DNA of 64,000 bases from Octopus sinensis (lineage: Eukaryota). The notes beneath the pieces are model-generated. The model saw only the letters and a program-made list of their open reading frames with translations, was not told the DNA's origin and did not search any database. The position numbers and the translations under genes are program-made. The stretch spans positions 68,076,001 to 68,140,000 of the forward strand of contig NC_043003.1 in NCBI RefSeq assembly GCF_006345805.1, read 5' to 3'. This document shows, in pieces, positions 1 through 64,000 of the stretch. Positions within the stretch are counted from its first letter, which is position 1; the number at the start of each line of letters is the position of its first letter.

Positions 1-59
1 TGGCTTATAATATCTAGTACAAATATATGATGACAGAGACAGCGAGTGACGTTGTGGGA

Positions 60-450
60 AGAAAAATCATTGAGAAATCTGTAAAATAAATCACGAACGA
101 TATGTTGGGGGAGCATAAAAACATGAGAACGTTTTAGCAGAATTTCAACACGATGTAATGTAGACAAATTACAGGTACTCCGGCAAGAAAAGTAATTGTC
201 ATGTAGCAGAGAAAAACAAAGTGGCTATGGGAACGATTTTAAGAGATTAATGGCAGGAATTCTAGCAACAAATTAAAGAAGTATCTTAATTAGGAATGGA
301 TTTAATCACCGAAAATAAACCGGGCGCAAACATTTCAAATGCGGAAATAGAAAAGATTAGGACGAAAAATTAATAAAAAGGTTTTTAGATTCTCTGCTGT
401 ACACAACCGCCAGAATTTTGGAGATCCAACTTGGATGTACGTAAAGGAAT
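60..450 (+). mobile_element. Decayed 3' end of an RLE-type (NeSL/R4/CRE-like) non-LTR retrotransposon
   Basis: Frameshifted fragments VAMGTI, KKYL, NISNAEIEK and SLLYTTARIL resemble the C-terminus of restriction-like endonuclease elements. Confidence 0.4.
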
Positions 451-839
451 TTCAAATGATGATGATTACCAAATGTTACCGGACGCTACAACTGCAGTGA
501 TATAACTGAGACACGGAAGTGAGTAAAGCCTATTGAGGGTGAATCTCAAGGCCCAGGTAGGTCTTGATATTTCCAGGCTGTGACATAGAACGCCTCTACG
601 CGAAATGAAAACAAGGGAACAGAGTCTTAACATCAATCCGAACTGCCTTTCAATGTCGTATCTTGCTCCTTAGGCAACATCTTTTAACCACTAAGTGTCG
701 GAGTGCATCCTCTGACCAAGTCACGAGGCAGATGATATCATGAGACTTGGAAAGCAGCCCCTTGACCAGCATCCCTTGTCTGATAATCTCGAATACATGT
801 TCCAAGAAGTCGCACCACGCTACAGTAACATATCATCAG

Positions 840-1180
840 ATGAAAGGATGGTCGTAAAGAACATACATGGATGTGTAAAATAGTAGAAATCAGTTGCCCA
901 GCAGATGTTAACGTACAGTTAAAGATCAGTGAAAAAGAAAATACCTACTTTCAACTATTGAGAAATCTACCGTTACTCTACTTATATTACAACTTCAGTT
1001 TTTTACCTGTAATTATTGGGACATTGAGATATGTAGCACACTGCCTAAGAACTAGTCTTGAGAAATTGGGTTTCTCAAAGCCAAAAAGGACAAAAATGAT
1101 TCGACGACCACAGATCCAAGCCTCCACTGAGCAGTGAACATTTGTAAAACATTCCAGTTTATCATTTAAATATAGATGCA
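840..1180 (+). mobile_element. RLE endonuclease fragment of a non-LTR retrotransposon (NeSL/CRE-like)
   Basis: ORF 871-1137 (CKIVEISCPADVNV..K..EKENTY..LLRNL...FLPVIIGTLRYV...LEKLGF) matches the PD-(D/E)xK RLE C-terminal pattern. Confidence 0.65.
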
Positions 1181-1407
1181 CATGTCTAGACACGCAGCTA
1201 TATGCATGAAAATACATGCATAAAACAAAACATACAAATCTGCGCATGCACCGAATACTGCACATGCACATACATGCACACATACATACATACAAAAAAA
1301 AACACACGGTAGATGTTCAAATTCCAATGAAGCGACCTTGGATCGAGTTTAGAGACCGGCTCTCTCTGTATTGGCAAGAAATCTTGAGATAAAACTGAAT
1401 AATAACA

Positions 1408-1457
1408 CAGACACAAACACACGCATACACACACACATACACAAAGACACACACACA

Positions 1458-1501
<44 letters not shown>
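1408..1501. repeat. (CA)n/(TA)n microsatellite
   Basis: Directly visible. Confidence 0.95.
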
Positions 1502-1502
<1 letters not shown>

Positions 1503-2219
1503 GAATGGGATATGTGTGCGTCCTATATTACGTACAATTATATGTAGACACTCACACAAACGCTATATGATATCAAATAATTGTATGCCAGATCCATTTT
1601 CTCCATCAAATAGATTGTAATGTCAATCAACAGAAATTGTGTATATTTCTATGATTAGGTCTATGCTACAGTCCAATATCGATATTTTAGCTAATTCAAA
1701 GATCACATATAATCAGATATTCACTTACTGTTTTCATTTAAGGCTTTGATCTACATTGTCAATCAACATGAAAACATGAAGAAAGTTGTATTATAGCCAT
1801 ACCAGAAATTGGCTGGGAACTTTATGTAGAACTGTGTGAAAGATAAATACGACATAAGCTAATTGATATGGAAGGCCCATCTTGTTATGAATTTATAGTT
1901 GGCAATTTTTACTCATACCTATTAGATGCTAAAATGGCAAACAGCTCAAATTTAACAAAAGATGAATTATCGGATGTAGAAAGAGAGACACATGCATATG
2001 TGCTATGATGCATCACACACGCATACGTTCGTACATACATAGATGCATGTGTATTTACATGCATATAGATACACACTCAGCGACTACTTGTACACAACAA
2101 ACACATGAACACAATTAAAATGAAGCACTTAGTACGAATAGGCGCCCATACATGGAGAGAGTGACAGACACTCAGAAACGATTAGATAAAGAAAGATATT
2201 TTGATGCATAAGGAAATGT

Positions 2220-2615
<396 letters not shown>

Positions 2616-4427
2616 ATATACTTATTCATTTTTTATGTACTCGCAAACTCACACATCCACACACACACGTGCCTCTCTCACACACTCACTCTGTCTCTCT
2701 CCCCCACACTCTCTATATAAATATAAGTGAACACTTGCATAAATATAGATTTGGAAAGATTGATACTCACATGGACATCGTATGTATTATTCCTGGCATT
2801 AAATCAAATATTCCGTGTTGACTTAACTAGATAAGGGAAATTCTCTTTCATCAATTTCCAGATATTTCCTAAAAGATCACAAAATCGATTGATTTTTACA
2901 TCAAATAAGCTGACGCACAAATTAGCTCTGGAGCAATTTAAAATATTTACGTTGCAAGTTTTAAAAGCTTTCTGCTTACTTGTCAGTAAATATGTTCCCT
3001 CCAAATACATTTCCGTTATCCATATTTGCCGGAAGCTGAAATATTTCTGACATATTTCCGTATAGTGGTTTGGAATAATAATATGTATGTCTATAGTCAT
3101 CAATAACCGATCAAATATATAATAAAAAAATTCTTCTATCTCTCTGCCAAATGGGCATTTAAAGATTCTTTGTAAACAATTTTACGTGTTACCTATTTTC
3201 AAACACACTTTCGAAAATCCAAAATAGTAAACTTTGTATATTATATATACTAATCCTAGCATATATTTAATCCGGGTACATTTATGTAGATTTCATGCCC
3301 TGACATGTAATTTTATTGGCCAATAGGCAATAAAATGTACAAAGAACTACAGTGTAAACATGCAGTCTATGTCTAACCTTACCTGGTTTTACTGTTAAAT
3401 CTATCTCTGTAGTGCTCTGTATAGTAGGGACGAAGAAACCTTGCTAGTTGTAAAAGTTCATCGTATACACATGCTTACATCTACCTGAGCCTTGGTGCAC
3501 GGTGGCTATATAACATATAATTAATTATTCTATAAATTACTTTATAAAACAATATGAAAAGCTTAATACAACAAACTATAATACAAATTTTCATAACTGT
3601 TTTCATTTTTTACCTGCTATGTGATTAGATAGCAGTTAATGAGTGTTTACATGTTTATGTTCGGAGTTGAAATATATTTATTGTAAAATTCCTATTGTAC
3701 ACATCCTAGATTGATTGTACTAGTTAAATACTGGAGATTTTATAATCAAAAATAGCTTTCCTCAGAACGGGTGTCTGTTACGCGATAAGAAGCGATAAGA
3801 AGTCTTATCGAAGTTCTTGAAAACCAAATCTACGAAACGTGACCGTTTCCCTTACTTTTTCTTTTCTTTTCTTTTCCTTAAATGACTTCACTAACAAAAT
3901 ACATTATATACGTACACGGTCTGGAAAAAGAACATTATTGGTTTGTGGACATGTATCGAAAAAGTAATTTTGTTTGCAGGACAAATCTAACTTTCAGACG
4001 AATCTTTCGAAAAATTGATATCTCCAATTTCCATGGAAGGGTAGCTGATTTCTCTCCCTAGTGGTCATGCCAATAATTTCTTTGGTGGATTCATCTTAAC
4101 ATTTCTAAAGGCAGGTTCTACTCTGGCCAAAATAAATGCAAATTCTTCAAATACCACTTGAAGAGAATGTTCAAGCTGTGAATGCATTATTGACAGATTG
4201 ATTTGAGTCCTTCGTGCGGCTTTCCTTGAATTATTCGAGATGGTTTTTCCCACTATTGGGGAATGCATCATTTTCTTATATATTGTTCCTGTTGAATTTC
4301 TAATTTTTATTTCAATATCCTTTAATTTTGCTGAACTGTTTCTTCAATGTAAACACCACTGTATTGTGTTTGTATTTTTCTCCATATTTTCATCGGTACT
4401 TATTGACGATAAAATAACGAATACCCC

Positions 4428-4511
4428 TCCTCCCCCTCCTCCCCCTCCTCCTCCTCATCATCATCATCATCATAATAAGTTTAGTCCGCATCATTATTAT
4501 CATCATCATTA
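4428..4511. repeat. (CCT)n/(CAT)n trinucleotide repeat
   Basis: Directly visible. Confidence 0.9.
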
Positions 4512-5174
4512 AAGCAGCAAGCTGGCATGATCGTTAGCATGCCGGGAAAAAAGCTTAGTTATGAATTGCTCATAACTATATTTCATACACGCCACTGCAC
4601 TACCGAAAGAAGCGAGAGCATCTTGTGTATTTGCAGGGTCTTGGTTTGGCTTCGCAGTGCATAATCAGAAGGCCGAGAGATATAATTCTGTACTTACCGT
4701 TATGCTTATTTACTAGCCCCCTATGTTGAGGTTTGACTTGCTTTCAAATATCCGTTCGCTTTTCCTTATCCTTTTCTACATATTTTGATCGTTTCGAAAA
4801 ATATTTTTGGAATATATTCTTGTCTTTGAGTACTGATACTCTTTTAAGAATCCCCGATTCCAATAACTCAATCGATTAACTTTGATCTCCAGATTTATGT
4901 TTATTGTCATATTCGAGATTATTGTGATTTTCGGATTCTCTGATATTTTTCAGATGTATTCATATCGCTTCTTTGTTCTCTGTATTTTGGGATGCTGACA
5001 TTATTTTTAAAAGGACGTTTTTTAGATACACCTTATTTTGTCGATGTGTTTATTAATGTTAATCCACAAGTAAATACATATACACATATATGCACATACA
5101 CACATAACCATACAAACGCACACTTACACACGCACACTTACACACGCATACTTACACACGCACACACATGCATG

Positions 5175-5215
<41 letters not shown>

Positions 5216-5218
<3 letters not shown>

Positions 5219-5416
5219 GCTGTATCGTAAGACGTTTATTTCCAAACCATATGGTTCCGGGTTCAGTCGCACTGCGTGGCACCTTCGGCAGATGTATTGT
5301 GCTATACTCTCGGCTCGAGGCTTTGTTAGAATACAATTTGCCAAAAGTTCTACGCAGTGGCACTGAACCTGTAACCGTAGGGTTAAAAAACAATCTTCGT
5401 ACCACACACAGCCACG
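5216..5416. mobile_element. Two SINE family A heads in inverted orientation
   Basis: Plus head gtggctgtatcgtaag...ggttcagtcgcactgcgtggcacc (5216-5340); minus head reads gtggctgtgtgtggtacg...ggttcagtgccactgcgtag (5341-5416). Confidence 0.7.
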
Positions 5417-6720
5417 TCTGCATCTATATATGTGTATGTATGTGCGTACGCATGTGTATGTGTGTGTGCGTTCGCGCGTGTGTATGTGTGTGTGTACATA
5501 TACATATGTGTTGGCGTCTGTGTGTAAGGATAAATAGATATCCCAGAACTTATTACGCGAGTACGTATATTTATGTATCTCTGTGTATTATTGTGTTGTT
5601 TGTTACTCTTGTAATTTACTTTTGTAATAATCGATATATGACTACCTAGGCCTCAATTGATATTATCAATTATTATTAATATATTATTCATTTTGAAGGA
5701 TACTTCATTTAATGTCACGTAAGATCAATGATATCAAAATGCATTTATCTGGCATGTCTGAAAACATCATACATCACCATAGTACTGCCTCTCTAGAAGA
5801 ACAATATCCAAGTTTTAAAATGGAACTTTGTTAATATGAGGTAACTTTTGATGCATATCATATGGTAATGTATAAATTACTTTTTTGGTCCCCCAATCTG
5901 TTTTAGCTTAATTTTGTAATCCCTTTCGAACAAAATCGAACGGAGGTATTATGAAAGGCCTCCTGACCTACCCATTTTTTATAATCAGATTTCATAATTA
6001 TTATGTAATTTGAGCTAGATTTGGACATTGATTAAGAGGCTTTATAAAATTTTGGACTTTGATTAAGTCTCTATATAAAATTTTTCCTTTGATGTATCGA
6101 ATCTCTAAGTCTTGTTCTAAGTAAACCTATATGCACCTAAAAATATAACACGCATATATACGATCACAAAAAGATTCGCCTTCAACTCAAAATCCTGGTT
6201 ACAGGAATTCCAAGCGTTTCGTACAATTCTTCTTCATAAAAGAATATAATTTTCCTTTTACATTCAGTCTATGAGAAAATGGCAAAAATAAAGAATATAT
6301 GACAGAGGTAGTAGTTGCGAATATGTGTGAGGGGAATAATTTTCACAGAGGATAATTTGTGGAAAAGAGCACAAGTATTTAAGAGATAATATGGAGCGAG
6401 CAAGATAGGTTTGAACGAGAAGAAAAATTGATTCAGGAATGCAGTGATATTTTTCGATTGTGACCGTGCCTACAAAATTACTTTCAGAAATATTCATTAA
6501 TAGATATATACACATGTAATAGAACCTCGCAATGCTTATATGTGAGCGTGCATGTGTTCTTGTGTATATATGTATAAGACTAGAAGTATTATTGCCATTA
6601 GGAACCCAACGAGCTGTACAGCAGAATTCCAGAGACAATTGCACAGATGCACACGAGCAACCGCACAATCATACGTATGAAGGCACTCACTGCACACATA
6701 TACGCACATATAATTATATT

Positions 6721-6739
6721 ATATTATATTATATTATTA

Positions 6740-6788
<49 letters not shown>
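6721..6788. repeat. (ATT)n microsatellite
   Basis: Directly visible. Confidence 0.95.
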
Positions 6789-7851
6789 GTTTCAAAACTC
6801 ATCTCGTGTCCTATATGGGTGTATATTGTTACAGGTTTTAATATACTACATACTTTTTACATGGATATATGATGTAATTGTGGAGCGCCAAAATTGCATC
6901 ATTTATATTATCAAATCCGGTTTAAAGAATATTATATTCCAATAAAATTGATGTTTACCATTAATCTTTAATATGTCTTTAAAAGTAGACAGAAGAATAT
7001 CATTTGCTATTTCTCTACTAATAGACATGTTTTTCTTATTTTTTAAATTTGTCTTCTAATCATGACTGCACAGATTTAGAGGAATGGATCGATGCCAAAT
7101 TTGTGATAGTGGAATGAAAAAATTTCATTAAATCATTTTATGCGTACTGCTGCAGGGATTTCACTGCACGATGTCGCCTACGTTTAGCATTTGTTTATCA
7201 TGAAATTGTTTGTTTTGTTATATATAAACACATTTCACATTATAGTTTTTAAGAGCTTCTATAGACTGTCCATATTTTCGTGCAACTTAAATCTTCCTAT
7301 CATTTAATATTTTATTGAAGAAAATTGTTTATTACTAATGGTATTTTAAATTAGTTCACAAAACTCAAGAACAAATGTGAAATTACTTTGGAAAAGAATT
7401 ATGTATACGTTCTATAACTAATAGATCACCGTTATACACATTTTGCGTCAGACTAAAATAGAATTATAGTATGTCAAAGAAAATGGGGAGAATAATATAT
7501 CTAAAGTATATAGTTGCCTCGCAGAAAGTTATCTGTGTTTGATAAAATATTTTTTTTCTTATATATAATTCTACAAAACATTTTCCATCAATTATTAGTC
7601 TGTGACGGCCGCCATGTTTCATCCGCTCCCGTAGATTTATGGTGTACGAATGAGAGAGAGGTCCTACGTACATGTTGTGGAGTTCATATTGTTATTGTTT
7701 CTGAAACGGAATGTTTTTCAAGTCGATTTTTAAGCCATTGTGATCACCGGAAGATCAGAGTTTCTGTTTCCACACACAAACACACACACACACACACACA
7801 CGCACACAAACCTGCTCGCGCGCACACGGTCACAAGCACACACACGTATAC

Positions 7852-8253
7852 TCTTTTACTCTCTTACTCTTTTACTTGTTTCAGTCATTTGACTGCGGCC
7901 ATGCTGGAGCACCGCCTTTAATCGAGTAACTCGACCCTGGGACTTATTCTTTTGTAAGCCCAGTACTTATTCTATCGGTCTCTTTTGCCGAACCGCTAAG
8001 TGACGGGGACATAAACACACCAGCATCGGTTGTCAAGCAATGCTAGGGGGACAAACACAGACACACAAACACGCATATATACATATATACGGCGGGCTTC
8101 TTTCAGTTTCCCTCTACCAAATCCACTCACAAGGCTTTGGTCGGCCCGGGGCTATAGTACAAGACACTTGCCCAAGGTGCCACGCAGTGGGACTGAACCC
8201 GGAACCATGTGGTTGGTAAACAAGCTACTTACCACACAGCCACTCCTGCGCCT
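7852..8253 (-). mobile_element. tRNA-derived SINE family A, full length
   Basis: Minus-strand head ggcgcaggagtggctgtgtggtaagtagcttg with A/B-box-like ggttccgggttcagtccc; internal (TG)n; tail gcatggccgcagtcaaatgactgaaacaagtaaaagag. Confidence 0.92.
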
Positions 8254-8282
8254 ATTATATATATATATATATTATATATGTT

Positions 8283-8318
<36 letters not shown>

Positions 8319-8717
8319 CTCTTACTCTTTTACTCTTTTACTTGTTTCAGTCATTTGACTGCGGCCATGCTGGAGCACCGCCTTTAGTCGAGCAACTCCA
8401 CCCCGGGACTTATTCTTTTTGTAATCCCAGTACTTATTCTATCGGTCTCTTTTTGCCGAACCGCTAAGTGACGGGGACGTAAACACACCAGCATCGGTTG
8501 TCAAGAAATGCTAGGGTACAAACACAGACACACAGACACACACACATACATATATACAACAGGCTTCTTTCAGTTTCCGTCTACCAAATCCACTCACAAG
8601 GCATTGGTCGGCCCGGGGCTATAGCAGAAGACACTTGCCCAAGATGCCACGCAGTGGGATTGAACCCGGAACCATGTGGTTCATAAGCAAGCTACTTACC
8701 ACACAGCCACTCCTGTG

Positions 8718-8720
<3 letters not shown>
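8319..8720 (-). mobile_element. SINE family A, full length (tandem copy 2)
   Basis: Same structure as 7852-8253, flanked by (TA)n. Confidence 0.92.
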
Positions 8721-8780
<60 letters not shown>

Positions 8781-9178
8781 CTCTTACTCTTTTACTCTTT
8801 TACTTGTTTCAGTCATTTGACTGCGGCCATGCTGGAGCACCGCCTTTAGTCGAGCAACTCCACCCCGGGACTTATTCTTTTTGTAATCCCAGTACTTATT
8901 CTATCGGTCTCTTTTTGCCGAACCGCTAAGTGACGGGGACGTAAACACACCAGCATCGGTGTCAAGAAATGCTAGGGTACAAACACAGACACACAGACAC
9001 ACACACATACATATATACAACAGGCTTCTTTCAGTTTCCGTCTACCAAATCCACTCACAAGGCATTGGTCGGCCCGGGGCTATAGCAGAAGACACTTGCC
9101 CAAGATGCCACGCAGTGGGATTGAACCCGGAACCATGTGGTTCATAAGCAAGCTACTTACCACACAGCCACTCCTGTG

Positions 9179-9181
<3 letters not shown>
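8781..9181 (-). mobile_element. SINE family A, full length (tandem copy 3)
   Basis: Near-identical to 8319-8720, period 462 bp. Confidence 0.92.
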
Positions 9182-9234
<53 letters not shown>

Positions 9235-9404
9235 TATGTACGTTTGGTATGTATATCCATTTCTTTATCAGTTCATAACTGTGCTTCTGCTCCTCCTAAG
9301 CAATAGGTACTAAGTGGGGATCCGTCGATGTGTGTGTGTATGCGTTATGTATGTGCGCGTTTTTATGTGTATGTGTGTGTGTGCGCGCGTGAGTTTATGG
9401 TGGT

Positions 9405-9570
9405 TATGGTGGCCTGGTGGTTAGGGTGTTGCACCCATATTCGTAAAATATGGGTTTTGATTCCCAGTCTGGAAGACCGTTTTGTTTTTAAGTAAATAAC
9501 ATCCTTTCTTGTTGCTCCAGTCCAATCAGGTGTACACGGGAAACCCTGCGACGTGGGGTGAGTATTTTGG
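9405..9570 (+). mobile_element. Degenerate tRNA-derived SINE (family D)
   Basis: A box ggcctggtggttagggtg, B box ggttttgattccc, then a ttgctccagtccaatcag core. Confidence 0.65.
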
Positions 9571-9904
9571 CCTACCCACGAAACCAGCTGAGAGAAATCA
9601 TTCGAAATCAACAACAAACTGATCTAATAAATATTTTATCGTTTAATTAATGAAATTACTTCGAACGTACAAATATGCAATTTGGGGTAAATACTAATAT
9701 GGTATTCTAATTCCTTAATAGAAGAGGTACTTCGCGTCGCAGGAAGCCTAATCATTCTCCCTTCATCTAGGGAGTGGCAAAACAAACATGAAACGATCCA
9801 TCACGTGAAGTTATGGTCTCTTTTCGTTTTGGCAATGGGAGTGACCGAATTGTTTCGCAATCTTAACACAAGCACAATGAAGCACTCTAATATTTTACCT
9901 TGTT

Positions 9905-10075
9905 GTACCATGCAGGGTAAAATGCGTAGCAACATTTCCTCCGAGTTTATGTTCTGAGTCCAAATTCCACCGTGGTCCACCGAGGTCAACTACGGGGTGG
10001 AAAGAAATAAGCACATTTAACTATTAGAGTCGATCTGATCCACTTACCTAACCTACGAGATTGCTGATCTTGATG
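9905..10075 (+). mobile_element. Degenerate SINE family B
   Basis: gggtaaaatgcgtagc...gttctgagtccaaattccacc...gaggtcaact...gagtcgat, similar to 26351-26562. Confidence 0.55.
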
Positions 10076-10120
10076 CACACACAAACGCCCCTCCCCATAT
10101 ATATATATATATATAATATA

Positions 10121-10160
<40 letters not shown>

Positions 10161-10164
<4 letters not shown>

Positions 10165-11340
10165 GGTGCGTAAGATATATGAAGAGAGCTTATGTTAATA
10201 AAAAACATCTATATAATAACAGATAATAACTTTTTGAAAGAATGCTGTGACGATGAAAGTAAACCTTCTTTTCTATAATGTTATTCAATAACACTACCTT
10301 CAGCTTCAACGACTGCTTCTATATGAGATCTCAATCATTTAAATTCTCGAATCAAGTTGCCTTGGTTCATTGTGACCATTATTCTGACTATGGCAGCTTT
10401 CATAGTATATTTGGTGTTATGGGCGTGTTCATTGACCTCTTTCTAAAAAACGCTCCCATGTAATAGCCTAATGGATTGAGACCTGGGGAATTAGGAAACT
10501 AAATGTTAGGCGTTATGTGATCATGAAAAATTTCAGCCATCCATTCCTGTGTTTTAGAGCCACGTGTGATAGCACAGAGTAATTGAAACACATACGACCT
10601 TCCATTGCATGCACTGTCTATCCAGGGTTTGACAATTACTTGCAGGACGTCAATGTAGGCAGCAGATTTAACTCTAAGGCCTTGAGGAAAGAAGTAAGGC
10701 GGTATCACATGTCCTTCATTGGTGACAACCCCTAAATCTATGACAGCTGCAGGAACGTTTATATGCATAACACTTGGAACGTCAGAAGGGTCTGTACATA
10801 ACCATCTGTCATTTCTTTTGTTAACCTTTTGATCTAGGTGGAAATTTTTCTCGTTTAAGAAAAACGAAATGAAATCTTCTGCTGGATTTTTCAGTTAGTT
10901 TAAGAGCATTTTAGATTTTCTTTTGCTTTTTAGGACATATTGACATTTCCTCATCATATAAGACTTATATCTGATGTCTTCATGGACAACATTTCTGACT
11001 GTTCCTTTTGACACATGGAGACCTTTTGAAAATAATCTTATGGGTTTTCTGGGATTGTAATCAATGGTATGTTAAGCTTGCTGGATAAATTCAGGTGTTT
11101 TGATAATTTCAGGGGGTTACAATACCATTTATACTCTGATACTAGTGATACGTTTCCATCCTCGGTCTCTAGCTCCTTACAAACTTTGTAGACGAAAGAT
11201 CTGGCAACTTTTAAAACTCGCGATATTTCTAAATCACTATATTCAGCCTTTATAAACGCAATAACAGCATGTCTCTTCATTTATTGAGGAAGGAGATGGT
11301 CAGACATTATTATTTTCTGAAACAAAGATTATACAGATTT
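10161..11340 (-). mobile_element. Tc1/mariner transposon, maT/Bmmar1 (DD37D)-like, decayed transposase
   Basis: Minus-strand fragments MKRHAVIAFIKAEYSDLEISRVLKVARSFVYKV; NEKNFHLDQKVNKRNDRWL; LGVVTNEGHVIPPYFFPQGLRV...VKPWIDSACNGRSYVFQ; SPGLNPLGY. One end begins TA-cagggtg at about 10161; the other TIR was not found. Confidence 0.88.
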
Positions 11341-11610
11341 AGGTTAGTTGTCACATATTTCAACTACTAAAGGCAAATACACTCCAGTTACCGTGGAGAA
11401 GAAGGTCTCTCTTACGGTAAAACAAGTCTAACTTATGTGAAAACACCCCCTTCGTTCAGTGTCTCGGGAGTCAGAGAAATTGATGTTTCGAATTTGTTGA
11501 CACTTGTCGATCAGATGTACCTCAGAGGGGCAATCCTGAACGGACTGACAATATTTGTAGCTTTATACAGTCAATGTATAATTCCGTCAATATGGCAGCT
11601 GAATTATATA

Positions 11611-12850
11611 TATTGGGTTGGCAAGTAAGTTCCCCCGGTTTTTTTAATTTTGGAATTTATTGCGTTTTTAAATTTTGGAATCTATGTCTTTCAAGAATTC
11701 TAAATTTTGATTCATTTTGCAATTTATTTTGTTTTTGTTTTCTGGTTAATTTTAGTTAATTTTTGTTTATTTTCAGATCATTAAAATGGAGTGTCGTTAA
11801 GAAAAACGAGAGCATTTTCGACACCTCGTTCTTTTTGCTTTTAATGAAGGTTCTCAGACCGCAAAATCTGCTCACGACATTTGTGCTGTATACGGAGAGG
11901 GTGACATAGTTGAAAAAACTACTCATGATTGGTATGCCAAGTTCAAAACCGGAAATTTCGACCTCAAAGACACACCTCGTTCTGGCTGTCCAGTTGAGTT
12001 CGATGAAGAGCGATTAAACAAACTTTTGCACGAACATTCTCGCCAAACAAGGGAACTGACAGAGAAAATGGAATGCTCCCAAACTGCTATAGAGAAGAAT
12101 CTTCACTCGATGGGAAAGATTCAGAAGTAACGAGCATGTGTTCCGCATGCTTAAAGTGACAACAATAAAAATCAACGAGCCACAATCTCCGCTGGTTTGT
12201 TTGCTCATCACCGCTCAACTCATGGACACAAGCAACGATTTCTTTACCGAATCGTTACTGGCGACGAACAATGGTGTCTGTATATGAATATGAAGCAGCG
12301 TAAGGAATGGCTTAGCCTCGGTAAACAAGCGACACCGCGCGTGAAACAATATCTTCATCCGCGTAAAACGATGTTGTGCGTATGGTGGGACTGGGAAGGG
12401 ATTATCCATTAGGAATTGCTTGAACGGAACCAAATGGTCAACCCGGAACTCTATGTTCAACAGATGGAAGAACTTAACACGGCTATTCAAGAGAAAAGAC
12501 CTAATCGGCAGCATGTAGTTCTGCTGCACGACAACGCCCGCCCTCATATCGCCAATATTACCAAGGAAGCCATTCAAACGCATGGCTGGGAAGCGCTGTC
12601 ACACCCACCGTACTCTGCTGATTTGGCTCCAACGGATTTCACCTCTTTCGATCTCTTTCAAATGCTGTGCAGCGAGTTCTCGTTCAATACTGATGCAGAA
12701 TTAAGAGCTTGGTTGGATCAATTTTTCGAGTCGAAATCGGGTGATATCTACCAACAAGGTATTGAAGATCTTGCTGAACGTTGAGAAGAAGTTGTAAACA
12801 ACAAAGTTGAATACATTATTGATTAATTAGTAGTTATTATTTATGAAACC
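11611..12850 (+). mobile_element. Mariner (DD34D) transposon with pseudogenised transposase at 11786-12826
   Basis: Left TIR tattgggttggcaagtaagttc; motifs RIVTGDEQWC, KTMLCVWWD, LLHDNARPH and HPPYSADLAPTDF; several stops and frameshifts; right TIR lost. Confidence 0.95.
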
Positions 12851-12861
12851 TTTTATATTTA

Positions 12862-13065
12862 TATATATATATATATATATATATACAGAGAGAGAGAGAG
12901 AGAAAGAGAGAGGTAGACTAACAGAGATATACCTACATACAGACAGATAGACAGTCAGACAGACAGACAGACATATGGATAGATAGATATAAAGATAGAT
13001 AGATACATACATACATACATACATACATACATACATACATACATACATACATACATACATACATA
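12862..13065. repeat. Compound (TA)/(GA)/(GACA)/(GATA)/(CATA) microsatellite
   Basis: Directly visible. Confidence 0.95.
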
Positions 13066-13369
13066 AATGTGTGTGTGTACGTTTATGCGTGAATAGAATA
13101 CTCGTTTATCGATATATTATTATATTTATCTATTACTTTCTTACAAGTGTTTCGTTCGACATAAAATCAGTAATATAAAGAAATACTTTTATTCACAGAT
13201 TATAGCATCGAACCGCCAGAAGCAACATAAAATACGAAGAGAATGAGTCGGACAACATCATGATGATGGCAACTCGGCTGGTGTGAATGTTATTACATAT
13301 GTAATGCTTTCGTCGGCTATGCAGGCTCTGTTGATGATGTCTGATGTTATGACTTTATGAGGTACATAT

Positions 13370-14240
13370 ATCATCATCACCGTCATCTTCGTATAACGGC
13401 TGCTTTGCATACTGGCATGATTTGGATGGTTTGACAGAACTCGCAAGCCGGGAGGCTGCACCAGGCTAGAGTCTAATCTGGCAAGGTTTCTACAACTGAA
13501 TGCCCTTTCTAGTACTTTCCACGTGCCAACGGCACGAGAGTCAGTTAGGAAGCACTGACATCGGCCACGCTCGAACTGTACTTCTGCATGCTACCGGCAC
13601 GGGTGCCAGTCAGGCGGCACTGGCATAGGCCACGGTCGAATTGTGCTTTATACGTGTCACCTGTATGGATGCCAGTCGGGCGACACTGGCATCGGTCACA
13701 CTCGAATGGTGTTTTTTACGCCCCACCGTAACGGTTGACAGTCAGGCGGCACTGTTATCGGAAACTACTACGATTTCACTCTGTTCAATAAGTCTTCAAA
13801 AGCACGCCATGTCGCCTAATGATTGAAGGGAGTTTAAAGGAGTCAGTTGTGCAACATTGGCATCGGCTACAACTGCAATATCCCTTGGCTCGACAGGTCT
13901 TCTGAAGTACAATATATCTGCAAAGGTCTCGGTCACTTGTCATTGCCTCTGTGAGGCCCAACGTTCGAAGGTCGTGCTTCCGACCTCATCAAATGTCGTC
14001 TTGGGTCTACCGCTTCCACAGGTTTGCTTCATTGTTAGGATATGATACACTGCTCTCCACATCCATACTCATCACATGACCATACCATTCCATTCGTCTT
14101 TCTTGCACACCAAACATGATGCTTCTTATGTCCAACTTTTCTCACTTACACTCTGTCGCGCATGCAAACTGACAATACTCATCCAGAGGTGCATACTAAC
14201 TTCATTTCTTTCAAGCCTACTCATGTGCTTACCAGTCACA
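13370..14240 (-). mobile_element. RTE-clade LINE 3' end (RT C-terminus plus 3' UTR with short internal repeats)
   Basis: Minus strand reads RLERNEVSM..., VQERRMEWYGHVM and GRPKTTFDEV..HDLRTLGLTEAMTSDRDL. The UTR has repeated ggcactggcatcggccacg units and ends in (GAT)n. Confidence 0.88.
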
Positions 14241-14874
14241 GCCTATGTTTCACTGCACATATATATATATATATTTGATAAAGGACGTCACCAATTTGAT
14301 GCGACTCTTTACTCTATATTGTTTTCTTCCTCCATCCTTCTCTAAATCCCTTTTCCTCCCATCTCTTCTTCACCGTTTTCTACCTCCCACAGTCTCTCCT
14401 CCTGTTTCTCTTTCTATCTCTGTCTCTCTCTCTCTCTCGTTGCTTACACGTGATCATCGACCATATTTCTTTTCCTCACATGACCCTCTGTCTTTTCCTG
14501 CACGGACGTTTAAAAGAACGGATGTGTTTTTTTTCTCTCTCTTCTATCGTTTCTCTTTTCAAAAAATGTCTCTCACAACATTCAATATTTTCCTCTCGTT
14601 CTGTTGTAACGACTCTCCATGTTTGTTTTCGTTCGGTTTCCTTATATATCTCTACTGTCCTTTTTTTGTTTCCAGCTTCGACCCTCCATAAATCCAAAAT
14701 TTCATTTCAGAATTTATGGGAGCAACTCTATATGAAGTCTCATATTGTTGTTGAATGCTCGAAATGTCGTGAATGCATGCGAAATGCTGCTAAGTATTTT
14801 GACTGATGTGCTAAAGTTTCTGCCAGTTCACTACTTTATTTACAGTTCAATATTAGTTTCAAATATTTGCACAA

Positions 14875-15884
14875 GGCTAGCGATTTCGGGGGAGGGGGGC
14901 ACCGGCGATTACATCAACCCCAGTACATCAAGATAGCCGAAATACCGCTAAGCATCGACTCCAGCATTCGCCTGGTACTTATTTTATCGACCCCCAAAAA
15001 TAATGAAAGGCAAAATTGACTGCGGTGAATTTTGAACCCGGAATGTAACGACAGACGAACTGCCGCTACGTAGTTTACCCAGAAAGCTAACGGCTCTGCC
15101 AGCTCGCTGCCTTTCCTGAAAATAACAATGCTTTATACTATTTTATTGACCCCGAATGATGAAAGGCAAAGTCGACCGCTGGAATTTGAACACAGATTGT
15201 AAAGACGAGTAAAATACCTATTTCTTTACTAAGCACAAGGGGCTAAAACAGAGAGGACAAACAAGGACAGACAAACGGATTAAGTCGATTACATCGATCC
15301 CAGTGCGTAACTGGTACTTAGTTGATCGACCCCGAAAGGATGTAAGGCAAAGTCGACCTCGGCGGAATTAGTACTCAGAACGCAGCGGCAGACGAAATAC
15401 TTATTTCTTTACTACTCTAAAGGGGCTAAACACAGAGAGGACAAACAAGGACAGACAAATGGATCAAGTCGATTATATCGACCCCAGTGCGTAACTGGAA
15501 CTTAATTTAATCGACCCGAAAGGATGAAAGGCAAAGTCGACCTCGCCGGAATTTGGACTCAGTACGTAGCGGCAGACATAATAAATCTATGCATTTCGCC
15601 CGGCGCGCTAACGATTCTGCCAGCTCGCCGCCTTTAAAGTTAGGCGAAATAACTATTTCTTTACTACCCACAAGGGGCTAAACGCAGAGGGGACAAACAA
15701 GGACAGACAAACTGATTACGCCGGTTATATCGACTCCAGTGCGTAACTGGTACTTAATTTATCCACCCCGAAAGGATGAAAGGCAAAATCGACCTCGGCG
15801 GAATTTGAACTCAGAACGTAACGGCAGACAAAATACGGCTACGCATTTCGCCCGGCGTGATAACGATTCTGCCAGCTCGCCGCC
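14875..15884 (-). mobile_element. Head-to-tail cluster of SINE family B copies
   Basis: Units at 14875-15114, 15145-15217 (fragment), 15218-15400 (5'-truncated), 15401-15634 and 15653-15884. They share gagttcaaattccgccgaggtcgactttgcctttcatcc, and the last three carry the gtcccctct...gccccttgtgggtagtaaagaaata-type tail. Confidence 0.92.
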
Positions 15885-15934
15885 ATCGTCTTCAGTTTAA
15901 CATTGAATTGTTTTCATAATTCGACGTCACAACA

Positions 15935-15937
<3 letters not shown>

Positions 15938-15973
<36 letters not shown>

Positions 15974-15977
15974 GCGT

Positions 15978-16020
<43 letters not shown>
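15938..16020. repeat. (TG)n microsatellite
   Basis: Directly visible. Confidence 0.97.
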
Positions 16021-16021
<1 letters not shown>

Positions 16022-16468
16022 ATGCACATAGAGGGAGATTTAAAGGAAAAGCAAATATTTGAAATATAAAGATGAAGTATCCAATCATGTATTGTGTTAG
16101 AGATGTCGCTTACATATCAAATAATGCGTCACGATTTTGAAACCAGATTTCCCTTTCTTCTGTAAGCTGCCCCATTCAATTTTAGTAGACTCTTTGTATT
16201 CTACGTTCGGCTTTGTTCTAACCTAACAAAAGTCTTCTATGATTATGCAAATAAAGAGACATTTGTAGTAGTTCCATTCACTAATACAACATTAAATTTC
16301 GACTCAGGCAAATATCATATCTAAAGTTAAAATAATATAGCTTAAGAATGATGTCTTCTATATATATATCTTGTCTCTGATTTCATCCTCTTAGAAATGT
16401 CATTTCTATAAATCTAAATCTATGAGTGATAAATAGAGTAAACTCTATCACACGAATCGTAGCAAAAT

Positions 16469-16569
<101 letters not shown>

Positions 16570-17189
16570 ATGATTTTACCCAATGTGGACAAGTTATAGA
16601 ATCAGTTTTTCCTGTTGCAAATCTTTCCCTAAGGTAAGACTGGAGATGTCTAGATTAAAATACGTATGCGTGTGTGTATATATACATGGACGTATGTGTA
16701 TATAGACACGCGTTTCTGTTCATTCGTGATTATATGTATATTTGAATGACTATATGGCAGTCATGTGATGAATTAATAAACGTGTGTGTGTCTCTGTGTG
16801 TGTGCGTGTTTGTGTGTCTTTAGTTAAAACAATTTTGTGAAGTATTTTCATGAGATTATTATTCATAAATTTTGATGCTGGTTCATGTAGGGAAATGCGT
16901 GCAAGGTAATATATGCATGTTTTTCTCTATCAGATGATAGGTTTATTTAAAAATTTATTATTTAGTAATTAGGTTGGATTTTTCGGAAATGTGAGAAATT
17001 CGAATTGTATTGACCTCATTTTATATTTGTTGAAATTAAGAGACCAATTAAGTTTTAGTAACATTATAAAATGTTATGTGATTGTAAAATTATCCTTCAA
17101 TTATCTCTTGAAATGTTTACACACTCAAAAACATTAAAAAACAAGATGGATGTCAAAGATTGGACAAATAGAAAATAAAACTGATGCAT

Positions 17190-17870
17190 GGGCAATAACC
17201 CTGAGTAGTGGAAGGCAGATGGGTAAGGAAAAGTGATTGGAAATTATTCAGAGGTATTAAAATACAGCGTTCAGGAAGAAGCTCTGAGAACTTGTTTCAC
17301 CAAATTCGAAATAAGTAAGAGTAGTGATGTTTGGTAGCAGTTTCAAATATTACGAGTGAGTGTAGCAAATCGACTCAAAAAGAAGACAAAAGAAGCCATA
17401 ATATTATAGCTAAGAATGTTTTACTGGAGTTTGTGTAGGAAGTAGTGTCTTGAGAGGACATGAAATGGTATGAGCATAAACCAGAAGGCATCAGCGAGAA
17501 TACTGAGTATTCTGTGGGATTTTAGTATCCTGTGTCACTCAGTGACTGATGCCGATGACCAGGCATGTGTGTAGTTGAGCAAAATCACTATTTTCGACAT
17601 TGCCATGCCTGGAGATGTACGAGTGGATGACTAAGATGTAGAATAGATTGAAAAATACAAGACACTAAGAATTGAAATTGCACGAATGTGGGCAGTGAAG
17701 CAAGTAACTGTCAGCCCTGTTGTTGCTGGGACAATCAGATCTGATAAAAATCCTTGAAGAAATGTAGAACATGCTCAGAAAGCTACTCTATTTTGATTTT
17801 GAGATAGTACTTGAACGTTGAGTATTCTTGCAAGAGACCTCGTGAGATCACTGCCCCCCCTCATAGAATT
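17190..17870 (+). mobile_element. RLE-type non-LTR retrotransposon 3' fragment (zinc-finger and endonuclease region)
   Basis: Fragments QEEALRT, ECSK..QKE.KRSHN, WYEHKPEGISEN, LWDFSI, DIAMPGDVRV and IEKYKTLRIEIARMWAVKQVTV.PVV.GT; followed by an (AAT)n tail. Confidence 0.85.
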
Positions 17871-17913
17871 ATCCGGGGCAAGTGAAGTCAAGGGCTCTGA
17901 GAAGTAAACAGAA

Positions 17914-17938
17914 AATAATAATAATAATATTAATAATA

Positions 17939-17983
<45 letters not shown>

Positions 17984-18077
17984 TAACAATGACAATAACA
18001 ATAATAATAATAATAATAACAACATCAATAATAAAAATAATAATGATAATAATAATAATAATAACAATAATAATAAC

Positions 18078-18115
<38 letters not shown>
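17914..18115. repeat. About 200-bp (AAT)n/(AAC)n tract
   Basis: Directly visible; lies just 3' of the RLE element. Confidence 0.95.
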
Positions 18116-18117
<2 letters not shown>

Positions 18118-18899
18118 CGTCATTGTGAACGGCGGGCGACACAACGGTATCTTGTATAATTACTGTACATACATTGCGGCAGATCCGAATGGGATGAAGT
18201 TAGATGTTATTGCATTACGCTACATGAGAAATCTTCTCCAATATGACGAATGTGGGTTCATACCACACTCAATTCATTAGCACAAGAGTGTTTGGGACGT
18301 GCAATGTCATCATTGTTTCTCGGCAGTTAGAACTTCTGGATTAATGCATCTTACAAGTATTCGAAGCTATCGCCAAAGAAGCCATCGGGTTTCAATCAGT
18401 CCTGTGGAATACTAGAGTGCTAAATACATGTCGTACGCACTAAAGAGAGACGGATTAATGTTGCAAAGACTCGGGAAAACCGTTTGACGCGAAAAAAAGT
18501 TTGTCAAAACAGTTTTAAAATGCTCAAGGCTACGAACTGTTTGGTTCTTAGGAGAATAAACTTCGATTAAAACCGAACATAAGATGGTTACATGTAGATT
18601 CTTCTGATGTCACCAAAGTGACGTACATTAAGATTCCTTAAAGTGTGTTTGTTTCAGGAATCTTGTTCTATAAAATTTCAATGATGCCTATATATGGTAC
18701 TTGCACCCGGAATATATGAATATGCATATATTTGTGGATACCATAAATACATTTGTTCCAGTTTAATCAATAGTGCCAAAGATTATTTCCATATACTTCG
18801 TAGGAGTTACTAGCATTATCTTTGCTACAGTGAAATACACAAATCATAACAATTTCTGTATTTTCAGAGACTAGTCTATAAGGTGCCATCTGTTATGTA

Positions 18900-20938
18900 T
18901 TGCTGCCTGTTTTTATTAAATTTCCTTGCTAACTTTGAACTCCATACCTTTCTCAATTTATGGCATGCCCTCCGGGCAAGAGATTTTGTTGCTATGATGT
19001 CTTTTTCAGTACTTTGTGTCCACGCGCCAAGGTATTTGGAATTTTCAGCTACCTTGAGCAACTTACAATCTCTCACTTTCTCTGACACAGGTGTTTCCTG
19101 ATTGAATACTTGCAGCCCTGGTTACCTTGCGTTACAGTACAATCCGACCTTCCCTGATTTCTGCTCTAATTTGCTTAGCACCTCCTCTGCCTGATCTGTC
19201 CTCTCCCGCTAGAAATGCCAAGTCATCAGCATAGTCTACGTCAGTCATTGTTACTGATTGATGCCGTCTAGGACTTTGCCTATGCAATTTGAATCTTCAC
19301 TCTTTTCCTTGCTCTTGTACGTTCTACGCATTAGATAGTCCAGAACGATGGCGAATAGATGAGGTGCTAGCGTGTCGCCATGTAATACTCCGACTTTGAT
19401 TTCAAAGTATTCCGTCTCTCCATCAGAAGTGATTGCATTCGCTCTGGTATTCCCATACACCTTACTTATTATTCTCAGAATTCTTGGTGGAATATCATAT
19501 GCTTTAAGTATCATCATCATTCCTCTTTGTACTGAATCAAAAACCCTTTTAAAGTCTACATAGATAATGATAGCTTTCGTGTTATGGCCCTTAACTCCCC
19601 CTATCAGTCTTCTAAGTGCAACAATGTGAGATGTTGTTGCTTTTCCTGGATCTGAATCCATTTTGATTTGGTCGCAATTGTTTGTCTATCTTAGGTCGTA
19701 TTCGGTTAAGTATCACATTGTTGACCATTTTGCGACAATGGATGAGAGACCAATCCCTCTGTAATTCTCAGCATCACTTATGTCTCCAGTTTTGAGCAGC
19801 GGTAACAAGTCTCTCTTTGACCAGTGTTCTGGCTTCACATTGTCATTTAGTAGTTTGTTTGCACATCTTTTTAGTACTTCTGGTGAGATATTGTCAGAAC
19901 CAGTTTATTTTCCTTCTTTCAGGTTACCTGTAGCTCTTTCTATTTCTTGTTTTGTGAAGTCTCTACCCTCGATTTCCAAACCGTCAAGTATCTTTGCTAA
20001 TTCCTTTATTATTTCACTGTCAACTTCTGGATCCTTCTCAAGGAAGTTGTAGAAATGAGTATATCACTTCTTGATTCACTCGTCCTTTGATTTCCCTTTG
20101 ATGATTCCCTGCTTTGCAGCTTTGCGACAGGTGAAGGAGTTAATCAATCTCCAACTTTCTCCGTGCTTACTCTTTGTGTCTGCATTTTCGACCTGGGAGA
20201 TCATTTCATACAGTTCTTCTTCTTGAATCTCTTTGTACACCTGTTATAGACCCTCTTTCTTTGTAAATTTGTTTAGTATCGTTGTTGGCAGCTTTTTGAT
20301 AGTTTCTGAATGTGTCTTCTACTTCACTGCCTGCTTTTTCTACCCTAGCATCATCAGCTTTCTTCGATTCATCCTCTTTCTTGTCGGTATCAGTTTTACT
20401 GCCGCTTCTACATTTGATTGCACAAAGTTCCCATATTGCTCTGTAATAGTATCCTTGTTGTTGGATAGTTCGGCAAATCTGATACGCACTGTAACCATAC
20501 AAAGCTGTTGAAGTTCTGTATTTCGCAATGCAGACATATCGTAGCACTTTTCTTTTTCTTGTAGGAGTTTTACTTGTACGTAGACTAAGACGTAGTTCGG
20601 CTGTTTCTAAGAGATAGTTCCCCCGCCTAAGCTGCTAAAGCTGTTATATGCTTCTAGATTGTATACAGAATCCTTCCATTTCTTATTAATCTGTATGTAA
20701 TCAGTTTGCGACTTGCTACCATTCATGTTGAAGATAAATATCCATTGATTTCCTTTCTTTTTCTCGAACAGAGTGATGCGAAGATTACATTCCGCTCCAT
20801 GGTCCAGAAGAAACTGGCCATTCTTGTTGATCTCCTTTTGGAACGTATGGCTAACATCAACATCGGCCAAATGAGAATTAAAAACATCGCATTCTATAGA
20901 AAACTGTTGTTCTGGTATTTCAGTGACGACATATGTTT
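18900..20938 (-). mobile_element. RTE-clade LINE, inverted 5' segment (APE endonuclease C-half through RT)
   Basis: Minus-strand EN motifs FNSHL, NKNGQFL and SQTDYIQINKKW; RT motifs YVDFKRVFDSV, GVLHGDTLAPHLFAIVLDYLMR, KYLGAW and ACHKLRKVWSSKL. Confidence 0.92.
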
Positions 20939-21320
20939 CTGGTAACAGTGGAGTCTTTTCTTCTATACGGCGCTGAAACATGGACGCTCACTAGAGCATT
21001 TAAGAAGCAGTTGGACGGTTGTTATAGGAGGATACTTAGAATGGCACTCATACAACAATATACCAGAGACTACCAAAAGTAACATTGAAGATACATCCTA
21101 GAAGGATGAGGCTAGCTGGACATTGTATCTGACACATCGATGAAATTGCAACCAACGGAAGGAAGAACCAGGAGAGGAAGGAGGAAGATGACCTATATCG
21201 ACAACTTGCTGAAGGATACCGGAATAGAAGGGGTACAGGAACTAAGGACCGTTATGGAATATTGAGATGTATGGATAAATCGTGTGGAAGCAGTCCTGGG
21301 TGTCCTGCGGAACAACCTGG
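20935..21320 (+). mobile_element. RTE-clade LINE 3' segment in sense orientation
   Basis: Plus strand reads FLVTVESFLLYGAETWTLT..LDGCYRRILRMAL, RMRLAGHCI and TYIDNLLKDTG, the natural continuation of the minus segment's end at about 18910. Confidence 0.88.
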
Positions 21321-21723
21321 ATAGAGATATCTTATTAATTTTATATTAAATTGTTTCCTACACAGATATATTTTGTGAAGTTCCTATACAGATCATTAGT
21401 GTTGATTTGATATACGTATGTTGAGCTATACAGTGTTATGATAGAAGGTCCAAGAAAACAGGCGTTGTCTTAAAACTCAGAATTTATAACTTTTATTTTG
21501 GGACATTAGAATCGACAGTGGACACTAGCAGTTTTTGTTATTCATATTTGGGTTTCTAATTTGGCTTCCTAATTGTAAATAATTAATCCTAGATTATCTT
21601 CTAAGTAACACGTTTTCAAATTAGTTCTAAAAGTAACTTGACAATATATTCACCTATTCTGTAGTCAGTGTCCAAGTTCATTTATGCATTATATATATGT
21701 ACACACTCACACACGCACTGACA

Positions 21724-21773
<50 letters not shown>

Positions 21774-22179
21774 ATGGGTGCGTGTATGTATGATGTATTT
21801 GTTACACTATGTTTGGGTCTGTATGCTCCTACGTTTTGCTTCATATATTTATCAGATTAGTGCTTTTGGCAACAACTTTTATTTCGTATATTTATTTATC
21901 TAATCCCTCGCATATTAAAATGAATATAAAGGTTCTAATGAAGCTGTATATAAATGAAATGCTGTTTCACTGTCGACACTGACCTCCTTCATAAATACTT
22001 AAACATGTAACTGCGTTAAATGTTAAATACTTGAATATTTGCCAGTTAGTAACGCAGATGTATGGAATATGGATACTGAAAATGTATTTTCTCCGAAGAA
22101 ATTTCAAACAACGACTAAGAATATATAAGTAATAATGAAAAAAACTAAATGTATATGTGTGTGTATGTGTATTTGACTA

Positions 22180-22199
22180 TGTATGTGTGTGTGTGTGTG

Positions 22200-22254
<55 letters not shown>

Positions 22255-22264
22255 CTAGGTAGAT

Positions 22265-22346
<82 letters not shown>

Positions 22347-22365
22347 GTAGATAGATATATAGATA
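22180..22365. repeat. (TG)n/(GATA)n microsatellite
   Basis: Directly visible. Confidence 0.95.
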
Positions 22366-22547
22366 AATAAATCTGTTTTTATGTTCAATTAAATAACACA
22401 ATTCTGCATTAATCTGAAGGTTTACTCTATACTTTGGTAGAGTACAAATTTATTATTCTTATACAACAATAAGCATGTTGAAGAATAATATTTGTGGTGT
22501 GTGTGTGTGTGTGTATGTGTGTGTGTGAAATATGTATGCGTATACAC

Positions 22548-22654
<107 letters not shown>

Positions 22655-22933
22655 AATCATATAACTATTTTTAGATTTAGATTTATATAAAATACCCAGA
22701 AAGCTACCCCTTAACCCTACACTTTGAAAAACGATCAATTCCTCTAATACAACCAATTCTTTCCTGATGGAGCTCTCCAGGTTTATATCTACCATAAGTA
22801 ATTCTTCACATCTACATGTCTTCTCGGTTAAAACTGGTATCTCTACACCCTCCCGGTTAAGACATATACCAAAATCGGACTGCAGAATAGACTTTAACCA
22901 TTCACAAGTAACAATGTGTTGTTTTATATATAT

Positions 22934-22969
<36 letters not shown>

Positions 22970-24848
22970 ATAACACATTGCTTCTCTGCGGCTGTTACTT
23001 CCTTCTATATGGAGCTTTCCTTCCCTTTACTTTCTGGCGAAACGCTGCGCCCCCACATTTTCCATCATAAAATTTCTGTGAATGTCAATCTAATATAATC
23101 ATTGTGTATGTCCGCTTGACTTTTGTCTCTGTTTTTCCTGCTTTTCTATGTATATATATATATATATATTATATATTATATATATATATTCTTTTATATA
23201 ATAATGCATCACTATTCTTACTTGTAATGTTCATCGGTTTGAAGATGCATTATTGTTCCGAAAATGGGTGATTTTACAAGCGAGATTTCGTGGTTGACAT
23301 GCTTGTGTAAGTGCGGTAAAAATAATTTTTAATCAAAGTTTTTCGAAATACTTCACTAGACGCATCTTGATACATGAACATAGAATTAAGTGCGTTTTGT
23401 TTCGTCTACTTAAGAGCCTGGATTGAAAGGAAATTTCAAGAAACTACAAAAGTTACTTTGCGAGTTGAAGACATGAATCTTATAATAAATTTTGGTTTTG
23501 TAATGTTATCGAAACTTCTAATGGAAGTGCAAATATATAAAGACCTCCCATCTACCTGCTTCTATACAGTTCAAACAAACAAGCCCCCCCCCCCATATTA
23601 TCGAAGAGACAAGTATAGTTCATTTCCTTAACAAAGACTATTAAAAGTCGTTCTTCTTTACTGATTTTTCAATGACCGATACTGTTCTTTTAATTGCTGT
23701 TGCGATACCATGTTTTGATGCTAAATTTTGACTAATATTATACACAGATCTTTTCACTGCTAAACCCTAGAGACGTATGGCGATATTGTATTGTTATTTT
23801 GATGGGTTCCCTATTATGACACCTAGCTGCAAATTCATATGTTGGCAACTGAATTGGTAGTCCTAAAGCCGACAAATAATGTTTATGGCCGTGTAATCAA
23901 TAATGTTGAAATACCAATTAATTAGCTCGAATGCACATCAATAACATCTGTCATTTGTTACAAAAGAAAACTGATAATCGAAAGATAAACATGAATTGTT
24001 CTTGAAATACCAACTTCTGAAGAAATCATAACGGTTTGTTGAACGCAGGCGAAATGCCAAAGAGGCAGATCTACCCAAGGAATTAAAAGCTATACGAAAC
24101 TGAAGGCAGTATTGTTAATTGAAAATAAAGGTCTTGCAACTGGAACTACAACGCATCAGGTACGGGTTTCTATTCAGTGATAAGTCCTATTTCGTGTGAA
24201 GTGAGCAATATTTCTATTTGTTTGTTCTAAAGTGTAAGAAAGCACCAGACAGATATAATACTTCTTTGCTCTAAATCACTGCAAGTATCCACAGAAAAAC
24301 TTGCCCTGATTCAGAAAAAAAAAACATAAACAACTATTTCACTAACAATGCAACTCGCAGAGACGGAATTTCCAATTTACATTAATGTGCTTTCTTGGGA
24401 TTAGAATGATAGTTGCCGCTAATTCTTCTGTTAGCGCTTTCTAAAGATTGAAAAGAAAAAAAAACACATCAGTTTTCGGTTTGTTTTCTTTGTAGAGTTT
24501 ATTAAAGAGTGGAAAAATCAGCATTCATTTAGTCTAGGAAAATGGTAAACGAAACAAGAAATAAAAATCCGTGATTCACTGCTTGTACTCAGATTAGAGA
24601 TGTAGACTGCATCATCCAAAAACAATACACACTGCACTAAAGAGTAGTTCTTAGCGTTCGACAGCGTTTCGTGTGTCTACCCAATACTTATCGCCATGCT
24701 TGTATTGATTCGGAACTAATTCTCTCCCGCGCGCCAAACAATGAAGAGAGGACCAAGTGGAGATTTTAACTGTACGATTATTCACTTGAATATCAACTAC
24801 GTTACTCTACGAACACTCGGGTGTATATGTTGTGTTTAGACATTGATA

Positions 24849-24899
<51 letters not shown>

Positions 24900-26350
24900 G
24901 TGCATATAAGATGGAAAAAGTTACGGAAAAAAGGTTATCGGGGATTGCACTAAATGGATTACGTTGATAAGATTTCAAACTTGATAACCTTGTAAACTTT
25001 ATTGAAAAGTATACACATTTTACACAATTGATATTATTGACTATTGTGATCTATACAATCTGCATAATAGATGTAATCAGCTATAACATTGTCTTGATCC
25101 AGAACAATGATATATAGAATAATACTGGAAATTATTTCACAAAATTACAATATATTTTAAATTCATATTAGACGAAGGTTCCCCATAACTTTGGGAATAT
25201 GTTTCATTTATTCTCATTATTCCTGAGGGAACAGAGAATTATTGAAATGCTATGAATAGTTAATTGATTCTCCATGTCTCCAGTAACAATTGTAAGCCAC
25301 AACTGTTTCAGTTTTGCCAATGTTTATGCTTAATAATTGTATACATCAGGAAAAAAAACAAGACCTAAGATACACAGAATATATTGAATAAGTAATGACA
25401 TGAAAAGGCATAAATTTGGAAGAACATATTCAATATAATCGATTTCCTGAATTAAATTTATTTCCTCGCTTCGTAGTTGATTGTTTAGAAATCAGAATAT
25501 AGAAGAACCAAACAATACCAATCATTTTTGCCCGAACTTTTATTGTTTCTACGAGACCACTGCCTTCGAAACCCAAAGAAATATTCCAATATCAATTTGT
25601 AAATGGGCACTGCATATGTTATATTCATTGTTACTGTTTAGTCCGATGTGAATCTCATACAATGTTTGTGTGACTAAGGGCTTCTCAGCAAAGATTTGTG
25701 TGTTCTTTTGTACAAAGATTTATCCAATATTGTCTTCCATTTATAAGCCTATAGTTGACCATTTAAAAGAGATTCAGATGTGAACTCTTGCGAAATTTCG
25801 TGATGCGATGAGACGCTCTCTTTCCATTTAGTTTTGATTCATATGTTTCTCAAATAAAAATATCCCCAAGATTACCACACAATACATTTAACTCAGGTGA
25901 TGCTCAGCCAAATGAACCCGGAACCATGATCTTTTTCTCTTTTTCTTGTTGTTGAAAACTTACTAATTCCCAACGTTCTACACAGCTATAGCAGAATACA
26001 GTTGCTTAAATTAACGCTAGACCTGGAGAGCTCTATTGAATACGAAACGATGGAGGATAAAGTCGAATGACCTCATTGTGCCATATCGTTAAAAATAGAT
26101 ATCTCAAAGTAGATTTTTAATCTCGCTACAGATGACATCGGATTTGGCAATAGAGCGGTGTTATAAAGGTCATTTTTAATATTTACTATTGCAACTAAAT
26201 ACCGAAATCCAGTTTTACAACCAAGAAACCATCTTTTTAATACCTCACTACTAGTACTATTAAAAAATACGGATTGGCCGTTAATGGAAGTTTAACACTA
26301 GAATTATTGAACTTAATGTTCATCCCAACTGTTATTTTACCCATTGTGTG

Positions 26351-26562
26351 TAAGGCGGCGAGCTGGCAGAAAGGTTAGCACGCCGGGCGAAATGCTTAGC
26401 AGTATTTCGTCTGCTGCTACGTTCTGAGTTCAAATTCCGCCGAGGTCGACTTTGCCTTTCATCCCTTCGGCGTCGATAAATTAAGTACCAGTGAAAGACT
26501 GGGCTCGATATAATCGGCTAACCCCCTCCCTGTTTCAGGCCTTGTGCCTATTGTAGAAAGTA
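26351..26562 (+). mobile_element. SINE family B, full length, with the caggccttgtgcctattgtagaaag tail variant
   Basis: Head aaggcggcgagctggcagaaaggttagc; B box gagttcaaattcc. Confidence 0.92.
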
Positions 26563-27394
26563 TTATACACATTGTGTTACCAACTAAATTAAACAACGTA
26601 CTACTTTTGAAGTTTGTGAGAATTGGGTTTTCACAGATTGTGCTTGCTATATATAACAAGCCGACGTATTGCACTCTCGTAGATATTTCAGTGGTAGTTA
26701 TATAAAATATAATTCACACATTTTATCACAAATTCTTTGATATCCAAATACAAATATGTAAACAAATATAAATATGAATTCATGGCTCTGAAATCTTCTA
26801 AGAGTATGAATATGTATTCGATTGAACTAATATAAAACTTTATGTATCATCAAAAATAGAAAATGCAGTTACACTTTTCCTTGCATTCTAAATAGTGTTC
26901 AAAGTTAGCATCCTTTGATATATTTCAACAAAACTAATAACATTTGTCACAGGTTGATATTTTTGTATAAATCTGACTTACTCCGAGAGTGGCTCTAATA
27001 GAAATGTTTTAAAATAGTAAGTTCCACACATTTTCTGTGGTGAGGGGGCATGGTTAATACTGCCTTCGTAATTGATTGTTCCATTCATCATTCCGTTTTG
27101 ATGAATGTATGACAGTCAGGTTCCGAGTGAACTTAAGGTGTTCTACAAAGTTTGAACCCAAATTGATAATAAATTAACGTAAAGACCCTTGCCTTTTATT
27201 TTATGCTGTGGTTTAATCCTTGATGAATTTTCTTTTTTATCTCACTGTGTGGAGAAATGAAATTAAACTAATACTCTAGAATTGATATTATAGACTAAAC
27301 AATTCCGCTAAAATTATACATCCGTCATTATATAGTACGATATTCCTACGTATTTAATGAAAACTATAGAAGCGAAACCGAAACAGGTCACATG

Positions 27395-27395
<1 letters not shown>

Positions 27396-27480
<85 letters not shown>
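27396..27480. repeat. (TA)n(TG)n microsatellite
   Basis: Directly visible. Confidence 0.95.
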
Positions 27481-27481
<1 letters not shown>

Positions 27482-27683
27482 CGTGAGTGTATGTGCTTGT
27501 GTGTGTGCTTGGAATCTATGTACATTAATAGAACGAAACTTACATTCGCAAAGAATTCTACCATAAAAACAGAGATGCATCCGAACGGAATATTTTCGAA
27601 AAATGTTTATGCATCAAAATATCTGTGTTAAACAAGTACCTTGCTTTGTTAACTCATAGACATTTATATAAAATACGCACACG

Positions 27684-28075
27684 CGGGACTGGCTGTGTGG
27701 TAAGAACCTTGCTTCCCAACCACATGGTTCCGGGTTCAGTCCCACTACGTTGCTCCTTAGGCTAGTGTCTTCTATTACAGCCTCGGGCAGCCTTGGCAGT
27801 GGATTTGGTAGACGGGAACAGAAAGAAGCCCGTCGTGTATATATATATGTGTGTATATATTTGTGTGTGTGTCTGTGTTTGTCTCCCCACCATCACTTGA
27901 CAACCGATGCATTCGTCCCCGTAACTTAGCGGTTCGGCAAAGAAGGCCGATAGAATAAGTACTAGGTTTACAAAGAATAAGTCCTGGTGTAGATTTGTTC
28001 GACTGAAGGCAGTACTCCAGCATGGCCGCTGTCAAAAAACTGAAACCAGTGAAAGAATATAAGAGTGAAAGAATA
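27684..28075 (+). mobile_element. SINE family A, full length
   Basis: Head tggctgtgtggtaagaaccttgc...; tail gcatggccgctgtcaaaaaactgaaac. Confidence 0.9.
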
Positions 28076-28089
28076 AAGGAAAGATTTAA

Positions 28090-29460
28090 CATTCTGTAGC
28101 AATATCTTTTTCAGCACAAATATTGTTGACTGCTGTGTGACTGACAGCGTAGTAATAGGTTTTACTGAGAGGAACATCGCCGCTATTGGTTTCTTCTATA
28201 CCAACACGTGCGGCTATGATGAATGATATATTCAAATCTGGTGCCTTCACTGCACCATTCCTCTTACAGTTCAGAGAATGATAAGAGCTCATGCTTCTTA
28301 TAATATCTTTACTTTATTGATAATTAAGGTTGTTATGAGACCAGTCTTATATATTTTCTCCCTTGTGCGTTCCAAACTTTTAGCAGTACATTTTGTTTTC
28401 CCTACAGCTCACTCTTCTAACATCATGTCATTCATTACACAAAATTTCTCTCTGAGACCCGATACGAATTCAGGGATTACTTCAACGTTTACTTAATGCC
28501 GCAATATCTTGCCGAATGTCATGCAAAATTTCTATTGCAAATCAGTAAATTAGGAATATAAACTCACTATATGTTTTCTGAAGTAACATTTGTAGCGGAA
28601 GATTTCATTTAATCAAATGATTTAGTTATATTATACACATATATACATCATAATTGTGATCTTAGCTCTCGGTTTCTCTCCATTCTTGGTTGCATTTATA
28701 AGCTTTGTAACAATTGTCAGAAAATATGTCATGAAATTAGTTATCCATCCGCTGAGGCAAAAAATTTGTGCTCTTCTGGATATGTTTTTCCCACTATCAG
28801 TATAATCATTCACGTTCCTGATGAGCAAAGTTTTATGGAAATATTAAAACCAGTTACTGAACAGCAAATTCTTTAACAAATAGCACCGTAGCTGTATACT
28901 TTCACTTTTCTGCTTCTCATTCACTTACATATTCGACAAAACATTTGAATACGAAATGAGTTAAGTTAAACATAGCATAACTCATGAAAAATATCGTATG
29001 TTCGGAGTTATGCAGATGGAGAAATGTAATTTTAGCTCATTAATATTACCTCCTCCGTACATGAGCGTCAGGCGATTTCAGAAACCTTCAACCTTCGTCT
29101 CCTTGTAGGAGAAACGCAATTCTCTAAAATCTGATTTGCATCAGTTGTACACTTGCTCTCCTTGCATAGTTTGCTTTAGCAATGGTTTTCTCCGGAGCTT
29201 CAAGATATTTGGTAGAAGCCTACAGTTCCACAGCTGGATGTTTTAACTGTTATTCTTGCATTGTGTGAATTAAGGTGCTTCTTAAAATTATCAGACCAGA
29301 CTACATTAGTATAAACAACATATACTACATGAGATATTGACTCATTCAATTTCCTCTAAGATTAATTTACAACTTTGGATTTTGCTGGAACGACCATGTT
29401 AATTAGTCCATGAAATCCTTAATAGCTTTTATTTTATATGGTGTAGTGGACCAGAAAGCT
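28090..29460 (-). other. Decayed coding-like relic, possibly a DNA transposon
   Basis: Broken minus-strand peptides WSDNFKKHLNSH (C2H2-like), DIFSDNCYKAYKCN and VGKTKCTAK are weakly reminiscent of hAT-type proteins; many stops. Confidence 0.25.
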
Positions 29461-30215
29461 TAAAACGTTTACAAATGAGATTGATAATATGACAATATTT
29501 TTTACACACCCCGTATTAAGTGCATTCTTTAAATTTTTGCAGTCAAAACGTCTGATATGAAAATGGTATTTTTTTAAATAATTAAATTGAAAAAACAAAG
29601 CAACAGAAATGGAAGGAGAATGAGAAAACGTATTAACAAGACAATGAATAAAACTCTAGCTAACAATACGAACGTTGACAAAATATTCTCAGGTTCATTG
29701 TCATGCCGTCTGTTGCGGAAATAACAGAGACACAATTAAGAGAGAAAAAATTTGAGAGAAATGTGCTTGCAGATTTTGAGATTACTGAATAATAAGAATG
29801 TCTGTGAGATATCTATTCAATGAAGTTCATTATTTATTCATGGACAAGATTTGAAGAGAAATTTATCTCTAATAAACCTTTAAAAGAATTTTATAAATCA
29901 ATCGAATAACAATAAATTAAATTTAAAACTAATGTAAGCCTGAAATCAAAATCACAATTATATTTCGTATAATTTAAATGAGTGTTAATTGAAGCATAAA
30001 AATAGATTTGTCAACGAAGCATGAATATGATTATTTATAAAGACATAAAAAATGGAGACTGTGGTGTAGGGAGAGTTTCCCAAAGTCTAAAACAATTTAC
30101 AATGTCTTCTAATGGGAATTAAAAGAAAAAAAATCAATGCCATTTCTCCTCCATCTCATTCTCCACCATATTTCTCGCTCTCCGTCTGCCTGTCTGTAGG
30201 TTTGTCTCTCTCTGT

Positions 30216-30219
<4 letters not shown>

Positions 30220-30252
<33 letters not shown>

Positions 30253-30312
30253 TGTATGTATGTATGTATGTATGTATGTATGTATGTAGTATGTATGTAT
30301 ATATATATATAT

Positions 30313-30366
<54 letters not shown>
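30220..30366. repeat. (TATG)n/(TA)n microsatellite
   Basis: Directly visible. Confidence 0.95.
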
Positions 30367-30368
<2 letters not shown>

Positions 30369-30547
30369 TACTTTACAACCGAAGAGTGTTGTTTGCCATA
30401 AAAATATTTGATTATAAAAAGACAAATTTACTTACAGGAATTTATGTGCTCTTGGTGTGTGTTAATGCGTGTGTGTGTTTGTGTGTGTGTGTGTGTGTGT
30501 GTCTGTCCGTCTGTCTGTCTGTGTATGTGTGTGTGTGCGCGCGCAGG

Positions 30548-31150
30548 GTATTATGCGGACAAGGAAATTAGACATGATAAATATAACAATTTGGGTATGA
30601 AATACAAGACATGTATATGTGTATATATGCAAAAGGAGAGAACGCAAAAAGCGAAGACCTGCGGACAATAAATATTTAAGTATAGATATTTAAGTATATA
30701 TAGATATTTATATTTATAGATCTAACTTACCCAGAGTACAAAAATAAGACAGAAAATTAAAAGGCAACTTCTCTGCATTATAATTTAAACTATATGACGT
30801 TCTGTATCCTGATGACGGACGCTCGATTTGTCCAATATTGATTGCATCCCTTACAGCCGCAAACTGCGATAAACAACATCTGCCAACATTATCATGGATC
30901 TCCGAGCCTCCAGAAACAAGTGTTAGAGTTGTAATACCTTTCTTTCTCCCCTTTAATTTTCTCTGTTGTTCGTACTCTGTGTAGTTTGTATTTATTAATA
31001 TAAATATCTATACATTTATACTTAAATAATCACCGTCTGGAAGTCTTCCTTTTTGCTTTCTCACGCTTTGCATGTATACATATGTATTTTGTATTTCATA
31101 TCCAGACTGTTATATTTAACAAGTCTAATTTGTTTATTCGCATAATTGCC
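30548..31150. mobile_element. Foldback element with about 210-bp inverted arms and a central hammerhead-like core (Penelope-derived?)
   Basis: 30548-30765 matches the reverse complement of 30950-31150 (attatgcg..aaattagac..aaatataaca..atgaaatacaa..gaagac..tatttaagtata..cagagtac..gaaaattaaa). The spacer contains CTGATGA-cggacgctcg...cgagcctcca-GAAAC. Confidence 0.7.
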
Positions 31151-31384
31151 TCCGTATTCACTCAAGTTTGGCCCTTTTACTGTCCTTCTTTACCCCGTAG
31201 AATTGATCTCCTGTAAAGACATCGGAATCTACGTTTCAATCATTTGAGCCCTGGTTTCTTCTATAATGAGAGTCTCTGGAGCTCATCTGAGCACTCCATC
31301 TCTCTCTCTATATATATATATGTGTGTGTGTGTGTATGTATGTATGTATGCTTGCATGCATGTATGTATGTATGTATGTATATG

Positions 31385-31920
31385 TCAGGTCACTTTCGAG
31401 TGCTACTGGTAACATGTAACCCAGTACAACCTGTTGCATGGTCAGGTTGTTGGCGATTGAACCGGCAACCCCACCAAGCTTCCTTGGTGAGGAGGGTGTT
31501 TATTGGACACCCAGCAGGATGAAAAACAAAATCCGTCAAAGGGCGGAGGAACTCTTGAGACTCAACGGCCATCCAATAAATGCCTTAAGGCTGTATCATG
31601 CGCGGGGACATAGAAATAATCGGACTGAATACCCGATCGCGCGATTAAACCATTGGGAGTGAAGGACTCCTTGCCTTTGTTAGGGCATCCTTCTAGGAGA
31701 AGGTAACTCAGGTAACTGGGATAACTGCGACATAAAACCTGCGGTTACTGATGATGTTGACTTGTTCTTCTTTTCGGATTATGGCTGCTGTTGCTTAGTG
31801 AGTGGGATTGACTCAGTGCACTGCCTTTTTTCAGTTCTTGCACAGGCATTGCACGATAACAACATCGATTAAGCTTCGTGCAATGGCCATAATCGATAAC
31901 GAGGGGCAGCCACCATGTAT
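31385..31920 (+). mobile_element. GC-rich, highly structured segment resembling an RTE-type 5' region
   Basis: Multiple hairpins; ggagaaggtaactc...ataaaacctgcgg...cggattatggctgc resembles RTE 5' ends; flanked by (TATG)n. Confidence 0.45.
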
Positions 31921-32141
31921 GTATGTACGTATGTATGCTTGCATGTATGTATGTATGCATGTATGTATATGTGTATGTATGTATATATATTTTATATTTT
32001 ATATTTTACTGGTCCAACCCAGGGCTGAGGTCGTGCTGCTGCACAAACCTGTAATTACTCGGTGTTGTTTTCGATATAGTTTTTGGTGAAGTAGCAAGTT
32101 GGAGAGAGATGCTCTTCGATGAATAAATAAATAAATATATA

Positions 32142-32194
<53 letters not shown>

Positions 32195-32196
<2 letters not shown>

Positions 32197-32415
32197 GCCG
32201 TAGTAAAGACGTAAATGTGAAACAAGATGGAAAAAAGGGTACTCACATACCAGATGTAGCGTAATAGTAATATGCCTCATTCAAAAACAAAAAAAATATA
32301 AGAAATGCTCTTACACAGGGTTTCACGTTCCCGTTCGTCGGACAAACTGTCCCAGGAACGGGAACGTGAAACTCCGAGTAACAGCTTTTGTTATATTTCT
32401 GCTGCTTTTAAAAAA
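32195..32415. mobile_element. Short Penelope-like terminal repeat pair in inverted arrangement, each copy with a mini-hammerhead motif
   Basis: Homologous to 40978-41150; contains the inverted repeat gtttcacgttcccgttc / gaacgggaacgtgaaac; flanked by (TA)n. Confidence 0.7.
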
Positions 32416-32419
32416 TGTG

Positions 32420-32481
<62 letters not shown>

Positions 32482-32497
32482 AGTATGTCATACTTAC

Positions 32498-32520
32498 CTT
32501 TCTTGTCTCTTTACTTAATC
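32498..32520 (-). CDS. Candidate 23-nt micro-exon (..LSKETRK) of an unidentified gene
   Basis: Strong splice sites: tatttttcag|G acceptor and AAG|gtaagt donor; open in phase 1 to 0. Confidence 0.3.
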
Positions 32521-32559
32521 CTGAAAAATATATGTGTGTGTGTATTTGCGCGTTTGTAT

Positions 32560-32760
32560 CTGCGTTTCCCCCAACCACCGCCATTGATTGACAACCTATG
32601 TTGGTGTGTTTCCGCCCCTATAACTTTGCGAGTTACGATAAAATAATGACTGGGCTTAGAAAGAATATGTTCCGAGATTGATTTGTTCGATTAAAACCAG
32701 TTCAGGTTTGACTCCAGCATGGCTGCAGTAAAATGACTGAAACACCTAAAAGAAAATATA
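32560..32760 (+). mobile_element. SINE family A, 3' half, degenerate
   Basis: gacaacctatgttggtgtgttt...ccagcatggctgcagtaaaatgactgaaac. Confidence 0.7.
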
Positions 32761-32929
32761 TATCTACATATATATAAGTAGAGAGAGGGAGAGACAAACC
32801 GACAGAGAGACAGACAGAGACACTGAGAGAGACAGAGAGACAACGAACCACCACATACATACTGGAAATTGACACTTAAACTGCTGAGTGATATCAAACT
32901 CAACACTCATGAGCTTTTCTTTAAAGTCG

Positions 32930-33290
32930 GTTTAGAAGATAGAACTGAAATCCCCATACCTCGCCCTCACCCCCCATATTAATTTAAAGACCATAAAGAA
33001 CATTTTGCCGCGCAACATACCATTCGCCTCATCTTCCCCACAGGCTCTGATACACGTAGTATTAGCAAAGTTATATTAGATAGAATTCTATCCCACCTTT
33101 CTTCCAAGATTACATTAAACCTCTGCACTAACACCACTGAAGCTATCCAGTGGCTTAAATCTTTAATACGAATTCATTCAACTAGATATAGACCTGTACT
33201 ATTCCAGTCCTATTCTCCTATCCTACTAAACAAAGACATCGAATTTGCACTGAAACATTCTAACCTAATCAGGGTAAATGATTCCTTGCA
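32930..33290 (+). mobile_element. Penelope-like element reverse transcriptase fragment
   Basis: LKDHKEHF...RLIFPTGSD..SISKVILDRI...NTTEAIQWLKS, FIQLDID and LLNKDIEFA match the PLE RT pattern TLKDHK..CRLINP..SKxILD..FDIxxFYPSI. Confidence 0.78.
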
Positions 33291-33362
33291 AAAAATCCGA
33301 GTTTTTTTTTTTTTTGTAGAGAAAATCGTGCGAGTGTTACTCAAAACATTTACCAAAGTTAC

Positions 33363-33473
33363 TTTGTAGCGATTGCTTGTAGACTTTGAAAGAACGGCAG
33401 AAGATATCAACACACCTCACACCAATTAATACTTTGTTCGACCAAGTTTGTCCTCTCTCAAAATTACATGTTG
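33363..33473 (-). CDS. Candidate 111-nt phase 1-1 exon (TCNFERGQTWSNKVLIGVRCVDIFCRSFKVYKQSLQ)
   Basis: Acceptor ctttttgttcatttag, donor aaa|gtaact; open only in the phase-1 frame; splices in frame to 32498-32520. Confidence 0.28.
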
Positions 33474-33984
33474 CTAAATGAACAAAAAGTATTATATAAT
33501 TGATTGATTGGATCATCACGATTATCTGATAGAACAATATACCTGCAAGTCAATCGTGCTCAGACTTGATCTGAGAGTAAAACCAAATTTCATTTATATA
33601 TATTCATATAGTTTGGTTATTGTATCAGCGTTAAGGAGACAGAATTATATTGCTTTCTAAGAACATGCCAGATGTGATATTATATTGAGTAAAAACGAAT
33701 GAATTATTTGAAATTCCTTCCATAGAACATCTAAAAAGTTGTTACTTGTACAAATATCTTAATTTTCAGGAAAATAGGTTATTGTTACACCAATGACGTT
33801 CTCGGGGATATAAGTGAAGGGAAACCTATGACTATCAATTAGACGGTTCATAATTGTAGCACAATGGTCTACCGAGTTTGGCTAAAAGCCAGGCAAACAG
33901 ATAATAGGGTTTTTGTAATCACTAGAACTACACTGTACATACATTTACACTGATATGAGTCTGTATCTATATACATACACACAA

Positions 33985-34153
33985 GCAGGAAAAAAAGCAG
34001 ACACGCACACATACTAGCACATATATACCTATATGTATACAGATAGATAGATAGATAGATAGATAGGTAGATAGATAGATAAATAGATATATGCACATAT
34101 ATACAGACAAATACGTATGTAGTACATATATGTGCATACAAATATATCGATAA

Positions 34154-34197
<44 letters not shown>

Positions 34198-34280
34198 TAT
34201 ATAGAAAGATAGATAAGTGTATATAAGTATGTATATATATGCATACATATACGTTTATACGCATGTTTATGTATGTATAC
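33985..34280. repeat. Compound (GATA)/(TA) low-complexity tract
   Basis: Directly visible. Confidence 0.9.
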
Positions 34281-34780
34281 ATCTATCTATTTTTGCATGT
34301 ATGCTGAGAAACTTCAAAAACTTCAAATCAAAAATATCAAGTTTCTATCTATATTCCGTGAGCCACCGAAATATTATGAAAAGGAGTACAAACCTCAAAG
34401 ATGAATTACAACAACGTATATATAGTGATGTCAAAGGAGGGATATCATGCAATATGCTGTTGTTTTATAAAACTAAATCTAAAATGACATAGCAAATGGT
34501 TCAAAACATAGTGTTGATTTTATCCAGATTACATGAATATTAATATTCCTCATTCGAATGATAGACTTCAATACTGCCGAAACAAAGAAAATAATTGATT
34601 TAAATGGTACTTTCTCATGTTTGTATGAATAATGATTTTATGAAGCATAATATATTTAAATATTATATATAGTTGTTTTGTTCTGTTTGTTTATTTTTTA
34701 GATGTAAAATTCAAGTTTGAATCAATAAATTAAAATCATTCACATAATTTTGTAATAACTTGTATATAAATGTGTGTGTC

Positions 34781-35075
34781 TCAACAATAAACATATGTGT
34801 GTGTATGTATATGTATCAATAATAAACATATATATATGTGTGTTTGTGTGTATATATGTGTCACCAATAAGCATATATGTCTGTGTGTATGTATATGTGT
34901 CAACAATAAACATAGATGGGTGTGTATGTATGTGTCAACAATAAACATATATATGTTTGTGTATATATATGTGTCACCAATAAACATATATCTGTGTGTA
35001 TGTATTGTCAACACTAAACATGTCTGTGTATGTATATGTGTCAACAATAAACATATATGCGTGTATGTGTATGTA
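34781..35075. repeat. Minisatellite of about 8 units (roughly 35-45 bp): tcaacaataaacatatatgtgtgtgtatgtatatgtg
   Basis: Anchor tca(a/c)caataa recurs 8 times, separated by variable TA/TG tracts. Confidence 0.88.
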
Positions 35076-35308
35076 CGTATGTACAAGTGAGTCGACGTAA
35101 AAAAATGATAATTTGCTTTGGCTCCATGCAACTTAAGACGACGGGGGCTCGAAAAACGAACTTAGCTCTTCAGGCACACGTAACAGAAGATTACTAATAT
35201 ACGTGAATGAGTGTGTGTATATCTGTGGGTTTCTGTCTCTGTGTGCGCGTGTGTGAATGAGTCTGGGTGTCTGTGCCTGCGTGTCTGTGTGTATGTGTCT
35301 GTTTCTTT

Positions 35309-35494
35309 TAATTTAAAAAGACGCTAGAAACGATAATTCGCTCACAAATGTCGCCTTTTTTTCAATTTAGACGATGTTAAATTTGAGCGTCATAAAAACT
35401 TACAACATACAGATAAAACTAATATAAAATTAGTATTTTCTCGAAGTTCTCTTCTTGCTGTACTAATTTACGTAATTATTTGCAATGTAGAAAT
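35309..35494 (+). repeat. About 187-bp dispersed direct repeat, copy 1
   Basis: Nearly identical to 38800-38986 (aatttaaaaagacgctagaaacg...ttatttgcaatgtagaaat). Confidence 0.9.
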
Positions 35495-35564
35495 ATGAAG
35501 AGAAACATAGGTAGATATATAGACAAACAGACACACAGTCCCAAAGAAAGACGGGCACACACAT

Positions 35565-35700
<136 letters not shown>

Positions 35701-36137
35701 CGATAGATAAATATACAGAAAAATAGATAGGTAAATATCTATATATATATACATCCGAAAGTCTTGATTCATCATGAACATCACAGATGAGTCATTCGAG
35801 AACCTCCGTCAGGTGTATCAATGGACTATATATATATATACACATACAAACAAACACAAATCCGTGCTACACGGAATTTTATCAGTGAAAATGTTGCAGT
35901 TTCAAAGCGACGAAAACATTTTGATAATTTACGTTTAAATTTTGAAGTGAATCTAACGGTTATTGTGTGTATTTTAAATGCCTTATAAACACCTTCCACG
36001 CTGTCATTGTTTTTGTTTGAGCATACGATCTCAGATCAACTCAATTGCTATGCAAGTACATCTCCGTAATATATATATATATATATAAATATATATGAAA
36101 GAATGGAGTTGAACGACGAATTAACAAAATTCCTTTA

Positions 36138-36220
36138 TTTTCGACATATGTTTCGAAGGCTGCATATTCCTAATTGCTAAGGAATAAGGAGTATATTATG
36201 CCACTTTCTCATCAGGAAAA
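36138..36220 (-). ncRNA. Type I minimal hammerhead ribozyme (Penelope-type)
   Basis: Minus strand: stem I UUUUC, CUGAUGA, stem II gaaagtggcata...tatgcagccttc, GAAA, palindromic stem III ACAUAUGU, cleavage triplet GUC, stem I' GAAAA. Confidence 0.8.
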
Positions 36221-36499
36221 GCAAGGAACTTATGTCAACATCAAGATGCACAAAAAACTTTTAGATGACTGCTCACACGGAGCAGATAGTGATAATGAGT
36301 GTCTCTTTAAAAAAATTCCTTTATAAGGAGTGACGTCAAAATGGTTGGATGTAGAAGATTCTAGAACGTTCTAAAGGTTCAAGGATTCAAACGAAGTAGA
36401 AGAGAGGCATAAGAATAGGAAGGTGAAAGGTGCAGTTCAAATGAATGGTGAATGTTCTTTTGTGAATGAGTGTCTGTGTGTGTGACTGTATATAACAGC

Positions 36500-36503
36500 A
36501 TTA

Positions 36504-36540
<37 letters not shown>

Positions 36541-36823
36541 TGCGTGATTGTGTTTGTGGATGGGCGGGTGTCAGAAAACAGACAGTGGTGAGGTGAACGG
36601 TTTGTGTCTGTGTGTTTGATTGTGCTTACTATAGATAGAGGGAAAGAGAGAGAGAAAGAGAGAGAAAGAGGAGGGCGAGGTATAGGGACAAAGGTAACAC
36701 ATACCTCACTGGATTGGGTAGTAGTTCTTTTATATATATATATATATATACATACATATATATATACATAAATATATATACATACATATATACACATAAA
36801 TATATATACATACATATATATAT

Positions 36824-36873
<50 letters not shown>

Positions 36874-36961
36874 TATATACATACATATATATATACACAT
36901 ATATATATATACATACATATATATATATACATACATATATATATATACATACATATATATA
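36500..36961. repeat. (TG)/(GA)/(TA)/(TACA) compound microsatellite block
   Basis: Directly visible. Confidence 0.9.
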
Positions 36962-37239
36962 TGGAGGCGCAATGACCCAGTGGTTAGGGCAGCGGAGTCG
37001 CGGTCGTAAGATCGCGGTTTCGATTCCCAGACCGGGCGTTGTGAGTGTTTATTGAACGAAAACACCTAAAGCTCCACGCGGCTCCGACAGGGAGTGGTGG
37101 CGATCCCTGCTGTACTATTTAGTCAGAACTTTCTCTCACTTAGCCAGCGGGGTGGCGTCATTTGAAAGCTAAAACAATGCGAAGCGCATTGTAACCAGTG
37201 ATGTGTAGCAACATCTGATAGCCTGGTCGGTCACGGTGA

Positions 37240-37240
<1 letters not shown>
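36962..37240 (+). mobile_element. tRNA-derived SINE family C inserted in (TA)n
   Basis: A box tgacccagtggttagg, B box ggtttcgattccc; tail ctgatagcctggtcggtcacggtg; TA repeats on both sides. Confidence 0.85.
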
Positions 37241-37287
<47 letters not shown>

Positions 37288-37357
37288 ATGTATATATATG
37301 TTTACATATATACATATATATATATAAATATATATATGTATATAAAATTAGACAATA

Positions 37358-37868
37358 GAGAAAACCACAGATTAACAAACATCGATTGGACCATACTTAT
37401 AACTTACTTTTTAATACAAAGAATGGCATAGCAAATAGGTGACATAACAAATTTACGGCTGCTTCCGCATCCGTTACCAAACGCTTTCTATAAATAGTTG
37501 TGAAAATAAAATTCTTTATCTTCATAAGACATTCGAATTCCGGCATGGGGCTTCATCAGAGTAAAAAACAAGAACATCCAATATAAACAAAGGGAAGAAG
37601 GAAAAGGAAAGAAAACATGGCCGAGAAAAGAATTCTAGAAGACCAATATATTAAAAGCATATTAGTCTACCATCTTGGGGCTACAAGGTTCGTAGATAAA
37701 AGAGTGATCCAATAATGGTCGAGGGAATACTAAAATACATTTAAGGGGAGTTTCAATTTAGGGGAGGGTGTAAGATGTTATAACTAGATTTCTTATGTGA
37801 TGCTTTGTATTAAAAAATAAGCTATAAATATGGTCCAATGGATGTGTTTGTTAACGTGAGGTTTTCTC
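37358..37868. mobile_element. Foldback element with about 100-bp inverted arms and an internal degenerate hammerhead core
   Basis: 37358-37460 matches the reverse complement of 37765-37868 (gagaaaacc..ttaacaaaca..attggaccata.ttata.ctta.ttttttaatacaaag). The minus strand at 37530-37562 reads CTGATGAAGCCCC...CGAATGTC. Confidence 0.65.
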
Positions 37869-38073
37869 CATTTTATTATTATTTGTATTTGTTTTTTGAT
37901 AAACTCTTCTTTATCCCGTTGTTACCTGCACTCTACATGCATAGTGTGTCTGCACACCAATAGCCGGGGATAACACGAGTAACGAAGAGCGATAGTACAT
38001 ACAGATACGTTATCCCTTAGTCGGTTATTATAACCGGTAACTCTGTTTACACCATATATATATGAGTGTATAT

Positions 38074-38154
<81 letters not shown>

Positions 38155-38799
38155 TGTATGTATATGTATGTATATATGTATGTATGTATTATACATATAT
38201 AGTTCATAGATGAGATCCAATGGTTCTCAGTATAGAAGACAGTATTGTTCAAAGGATTCTAATTTAAACTCTGATGTGTTAACAGGAAGGGGACATCCAC
38301 AAGGTAAAGAAAGGCTAGAAGAGGGATAAAGTTGTGCAGGTAAAGAAACAATTATGCGGATATACAGATTAGATACATGAAATATAGTAAATATGTCAAA
38401 TATACTGGTTAGTGTATAAAATACAAAAAAAAAAAAACATATTTTGTATGCATGCAAAACGAGAGAAAACAAATGGTGGAAATTTTCAGTTAATGAATTA
38501 GTTTTAGAAGAAATATATAAATATATATATATGTATATGTGTATGTATATATCTATAGCTATATCTATCCATATACGTACATAATTACACACACGCGTGT
38601 GTGTATGGGCGCGTGCATGCGTGTACGCGCATGTTTTACATAAATATGTGTATATGTATATCTCTACATACGTACGTACATGCAGGCGCGCGAGTGTGTG
38701 TGTTTGCATTTATGTAAATTGACACACTAACCGAAGTTTAACACTTACGGAGAGCTAGATATGCACATGCAAGCGACTTTTTCAAATTCTTAAATAATT

Positions 38800-38986
38800 T
38801 AATTTAAAAAGACGCTAGAAACGCTAATTCGCTCACAAATGTCGCCTCTTTTTTCAATTTAGACGATGTTAAATTTGAGCGTCATAAAAAATTACAACAT
38901 ACAGATAAAACTAATATAAAATTAGTATTTTCTCGAAGTTCTCTTTTTGGTGTACTAATTTACTTAATTATTTGCAATGTAGAAAT
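38800..38986 (+). repeat. About 187-bp dispersed direct repeat, copy 2
   Basis: See 35309-35494. Confidence 0.9.
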
Positions 38987-39339
38987 TTTCTAATTAGTAA
39001 CTCTTCCAATATCTATGTAGAATTTAGGAGAATACAGTGTCCCTATATATTTTATGACAACATAAGTAAGACAAATTACAACAATTTCAGGACTGGAATC
39101 CGGAATTTTGGTAAGAAAAATAATCTCTATGATTCAACACTGGTTCAAACCATTCAGAGGCGTTTCCTTGCAATTCGATCTTACTGTAAACGCACGATGC
39201 ATGACAAAGGAAATCGCTTCTGTAGGAACGAAAAGAATTCTTGTGATGACAATGTACTCTGGTAGTTATTCTGATTTATTGCTGTTTTAACAGCAAAGAC
39301 GCTTCATCAATATACCAGTGTGTATGGAACTAATATAGG

Positions 39340-40400
39340 CAACATTTCTTTGGATAAACACCGGTAGAGTAGGAAGAGGTGATTTGCATACTAAGGCATC
39401 TAACAATCATCCTAAATAAAAGTTTTGCCAAGGTGTCCGCTTATATGTGCTAAGTCATGATCAACTTTCACTAACTGCAGCCTAGTACCAAGATTCTTCC
39501 TACAGAAGATGACAAATGAGCTTAGGAATATTGAATGCATCACACAACGCTAAAATAATATGCTTATTTAAATCAGCTACACAAAGAGTACTATGCAAAT
39601 ATCACTCCTGATTACAATAAATACCAACAGTGGTAAAATAACCTAGTGTTGCTGCAAATTAACCAAACAGAAAATTGCGAAGTTGTCTGTAAAACATACA
39701 AAAATCATAAATCAAAATCACATAATGGTGGCCTCTTTCTAGAGGGCATCCTTCGTAAACCATTCAAAATTGCAAAGAGCGCTCGTCGCTACCAGACTAG
39801 TTGTCATTTCAACGTTCAAAAGGAGCAGCTAAACAAGGTGATGCAAGCAGTAAAAGAGAGGCCCATATCATGCGTGAATTACAAATAAAAATTGTACTCG
39901 AGCTACTTGAATATATTCATCGAGGATCACAGCGAAATGTATTATGAAGTAAGTGATGATCAGGAAGGTAGAAAGAAAGGAGTTCAGAGCTTGCTGTGTC
40001 TAACACTGCCCATAAATACAGACGTCATGAAGAAAACGAAAGTGAAAACACCGAAAACTACCGACTTTAAGCCGAGTCTATGAGAAGGCGTTTGATTCGG
40101 TTCCTCATTTGTGGATAATAAGAGTAATTACAGTTTCATAAAATACGTAAAGTTATAATTGTTGGACTGAACAACAGGATCCGCGGAGCAAGCGGTAAGA
40201 AATAAAGCTAGTTATATAGTCTCTAACAGAATTAGTCTATCAAGAGATATGTCCCCCAGGGAAATCTCTAATGTTTTTGCCCGACATGTGAAGACCATTT
40301 GAACACTCTTAAAGTACTGTAAAGACTACATAATAAGATCCGAGAAGAATTAATGTCATCTACCATTTTTGTTTGACATTAAGCTATATTCAAGCAATAG
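39340..40400 (+). mobile_element. Decayed RT of an RLE-type (NeSL/R4-like) non-LTR retrotransposon
   Basis: RPISCVNYK..YSSYLNIFIEDH...DQEG and YEKAFDSVPHLWII (40080-40121) are RT domain motifs. Confidence 0.75.
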
Positions 40401-40923
40401 AATGTAGGTTATTTACCCATCGTGGAAAATAACCCCCACCCTCAAAGACAGTTACCTTGACGACAACAGATGAGGAACTAAAATGTCTTAATATATTGGA
40501 GAGGGGGAATTAACGAAAGGGGCAAATGTCCTAGAGGGTAGCTGTTGAGGGGTTGGATTATCGTATGGGTAGAGGGGTAATTGTCCTGATACTAAGCAAT
40601 ATTCACGATACTGAGAGGCAATTAAAACTGATCCCAATAATGTTACGGAATACAGGACTAGAGATGTGTGAGTGTGTTGCATCCGGGTGTGTGCGCAACT
40701 GTATATATATACATATTTAGTTTACTAAAACCTTTATAGCTCAGACGCAAAGACCCGCCTTCAGAAGAAAAGAACAATCGAAGTAAACTCCAGTTATATA
40801 GGGTTCGTTACCCCACAGAAATTGGTGAATGGAATACGAGCCTTTGCGCCTGAAATACTAAAGTTGTATTAAACTTTCGGCATTTTCAGAAGCCTTCTAT
40901 TTTCTCTCTTTATACATTCTAAT

Positions 40924-40977
<54 letters not shown>

Positions 40978-40980
<3 letters not shown>

Positions 40981-41150
40981 GGAGTAAACACATAAGTGTG
41001 AAACAAGGTGGAAAAAAGAGTACTCAAATACCAGGGGTAGAGTAATATGCTCTATTTAAAAGCAGCAGAAATTCAACAAAACCTGTTACTCGGAGTTTCA
41101 CGTTCCCGTTCGTCGGACAGTTTTGATAAACAAAACTTTTAAATAAAGTA
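40978..41150 (-). mobile_element. Short Penelope-like non-autonomous repeat carrying a hammerhead, in TA-rich context
   Basis: Homologous to 32195-32345; (TA)n on the left and tatatatat on the right. Confidence 0.7.
41083..41120 (-). ncRNA. 38-nt minimal hammerhead ribozyme (U4C core variant)
   Basis: Minus strand: CUGU, CCGACGA, ACG-GGAA-CGU, GAAA, CU-CCG-AG-U, A (GUA site), ACAG. All three stems pair. Confidence 0.7.
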
Positions 41151-41159
41151 TATATATCT

Positions 41160-41327
41160 AGGCGCAGGAGTGGCTCTGTGGTAAGAGGCTTGCTTCCCAA
41201 CCACATTGGTCCGTATCAAGTCCCACTGCGTGGAACCTTCGGCAAGTATCTTCTACTATAGCCTCGGGCCGATCAAAGCCATGTGAGAAGATGTGGTAGA
41301 CGGTGACTGAAAGAAGGCCATTGTACA

Positions 41328-41375
<48 letters not shown>

Positions 41376-41612
41376 TGTGTGTGTGTGTGTGTGTTTGTGT
41401 ATGTATGTATTTGTGTGTTTGTGTTTATCCCGCCACCATAGCTTGTCAACTGTTGGTGTGTTTACGTTGCCACAACTTAGCGGTTCGGCAAAAGACACCG
41501 ATAGAATAAGTAGAAGGCTTACAAAGAATAAGTCCCATGTTCGATACGTTCTACTACAGGCGTTGCTCCAGCATGGCCGCAGACTGAAACAAGTAAATGA
41601 GTAAAACAGTAA
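41160..41612 (+). mobile_element. SINE family A, full length
   Basis: Head ggcgcaggagtggctctgtggtaag...; tail gcatggccgcagactgaaacaagtaaatgagtaa. Confidence 0.92.
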
Positions 41613-42834
41613 AGGGTAATGTATGTATGTATGTATGTATGTACGTATGTATGTATTTACATATGTATTAATGTATGTATGTATGTATGTATGTATGTAT
41701 TGATATGCGTGTTATCTATGTGTGCGATATTCATATTAGTGAATCTCTTGTGCAATGTTTCTATTGAAAAAAAGTGCTTAATATTTTTTCCGATATCGCA
41801 TTTTTACCAGCAGCTGATAATGCATGAAATTTGTTGTGTAGAGTCGAGCATGTGAAAAACTTTTATGAGAATAAGATGTTCAGTTCACGTTCTTAATGAC
41901 AGTAAACGTTCTGACAAGTATAAAAGCTGAAATGTGTTGTATGAGACGTAGTCATTGCTTTTTAAAGAATTGTCTTAGATAATAAAACCCTGAATAATTC
42001 ATATAATGTTGAATATTTATGTATATGTTATCCATTGTTCTATCTATTCTAAAATATCAATTGACATAACTAAAGCTTTGAATGTCAAATAGAATTGAAT
42101 GAGCATCAGACGCTGGCGAATGATGAAATCGGATGCTAAATAATTAATATTCGCAGAAGACTTTCTTTTCAAACTGCATGAGCTCTTGACGCGAAAATGA
42201 AAATTGATGACCATTAGTATAGTTTCCACTTGGAAAACAACTACAGAATTAATCTGACATTAATTTGTGTGCTGTCATGTCTATGTAGATAAGAAAACCT
42301 TTCATAACTATTCCACTGTGTTGTAACATGTGCTATTGTGTTCCGGCTGATCGGTGCATTCTGAATGCAATTTGGCAAAACATCTGTGGGGATGTCAATT
42401 TCTACATACATACATATGTATTTATATGTACATACATAGATACATGCATGCATGTATGCATACATACACACACACAGACGCATTTTAGCAAAAACCTGAA
42501 ATACTAGAGTTTTAATGCAAAAGAAACGGATGCGGATTCTCTAAATCGAGTCTATATGCTGCACAGTGAAAATTTGTAAGACATGCAACAGATCCTCAAA
42601 CAGAGATTTCTATGTAAATAGATGCGCATCCTTGGAGAAGGCATCGACAGGTGAACCAAAACACACACACACTCAACCACATATTTACAAGCACCGGGAA
42701 TTTTCTCAACTAAAAATGTCTTGTTGCTTTTAACGACCGACATAGACTCTCTTAATAACTTAAACTCAAAGGAAAACCATATATACATTTATAAATACAT
42801 ACATACATGTAATTATATATATGTGTTTGTGTGT

Positions 42835-42883
<49 letters not shown>

Positions 42884-43519
42884 CAACAAGCAAATGCACC
42901 CATGTTTGGACGGTGTAATTTATTATTAGGGTGCACTCCTGTGGATGCTGAAAGTTGAATTAGCTGCAGTTAGAAGTTGTTTCAAGTTGACAAGCGTAAA
43001 ATGTATAATTGCCATTTGCGTTAGGAGTTTATCATATGGTATTAATAAACTTAGGGAATGAATGAATGTTTTTCAATGCAAAATTGGCTGTTAGTAATAA
43101 ATGAAAGTCCACGAAATGAGATCGCAAATGCAGTAGGCATTAGGGATCCTATATCTTACTTGAAGCGTTTTGTATCATGTAACTATTTTTCTCGTAATGC
43201 CTGACACAACCACATTGAAGCCTTTTTTTTCCCACGAAAGCCATGTATGATAGAGAAAGGCGAAAATTTATAGCGAACACGCAAATAGAATAATGGCATG
43301 TACAAAACTAAATGTCAGAGCATGCTTATGAGCAAACAGTATGCGTGAAATATGAAGGGTCATTGAAGGTAATGTACTGTTAACAGCAATCATGGAAATG
43401 AAGCAAAATATGAATGAAATGTTTGCAGGAAGTTTGATTGCTAACGGCTACAGTTTGGCGTAGATGTGAAGAACGCGGTAGAGGAATAGTAACTGTAGGG
43501 CTGTTTTGTAGACAACGTT

Positions 43520-44960
43520 TTTTGTTTCTCCTACAGGAGCACAGATGAATAAGTTGTCTGGATGGCCAACTCTGGAACAACTGACGTAGAATTGTCGATA
43601 TGAAAAGCACGATGTTCGAAGGTCCAATCTGACAACTTGCAGCGAATAACCTTGTGCTTTGTTAGTTGTCATGACGAAGCTGAGTTTCAGATGGAACAGC
43701 AGTCTCTGCATAGGGTAGGTGCAGTCTGTTGAGGTTAGCGGAATTTTCGGATAGAAAACAGTATCATTTTTGCAGTGTCCCGTGGTAATTTGGGCTTCAA
43801 TGTCGTGATCCATCATTTGTTTGACCACACAGCGTGTTCCATTGCATAGTATAGGTGCGTTTAGATTGAGAGGGCAACCGACTTTTAAGTGAAGATCATG
43901 GAGAGAAGGAGTCCTGGAGGATCTTGGGAGTTGATAAATTCTGTTGGAAAGTGCGTAACCTGATCGAGAACTCTGTGTCAACTGATTAGTAACAACGTTC
44001 TTGAGAAGGTAGCCGACTAAGTCGTGGTTAAGAGTGTTGACAGCTACATTTGCTGGTGCAAGAACAGCCCTGTCGCGAAGCCAACCTGGTTTTATGTAAT
44101 CCGGTGTAAGATTTGTGTAAACGGCAGAACATTATGGCTGGAGGCAGTGTGGCCAATGGTGGTAGTGTCAATGTATCTGTTGCCGTCAGACATAATTTGT
44201 TCATTGCCGATCTTAAGGAGCATTTCTGAAAACTGAATTGTAGGCTGACTAGTCTGTAGGAGTAATCACATGTTGATGGGGGGGGGGTCTCGATTGGACA
44301 TGCGTCCAAAGGAGGGATTTTTCAAAACAGGCATTATGTTCGTCAGCGGGTGTTTCGATGGGTATAATAGGCAGAGTGTGCCGAAAATCTCCTGCAAGAG
44401 GTAGAGTCACATCTCCAAGGATGCTGTTGTTTGATCTAAAGACTCTCATCGTAGGATGAAGTGCTTGTAGGAACATTTATGGGACATAATTGCTTCATCC
44501 TGAACAATGAGTTTCCACTTTTGCAAAAGTGTCGCTTCGTCCGAGGAGTGCTTTATGTGGCACATTGGGTTTTCTTAATGTATTACGTTGAAAGGCAATT
44601 TCAAGACAAAGTGAGCTGTCCGTCCACCGCCGAGAAGAGCCGAGACTGTTCCTAATGAGACAACAGCAATGGCAAGGTCACCATTATGCCGCAACTTCGC
44701 AAGAAGAAGATTCAAGAGGAATGTTCTTCCATTCCAACCGGGTGCGTCTAAGAAGATGATTCCGCGAGTGTGTGTGTTGATGTTTCTGAGGACGAATAGT
44801 ATATGTGAGCTTGATCGAAATTGAGAAGGGGTTTATTGTCTGCATTGTTCTATTTGAGTTGGAGGATGTTGTAGGTTGTTTTTTCTGAAAATGAGGTGGT
44901 ATACACACACGCACACACACACTCACCCTCTGACCGTTACTTCGCAGATTTACCTCCCTT
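43520..44960 (-). mobile_element. Helitron PIF1-like helicase region, decayed
   Basis: Walker A region FLDAPGWNGRTFL, then GGRTAH, LAGDFRHTLP, LKVGCP..LCNGTR, LSFVMTTNKAQGYSL and QFYVSCSRVG; no Rep domain in the window. Confidence 0.92.
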
Positions 44961-45153
44961 GTCCACAATGTTCACCGTACAAGGTTTTTCCGACCTTCTC
45001 AAACTAGATGCCCTATTACTTCCTATTACTCCATAAGTGAAAAATCTAATGAGTGTAGAACATCTGTGGAACATAAGTGATGTATTTGCCAAAAAATATT
45101 GATTTTACGTGGGATCAAGCTAATGGTCGGTCACACACACACATCTCCCGTCT

Positions 45154-45207
<54 letters not shown>

Positions 45208-45625
45208 CATGTATACGCATGTATTTATATATGCGCATGTTTGTGTATGTATACATGCATGTAATTATATGTGCATTTTAATGGACAGTGAATAGTGATC
45301 TATAGTTACAAGGACATCTTGAAATACAAAAATTATCGATGATTAAGGATAAAAATAATAACAGGATAATATAGTGCTCGTCAAAAAAACCTCAGATGAC
45401 ATACTTTAATCAAAAACATAGCTGAAATACTGAGCGATGACCGATGACGTATGACTTATTTAAATACCTCATATTTTGGTGTTAACTTCAACAATAATGC
45501 TATAATTATGCTGTGAAATGTGGCAGGTGATGCAAATTATCAAAAGCATCTTTGTAATGAGTCCAGAAAGCTGTATCATTATTGAATCAAGTATATTAAT
45601 GCATATACGTATGTAAATATGTGTG

Positions 45626-46447
45626 TACATGGTGCGATCAAAAAGTGTCCGACTTTATATTCCCTCGCCAATATCATGTGTGAAAACATTCGCTCTGGCA
45701 GGCCGCGTTAGTTCCGGACTGTTACACCGACAGTAGACACGTGTAGTGTGCGCTTGTCGGATTTTCGTTTCACCGAACGTATTTTGCAGTGTTATTGCGT
45801 CACGTTTTACCAAAACCTTGGTGATACTCAAGATCAAATCACTCAGAAGCAGGAATCTAGTGATGATTCTATCGGCAAAACTCAGATCATAGAGCGGTAG
45901 AACCACTTGATACCTGGTTGCACTGAAGAGTGAGGCACCCTGATGCAGCCAATCCACTAGTCGAGACGAGGAGTTGATTGAGATGGTTCGGCGAATAGTC
46001 CTGGAAGATCGTCATGCAACAGTCCTGGAAATTGCACACGAAGTGAGAATAAGCACAGGATCACTACATTGCATTTTACGGGAGGATTTGCGCCTCTGGG
46101 TAAATGATAGGGAAAGTTATCTTCAAACTTCCGTGGGGAGCAGCAAAAGTAACTCCGCATGAAAATTGTGCAGAACATGCTGGACTGTGCAACCCACGAT
46201 CCAAATTAATGACGACCATCATCATTGGTAATGAGGCATGATTCTATGGTCTCTGATCGATTCCTTTGTTCATCTTGCGTGGAAACAAAATCCGATAAGC
46301 GTGCACCGTCTGTACTCTAGGCATAACAACCGAGAGCTGGTGCGGCCTTAGGGCGCGAAAATCTTCCAGCTAAAAGATTTTACCTACACAGCATTAGATT
46401 TTGGCAGGAAAAAAATAAAATCTGACACTTTTGGAACGCGTGTCGTA
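45626..46447 (+). mobile_element. Internally deleted mariner element
   Basis: Degenerate TIRs tacatggtgcgatcaaaaagtgtccga / reverse complement tacgacacgcgttccaaaagtgtcaga with TA ends. HTH region reads IEMVRRIVLEDRHATVLEIAHEVRISTGSLHCILREDL; first D region IIIGNEA.FYG. Confidence 0.82.
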
Positions 46448-47160
46448 AATATGTATATGACACTTCTCTGTACTTGTGGATATCTTGTAAAATATTTCTC
46501 TCTATAAAATATATTATCTTGGGAAACGAAATTTGAAATTTGTTATTTGCATTGTACATGCCCTAACGCGGGAATACGTTGATTATATTCTCTACCTAAA
46601 GAAAATTACTATTCTGTCAAACATTAAAGCAGTATATTGCAGTGTTAATTTATTTGTTATATTAGATGGCCAACCTCCAAATGACGTTTATAAATATCTA
46701 ATATTTGCGTATGTTATCTATTTTTTTTATCTCTTCGCAAATGTCAACTGAGAAAACAAAGAAAAAATCGAATGTCAAATAGAAATTGGTAAAAAGAAAT
46801 GAGAAACAGGCAAATAACAATATAAGGCGCTGAATAATTAACGATAACGAAAGAGCTTAATCCGCAATTTATATGCATTACTATGACGAAGAAAAACAAG
46901 GATGATATAGAGCAACCATAAAACATGTTCTAGTTAAAAAAATGCGATATACTCAACTTCGTTAAAGGTTGGCTCATACATTGTTGTGATAAGACGTTAT
47001 GTTTGCTATCACGGGATTGCCGCTTCGAATTTACTGACCGATATTATTGGTAAATGTGTACCGGAAATCCTCCTACCCTGTCGTTGAACAGTGCCAGCGA
47101 AGGAGAATTTAACAGATGGAAATGCTGCTGATATCCGTCATATGCGTATAAATGTAGCTA

Positions 47161-47418
47161 TTCAGTAATCCCTCGAATATGGCAAGTGTTACGTTCCTAA
47201 ACACCCCAGGATAGGTGAAAATCGCGGAGTAGACACTGTACTGTACTGTATAGTTTTTTTTTTATTATTATTCTTATAATTTATATATATTTATTTTATC
47301 ATTAATGCAAACCAACACCACGGAAGAACCGACGTAAGGTTAAATAATAAACTGCGATGGGTGAACCGCAATAGGTGAACCGCGACAGGTGAACCGCGAT
47401 ATGATGAGCGATTTCTAT
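47161..47418. mobile_element. Tc1/pogo(Tigger)-type MITE
   Basis: Starts cagtaatccctcga; ends with 3 x gtgaaccgc(a/g) and a degenerate inverted end (gcgatatgatgagcgatttctata). Confidence 0.6.
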
Positions 47419-48274
47419 ATATTGTATGATATGTCTCTCAGTGATAAATATTGTCTACTGATGTGTAGAGAGCATTGAAATCTACAAATATTTTTTCTTG
47501 TGCCACGAACGGTGCAGCAATAAGCTGGAAATCTTACTGAAAATGCTTTTTTGAAAGACATTATTTGTGATATTTACCCACCACTTTGCGAAAACAAGTT
47601 CTTGATATTTGTTAATATGCACAACATGTACAAACGATTGATCGTTGGGAAAATGACAGTCATGAAACTATTTTTAACAAATCTTAGTATACGCTCCAAC
47701 AGGCATTGTACTTTGAATAACATTTAATTATCTTGAAAATGCTATTGATAAATTCTACGGTTTTTGCTGGAGTTTCAACAATGATTATGCAGTCTCGAAA
47801 GCAAACAGACGCTAGGCATTAAAAATCTTCTTTTTCAATTCAGGAAAAGTGAAAAAAAGAAAATCATTCACTAAATCATTCCTTTCAAACTTAAAGATCT
47901 CACATATAGGTTTATACTATGGAAATCTATATTTTCGAGGAATCTACTGCGCAACACACTAGTAACTGGGAGTACATTATCTAGGGCTATAACTGTCTTT
48001 TTTTATATCACCTATATCCATAATATCAAGGGCTTCGTTATTTATATAGATGTATATTAGCTAGAAAGTATACACCGGACAGAACTAATTTGGGTCTACA
48101 TAATTTAGTACAGTATTACGTAGGATATCTTATCTATGACCACGTATCTTGGACTATATACTGTAGGACTAAGTTGTCTAGGTCTGTATTAGCTATGGGT
48201 AAAGTATCTAGGGCCTCATTATTTCTTATATTATGCTACGCAGGGCTACAGTGACTCAAATGAAAGTATACGCT

Positions 48275-48438
48275 TTGCTTTTTACTCGTTTACTTGTTTC
48301 AGTCATTTGACTGTGGCCACTTATTCTATCGGTTTCTTTTGTCGAACCGCTAAGTTACGGAGACGTAAGCACACCATCATCGGCTGTCAAGCGATGTTGG
48401 GTGGACAAACACAGGCACACAAACATAAACACCCACAT

Positions 48439-48502
<64 letters not shown>

Positions 48503-48665
48503 CGACGAGCTTCTTTCAGTTTCTCTCTTCCAAATCCACTCACAATGCTTTGGTCGACCCGAGGATACATTAGAAGACACTTGCCCAAGGTGCCACGCGG
48601 TGGGACTGAACCCAGAACTAGGTGCTTCGTATGCAGGCTACTTACCACACAGCCACATCTACGCC
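48275..48665 (-). mobile_element. SINE family A with an internal deletion
   Basis: tacttgtttcagtcatttgactgtggcca...gggactgaacc...cttaccacacagccac. Confidence 0.88.
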
Positions 48666-50460
48666 TATCCCAAAAATTACTTATCGTAGAGTACAATATT
48701 CATTAGTATAGCACCTAAGAATAATCCAGCATTTTTTAGACGGTATTATAATGATTTACTTTTTTCATAATTCCATTAGCCACCAGAAAATAATATACAG
48801 GACTACAGACTACATCAAATAATATTGCATTCGTCTTTTTTACATATGGTATAGTGTGCTTTGATAATTACTTAACTGTTATTCTACTGCTTATAGAGCA
48901 ATGTGGAGTTTCACACACTTCAACGTTGCTTGAAGTTTACATAAACTAGGTACACAAATGGTACAAATTAGTGCTCATATTCCTTATATTTCCCGTGACA
49001 TTATGTATATAATTCACCTGAATTATGCAAGTAACCATTCCTTTCAACAAACGCCAAAACTTTATCGTGGATTTACCGCTAATCTGGTTTATAGTTCATT
49101 TCAATATAAGCTTTTATGTTTAGATATAAATACTACGATTTGAATCTCTGATATGCTAAGTCAATACAATTTTGTGTACCAATATCCTCTAGCACTCTCA
49201 CTTATATGGGTAAGGTGTATAAAATCGTTTAATCTATAAATCTGTATTAATGTTGGTCGAGTTGAAGTGCGTTAGGCGATGAACACGCTTAATTAATAAC
49301 AACTGTTTCGGCAAATTACATATTTCAAAAGTGCTTCAATGTGGGATAAACGAAATTATGCACAAATGGAATGCTTTCTATTTAATCTGAAGTCAGTATG
49401 GTTGAGCATATTGTACAAAGGACAGTTCTACACTACTAAATTACTTTGTATTCTTGCTTTAATGTATGGGATAGTTCATTTATGTTGTATTACTGCATTT
49501 GAAATTCCTGTTCTTAAGTGTATGTCATACATTATATGAGCGGAAACATGTTACGGCTTCAACGTCATTATGCTCCTCGACCACATCCACATGATGCCGA
49601 GGTTTATCTCAATAGGATCCATATTTGAATATTTGCTACAACACATTAAATACATATGTTAATATTCAAACAAATGATGCGCACTAAATATGCTTAATAA
49701 ACATAGATTTCGATGTTAAACATAGAGGGAAATGCTTTGATAGTGTTAGCAGATAAAGACCGATTGTCTCCAGAATTTTGGCTGATAGATACGAAGGACA
49801 AAAAGCAATTGTGTTTATTTCCTGATTTTTAAGAAACAAAATTATTTCAGTTTGTTTCGCAGCAAAATTTAATATTTGCTCTACGTGTTTGTCTTTTTTG
49901 TTTCTACATCAGCTTCAGAATATTAATGCAATCATAATTAATAAAATGTGCTTCTTCAACAAAATGTCAGTTTAAAACTTTAAATAAATCAGGGCCAATA
50001 ATGTATTTAAGGCATTTCAATCAATGAACGCATTCGCTATTAAATTTAAGCTTTATAAATGAATTAAAATAAAAACATGAAACGTTACTTTGTTTCGTTA
50101 ATGGAGTTAGAAATATTGTTATATAAATGCAACAATCTGAAAATGAATTTGGTTAATATTTAAAATATATCTTATATTAAGTAACAATTCTGAAAAATGA
50201 TTCAATTGCGTTCATTTACATAAAATAATTGTGCAAACAGCTTTATGAAATTGGTTTTGAATAGCTATACATAGGGCATGGCGTCTTGCTTCGAGTTAGA
50301 ATTTCAAAAATTGGTTGAAAACACATGTTTATAGGAAAATTGAGATTCAACAAAACATTTATTATGCGTAAAAATATCAATGTAATAAGTAAATAAACTT
50401 ATGTAATGTAGTAAATGATTTACACACACGCTTGCATTCACGCACATACATATGTGCATA

Positions 50461-51860
50461 TAGGCAGAAGTGTGACTGCATTTAGATGTTTTCTTCGCAA
50501 TGTCATAATCCCAGGTTCAATTCCAATGCGTAGCAAGTTGGGCAAGTGTTTTCTACTATAAGTTCTTTATTCCATTACATTTACCATAAAGGTATAATAC
50601 AGATGAAGCTTTGCGGGCTGGACACAGACACAATGATGATGATGGAATAAAAAAGAGATGGTTGGTGGGGGAAGCAGCCAACGCCCGTCGATTGTTACTT
50701 ACCGATAACATTGTTCTTTAAAAACAACACAAATGAGGTGTTGAACGTCTTACAATAATTACAAATTCAGGAGCTGAGCCTCTTATCAGTACAAAAAGTA
50801 CAGAAAATATTCAAAATGAGGTGTTAAGCTTCTTACCAATCTCCAAGTTCTAATCGAGGCGCTAAGACCTTTTAGTCTGCCTCCCCGATTAAGTCTCTTG
50901 CCGCCTGCATGCAATCCTGCAGTCGCAAGCCGGGATCCTAAAAATATAATTATATTACTTCTTATTAAAGGAATCCATCACCCTATAGAAGTAGTTCTCC
51001 TCTATGACCTCCGCAGCCACCTGCAGAGGCCAATCTAGGATATCTATGCAGGTCAGGACCGTCTGTTCCTGACCTTCAAAATTCTTCATAAAGTTCCATA
51101 CAGCCCCTCCCATAAGAACGAAGATCAAAAGTTCCTTATTCATTACACTGGGAGGGGGCGCAATTTCCTTCGTCGGTATCACAATTAGTGACATGCCGGC
51201 AGTTTACTGCAAACTGCCGGCACTGTCCCATTCTTTCTCGTCTTTTTTTTTTTACTTTGGTACAGGAGGATGTGGTTCCTTCGCTTTAACCGGAAGATCG
51301 TCGCTAGCCTCTGCAGCCTTGGGGTCCAACGGTGAGCAACAATTGTTGCACACCTACTTCCTTTTGTTACCCATTTTTGTCCTCGAGTACCGCCATCTCT
51401 CCCTCCCGATGAGGAGGGGAGGCTTTTCCACAGCCAACTGTTTCAGAACCCTACTCTGGTCCTGGGGACAGTTCTTTTTGATGTGGCCCGGCTCGAGGCA
51501 CAGTTGACATATGGGGTGGGGGCGTCCCTCAAGAATCCCCGGGTACCAGCAACCGTCCATTTTCAAAAAATCAGGTAAAACCAGATTCATGGCTGATTGG
51601 GTTCACAGGGACAAGACACTTTTTGACCCGACCCAATCAGACGCCGGATAAATTTTAACATTAAGCAGCTTGGATCCGCTGCCACCCAGATCGTGGCGGA
51701 TAGTGTCCTCTATCCACTCGGGTTCTATCCTGGGTGGCAACCCTCGGACCTAAGCGCTTGTCAACTTCTTCCGACCATACGTGGGAAGAAAATTAACTAC
51801 TATAAATTCCTGTCAACCAAAACCTTGAGTAGATTTGGTGGGCGGAAACTAAACGAAACT
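50461..51860 (+). mobile_element. SINE family A split by a retroelement (halves 50461-50561 and 51797-51860)
   Basis: The head stops at gtgttttctactataa and resumes ctactataaattcc..caaccaaaaccttgagtagatttgg. Confidence 0.75.
50562..51796 (-). mobile_element. 5'-truncated ORF1-only (HAL1-like) Tx1/L1-clade element, family 2
   Basis: ORF1 fragments PTYGRKKLT..VRGLPPRIEPEWIEDTI and zinc knuckle CQLCLEPGHIKKNC; stop at about 50955, then about 390 bp of UTR ending aataaagaac; 9-bp TSD ctactataa (50553-50561 / 51797-51805); no EN or RT. Confidence 0.8.
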
Positions 51861-51871
51861 AAAAGAAAATG

Positions 51872-52240
51872 TGATGAACTGGCAGAAACGTTAGCACGCT
51901 GGGCGAAATGCGTAGCCGTATTTCTTCTGCCGTTACGTTCTGAGTTCAAATTCCGCCGAAGTCGAATTTGCCTTTATCATTTCGGGGTCGATAAATTAAG
52001 TACCAGTTACGCAATGGGGTCGATGTAATCGACTTAATCCGTTTGTCTGTCCTTGTTTGCCCTCTCTGTGTTTAGGCCCTTGTGGGCAGTAAAGAAATGG
52101 GTATTTCGTCAACCGCTACGTTCTGTGTTCAAATTCTGCCGAGGTCGATTTTTCCTTTCATCCTTTCGCGGTCGATTAATAAGTACCAGTTATTAAGCAC
52201 TGGTGTCGATATAATCGATTTAATCGGTTTGTCTGCCCGT
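51872..52240 (+). mobile_element. SINE family B head-to-tail dimer
   Basis: Full copy to the tail ggcccttgtgggcagtaaagaaatg, then a second unit starting gtatttcgtc. Confidence 0.9.
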
Positions 52241-52836
52241 GTTTGTCCTGAAATTATTGCCACAAAAACATGTCACTGCGGACAAATACATGAGATTTAT
52301 ATTAAAGTGATTTATATCAACATTGCATTGATTCCACATTTAGCTTGAATAGTACCATGGATTTCTCATCAGTTGATAAATAAATCATTCAGAGGTACGG
52401 AGTTTTGAAACGTGTGATCTAAAAAGAAACACGAAAGAAAATATCGAGAATTATTTTCAATTAAATAATTACAACAGAGCAATACAAAGCCCATATTACC
52501 ATTGATGCGTTGGGAGATGCATTATTAGAAAAGTAATCTTGCATTTAGAATGAATTCGTTATCTCTGCTTCCGTTTGCTGCGAACTATGAGGTTTGAAAT
52601 TTCAACTAACGGGATTAAATATTCCACACGTTTCCTAACTATATTAGTTTAGATCATATTTATATTAACGCAAACTTTTTTTATTATTCTGTCAGTATAA
52701 ATAAATATCGAAAGTTCGTATCAAAAGGAAGATTTCTGATCAACACTATATTTTATGTATATATATATATATGCGTGTATATGTGAGCATGTTCGTGCAT
52801 GTGTGTGTATATAGACACACACACTCACTTATATTT

Positions 52837-52839
<3 letters not shown>

Positions 52840-52916
<77 letters not shown>

Positions 52917-52925
52917 ATATATACA
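52840..52925. repeat. (CA)/(TA)/(TG) microsatellite
   Basis: Directly visible. Confidence 0.95.
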
Positions 52926-54424
52926 TATATATGGATGTATACATGCATATATATATATATGTGCGTGTGTATGTATGTATATGCATGTTTTTTGTATATG
53001 TTCCTGCGATTCCTGATTTACTGGATTACAAATTTAATGATGAAATGGAAACAATCTTCTTTCATTTCAAGTATTAAGCGTAAGATTTTGCATGAATATC
53101 AAACATGTAAATGTCAATATAATCTTGTAACTTCTTTTCCCAATTTGTTAGTGTTTTATTTAAGAATTTAAGCCATGAGTAATATTACAGATGACAAAGA
53201 AAGATGTAAATCTGAAATTAAATGTAGTTATTTTTTTCAGTTTAAAATCAGTATATTTCCAGAAATAACGTTAAGAATTAGAATTACAATGTTATTACTT
53301 TGAATGGAAAACAGGAAAAAACAAAGTTAAAAATATATTCAATTGATGTAATAGAAATAATTTTATATCTTCTTTTTGCTACACTATGTCATGCATTTTC
53401 TATTTGTCGCATAGAGTGCCCTTTCTTAAATTCCAATATTTTATGCAACGTGGTTATTTATTGGCAATATCCCTCAGAAAATTGCCTCTAATTGATAATT
53501 ATTACATGCGTGCCAACTTGAAGTAAATCCAATGAAAAAGGAGCGATATAAAAGGGAAAGTAAAGAGGAAAATGGATTATGCAATTAAATGAAGAATACA
53601 CGAAATCTAATACTTTCAAATATATACATTAAGTTCATTTAAATTGTTATATAAAATATATAGCTCAGGTAAACGTCTAAGAAAGGTAGGCTGGCATTGA
53701 TTTCCGTTTCCAGCTATTTCGTCTTATTGCATAATTTCATCGACAGTAATTTTCGAGAAAGTATTTAAGACCTCAAAAGTTCCTTGAAATGTGTGTTGTC
53801 GAAACAATTCGAAAATTTGTTAGGAAAATATGCTAGGAAAAGCAAAATCGGAATCCAGATATGATAAACGAATCGGAAAAGAAGTGATAAAGAAGGCAAA
53901 TCAATATTTAATTAAGTGCTACGTTAAAGTACGGAGACCCAGTATACACAGGACATGCTATGTCTTAAAAACCCAAGTAGATAGCACCTAAGTGTTATTA
54001 TAAGGCATATAGGGATTCAATGTTTTTTTTTCGCCAATAAATATACGGTTGTTGGTATCTACTCTCTATGAATTTGCCTATTTTGGCTAACGGTACAATA
54101 TGCTAATGATTTTCAATAAACCCATGTGTCGAAAATCTACCTTACACTAATTTCTGAGAGAATTGAAGATATAATCAATAATAAATCTCTGAGCTAGATG
54201 TAAGCACTAGCTGCACGACATTGTAAAGTATATTTGCCACCTAAATGTGGCTGACCCATATGGGACGATGTAGATTATAGCCCCAGAAAGCTGGCTAACT
54301 GCACACTGTGTGTACCCGACCAGTATTTGCGAAGGGAAAACATCGTTCCCATCTCTAGCCTGACGTGACACACACGGCCCTGGGTTTCTAGGGGGTAAGC
54401 TTTCACCAGCGTGTGACAATATCC

Positions 54425-56645
54425 GGCTTCTCTCCTTATTATAGGCACAAGGCCTGAATACAGAGGGGATATACACAAACATACGCGAACAAAAGAAATA
54501 CATATGAAAGAAGGAATTACAATGAATTCAATTATAATGAATATGAGACGTGATTTCTTTTTTGCAATTAAACGTTCTTACAGTCTTTTTTCTTTTTTTC
54601 CTTTTTTAGCATGTTCTTTTTCTTAATCTTCTAATTTTTTTTGTATCATTTTTTCTTTATACATTTTAACAGTCTATTTCCATGGTTTTTTTTTTTATGA
54701 AGTACAAATTTTACTTATTTTTAAATTTTCATAAACGGTTTCAAATCTTCTAATTCCACGACAGGCTCGTCAAACTCGACTTCAACTCCCAGCGGATCTA
54801 TGAAAAGTCCATACATTTCTCTCAATTTCGAAAATCTCTCTTTATTTATCACTAATCCTTTAGTGTATTCCGGGTATTTTCCTGGCGGCAGCTTTTCTCT
54901 TATTACTGATTTAAATTTTACAATCGTTTTCTCTATTTCTTTACTTTTGGAATACGTTACCAATTGCCACATATATATTTTCCTTTTCACTTCTGTTTGC
55001 TTCGGCTCCCGTCCTGATCTGTTCGGGCGTGAAGAAACATCATAACCAATTTTATAATCGCTTCCTTTTTCTCCCTGTTGTAAAACTGTTTTTTCCTTTG
55101 TGTCTTCTTCCACTACAGCTTCTGTTGGTGCTTTACAATTATTTCTCTTTTCTTCTTTCCCATCTCCTTTAGCCTTTTTTGAATGTCTGGGGGAGAATTC
55201 ACCCGTTCCTTTCTCCTCCTCGTGTTTACTACTGTAAAGGGTGCCTCCACTCTATCTGTCACTTTCGTTGGTACTACCTCTTCGGTATTGTTTTCTTCTC
55301 TTTTCTTCTCCTCTTCGTTTTCCTTCTCGGGACATCTTGGTTTCATGTGCCCCTTTTTGCCGCATAGGCAGCATGTTGGTATTCTTTCTATTGTTATTCG
55401 AAGTCTGCTGTCTTCCGGGAGTAGTATTCCCTCCGTTATACGGATCATTTCGGTTTGAACGGCAGTTTTTTAAAATAATTTCCACGTAACTAAACACTTT
55501 TAAACTTCGTATACTAGTAGAATGTGTTTATAAAACATCATTTTTCTCTTGGCTTTATTGAGAAAATTCTATAGTTTGTAAGATATTCGTTGTTTTTTTT
55601 CTTCAAGTTCTACAATTTCAACCAATCAATGATGTCTATTTAGGTGAAAACATTCTGTTCTGTATGAATATGTCCCTCGTTTGAGAAACAGATTGGGTTT
55701 ATTTACATTTCTGAAGAAAAAAAGATACCCTTCCCCCACACCTAACCAACCCTAACCCTAAAACAGATCGAAATTCAATAGATCGATACTAGGGTCATAA
55801 TTATGGGTGACAATTTCATATGACACCGCTAGAAAAAACTGCCGTTCAAACCGAAAAGATCCCGTTATACTATGCAAGTCTTCCAAAGATACTTGCATGG
55901 TCACTTCGAGGCTATATCCCTACCAGTTGGACTTTGGGATCCTCGTTATCATGAGGATCTCTACCCCATCCTTCATATCGTGCATTATGGCTGCTACGAG
56001 CCATTCTTCGCGATTTCGGTGGGCACTCTTTCAACTCTGACTGCGCGTTTGCCACAGTAAAGCAGAAGTTGTATCCAGTTCGTTGTCTGTAACGGCTCCG
56101 TGGAGTGGTTTATGGTATCTTCATCGTTGCCAAACCTTAATTCTACTGAGCCATACTTTCCACGTGTATAGAATGTGGTCAATTTTTTTCACATTTTCGA
56201 GGCATTCCTCTATTTCTTCTGTTGGGGCTAACACCATCTTGTTCGAGGACATAGACAACGTTTTGTATACTACCGTCCTCTTCTCTATGATTTTCATCAG
56301 TTCTTCTGGGGGAGTCAGTTTTAGACTGGTTCCCTCCTTTTTTTACAAATTTTCTTCCTTCCTTCCTCTTTCTTGTGTCAATTTCTATTTCCTGTACTTC
56401 CAGGGTGTTGGCATTCATTCCTTGTGTCATTGCCACTGCGTAACTTTGTCTATTCTCCATCTTTCTTCACTCTTCGTGTAGACGGGGATTATACAGGTGC
56501 AAAGGAAACAGTGACTGAAATTCAATAATTTACACAATCATCCAATGAATCTTGGTTCACCCGAGCGGTGAAACCTACAGCAAACATACAATATCAGTGC
56601 ATAACAATTTGAACTCACATCGAAGAGATCACAACAAACACCCAT
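54425..56645 (-). mobile_element. Apparently full-length ORF1-only (HAL1-like) Tx1/L1-clade element, family 1, interrupted by a MITE
   Basis: 5' UTR of about 185 bp; ATG at 56460; frameshifted ORF1 (..TEPLQTTNW..YCGKRAVRVERVPTEI.., knuckle CCLCGKKGHMKPRC) that reads through EDLHSIT|EGILLPED once the MITE and one TSD are removed; stop at 54721; about 290 bp of UTR ending caggccttgtgcctataataagg; no ORF2. Confidence 0.85.
55442..55862. mobile_element. Merlin-like MITE, 421 bp
   Basis: TIRs ggatcatttcggtttgaacggcagtttt / aaaactgccgttcaaaccgaaaagatcc; 8-bp TSD cgttatac (55434-55441 / 55863-55870). A GG terminus with an 8-bp TSD fits Merlin; hAT or P is not excluded. Confidence 0.85.
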
Positions 56646-56659
56646 TAGTGACAATCACC

Positions 56660-57533
56660 GGCTTTCTCTTTATTATAGGCACAAGGCCTGAATAGAGAGG
56701 GGACATACACAAACACGCGGGAACAAAAACAAAACATATGAAAGAATGAATTACTGTGAATTCAAATATAATGAATTTGAGACGGTTTTCTCGGTCCCGC
56801 TCCGAGACGAAACCGCGATTTCTTTTTTACAATTAAACGTTCATACAGTCTTTTCATTTTTATTTCCTTTTGTTCTTTTTCTTAGTCTTTTTGTTCATTT
56901 TTTCTCTTTTTTTTTTCAACTTTTTAACAGTCTATTTTCCTCATCTTTTAATATGAAGTACAAATTTTACCTACTTATTTTTAAATGTTCATAAAGGGTT
57001 TCAAATCTTCTAATTCCACGACCGGCGGGAGCTCGTCAAACTCGACTTCAACCCCCAGCGTGTCTATGAAAAGTCCATACATCTCTCTCTCAATTTCAAA
57101 AATCTCTCGTTGTCTATAACTATTCCTTTCGTATATTCCGGGTATTTTCGTGACGGCAGCTTTACTCTTATTACCGATTTAAATTTTACAATCGTTTTCT
57201 GTTTCTTTATTTTTGGAATACGTGACCAAATGCCACTTATATCTCTTCCTTTTCACTTCTGCTTGCTTCGACTCCCGTCCCGATCCGTTCGGGCGTGCAG
57301 AACCATCATAACCAATTCCACGAACGCTTCCCTCTTCTCCTCGTTGCAATGCCGCTCCATCCCGCGTGCCCTCCCTCACCACTGCTTCTGTTGGCACCCA
57401 CAACCACCTCTCCCCCTCCAGCCCCCTTGACCGTCTGGGGGAGAACTCCCCCGCTTCCCCTTCTCCCCGTATCTTCCACCGTGAAGGGCACCCACCACTC
57501 CATCCGTCTCCCTCGCCGACACCACCTCTTCGG
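56660..57533 (-). mobile_element. 5'-truncated second copy of the family 1 ORF1-only element, head-to-tail upstream of the full copy
   Basis: Collinear with about 54425-55290 (ORF1 C-terminus ..WHLVTYSK..FIDTLGVEVEFDE, same UTR, tail caggccttgtgcctataataaagaga). Confidence 0.88.
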
Positions 57534-57547
57534 CACATATATCCTTA

Positions 57548-57650
57548 CGCAGCACTAACTTTATAGTTCTGGGTTCAGTTCTACTGCGTGTAATTTTGGG
57601 CACGTTTTTTCTACTACAGCCTTAAGCTGACCTACGTCTTGTGAAAAGAT
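57548..57650 (+). mobile_element. Degenerate SINE family A head fragment
   Basis: gttctgggttcagttctactgcgtg...ctactacagcc. Confidence 0.55.
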
Positions 57651-58708
57651 GTTTTTTCCCTCTCAGGATGGAGATTATTTTCGGAATATTTTTCACATAA
57701 GCACCGTTTTGGGTATTTATACTCGGAAAATCTCTAATATCTGAACAATCACTTGTCCGATTTACCCATTATGCGCCAGTTTGGATGGGTAACATTGTAA
57801 GATTAACAAATTACAACACCCTACAAAAAGTAACCGTAATCCTCATAAGAAGATAGAGAAAACAAGACGAAAAGAGAGTGGCAGATACATAGGATACAAC
57901 TAAACAATATGCAGCACGAACGGCAGTAAAAGAATACAAACGCGAAGGAATCTTTGAGTGGAATTTCCTAGTAGAAATAATGACAGAAGCGATAGTACAC
58001 TGAATCTTACAAGTGAAGTAAACCACCCAGGCATACACACACGCACACACAAACAATACACTTCAAAGAAATACGATGGCCAGAGCCCCAGACATGCGAA
58101 AAGCCACCGCAAAAGAAGGAAGGCCCAAATATAAACAGCCACACAGTACATGATAATGCCCAAAGTACTAGGAGTTCCAGGACTTCTCTGTTATGGTACA
58201 ATGCTGGATTCGAGAAATAAATAAATTCCAACAATCCAAAGTAGCCTTTCAACGCGTTCGAGAAACACTTTCTCAAGTCTAGCAAATACCATAGAATATC
58301 CAATACGAACAATTCCTGCGCGCTTTTTCCATTAGCCGTAACCTAGCACAGATCATAGTAGCACACAGCGCGTGAAGGACCGATGAAAATAGTCGACTAG
58401 ACGAGAAAATTACCCCATTAACGGAAATACTAATAACAATAAACCGGGTGAGACTATAGGAATAATTAATAACAGAAAATACTCGAAAACTAACACAGAT
58501 AGTATCATAGGATCTACTTACCTGGTATCGGCCTCGTCAACCACGTCTTTCCCTAGGGGAAACAATGTACTGCAGGCGTAGACGGATAGGTGTCGTGGAT
58601 CGACGACGTGACTATATTTGATGGGGCGTCACAAGCAAGCACGTAATCACCCAAATATACATTGCCCCTATATGAGATCTAAACTATCTGCAGGATAAGA
58701 TCAACTTA

Positions 58709-59137
58709 GGATCATTTCGGTTCGAACGGCAGTTTTTTCTAGCGGTGTCTTATGAAATTGTCACCCATAATTATGACCGTAGTATCGATCTATTGCATTT
58801 CAATCTGTTTTAGGGTTAGGGTTGGTTAGGGTTAGGGGTGGGTGGAAGGGTATGTTTTTTTCTTCACAAATGTAAATAAACCCAATCTGTTTCTTAAACG
58901 AGAGACATATTAATACGGTACAGAATGTTTTCACCTCAATAGACGGTCATTGATTGGTTGAAATTGCCGAAATGTAAGAAATTAAAGACCAAATATCTTA
59001 CAAACTATAGAATTTTCTCAATAAATCCAAGTGAAAAAAAGATGTTTTATAAGCACATTCTACCAGTATACGAAGTTTACAATTTTTTAGTTACCTAGAA
59101 ATTATGTTAAAAACTGCCGTTCAAACCGAAAAGTTCC
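58709..59137. mobile_element. Merlin-like MITE, 429 bp, second copy in opposite orientation
   Basis: Same TIRs; 8-bp TSD tcaactta (58701-58708 / 59138-59145); internal sequence is the reverse complement of 55442-55862. Confidence 0.88.
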
Positions 59138-59919
59138 TCAACTTATCCTATGCTGTTATAAATTTTGTACGGTAATTTCTTCCCAAATTGCTCACAAAAT
59201 GTTTTCATGTACCACATGCAAGGACTATTTGACTATTACAACTTACATGAAGCCTGGAATCCTATGCATATAAAATGATCCACAGATCCAAAACAATGAG
59301 AAAGAAAAGGTTTTAGCGTAACTGAGAAGCGATATTAGAATATAATTCACCAATGATGACAAATTGGAAATGATGCACATGCGTTATGCACGTATACCGT
59401 TTAGATACTCCATCATTCGTGACCCACTTAGAAGTAAGATACGCGTTTCCACGTTCATGTGTCTCTAGCTTCTCTTAAGTGATTGAACTTAATGAGATAC
59501 TCGGTTATAGTATGAATCCCCTCTGGGAAAACGCTTTTCTTAATATCTACTTTACCAAAACAACGTGATCTTCGTGAAGAAACGAATTATTCTTCAGGCA
59601 TTCAATTTGCTCTTATCATTGTTAGTTATTGGAAATCTAGCGAACTAAATATCGATGATGCATGTTTAAATGAAGATTGTGCTACAAGAACAAACGTACT
59701 ATACATTACATTACAAATAAGTATTAATGGCTAAACCTGCTGGTCTTAAAATGTTCAAATATACACGTTCATACATACATAAATATGCAAAGAACACGAC
59801 AATACACTTTTAAATCTCAGTAAAAATACACGGCATTGATACAAGAAATGCCCGCACTTATGTGTGGCTATACCACGGAATGCACATCTAAATACACCCA
59901 CTAATGTAGGCATATATGT

Positions 59920-60097
59920 ATAAATATATACATATATGTATATATTATGTGTGTGAGTGTGCGTGTGTATGCGCGCGTGTGTGTGTATCAGCATATATAT
60001 CAACACACGCATACTCACACACATACGTAGATACATACATACATACATACATACATAATACATACATACACGCATACATACATACACACACACACAC

Positions 60098-60163
<66 letters not shown>

Positions 60164-60182
60164 GTATACACACACATATGTA
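59920..60182. repeat. Compound TG/CATA/CA/TA microsatellite block
   Basis: Directly visible. Confidence 0.9.
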
Positions 60183-60515
60183 TGTGTACGTTATACTTAC
60201 AGAAATATTACCGTGGGGTGTAATTTAATCTTTTGATGAAAGTTAAAAAGACATGCCCGGTTTGAAATTTCTATTTATGTTAGTTAATGCATATACACTT
60301 AATTAGATAAAAATCATAACTATGGGATAACATCAGTTGGCGTATTTACCTGGCCGCTTAATTCCAACTTGAGGATTCCGGCGAGAAAATTTGTTAAAAG
60401 CTTCTCTCTGTTGGAATGTCTTCTTTATTATCAGATGTTACACGTGACTTTCTTTGCATTATCTTACACACAAACACAAACAGTATGATAAATGCAAAAT
60501 ATAATTTATACGATT

Positions 60516-60616
60516 TGTTCGCTACGCACGTTTCAACAATGCCTGTAATTGAATCCTCTTGCAATGTCTGTTGACTGCATTTGAATCCTGATCTATTATA
60601 GTTCTTTAGGCGAGCA
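60516..60616 (-). ncRNA. Degenerate hammerhead (G5A core) with a long stem II insert
   Basis: Minus strand: tgctcgc, CTAAAGA, about 65 nt, GAAA, CGUGCGU, A, gcgaaca; stems I and III pair. Confidence 0.5.
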
Positions 60617-60739
60617 CTTTATTTCATTATATTGAAACCGATCAATTGCTACTGCAATATATGGTGTGTCACACGCACTTAAACTAGAGTAGGTATCACA
60701 CGCACTTAAACTACAGTATGTACAAGGCCGCTGCTCGGT

Positions 60740-60945
60740 ATCTACTCGGCCTCTATTCGAAAAGGATGTAACGCAAATCAACCTCCACAGAATTTGAACT
60801 CGGAGCGTAAAAACGGAAGAAATACCTGCTGCTTGCGAACGGTTCTGCTAGCTTGCTGCCTTTGTTCTCAGTTTTGACACAAGTCCAGTAATTTCGGGAC
60901 AGGAATTAGTCGATTACAATGACCCCCAAACCCAAATGGTACTTA
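60740..60945 (-). mobile_element. Degenerate SINE family B pieces
   Basis: aaggatgtaacgcaaatcaacctccacagaatttgaactc...ggttctgctagcttgctgcctt; tail-like gtcgattacaatgacccc. Confidence 0.55.
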
Positions 60946-61129
60946 ATGCAGTTCGATATTTAAGAAATGAGGAATTATGTAAATTATTTACATTATCTAC
61001 ATTTGACGTATAATCGTCCTCATCGAGTTTGTTGTTAACACAGCGTTTAGGCCGATGTGACCTCCAGGCTTCATCAGGTATCTTGGGGAAATCTCGAACC
61101 TTGTTTCTCCTTCCTAAGATATTTTTCGA

Positions 61130-61130
<1 letters not shown>
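60945..61130 (-). mobile_element. SINE family E tail (hammerhead-core repeat), no head
   Basis: Reverse complement is collinear with 62715-62915; followed by (TTA)n. Confidence 0.8.
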
Positions 61131-61166
<36 letters not shown>

Positions 61167-61604
61167 TTTTTTTTTTTTTTTTTTTTCCTTCTTTCTTCAA
61201 ATTTTCTTCCGTTTTTCACCGAGTGTTTTCTGTACACCTAGAGCAGAGAAGCTCCTTGTATGCATTCCCAGATTAAACACGCAAATTCACAGATAAAATA
61301 TGTATTTAAAAAATTAATAAATAAATAAATTCATGAATGGATGTTGTTTTCACAGCGATAATGCTCTTCTCAGTACATGAGCCGTTCCAGTTAACACGAT
61401 ATTTTGCACCTCCTGTGGCGATGGTAAGCCTGGTATCATTTTCAAATAGGTTTCAATACCTTTCTTTTATCATTCCTAGAGATCCTACAATCACTGCTAC
61501 TGTAGTCGCCTTGAGATACTACAGTTTCTATTACGAAGTCTTTATATTTACTGATCTTGCCAAATTCTTTATTATTATTACTATTATTATTGCTATTATT
61601 ATTC

Positions 61605-61670
61605 AGGTCACTGCCTGGAATCGAACTCGGAATCTTGGGGTTAGTAGCAGGCGCTCTTAACCGCTACGCT
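61605..61670 (-). mobile_element. tRNA-like head of SINE family E
   Basis: Minus strand gcgtagcggttaagagcgc...ccgagttcgattccaggcagtgacctg, then (AAT)n. Confidence 0.75.
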
Positions 61671-61689
61671 TTATATCTAAAATAATAAT

Positions 61690-62610
61690 AATGACATCGA
61701 AAAATACCTTATGAATGAGAATCCAGGTTTGAAATTTCACCAAAGCACCTGATGAAGGCTGGATGTTCCGACGTACATTCAAGCCGAAGACACTGGACAA
61801 CTTCCAGAAGGTCTCTGGCATGGCAATGCTACAGAGGAGCTCTACCTGTTCGGGATAAACTCGCAAGGCACGGTGGCCGAGACAGTACGATATGTCCAAG
61901 ATGCGGGCGGGATAGGGAAACCGTCCCGCACGCTATTGTTCATTGTCCGGACGTGTCTGAGGTGTGGGTTTATGCCGAAAAGCTGTTGTCAAGTACACGA
62001 AGAGTACAGCTGTAGACTGAGTCGATTACAAAAATTGACCCACCGGATTTCCTCGCGAATGAAGGTAAGTTTCGTTTTCTCGTTGTAGTAGCAATTGCGA
62101 AAGAGGTGATATGGAAGACGAGAATGAAAGGTCTACAGTCAGGCAAGTTCATCTCCGGCCCTGGTTTGGTGAATTATTTCATCTTTCACCTGAAAAGGAA
62201 GATAGGGCTGGAGAGAATATGCCTGACTAAGAGAGTGTATGAAGAACGATGGAAAGATGTAGCACGAAAGTTGCGAGTGAATGATACAACATAAATGTAA
62301 CACCAAACGAAACCAAAAGTATCAGTGGGGAGGCGAGGCTCGTGGGGTCTGAGCTAAACCCGCACCCACTCCACCCGTAATGTCTTCCGGTATGTTCCAA
62401 CATTCGATTTCTTGCTATTTTTGTAAATTTCTGTAAATTTTTAAAATTCGCTTTTTTGTAAAACCCATTCGTGTGTCTGACCCCATCATCAGATTGTATT
62501 GTCCCCTCTATGTGGCCCGTAGTGGGTAATAAAGAAATAACCTCATGAAGGCTGGAGTGTATATCATCCGAAAAATTATTTTAATAACAAACAGCATGAG
62601 TACAAATAAT
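61690..62610 (+). mobile_element. SINE family E tail split by a Tx1 insertion (halves 61690-61763 and 62540-62610)
   Basis: Collinear with 62715-62850 after removing the insert. Confidence 0.75.
61764..62539 (+). mobile_element. 5'-truncated Tx1/L1-clade LINE: ORF2 C-terminal zinc-binding domain plus 3' UTR
   Basis: RSLAWQCYRGALPVRDKL...CPRCGRDRETVPHAIVHCP..VW, AKEVIWKTR; stop at 62293; tail gtgggtaataaagaaata; 17-bp TSD acct(g/c)atgaaggctgga (61747-61763 / 62540-62556). Confidence 0.92.
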
Positions 62611-62612
62611 CA

Positions 62613-62915
62613 TGGGCACATGGCGGATTGGTTAAGAGCGCGGATACTAACTCCTAGATACCGAGTTCGATTCCAGGCAGTGGCCTAAATAGTAATAATA
62701 ATGATAACAACAACAACAACAACACCAACAACATTGAAAAATATCTTAAGAATGTGAATCCCGGTTCGAAATTTCCCCAAGACTCCCGATGACGGCTGGA
62801 GGGTATATCAGCCGAAACGTTGTATTTACTACAATCAAGATGAGGACAAATATCCGTCAAATGTATATAATGTGAATAATGTACATAATTCCTCATCTCT
62901 TAAATATAGAACTGT
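62613..62915 (+). mobile_element. SINE family E, full: tRNA-like head, (AAT/AAC)n, hammerhead-core tail
   Basis: A box tggcggattggttaagagc, B box gagttcgattcca; tail gactc-CCGATGA-c-ggctg..cagcc-GAAACGTT-gta (62781-62826). Confidence 0.82.
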
Positions 62916-62979
62916 ATTAATCGTAAGAATATATTAATAGGAATTTATGGTAGCGTTTCAAATTTTCCTTTGGTAGTAT

Positions 62980-63147
62980 GAAAGGAGTCGGCGAGATGGC
63001 ACAATCGTTAGCAAGTCGAGCAAAATGCTTGGTTGATATTTTGTCCGTCTTCATGTTTTGAGCTCAAATCCCGTCGAGGCCGACTTTACTTTTTATACTT
63101 GCGAGGTCGATAAAATAATTACCAGTCGAACACTGGGGTCGATGTAA

Positions 63148-63181
<34 letters not shown>

Positions 63182-63225
63182 ACCGAATTCGCTGACCTTA
63201 TGCCAAAATTTCAAACCGATATTAT
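62980..63225 (+). mobile_element. Degenerate SINE family B
   Basis: ggcgagatggcacaatcgttagc...gagctcaaatccc..gaggccgacttt...ggggtcgatgtaatc. Confidence 0.75.
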
Positions 63226-64000
63226 GAAAGAAGTGGAACAAACTTACTTTTTGTAAAACGTATTTCTTTCAATAGTCCATTTGAAACTACGATTCCCTGC
63301 CGTGTGATATGCATTCCAAAAATATTTAGTAGAGGATACATGTATACATATGTCCAAATTGTACCAATCCTCTGCTATATTTTTACAGCGTCTAACATAC
63401 GCCCTTCCTACCCAGGTAACAGATCACATTACTGTACACCAAGCTAGCACTAACGAAATATTATGCCTTATAACTCAAAGTTGTAATATTTTCAGATTTA
63501 TCAAACGAATAATTGTAAATTTTGTTATGTGATTTATGCACTGTTAGTGACAAGATTTTAATCGCAGATCCGCAACAAGTTATGTGGTAACTATTCGTCT
63601 TGAAAAATCTGCTGAAGATTAACAATCTTATGATGGTAATAGTAGTAGTCATAATACTATAATCTCTCAAAACAATTGAAAAAAAGAAAGAAAATAAAAG
63701 CCACAGCAGTAACATATTTATGAACATACCCAAACCAAATACTTTTATAGAATACAGAGAAAAAACATGGCATCAGAATTGTAAATGCCAGTCTATAGTT
63801 TTTAATTTAAAAGAAGCTTAAAGTCAAGTCACTGTTATGCCCAATTAGAATGAATTATATGAAACCTCACTTTGTATTGGTTTTCTTTGATACAGCAACA
63901 CTTAATCTGTTTTACAAATGGGATCTCTGAACAATAACTGAATCTATAGGATTTGTGATTTAGCATTTTCTTCTATTTAGACGAATCAAATACCATTGCC

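Follow-up and report, generated by a model that had tools for sequence, protein, structure and literature searches.

A hairpin-bearing 3' tail shared by an L1-superfamily LINE and a SINE family in octopods suggests a stringent-type partnership

Introduction

Positions 62499-62539 of a 64-kb stretch of Octopus sinensis DNA (the window) form the end of a LINE that reads ttgtcccctct-atgtg-GCCC-gtagt-GGGT-aataaagaaata, and similar sequences end the copies of a SINE family, SINE B, elsewhere in the window. An earlier note on this DNA, whose quoted strings are all present where it placed them, read the likeness as a stringent mobilization network of a Tx1 LINE, "half-LINEs" and two SINE tail subtypes, held together by a 4-bp stem that changes in sequence but keeps its pairing. 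The locus raises three questions: whether the tail is a genuine part of the LINE, whether SINE B carries the same tail, and whether the hairpin within it is selected.

SINEs account for about 12% of the Octopus vulgaris genome and LINEs for another 12% or so, and 893 out of 900 recently active SINE families of this species are unclassified (PMC13282606). A LINE partner named for one abundant SINE family would help to classify such families and to date their bursts. Stringent tail sharing is a known mechanism; for octopods, a literature search returned no description of a SINE whose tail comes from an L1/Tx1-type partner. In the L1 clade, LINEs seldom have a SINE partner with which they share a specific tail (3 out of 58 pairs), and the three named examples are all non-animal (Ohshima, PMC3472496). 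An animal case would make it more plausible that L1-type elements recognized their tails stringently at first and lost this stringency later, and with a textbook mechanism the gain is incremental.

Results

The tail belongs to a dead LINE

The element at 61764-62539 (forward strand, 776 bp) is a 5'-truncated, dead L1-superfamily (Tx1-like) LINE that consists of a C-terminal ORF2 remnant, a 3' UTR and the tail. The remnant (61806-62276) matches an Argonauta ORF2 at 56% (tblastn, E=2e-50), contains a zf-RVT domain (PF13966, E=7e-9) and carries one in-frame stop (62013-62015). The ORF stops at 62294 and is followed by a 3' UTR of 245 nt (62295-62539) with conserved blocks that, in an alignment, are common to the LINE 3' UTRs of O. 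sinensis, Argonauta and an SRA contig. Within this UTR, a hairpin at 62476-62493 (TCTGA-ccccatca-TCAGA, RNAalifold columns 17-36) occurs in LINE 3' UTRs only and is absent from SINE B. The module that the LINE has in common with SINE B occupies 62494-62539 and is composed of TTGTCCCCTCT, a spacer, the tail hairpin and AATAAAGAAATA. The tail hairpin (62515-62527) has the stem GCCC/GGGT (62515-62518/62524-62527), which forms one G.U and three C-G pairs in the order G.U, C-G, C-G, C-G, around the loop GTAGT (62519-62523).

A target-site duplication of 17 bp flanks the element, with the 5' copy ACCTGATGAAGGCTGGA at 61747-61763 and the 3' copy ACCTCATGAAGGCTGGA at 62540-62556 (16/17 identical). The 3' copy directly adjoins the terminal ...AAAGAAATA and the LINE therefore has no poly(A). 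Since one and the same duplication brackets ORF2 remnant, UTR and tail, the three arrived as a single insertion, and the tail belongs to the LINE. SINEs are dense in this region and SINE-like inverted arms lie on both sides of the LINE, so that a nested or adjacent SINE B fragment might have lent it the appearance of a shared tail. Such an origin is contradicted by the enclosing duplication, by the contiguity of the tail with homologous 3' UTR blocks in five further L1-like LINE copies from other genomes and by the lack of a SINE B body in the element, which leaves it extremely improbable.

The LINE is a member of the L1 superfamily

The tail follows an L1-like ORF2/3' UTR in O. sinensis (L001), in two Argonauta sequences (L002 and L049), in an SRA contig (L004) and in a metagenome contig (L054), and a truncated Argonauta LINE copy (L002:4728-4850) carries it too; five other sequences (L003, L050, L052, L055 and L056) stop short of the tail. 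The module is also present on many SINEs of Argonauta hians. A cuttlefish LINE (L053, ORF2 35% identical) gave no tail match, and the tail is known here from octopods, of which about 190 kb of DNA were examined. LINE tails of the Argonauta-type lineage end in (ATT)n, with at least 28 repeats in L054.

A near full-length Argonauta copy (L002) contains the domains Exo_endo_phos (E=5e-11), RVT_1 (E=2e-18) and zf-RVT (E=6e-8) as well as a 639-aa ORF1 with a CCHC knuckle (CHRCGLPGHIRSGC). The best solved relative of this Argonauta LINE is the human L1 ORF2p, matched with E=5e-22 over the RT half and, collinearly, with E=8e-13 over the EN-linker half. By its sequence the LINE is a member of the L1 superfamily, within which Tx1 cannot be told from the other lineages by APE, RT, zf-RVT and ORF1; the homologues recovered in protein searches bear no clade names. 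The LINE is probably of Tx1 type, for which octopus repeat annotations that list L1-Tx1 give indirect support: in that of O. vulgaris, L1-Tx1 is the only L1-type LINE among the recently active families (PMC13282606).

SINE B carries the same tail

The end of the LINE and the SINE B tail align over 48 nt with 81% identity (blastn within the window, E=2.8e-5), which bears out the claim that the two share a LINE-derived 3' tail. A tail profile (nhmmer) matches the SINE B tails with E=1e-11 to 6e-16 and the LINE with E=3.6e-12, and a covariance model (R1) that was built without the LINE of the window recovers its tail with 32 bits (E=2.6e-5); over 137 kb it detects 44 tails. Judged from these matches, the likeness is more than chance would produce. 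The module comprises TGTCCCCTCT, a spacer of 5-8 nt, a hairpin of 4 bp whose loop has 5 nt (usually CUUGU) and AAUAAAGAAAU(A); it is about 45-48 nt long and forms the last part of the LINE. The AAUAAAGAAAU block includes a polyadenylation hexamer and the presumed start site of the RT. A search with the Rfam 15 covariance models, including the UnaL2 LINE 3' element, gave no match to the tail, with sub-threshold chance matches only (two in 62250-62600 and one in 15180-15930). Metagenome contigs were also scanned with a tail pattern in which the stem was left free, and all 43 matches were rejected as chance matches in unrelated sequence.

The full-length SINE B copy at 15654-15884 (reverse strand) carries the hairpin GCCC-cttgt-GGGT at 15678-15666 and scores 56 bits with the model (E=1.5e-11). 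Two further copies on the reverse strand contain decayed hairpins: 15403-15632, which belongs to the same head-to-tail array (GCCC-cttta-GAGT), and 15219-15400, a unit that begins at about position 55 (GCCC-cttgt-GCTT). On the forward strand, the copy at 51876-52098 ends in the tail AGGCCcttgtGGGCAG (54 bits). Another forward-strand copy, at 26354-26566, has a SINE B body with a different tail (AGGC-cttgt-GCCT at 26537-26549, model E=0.036) and is flanked by a probable target-site duplication (10/11). Its body is 88% identical to other SINE B over 165 nt, after which the tail switches, and the proposal of two tail subtypes on one SINE body thus holds.

None of the SINE tails contains an A-run. 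All four GCCC-type SINE B tails in the window run into SINE-internal sequence instead of unique flank, so that no duplication marks where SINE B truly ends. Motifs that resemble an A-box and a B-box (GAGCTGGCAGAA and GAGTTCAAATTCC) are visible in SINE B, with no tRNA match alongside: ARAGORN found no tRNA in the window and Rfam no tRNA match in the SINE B array. A search of paper texts for the sequence of the SINE central domain returned nothing relevant.

Pairing and covariation in the tail hairpin

At 0.86 per 40 nt, chance hairpins with a 4-bp stem and a 5-nt loop are common in the window, a caution that the earlier note also gave for its short stems, and the stems count as evidence only because they are located at the same position of a homologous tail. 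At this position, all four stem types that were seen at least twice are fully paired (GGCC/GGCT 16, GGCC/GGCC 3, AGGC/GCCT 3 and GCCC/GGGT 2), and 17 out of 20 singleton types are mismatched. In the alignment of 44 tails, 88% of the cells pair compared with 39-56% when the partners are slid, and the covariation score is 0.201 compared with 0.146 for shuffled alignments (0/500) and at most 0.087 for slid partners. Counted in this alignment, which had been fitted to the structure, the first stem pair is GU in 29, AU in 6 and GC in 5 tails, the second GC in 29, CG in 3 and AU in 1, and the third CG in 32, GC in 3 and UG in 2. The LINE of the window has the same stem type as SINE B, with the second pair swapped relative to the GGCC/GGCT of O. 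sinensis and Argonauta elements.

The claim that the stem changes but stays paired finds support where it concerns compensated substitutions at a homologous position, and does not hold for the SINE B hairpin at 52075-52087 (GGCC/GGGC), which is mismatched in the common register and pairs in a slipped register only (GCCC-ttgt-GGGC). Pair-preserving variants were found beyond the window as well, with GACC/GGTC on a LINE tail and GGCC/GGCC on the L054 LINE. Register is also an issue for the AGGC/GCCT type, which aligns to the other types only with an indel and for which nhmmer picked another register.

It could be argued that the tail is LINE-derived but conserved for its primary sequence (the CCUCU box, the CUUGU motif and the AAUAAAGAAAU block) and that the paired changes are coincidence. 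The chance frequency of such hairpins fits this explanation, as do the folding z-scores of single tails, which are mixed (+0.29 to -2.75) and in several tails near zero, and the single unpaired stem position in each of two LINE copies (UGCC/GGCU in Argonauta A and AUCC/GAGU in the SRA contig). Independent compensated events are also few, amounting to about three double changes plus three single transitions that preserve a pair, and two of the three double changes are those that first drew attention to the hairpin. The RNAfold optimum for the LINE tail of the window differs from the hairpin. The conservation pattern bears on both sides: conservation is higher in the loop and flanks than in the stem, as expected if primary sequence matters, yet the stem is the least conserved part of the tail and still every recurrent type pairs, whereas singletons mostly do not. 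Against coincidence, double changes hit partner positions three times, partly in DNA beyond the window, and in a second Argonauta LINE the stem still pairs although its loop is another one, of 4 nt (AGCC-aggt-GGCT). In a simulation, the chance that all four pairs survive is 0.13 after two stem substitutions and 0.068 after three, and about 0.003 or less for the three recurrent variants jointly, values that apply to a 4-bp stem with few events, a sample of about 190 kb and a partly post hoc selection. Conservation of primary sequence with coincidental pairing is therefore unlikely in our judgement, and the tail likely contains a selected hairpin, which would act as RNA rather than as DNA.

Discussion

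A probable stringent-type LINE/SINE partnership

Taken together, 62499-62539 is the 3' end of a dead L1-superfamily (probably Tx1-type) LINE, and we consider it likely that its tail works as a "stringent" LINE tail, a copy of which forms the tail of SINE B and of related Argonauta SINEs. The comparison of sequences points to a probable LINE/SINE partnership of the stringent type with an L1/Tx1-type partner. The ORF2 protein of the LINE would recognize the tail RNA, with the hairpin as a structural part of the putative binding site, and target-primed reverse transcription would start at a fixed position just past the tail without a need for poly(A). SINE B transcripts that bear the same tail could then be copied in trans. 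SINEs would keep acquiring tails from contemporary LINE lineages, and because of this the LINEs and non-autonomous elements of one genome would have stem variants in common. Master elements may hold the stem paired by compensated changes while inserted copies decay. Both the binding of ORF2p to the tail and the trans-mobilization of SINE B are inferred. The network proposed earlier survives in part: ends are precise and without poly(A) and the module is present on five more L1-like LINEs, but the case for the "half-LINEs" is weak and the family-2 stem drops out of it.

The module might instead act mainly at integration: the 3' end, which in the Argonauta-type lineage is (AUU)n, would pair with a similar sequence where the target is nicked, new copies would thereby home to old tails, and the tail would be kept for priming and targeting. 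The window contains head-to-tail SINE arrays at 15884-14954 and 51876-52248, and Argonauta has such an array of 157-bp units with 96% identity (L002:4994-5362). At L002:4689-4899, a truncated LINE copy immediately follows ATT repeats in a SINE tail. LINE tails terminate in (ATT)n, and many Tx1-clade elements are target-specific (PMC4494074). However, the two copies with clear duplications, the LINE of the window and the SINE B variant at 26354-26566, are inserted into unrelated flanks and their duplications are unlike the tail, the 96%-identity arrays may represent local duplications rather than repeated insertion, and compensated stem changes are left unexplained. As the main explanation this is improbable, and it is compatible with the stringent tail rather than opposed to it.

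A bolder extension of the stringent tail would treat the 4-bp hairpin as the apex of an interrupted hairpin with about 11 bp in all, in which the conserved UCU/UGUU of the CCUCU box pairs with AAUA/AGA of AAUAAAGA, so that the recognition structure surrounds the polyadenylation hexamer of the element. In the same scenario, a stringent L1/Tx1-type LINE drives much of the SINE expansion that is specific to octopods, LINEs and SINEs co-evolve in specificity groups that can be told by their stem variants, and integration favors tails or ATT repeats left by earlier copies and thereby builds the head-to-tail SINE arrays. The extended hairpin (P1-P2-P3) is compatible with most tails, shows little covariation outside the tip, was derived from the same sequences and needs register shifts in some families. 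We regard the scenario as a whole as doubtful.

Comparison with known partnerships

The mammalian L1 with its partners Alu and B1 is of the relaxed type, which needs poly(A) and has no specific tail in common with its SINEs. The octopus LINE resembles it in APE and RT architecture and in long target-site duplications. Unlike the mammalian L1, the octopus copies lack poly(A), including at the end defined by the duplication, and share a specific tail.

Stringent pairs with a common 3' tail include UnaL2/UnaSINE1 of eel and ZfL2-1 and ZfL2-2 of zebrafish (Ohshima and Okada; PMC4176376). As in these L2-clade pairs, the tail of SINE B is homologous to the last tens of nucleotides of the LINE 3' UTR, a hairpin with a variable stem and a conserved loop is located near the end, and the 3' end is short and defined, does not require poly(A) and, for the Argonauta-type lineage, carries (AUU)n as a short tandem repeat. 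In contrast to UnaL2 and ZfL2, which have stems of about 6-10 bp, the octopus partner is of the L1 superfamily, its stem has only 4 bp and it is known here from sequence.

Stringent pairs of the L1 clade include LINE1-1_ZM of maize with maize and sorghum SINEs and L1-1_CR of Chlamydomonas with SINEX-3_CR (Ohshima 2012, PMC3472496). The octopod elements resemble them in an L1-clade LINE 3' end that is common to a SINE and in a stem-loop whose loop is conserved and whose stem, in the octopods, shows apparently compensatory changes. They differ in that the octopod lineage ends in AAUAAAGAAAUA or (AUU)n, whereas the Chlamydomonas pair ends in poly(A), and in that the sequences are unrelated to those of the plant and green-alga pairs.

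In crocodilians, Tx1-Mar LINEs were proposed to mobilize SINEU on the basis of a shared target preference, and all SINEU families are poly(A)-tailed (Kojima 2015, PMC4494074). There too a Tx1-clade LINE is the proposed mobilizer of a SINE, although the Tx1 placement is itself inferred in the octopus. The link in the octopus, by contrast, is a common tail that is not poly(A) and contains a hairpin.

Other repeats in the window

The elements that the earlier note called "half-LINEs", as LINE relatives that end in the tail, are copies of a non-coding repeat of about 885 bp on the reverse strand. Copy a (56648-57533) carries AGGC-cttgt-GCCT at 56689-56677 (model E=0.0033) and copy b (54413-55285), which is 76% identical to copy a, carries it at 54455-54443 (model E=0.16). 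The covariance model scores these tail-like motifs weakly, and the motif is subterminal, with similarity between the copies that extends about 17 nt past "...aataaagaga". The repeat was rejected as an ORF1-only half-LINE on the basis that it has no ORF1 or ORF2 homology and contains 21 stops in one frame alone. No autonomous partner with the AGGC/GCCT stem type was found in the about 190 kb of octopod DNA. The family-2 stem, TACC-tttat-GGTA at 50594-50582 (reverse strand), was likewise discarded as a member of the tail module: neither the profile nor the model recognizes it, and its pairing is at chance level for a 4-bp stem.

A search for a host gene in the 64-kb window found none, and the ORFs of at least 150 aa are either unannotated or part of a Pif1-like Helitron fragment. 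Another SINE-like repeat brackets the LINE as inverted arms at 60943-61176 and 62687-62920.

An L1-Like LINE Copy and Its Relatives

The window is AT-rich with many microsatellites and short repeats, and its ORFs of at least 150 aa consist of transposon debris only; a 177-aa ORF at 43448–43981 (−), with weak similarity to the Pif1 helicase 2B domain (E = 1.8e-4), is probably a Helitron fragment. A translated fragment adjoining the LINE end matches Octopus sinensis and Argonauta hians proteins, which identifies the window as octopod DNA. The ORF2 C-terminus is readable in frame 1 from 61650 with one internal stop, carries a zf-RVT domain (PF13966, E = 7e-9) and ends at 62294, followed by a 245-nt 3′ UTR. 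A 17-bp target-site duplication (ACCTGATGAAGGCTGGA at 61747–61763, ACCTCATGAAGGCTGGA at 62540–62556) bounds the insertion and thereby defines the LINE copy as 61764–62539. This copy is 5′-truncated and dead, and its exact 3′ end (...AATAAAGAAATA) lacks poly(A).

In a near full-length Argonauta relative (locus L002), ORF1 is 639 aa long and contains a CCHC knuckle, and ORF2 carries Exo_endo_phos, RVT_1, and zf-RVT domains. For both ORF2 halves the closest protein of known structure is human L1 ORF2p (E = 5e-22 and 8e-13; collinear), and R2 proteins scored far lower. This places the element at superfamily level, in L1. In octopus repeat annotations L1-Tx1 is the L1-type LINE that is present and recently active (PMC13282606; PMC8967140), which indirectly favors a Tx1 placement. 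A protein deposited as “zinc-binding domain-containing protein” from a Herbaspirillum metagenome-assembled genome (P0011) is 60% identical to the Argonauta ORF2 and most probably stems from LINE DNA of a cephalopod that was assigned to a bacterial genome during binning.

Two repeat pairs of another SINE-like family flank the LINE in inverted orientation (60943–61176 vs. 62687–62920, 79% over 234 nt; 61600–61663 vs. 62630–62691); this family contains a tRNA-like segment (ggttaagagcgcgg...gttcgattcc) and AAT/AAC microsatellite tails.

A 3′ Tail Shared by LINEs and SINEs

The strings quoted in the earlier note were each located in the window at the positions it gave. The LINE end and SINE B, a short-repeat family with about nine copies in the window, do share a tail, which blastn within the window aligns over 48 nt (81%, E = 2.8e-5). 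Further loci were fetched via LINE protein matches. The same tail module ends L1-like 3′ UTRs in O. sinensis (L001), two Argonauta LINE families (L002 and L049), an SRA contig (L004), and a metagenome contig (L054), and is also found in a truncated Argonauta LINE copy (L002:4728–4850). SINE-like tails of Argonauta carry it as well, about thirty of them within 43 kb. No such tail was found in a cuttlefish LINE whose ORF2 is 35% identical. Ten tails, excluding the window LINE and the AGGC/GCCT tails (stems are written 5′ strand/3′ strand), were used to build a covariance model that finds 44 tails in 137 kb and matches the window LINE tail with 32 bits (E = 2.6e-5).

The central domain of octopus SINE B recurs in several tail-bearing Argonauta SINEs, so both this SINE lineage and the tail it carries are old within octopods. 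The central ~65 nt (15720–15790 (−); ccgaggtcgattttgcctttcatcctttcggggt.gataaattaagtaccag) are 73–80% identical in Argonauta SINEs at several places in L002 and L049 and are therefore a conserved SINE core domain.

A Paired Stem at a Homologous Position

The tail hairpin is located at 62515–62527 (+) in the LINE (GCCC-gtagt-GGGT), at 15678–15666 (−) in SINE B (GCCC-cttgt-GGGT), and at 26537–26549 (+) in a SINE B variant (AGGC-cttgt-GCCT). Hairpins with a 4-bp stem and 5-nt loop occur 0.86 times per 40 nt of window, so that such a hairpin alone is no evidence and the weight of the stems rests on their homologous position in the tail. The stem is GGCC/GGCT in the O. sinensis LINE and most Argonauta SINEs, GGCC/GGCC in the L054 LINE and one Argonauta SINE subfamily, GCCC/GGGT in the window LINE and SINE B, AGGC/GCCT in the SINE B variant and the two non-coding repeats described below, GACC/GGTC in the truncated Argonauta LINE, and AGCC/GGCT with a 4-nt loop (aggt) in a second Argonauta LINE. 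Relative to GGCC/GGCT, double changes at partner positions convert pair 2 to C-G, pair 2 to A-U, and pair 3 to G-C, two of these being the changes that had drawn attention to the hairpin; the remaining variants are single transitions that preserve pair 1 (G·U to G-C or A-U).

The count of stem types is the clearest result. Each of the four types found more than once is fully paired, and 17 of the 20 singleton types are mismatched, a pattern to be expected where master elements preserve the hairpin and their inserted copies degenerate. With 6 of 23 types paired, the chance that all three recurrent non-consensus types are paired is ~0.011. In simulations, two stem substitutions left all pairs intact with a probability of 0.13 and three did so with 0.068, a joint chance of about 0.003 for the three recurrent variants. 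In the 44-tail alignment, which was fitted to the structure, 88.1% of cells are paired (39–56% with slid partners), the covariation score is 0.201 (at most 0.087 slid; 0.146 shuffled, reached in 0 of 500 shuffles), and 12 cells are changed on both sides (2.7 shuffled). One stem position is unpaired in each of two LINE copies, and one SINE B copy needs a slipped register to pair. Judged on about 190 kb of octopod DNA, the tail hairpin is probably a selected structure.

In several tails RNAfold predicts a longer hairpin, in which AGA is the partner of UCU from the CCUCU box, and AAUA of the AAUAAAGA block is the partner of UGUU or UAUU. This hypothetical structure would comprise about 11 base pairs, with interruptions, and its 3′ strand would be the polyadenylation hexamer; the outer helices show high pairing and little covariation, require register shifts in some families, and the z-scores of the tails range from −2.75 to +0.29. 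A second small hairpin at 62476–62493 (TCTGA-ccccatca-TCAGA) is common to the LINE 3′ UTRs, being kept in O. sinensis and the SRA contig, and is absent from SINE B.

Non-Coding Repeats With Tail-Like Motifs

The earlier proposal that stems vary while pairing is kept probably holds at the homologous position; it does not extend to “family 2”, another repeat, whose stem (TACC-tttat-GGTA, 50594–50582 (−)) is at chance level in a tail that is not recognizably homologous. Two copies of a repeat (57533–56648 and 55285–54413; 76% identical with a common start) had been regarded as “half-LINEs”. Neither displays ORF1 or ORF2 homology, one frame alone contains 21 stops, and similarity continues about 17 nt beyond the tail-like motif. 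They are not half a LINE; they form a discrete repeat without coding capacity, in which the tail-like motif is subterminal. Their stem-loops (AGGC-cttgt-GCCT; 56689–56677 and 54455–54443 (−)) share the stem of the SINE B variant, a stem type that aligns to the others only with an indel and for which nhmmer picked a different register; covariance-model matches are E = 0.0033 and 0.16 for the two repeat copies and 0.036 for the variant. No autonomous element with this stem type was found in the about 190 kb of octopod DNA examined. Inverted arms (55634–55862/58709–58944, 91–93% over 104–130 nt) bracket the region containing one of the two ~885-bp repeats, pointing to a larger segment that has been rearranged or duplicated.

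A Putative Stringent LINE/SINE Partnership

Stringent LINEs encode a protein that recognizes the RNA of the tail by binding and initiates reverse transcription from a set position; it also copies, in trans, the RNAs of SINEs that end in this tail (Kajikawa and Okada 2002; PMC4176376). The specific shared tail, the small near-end hairpin, and the precise ends without poly(A) fit such a partnership, as does the terminal (AUU)n repeat of the Argonauta-type lineage. By analogy, the LINE protein may bind the tail and mobilize the SINEs in trans. SINEs may have captured tails repeatedly, which fits the two tail types on one SINE B body and the matching of LINE and SINE stems within a genome.

Shared tails and compensated stem-loops are already established, also for L1-clade LINEs of maize and Chlamydomonas, and the octopod case would add a further example of a known mechanism. 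A Tx1-clade LINE was proposed to mobilize crocodilian SINEU via a shared target preference, but SINEU tails are poly(A) (PMC4494074), and bivalve SINEs have four other LINE clades as partners, with Tx1 unmentioned (PMC11481361). In the papers searched, no SINE of octopods was described as having an L1/Tx1 tail.

SINE Arrays and Insertion Sites

SINE B units are arranged head to tail at 14954–15884 (−) and 51876–52248 (+) (TRF periods 184 and 252). All four GCCC-type tails (junctions near 15653, 15402, 15218, and 52100) run straight into (R)GTATTTYG, SINE position ~55, so that no target-site duplication marks the true 3′ end of SINE B at these sites. Units may have inserted into older tails or been duplicated locally, or the master element may itself be dimeric. 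In an Argonauta array (L002:4994–5362; 157-bp unit, 2.3 units, 96% identical), the next tRNA-like head begins right after a hairpin-bearing tail. Terminal ATT repeats number at least 28 in L054. At L002:4689–4899, a truncated LINE copy directly follows the ATT repeats of a SINE tail and consists of ~130 nt of 3′ UTR, the GACC/GGTC-stem tail, and (ATT)17.7, an arrangement that may reflect integration into tails or into ATT repeats.
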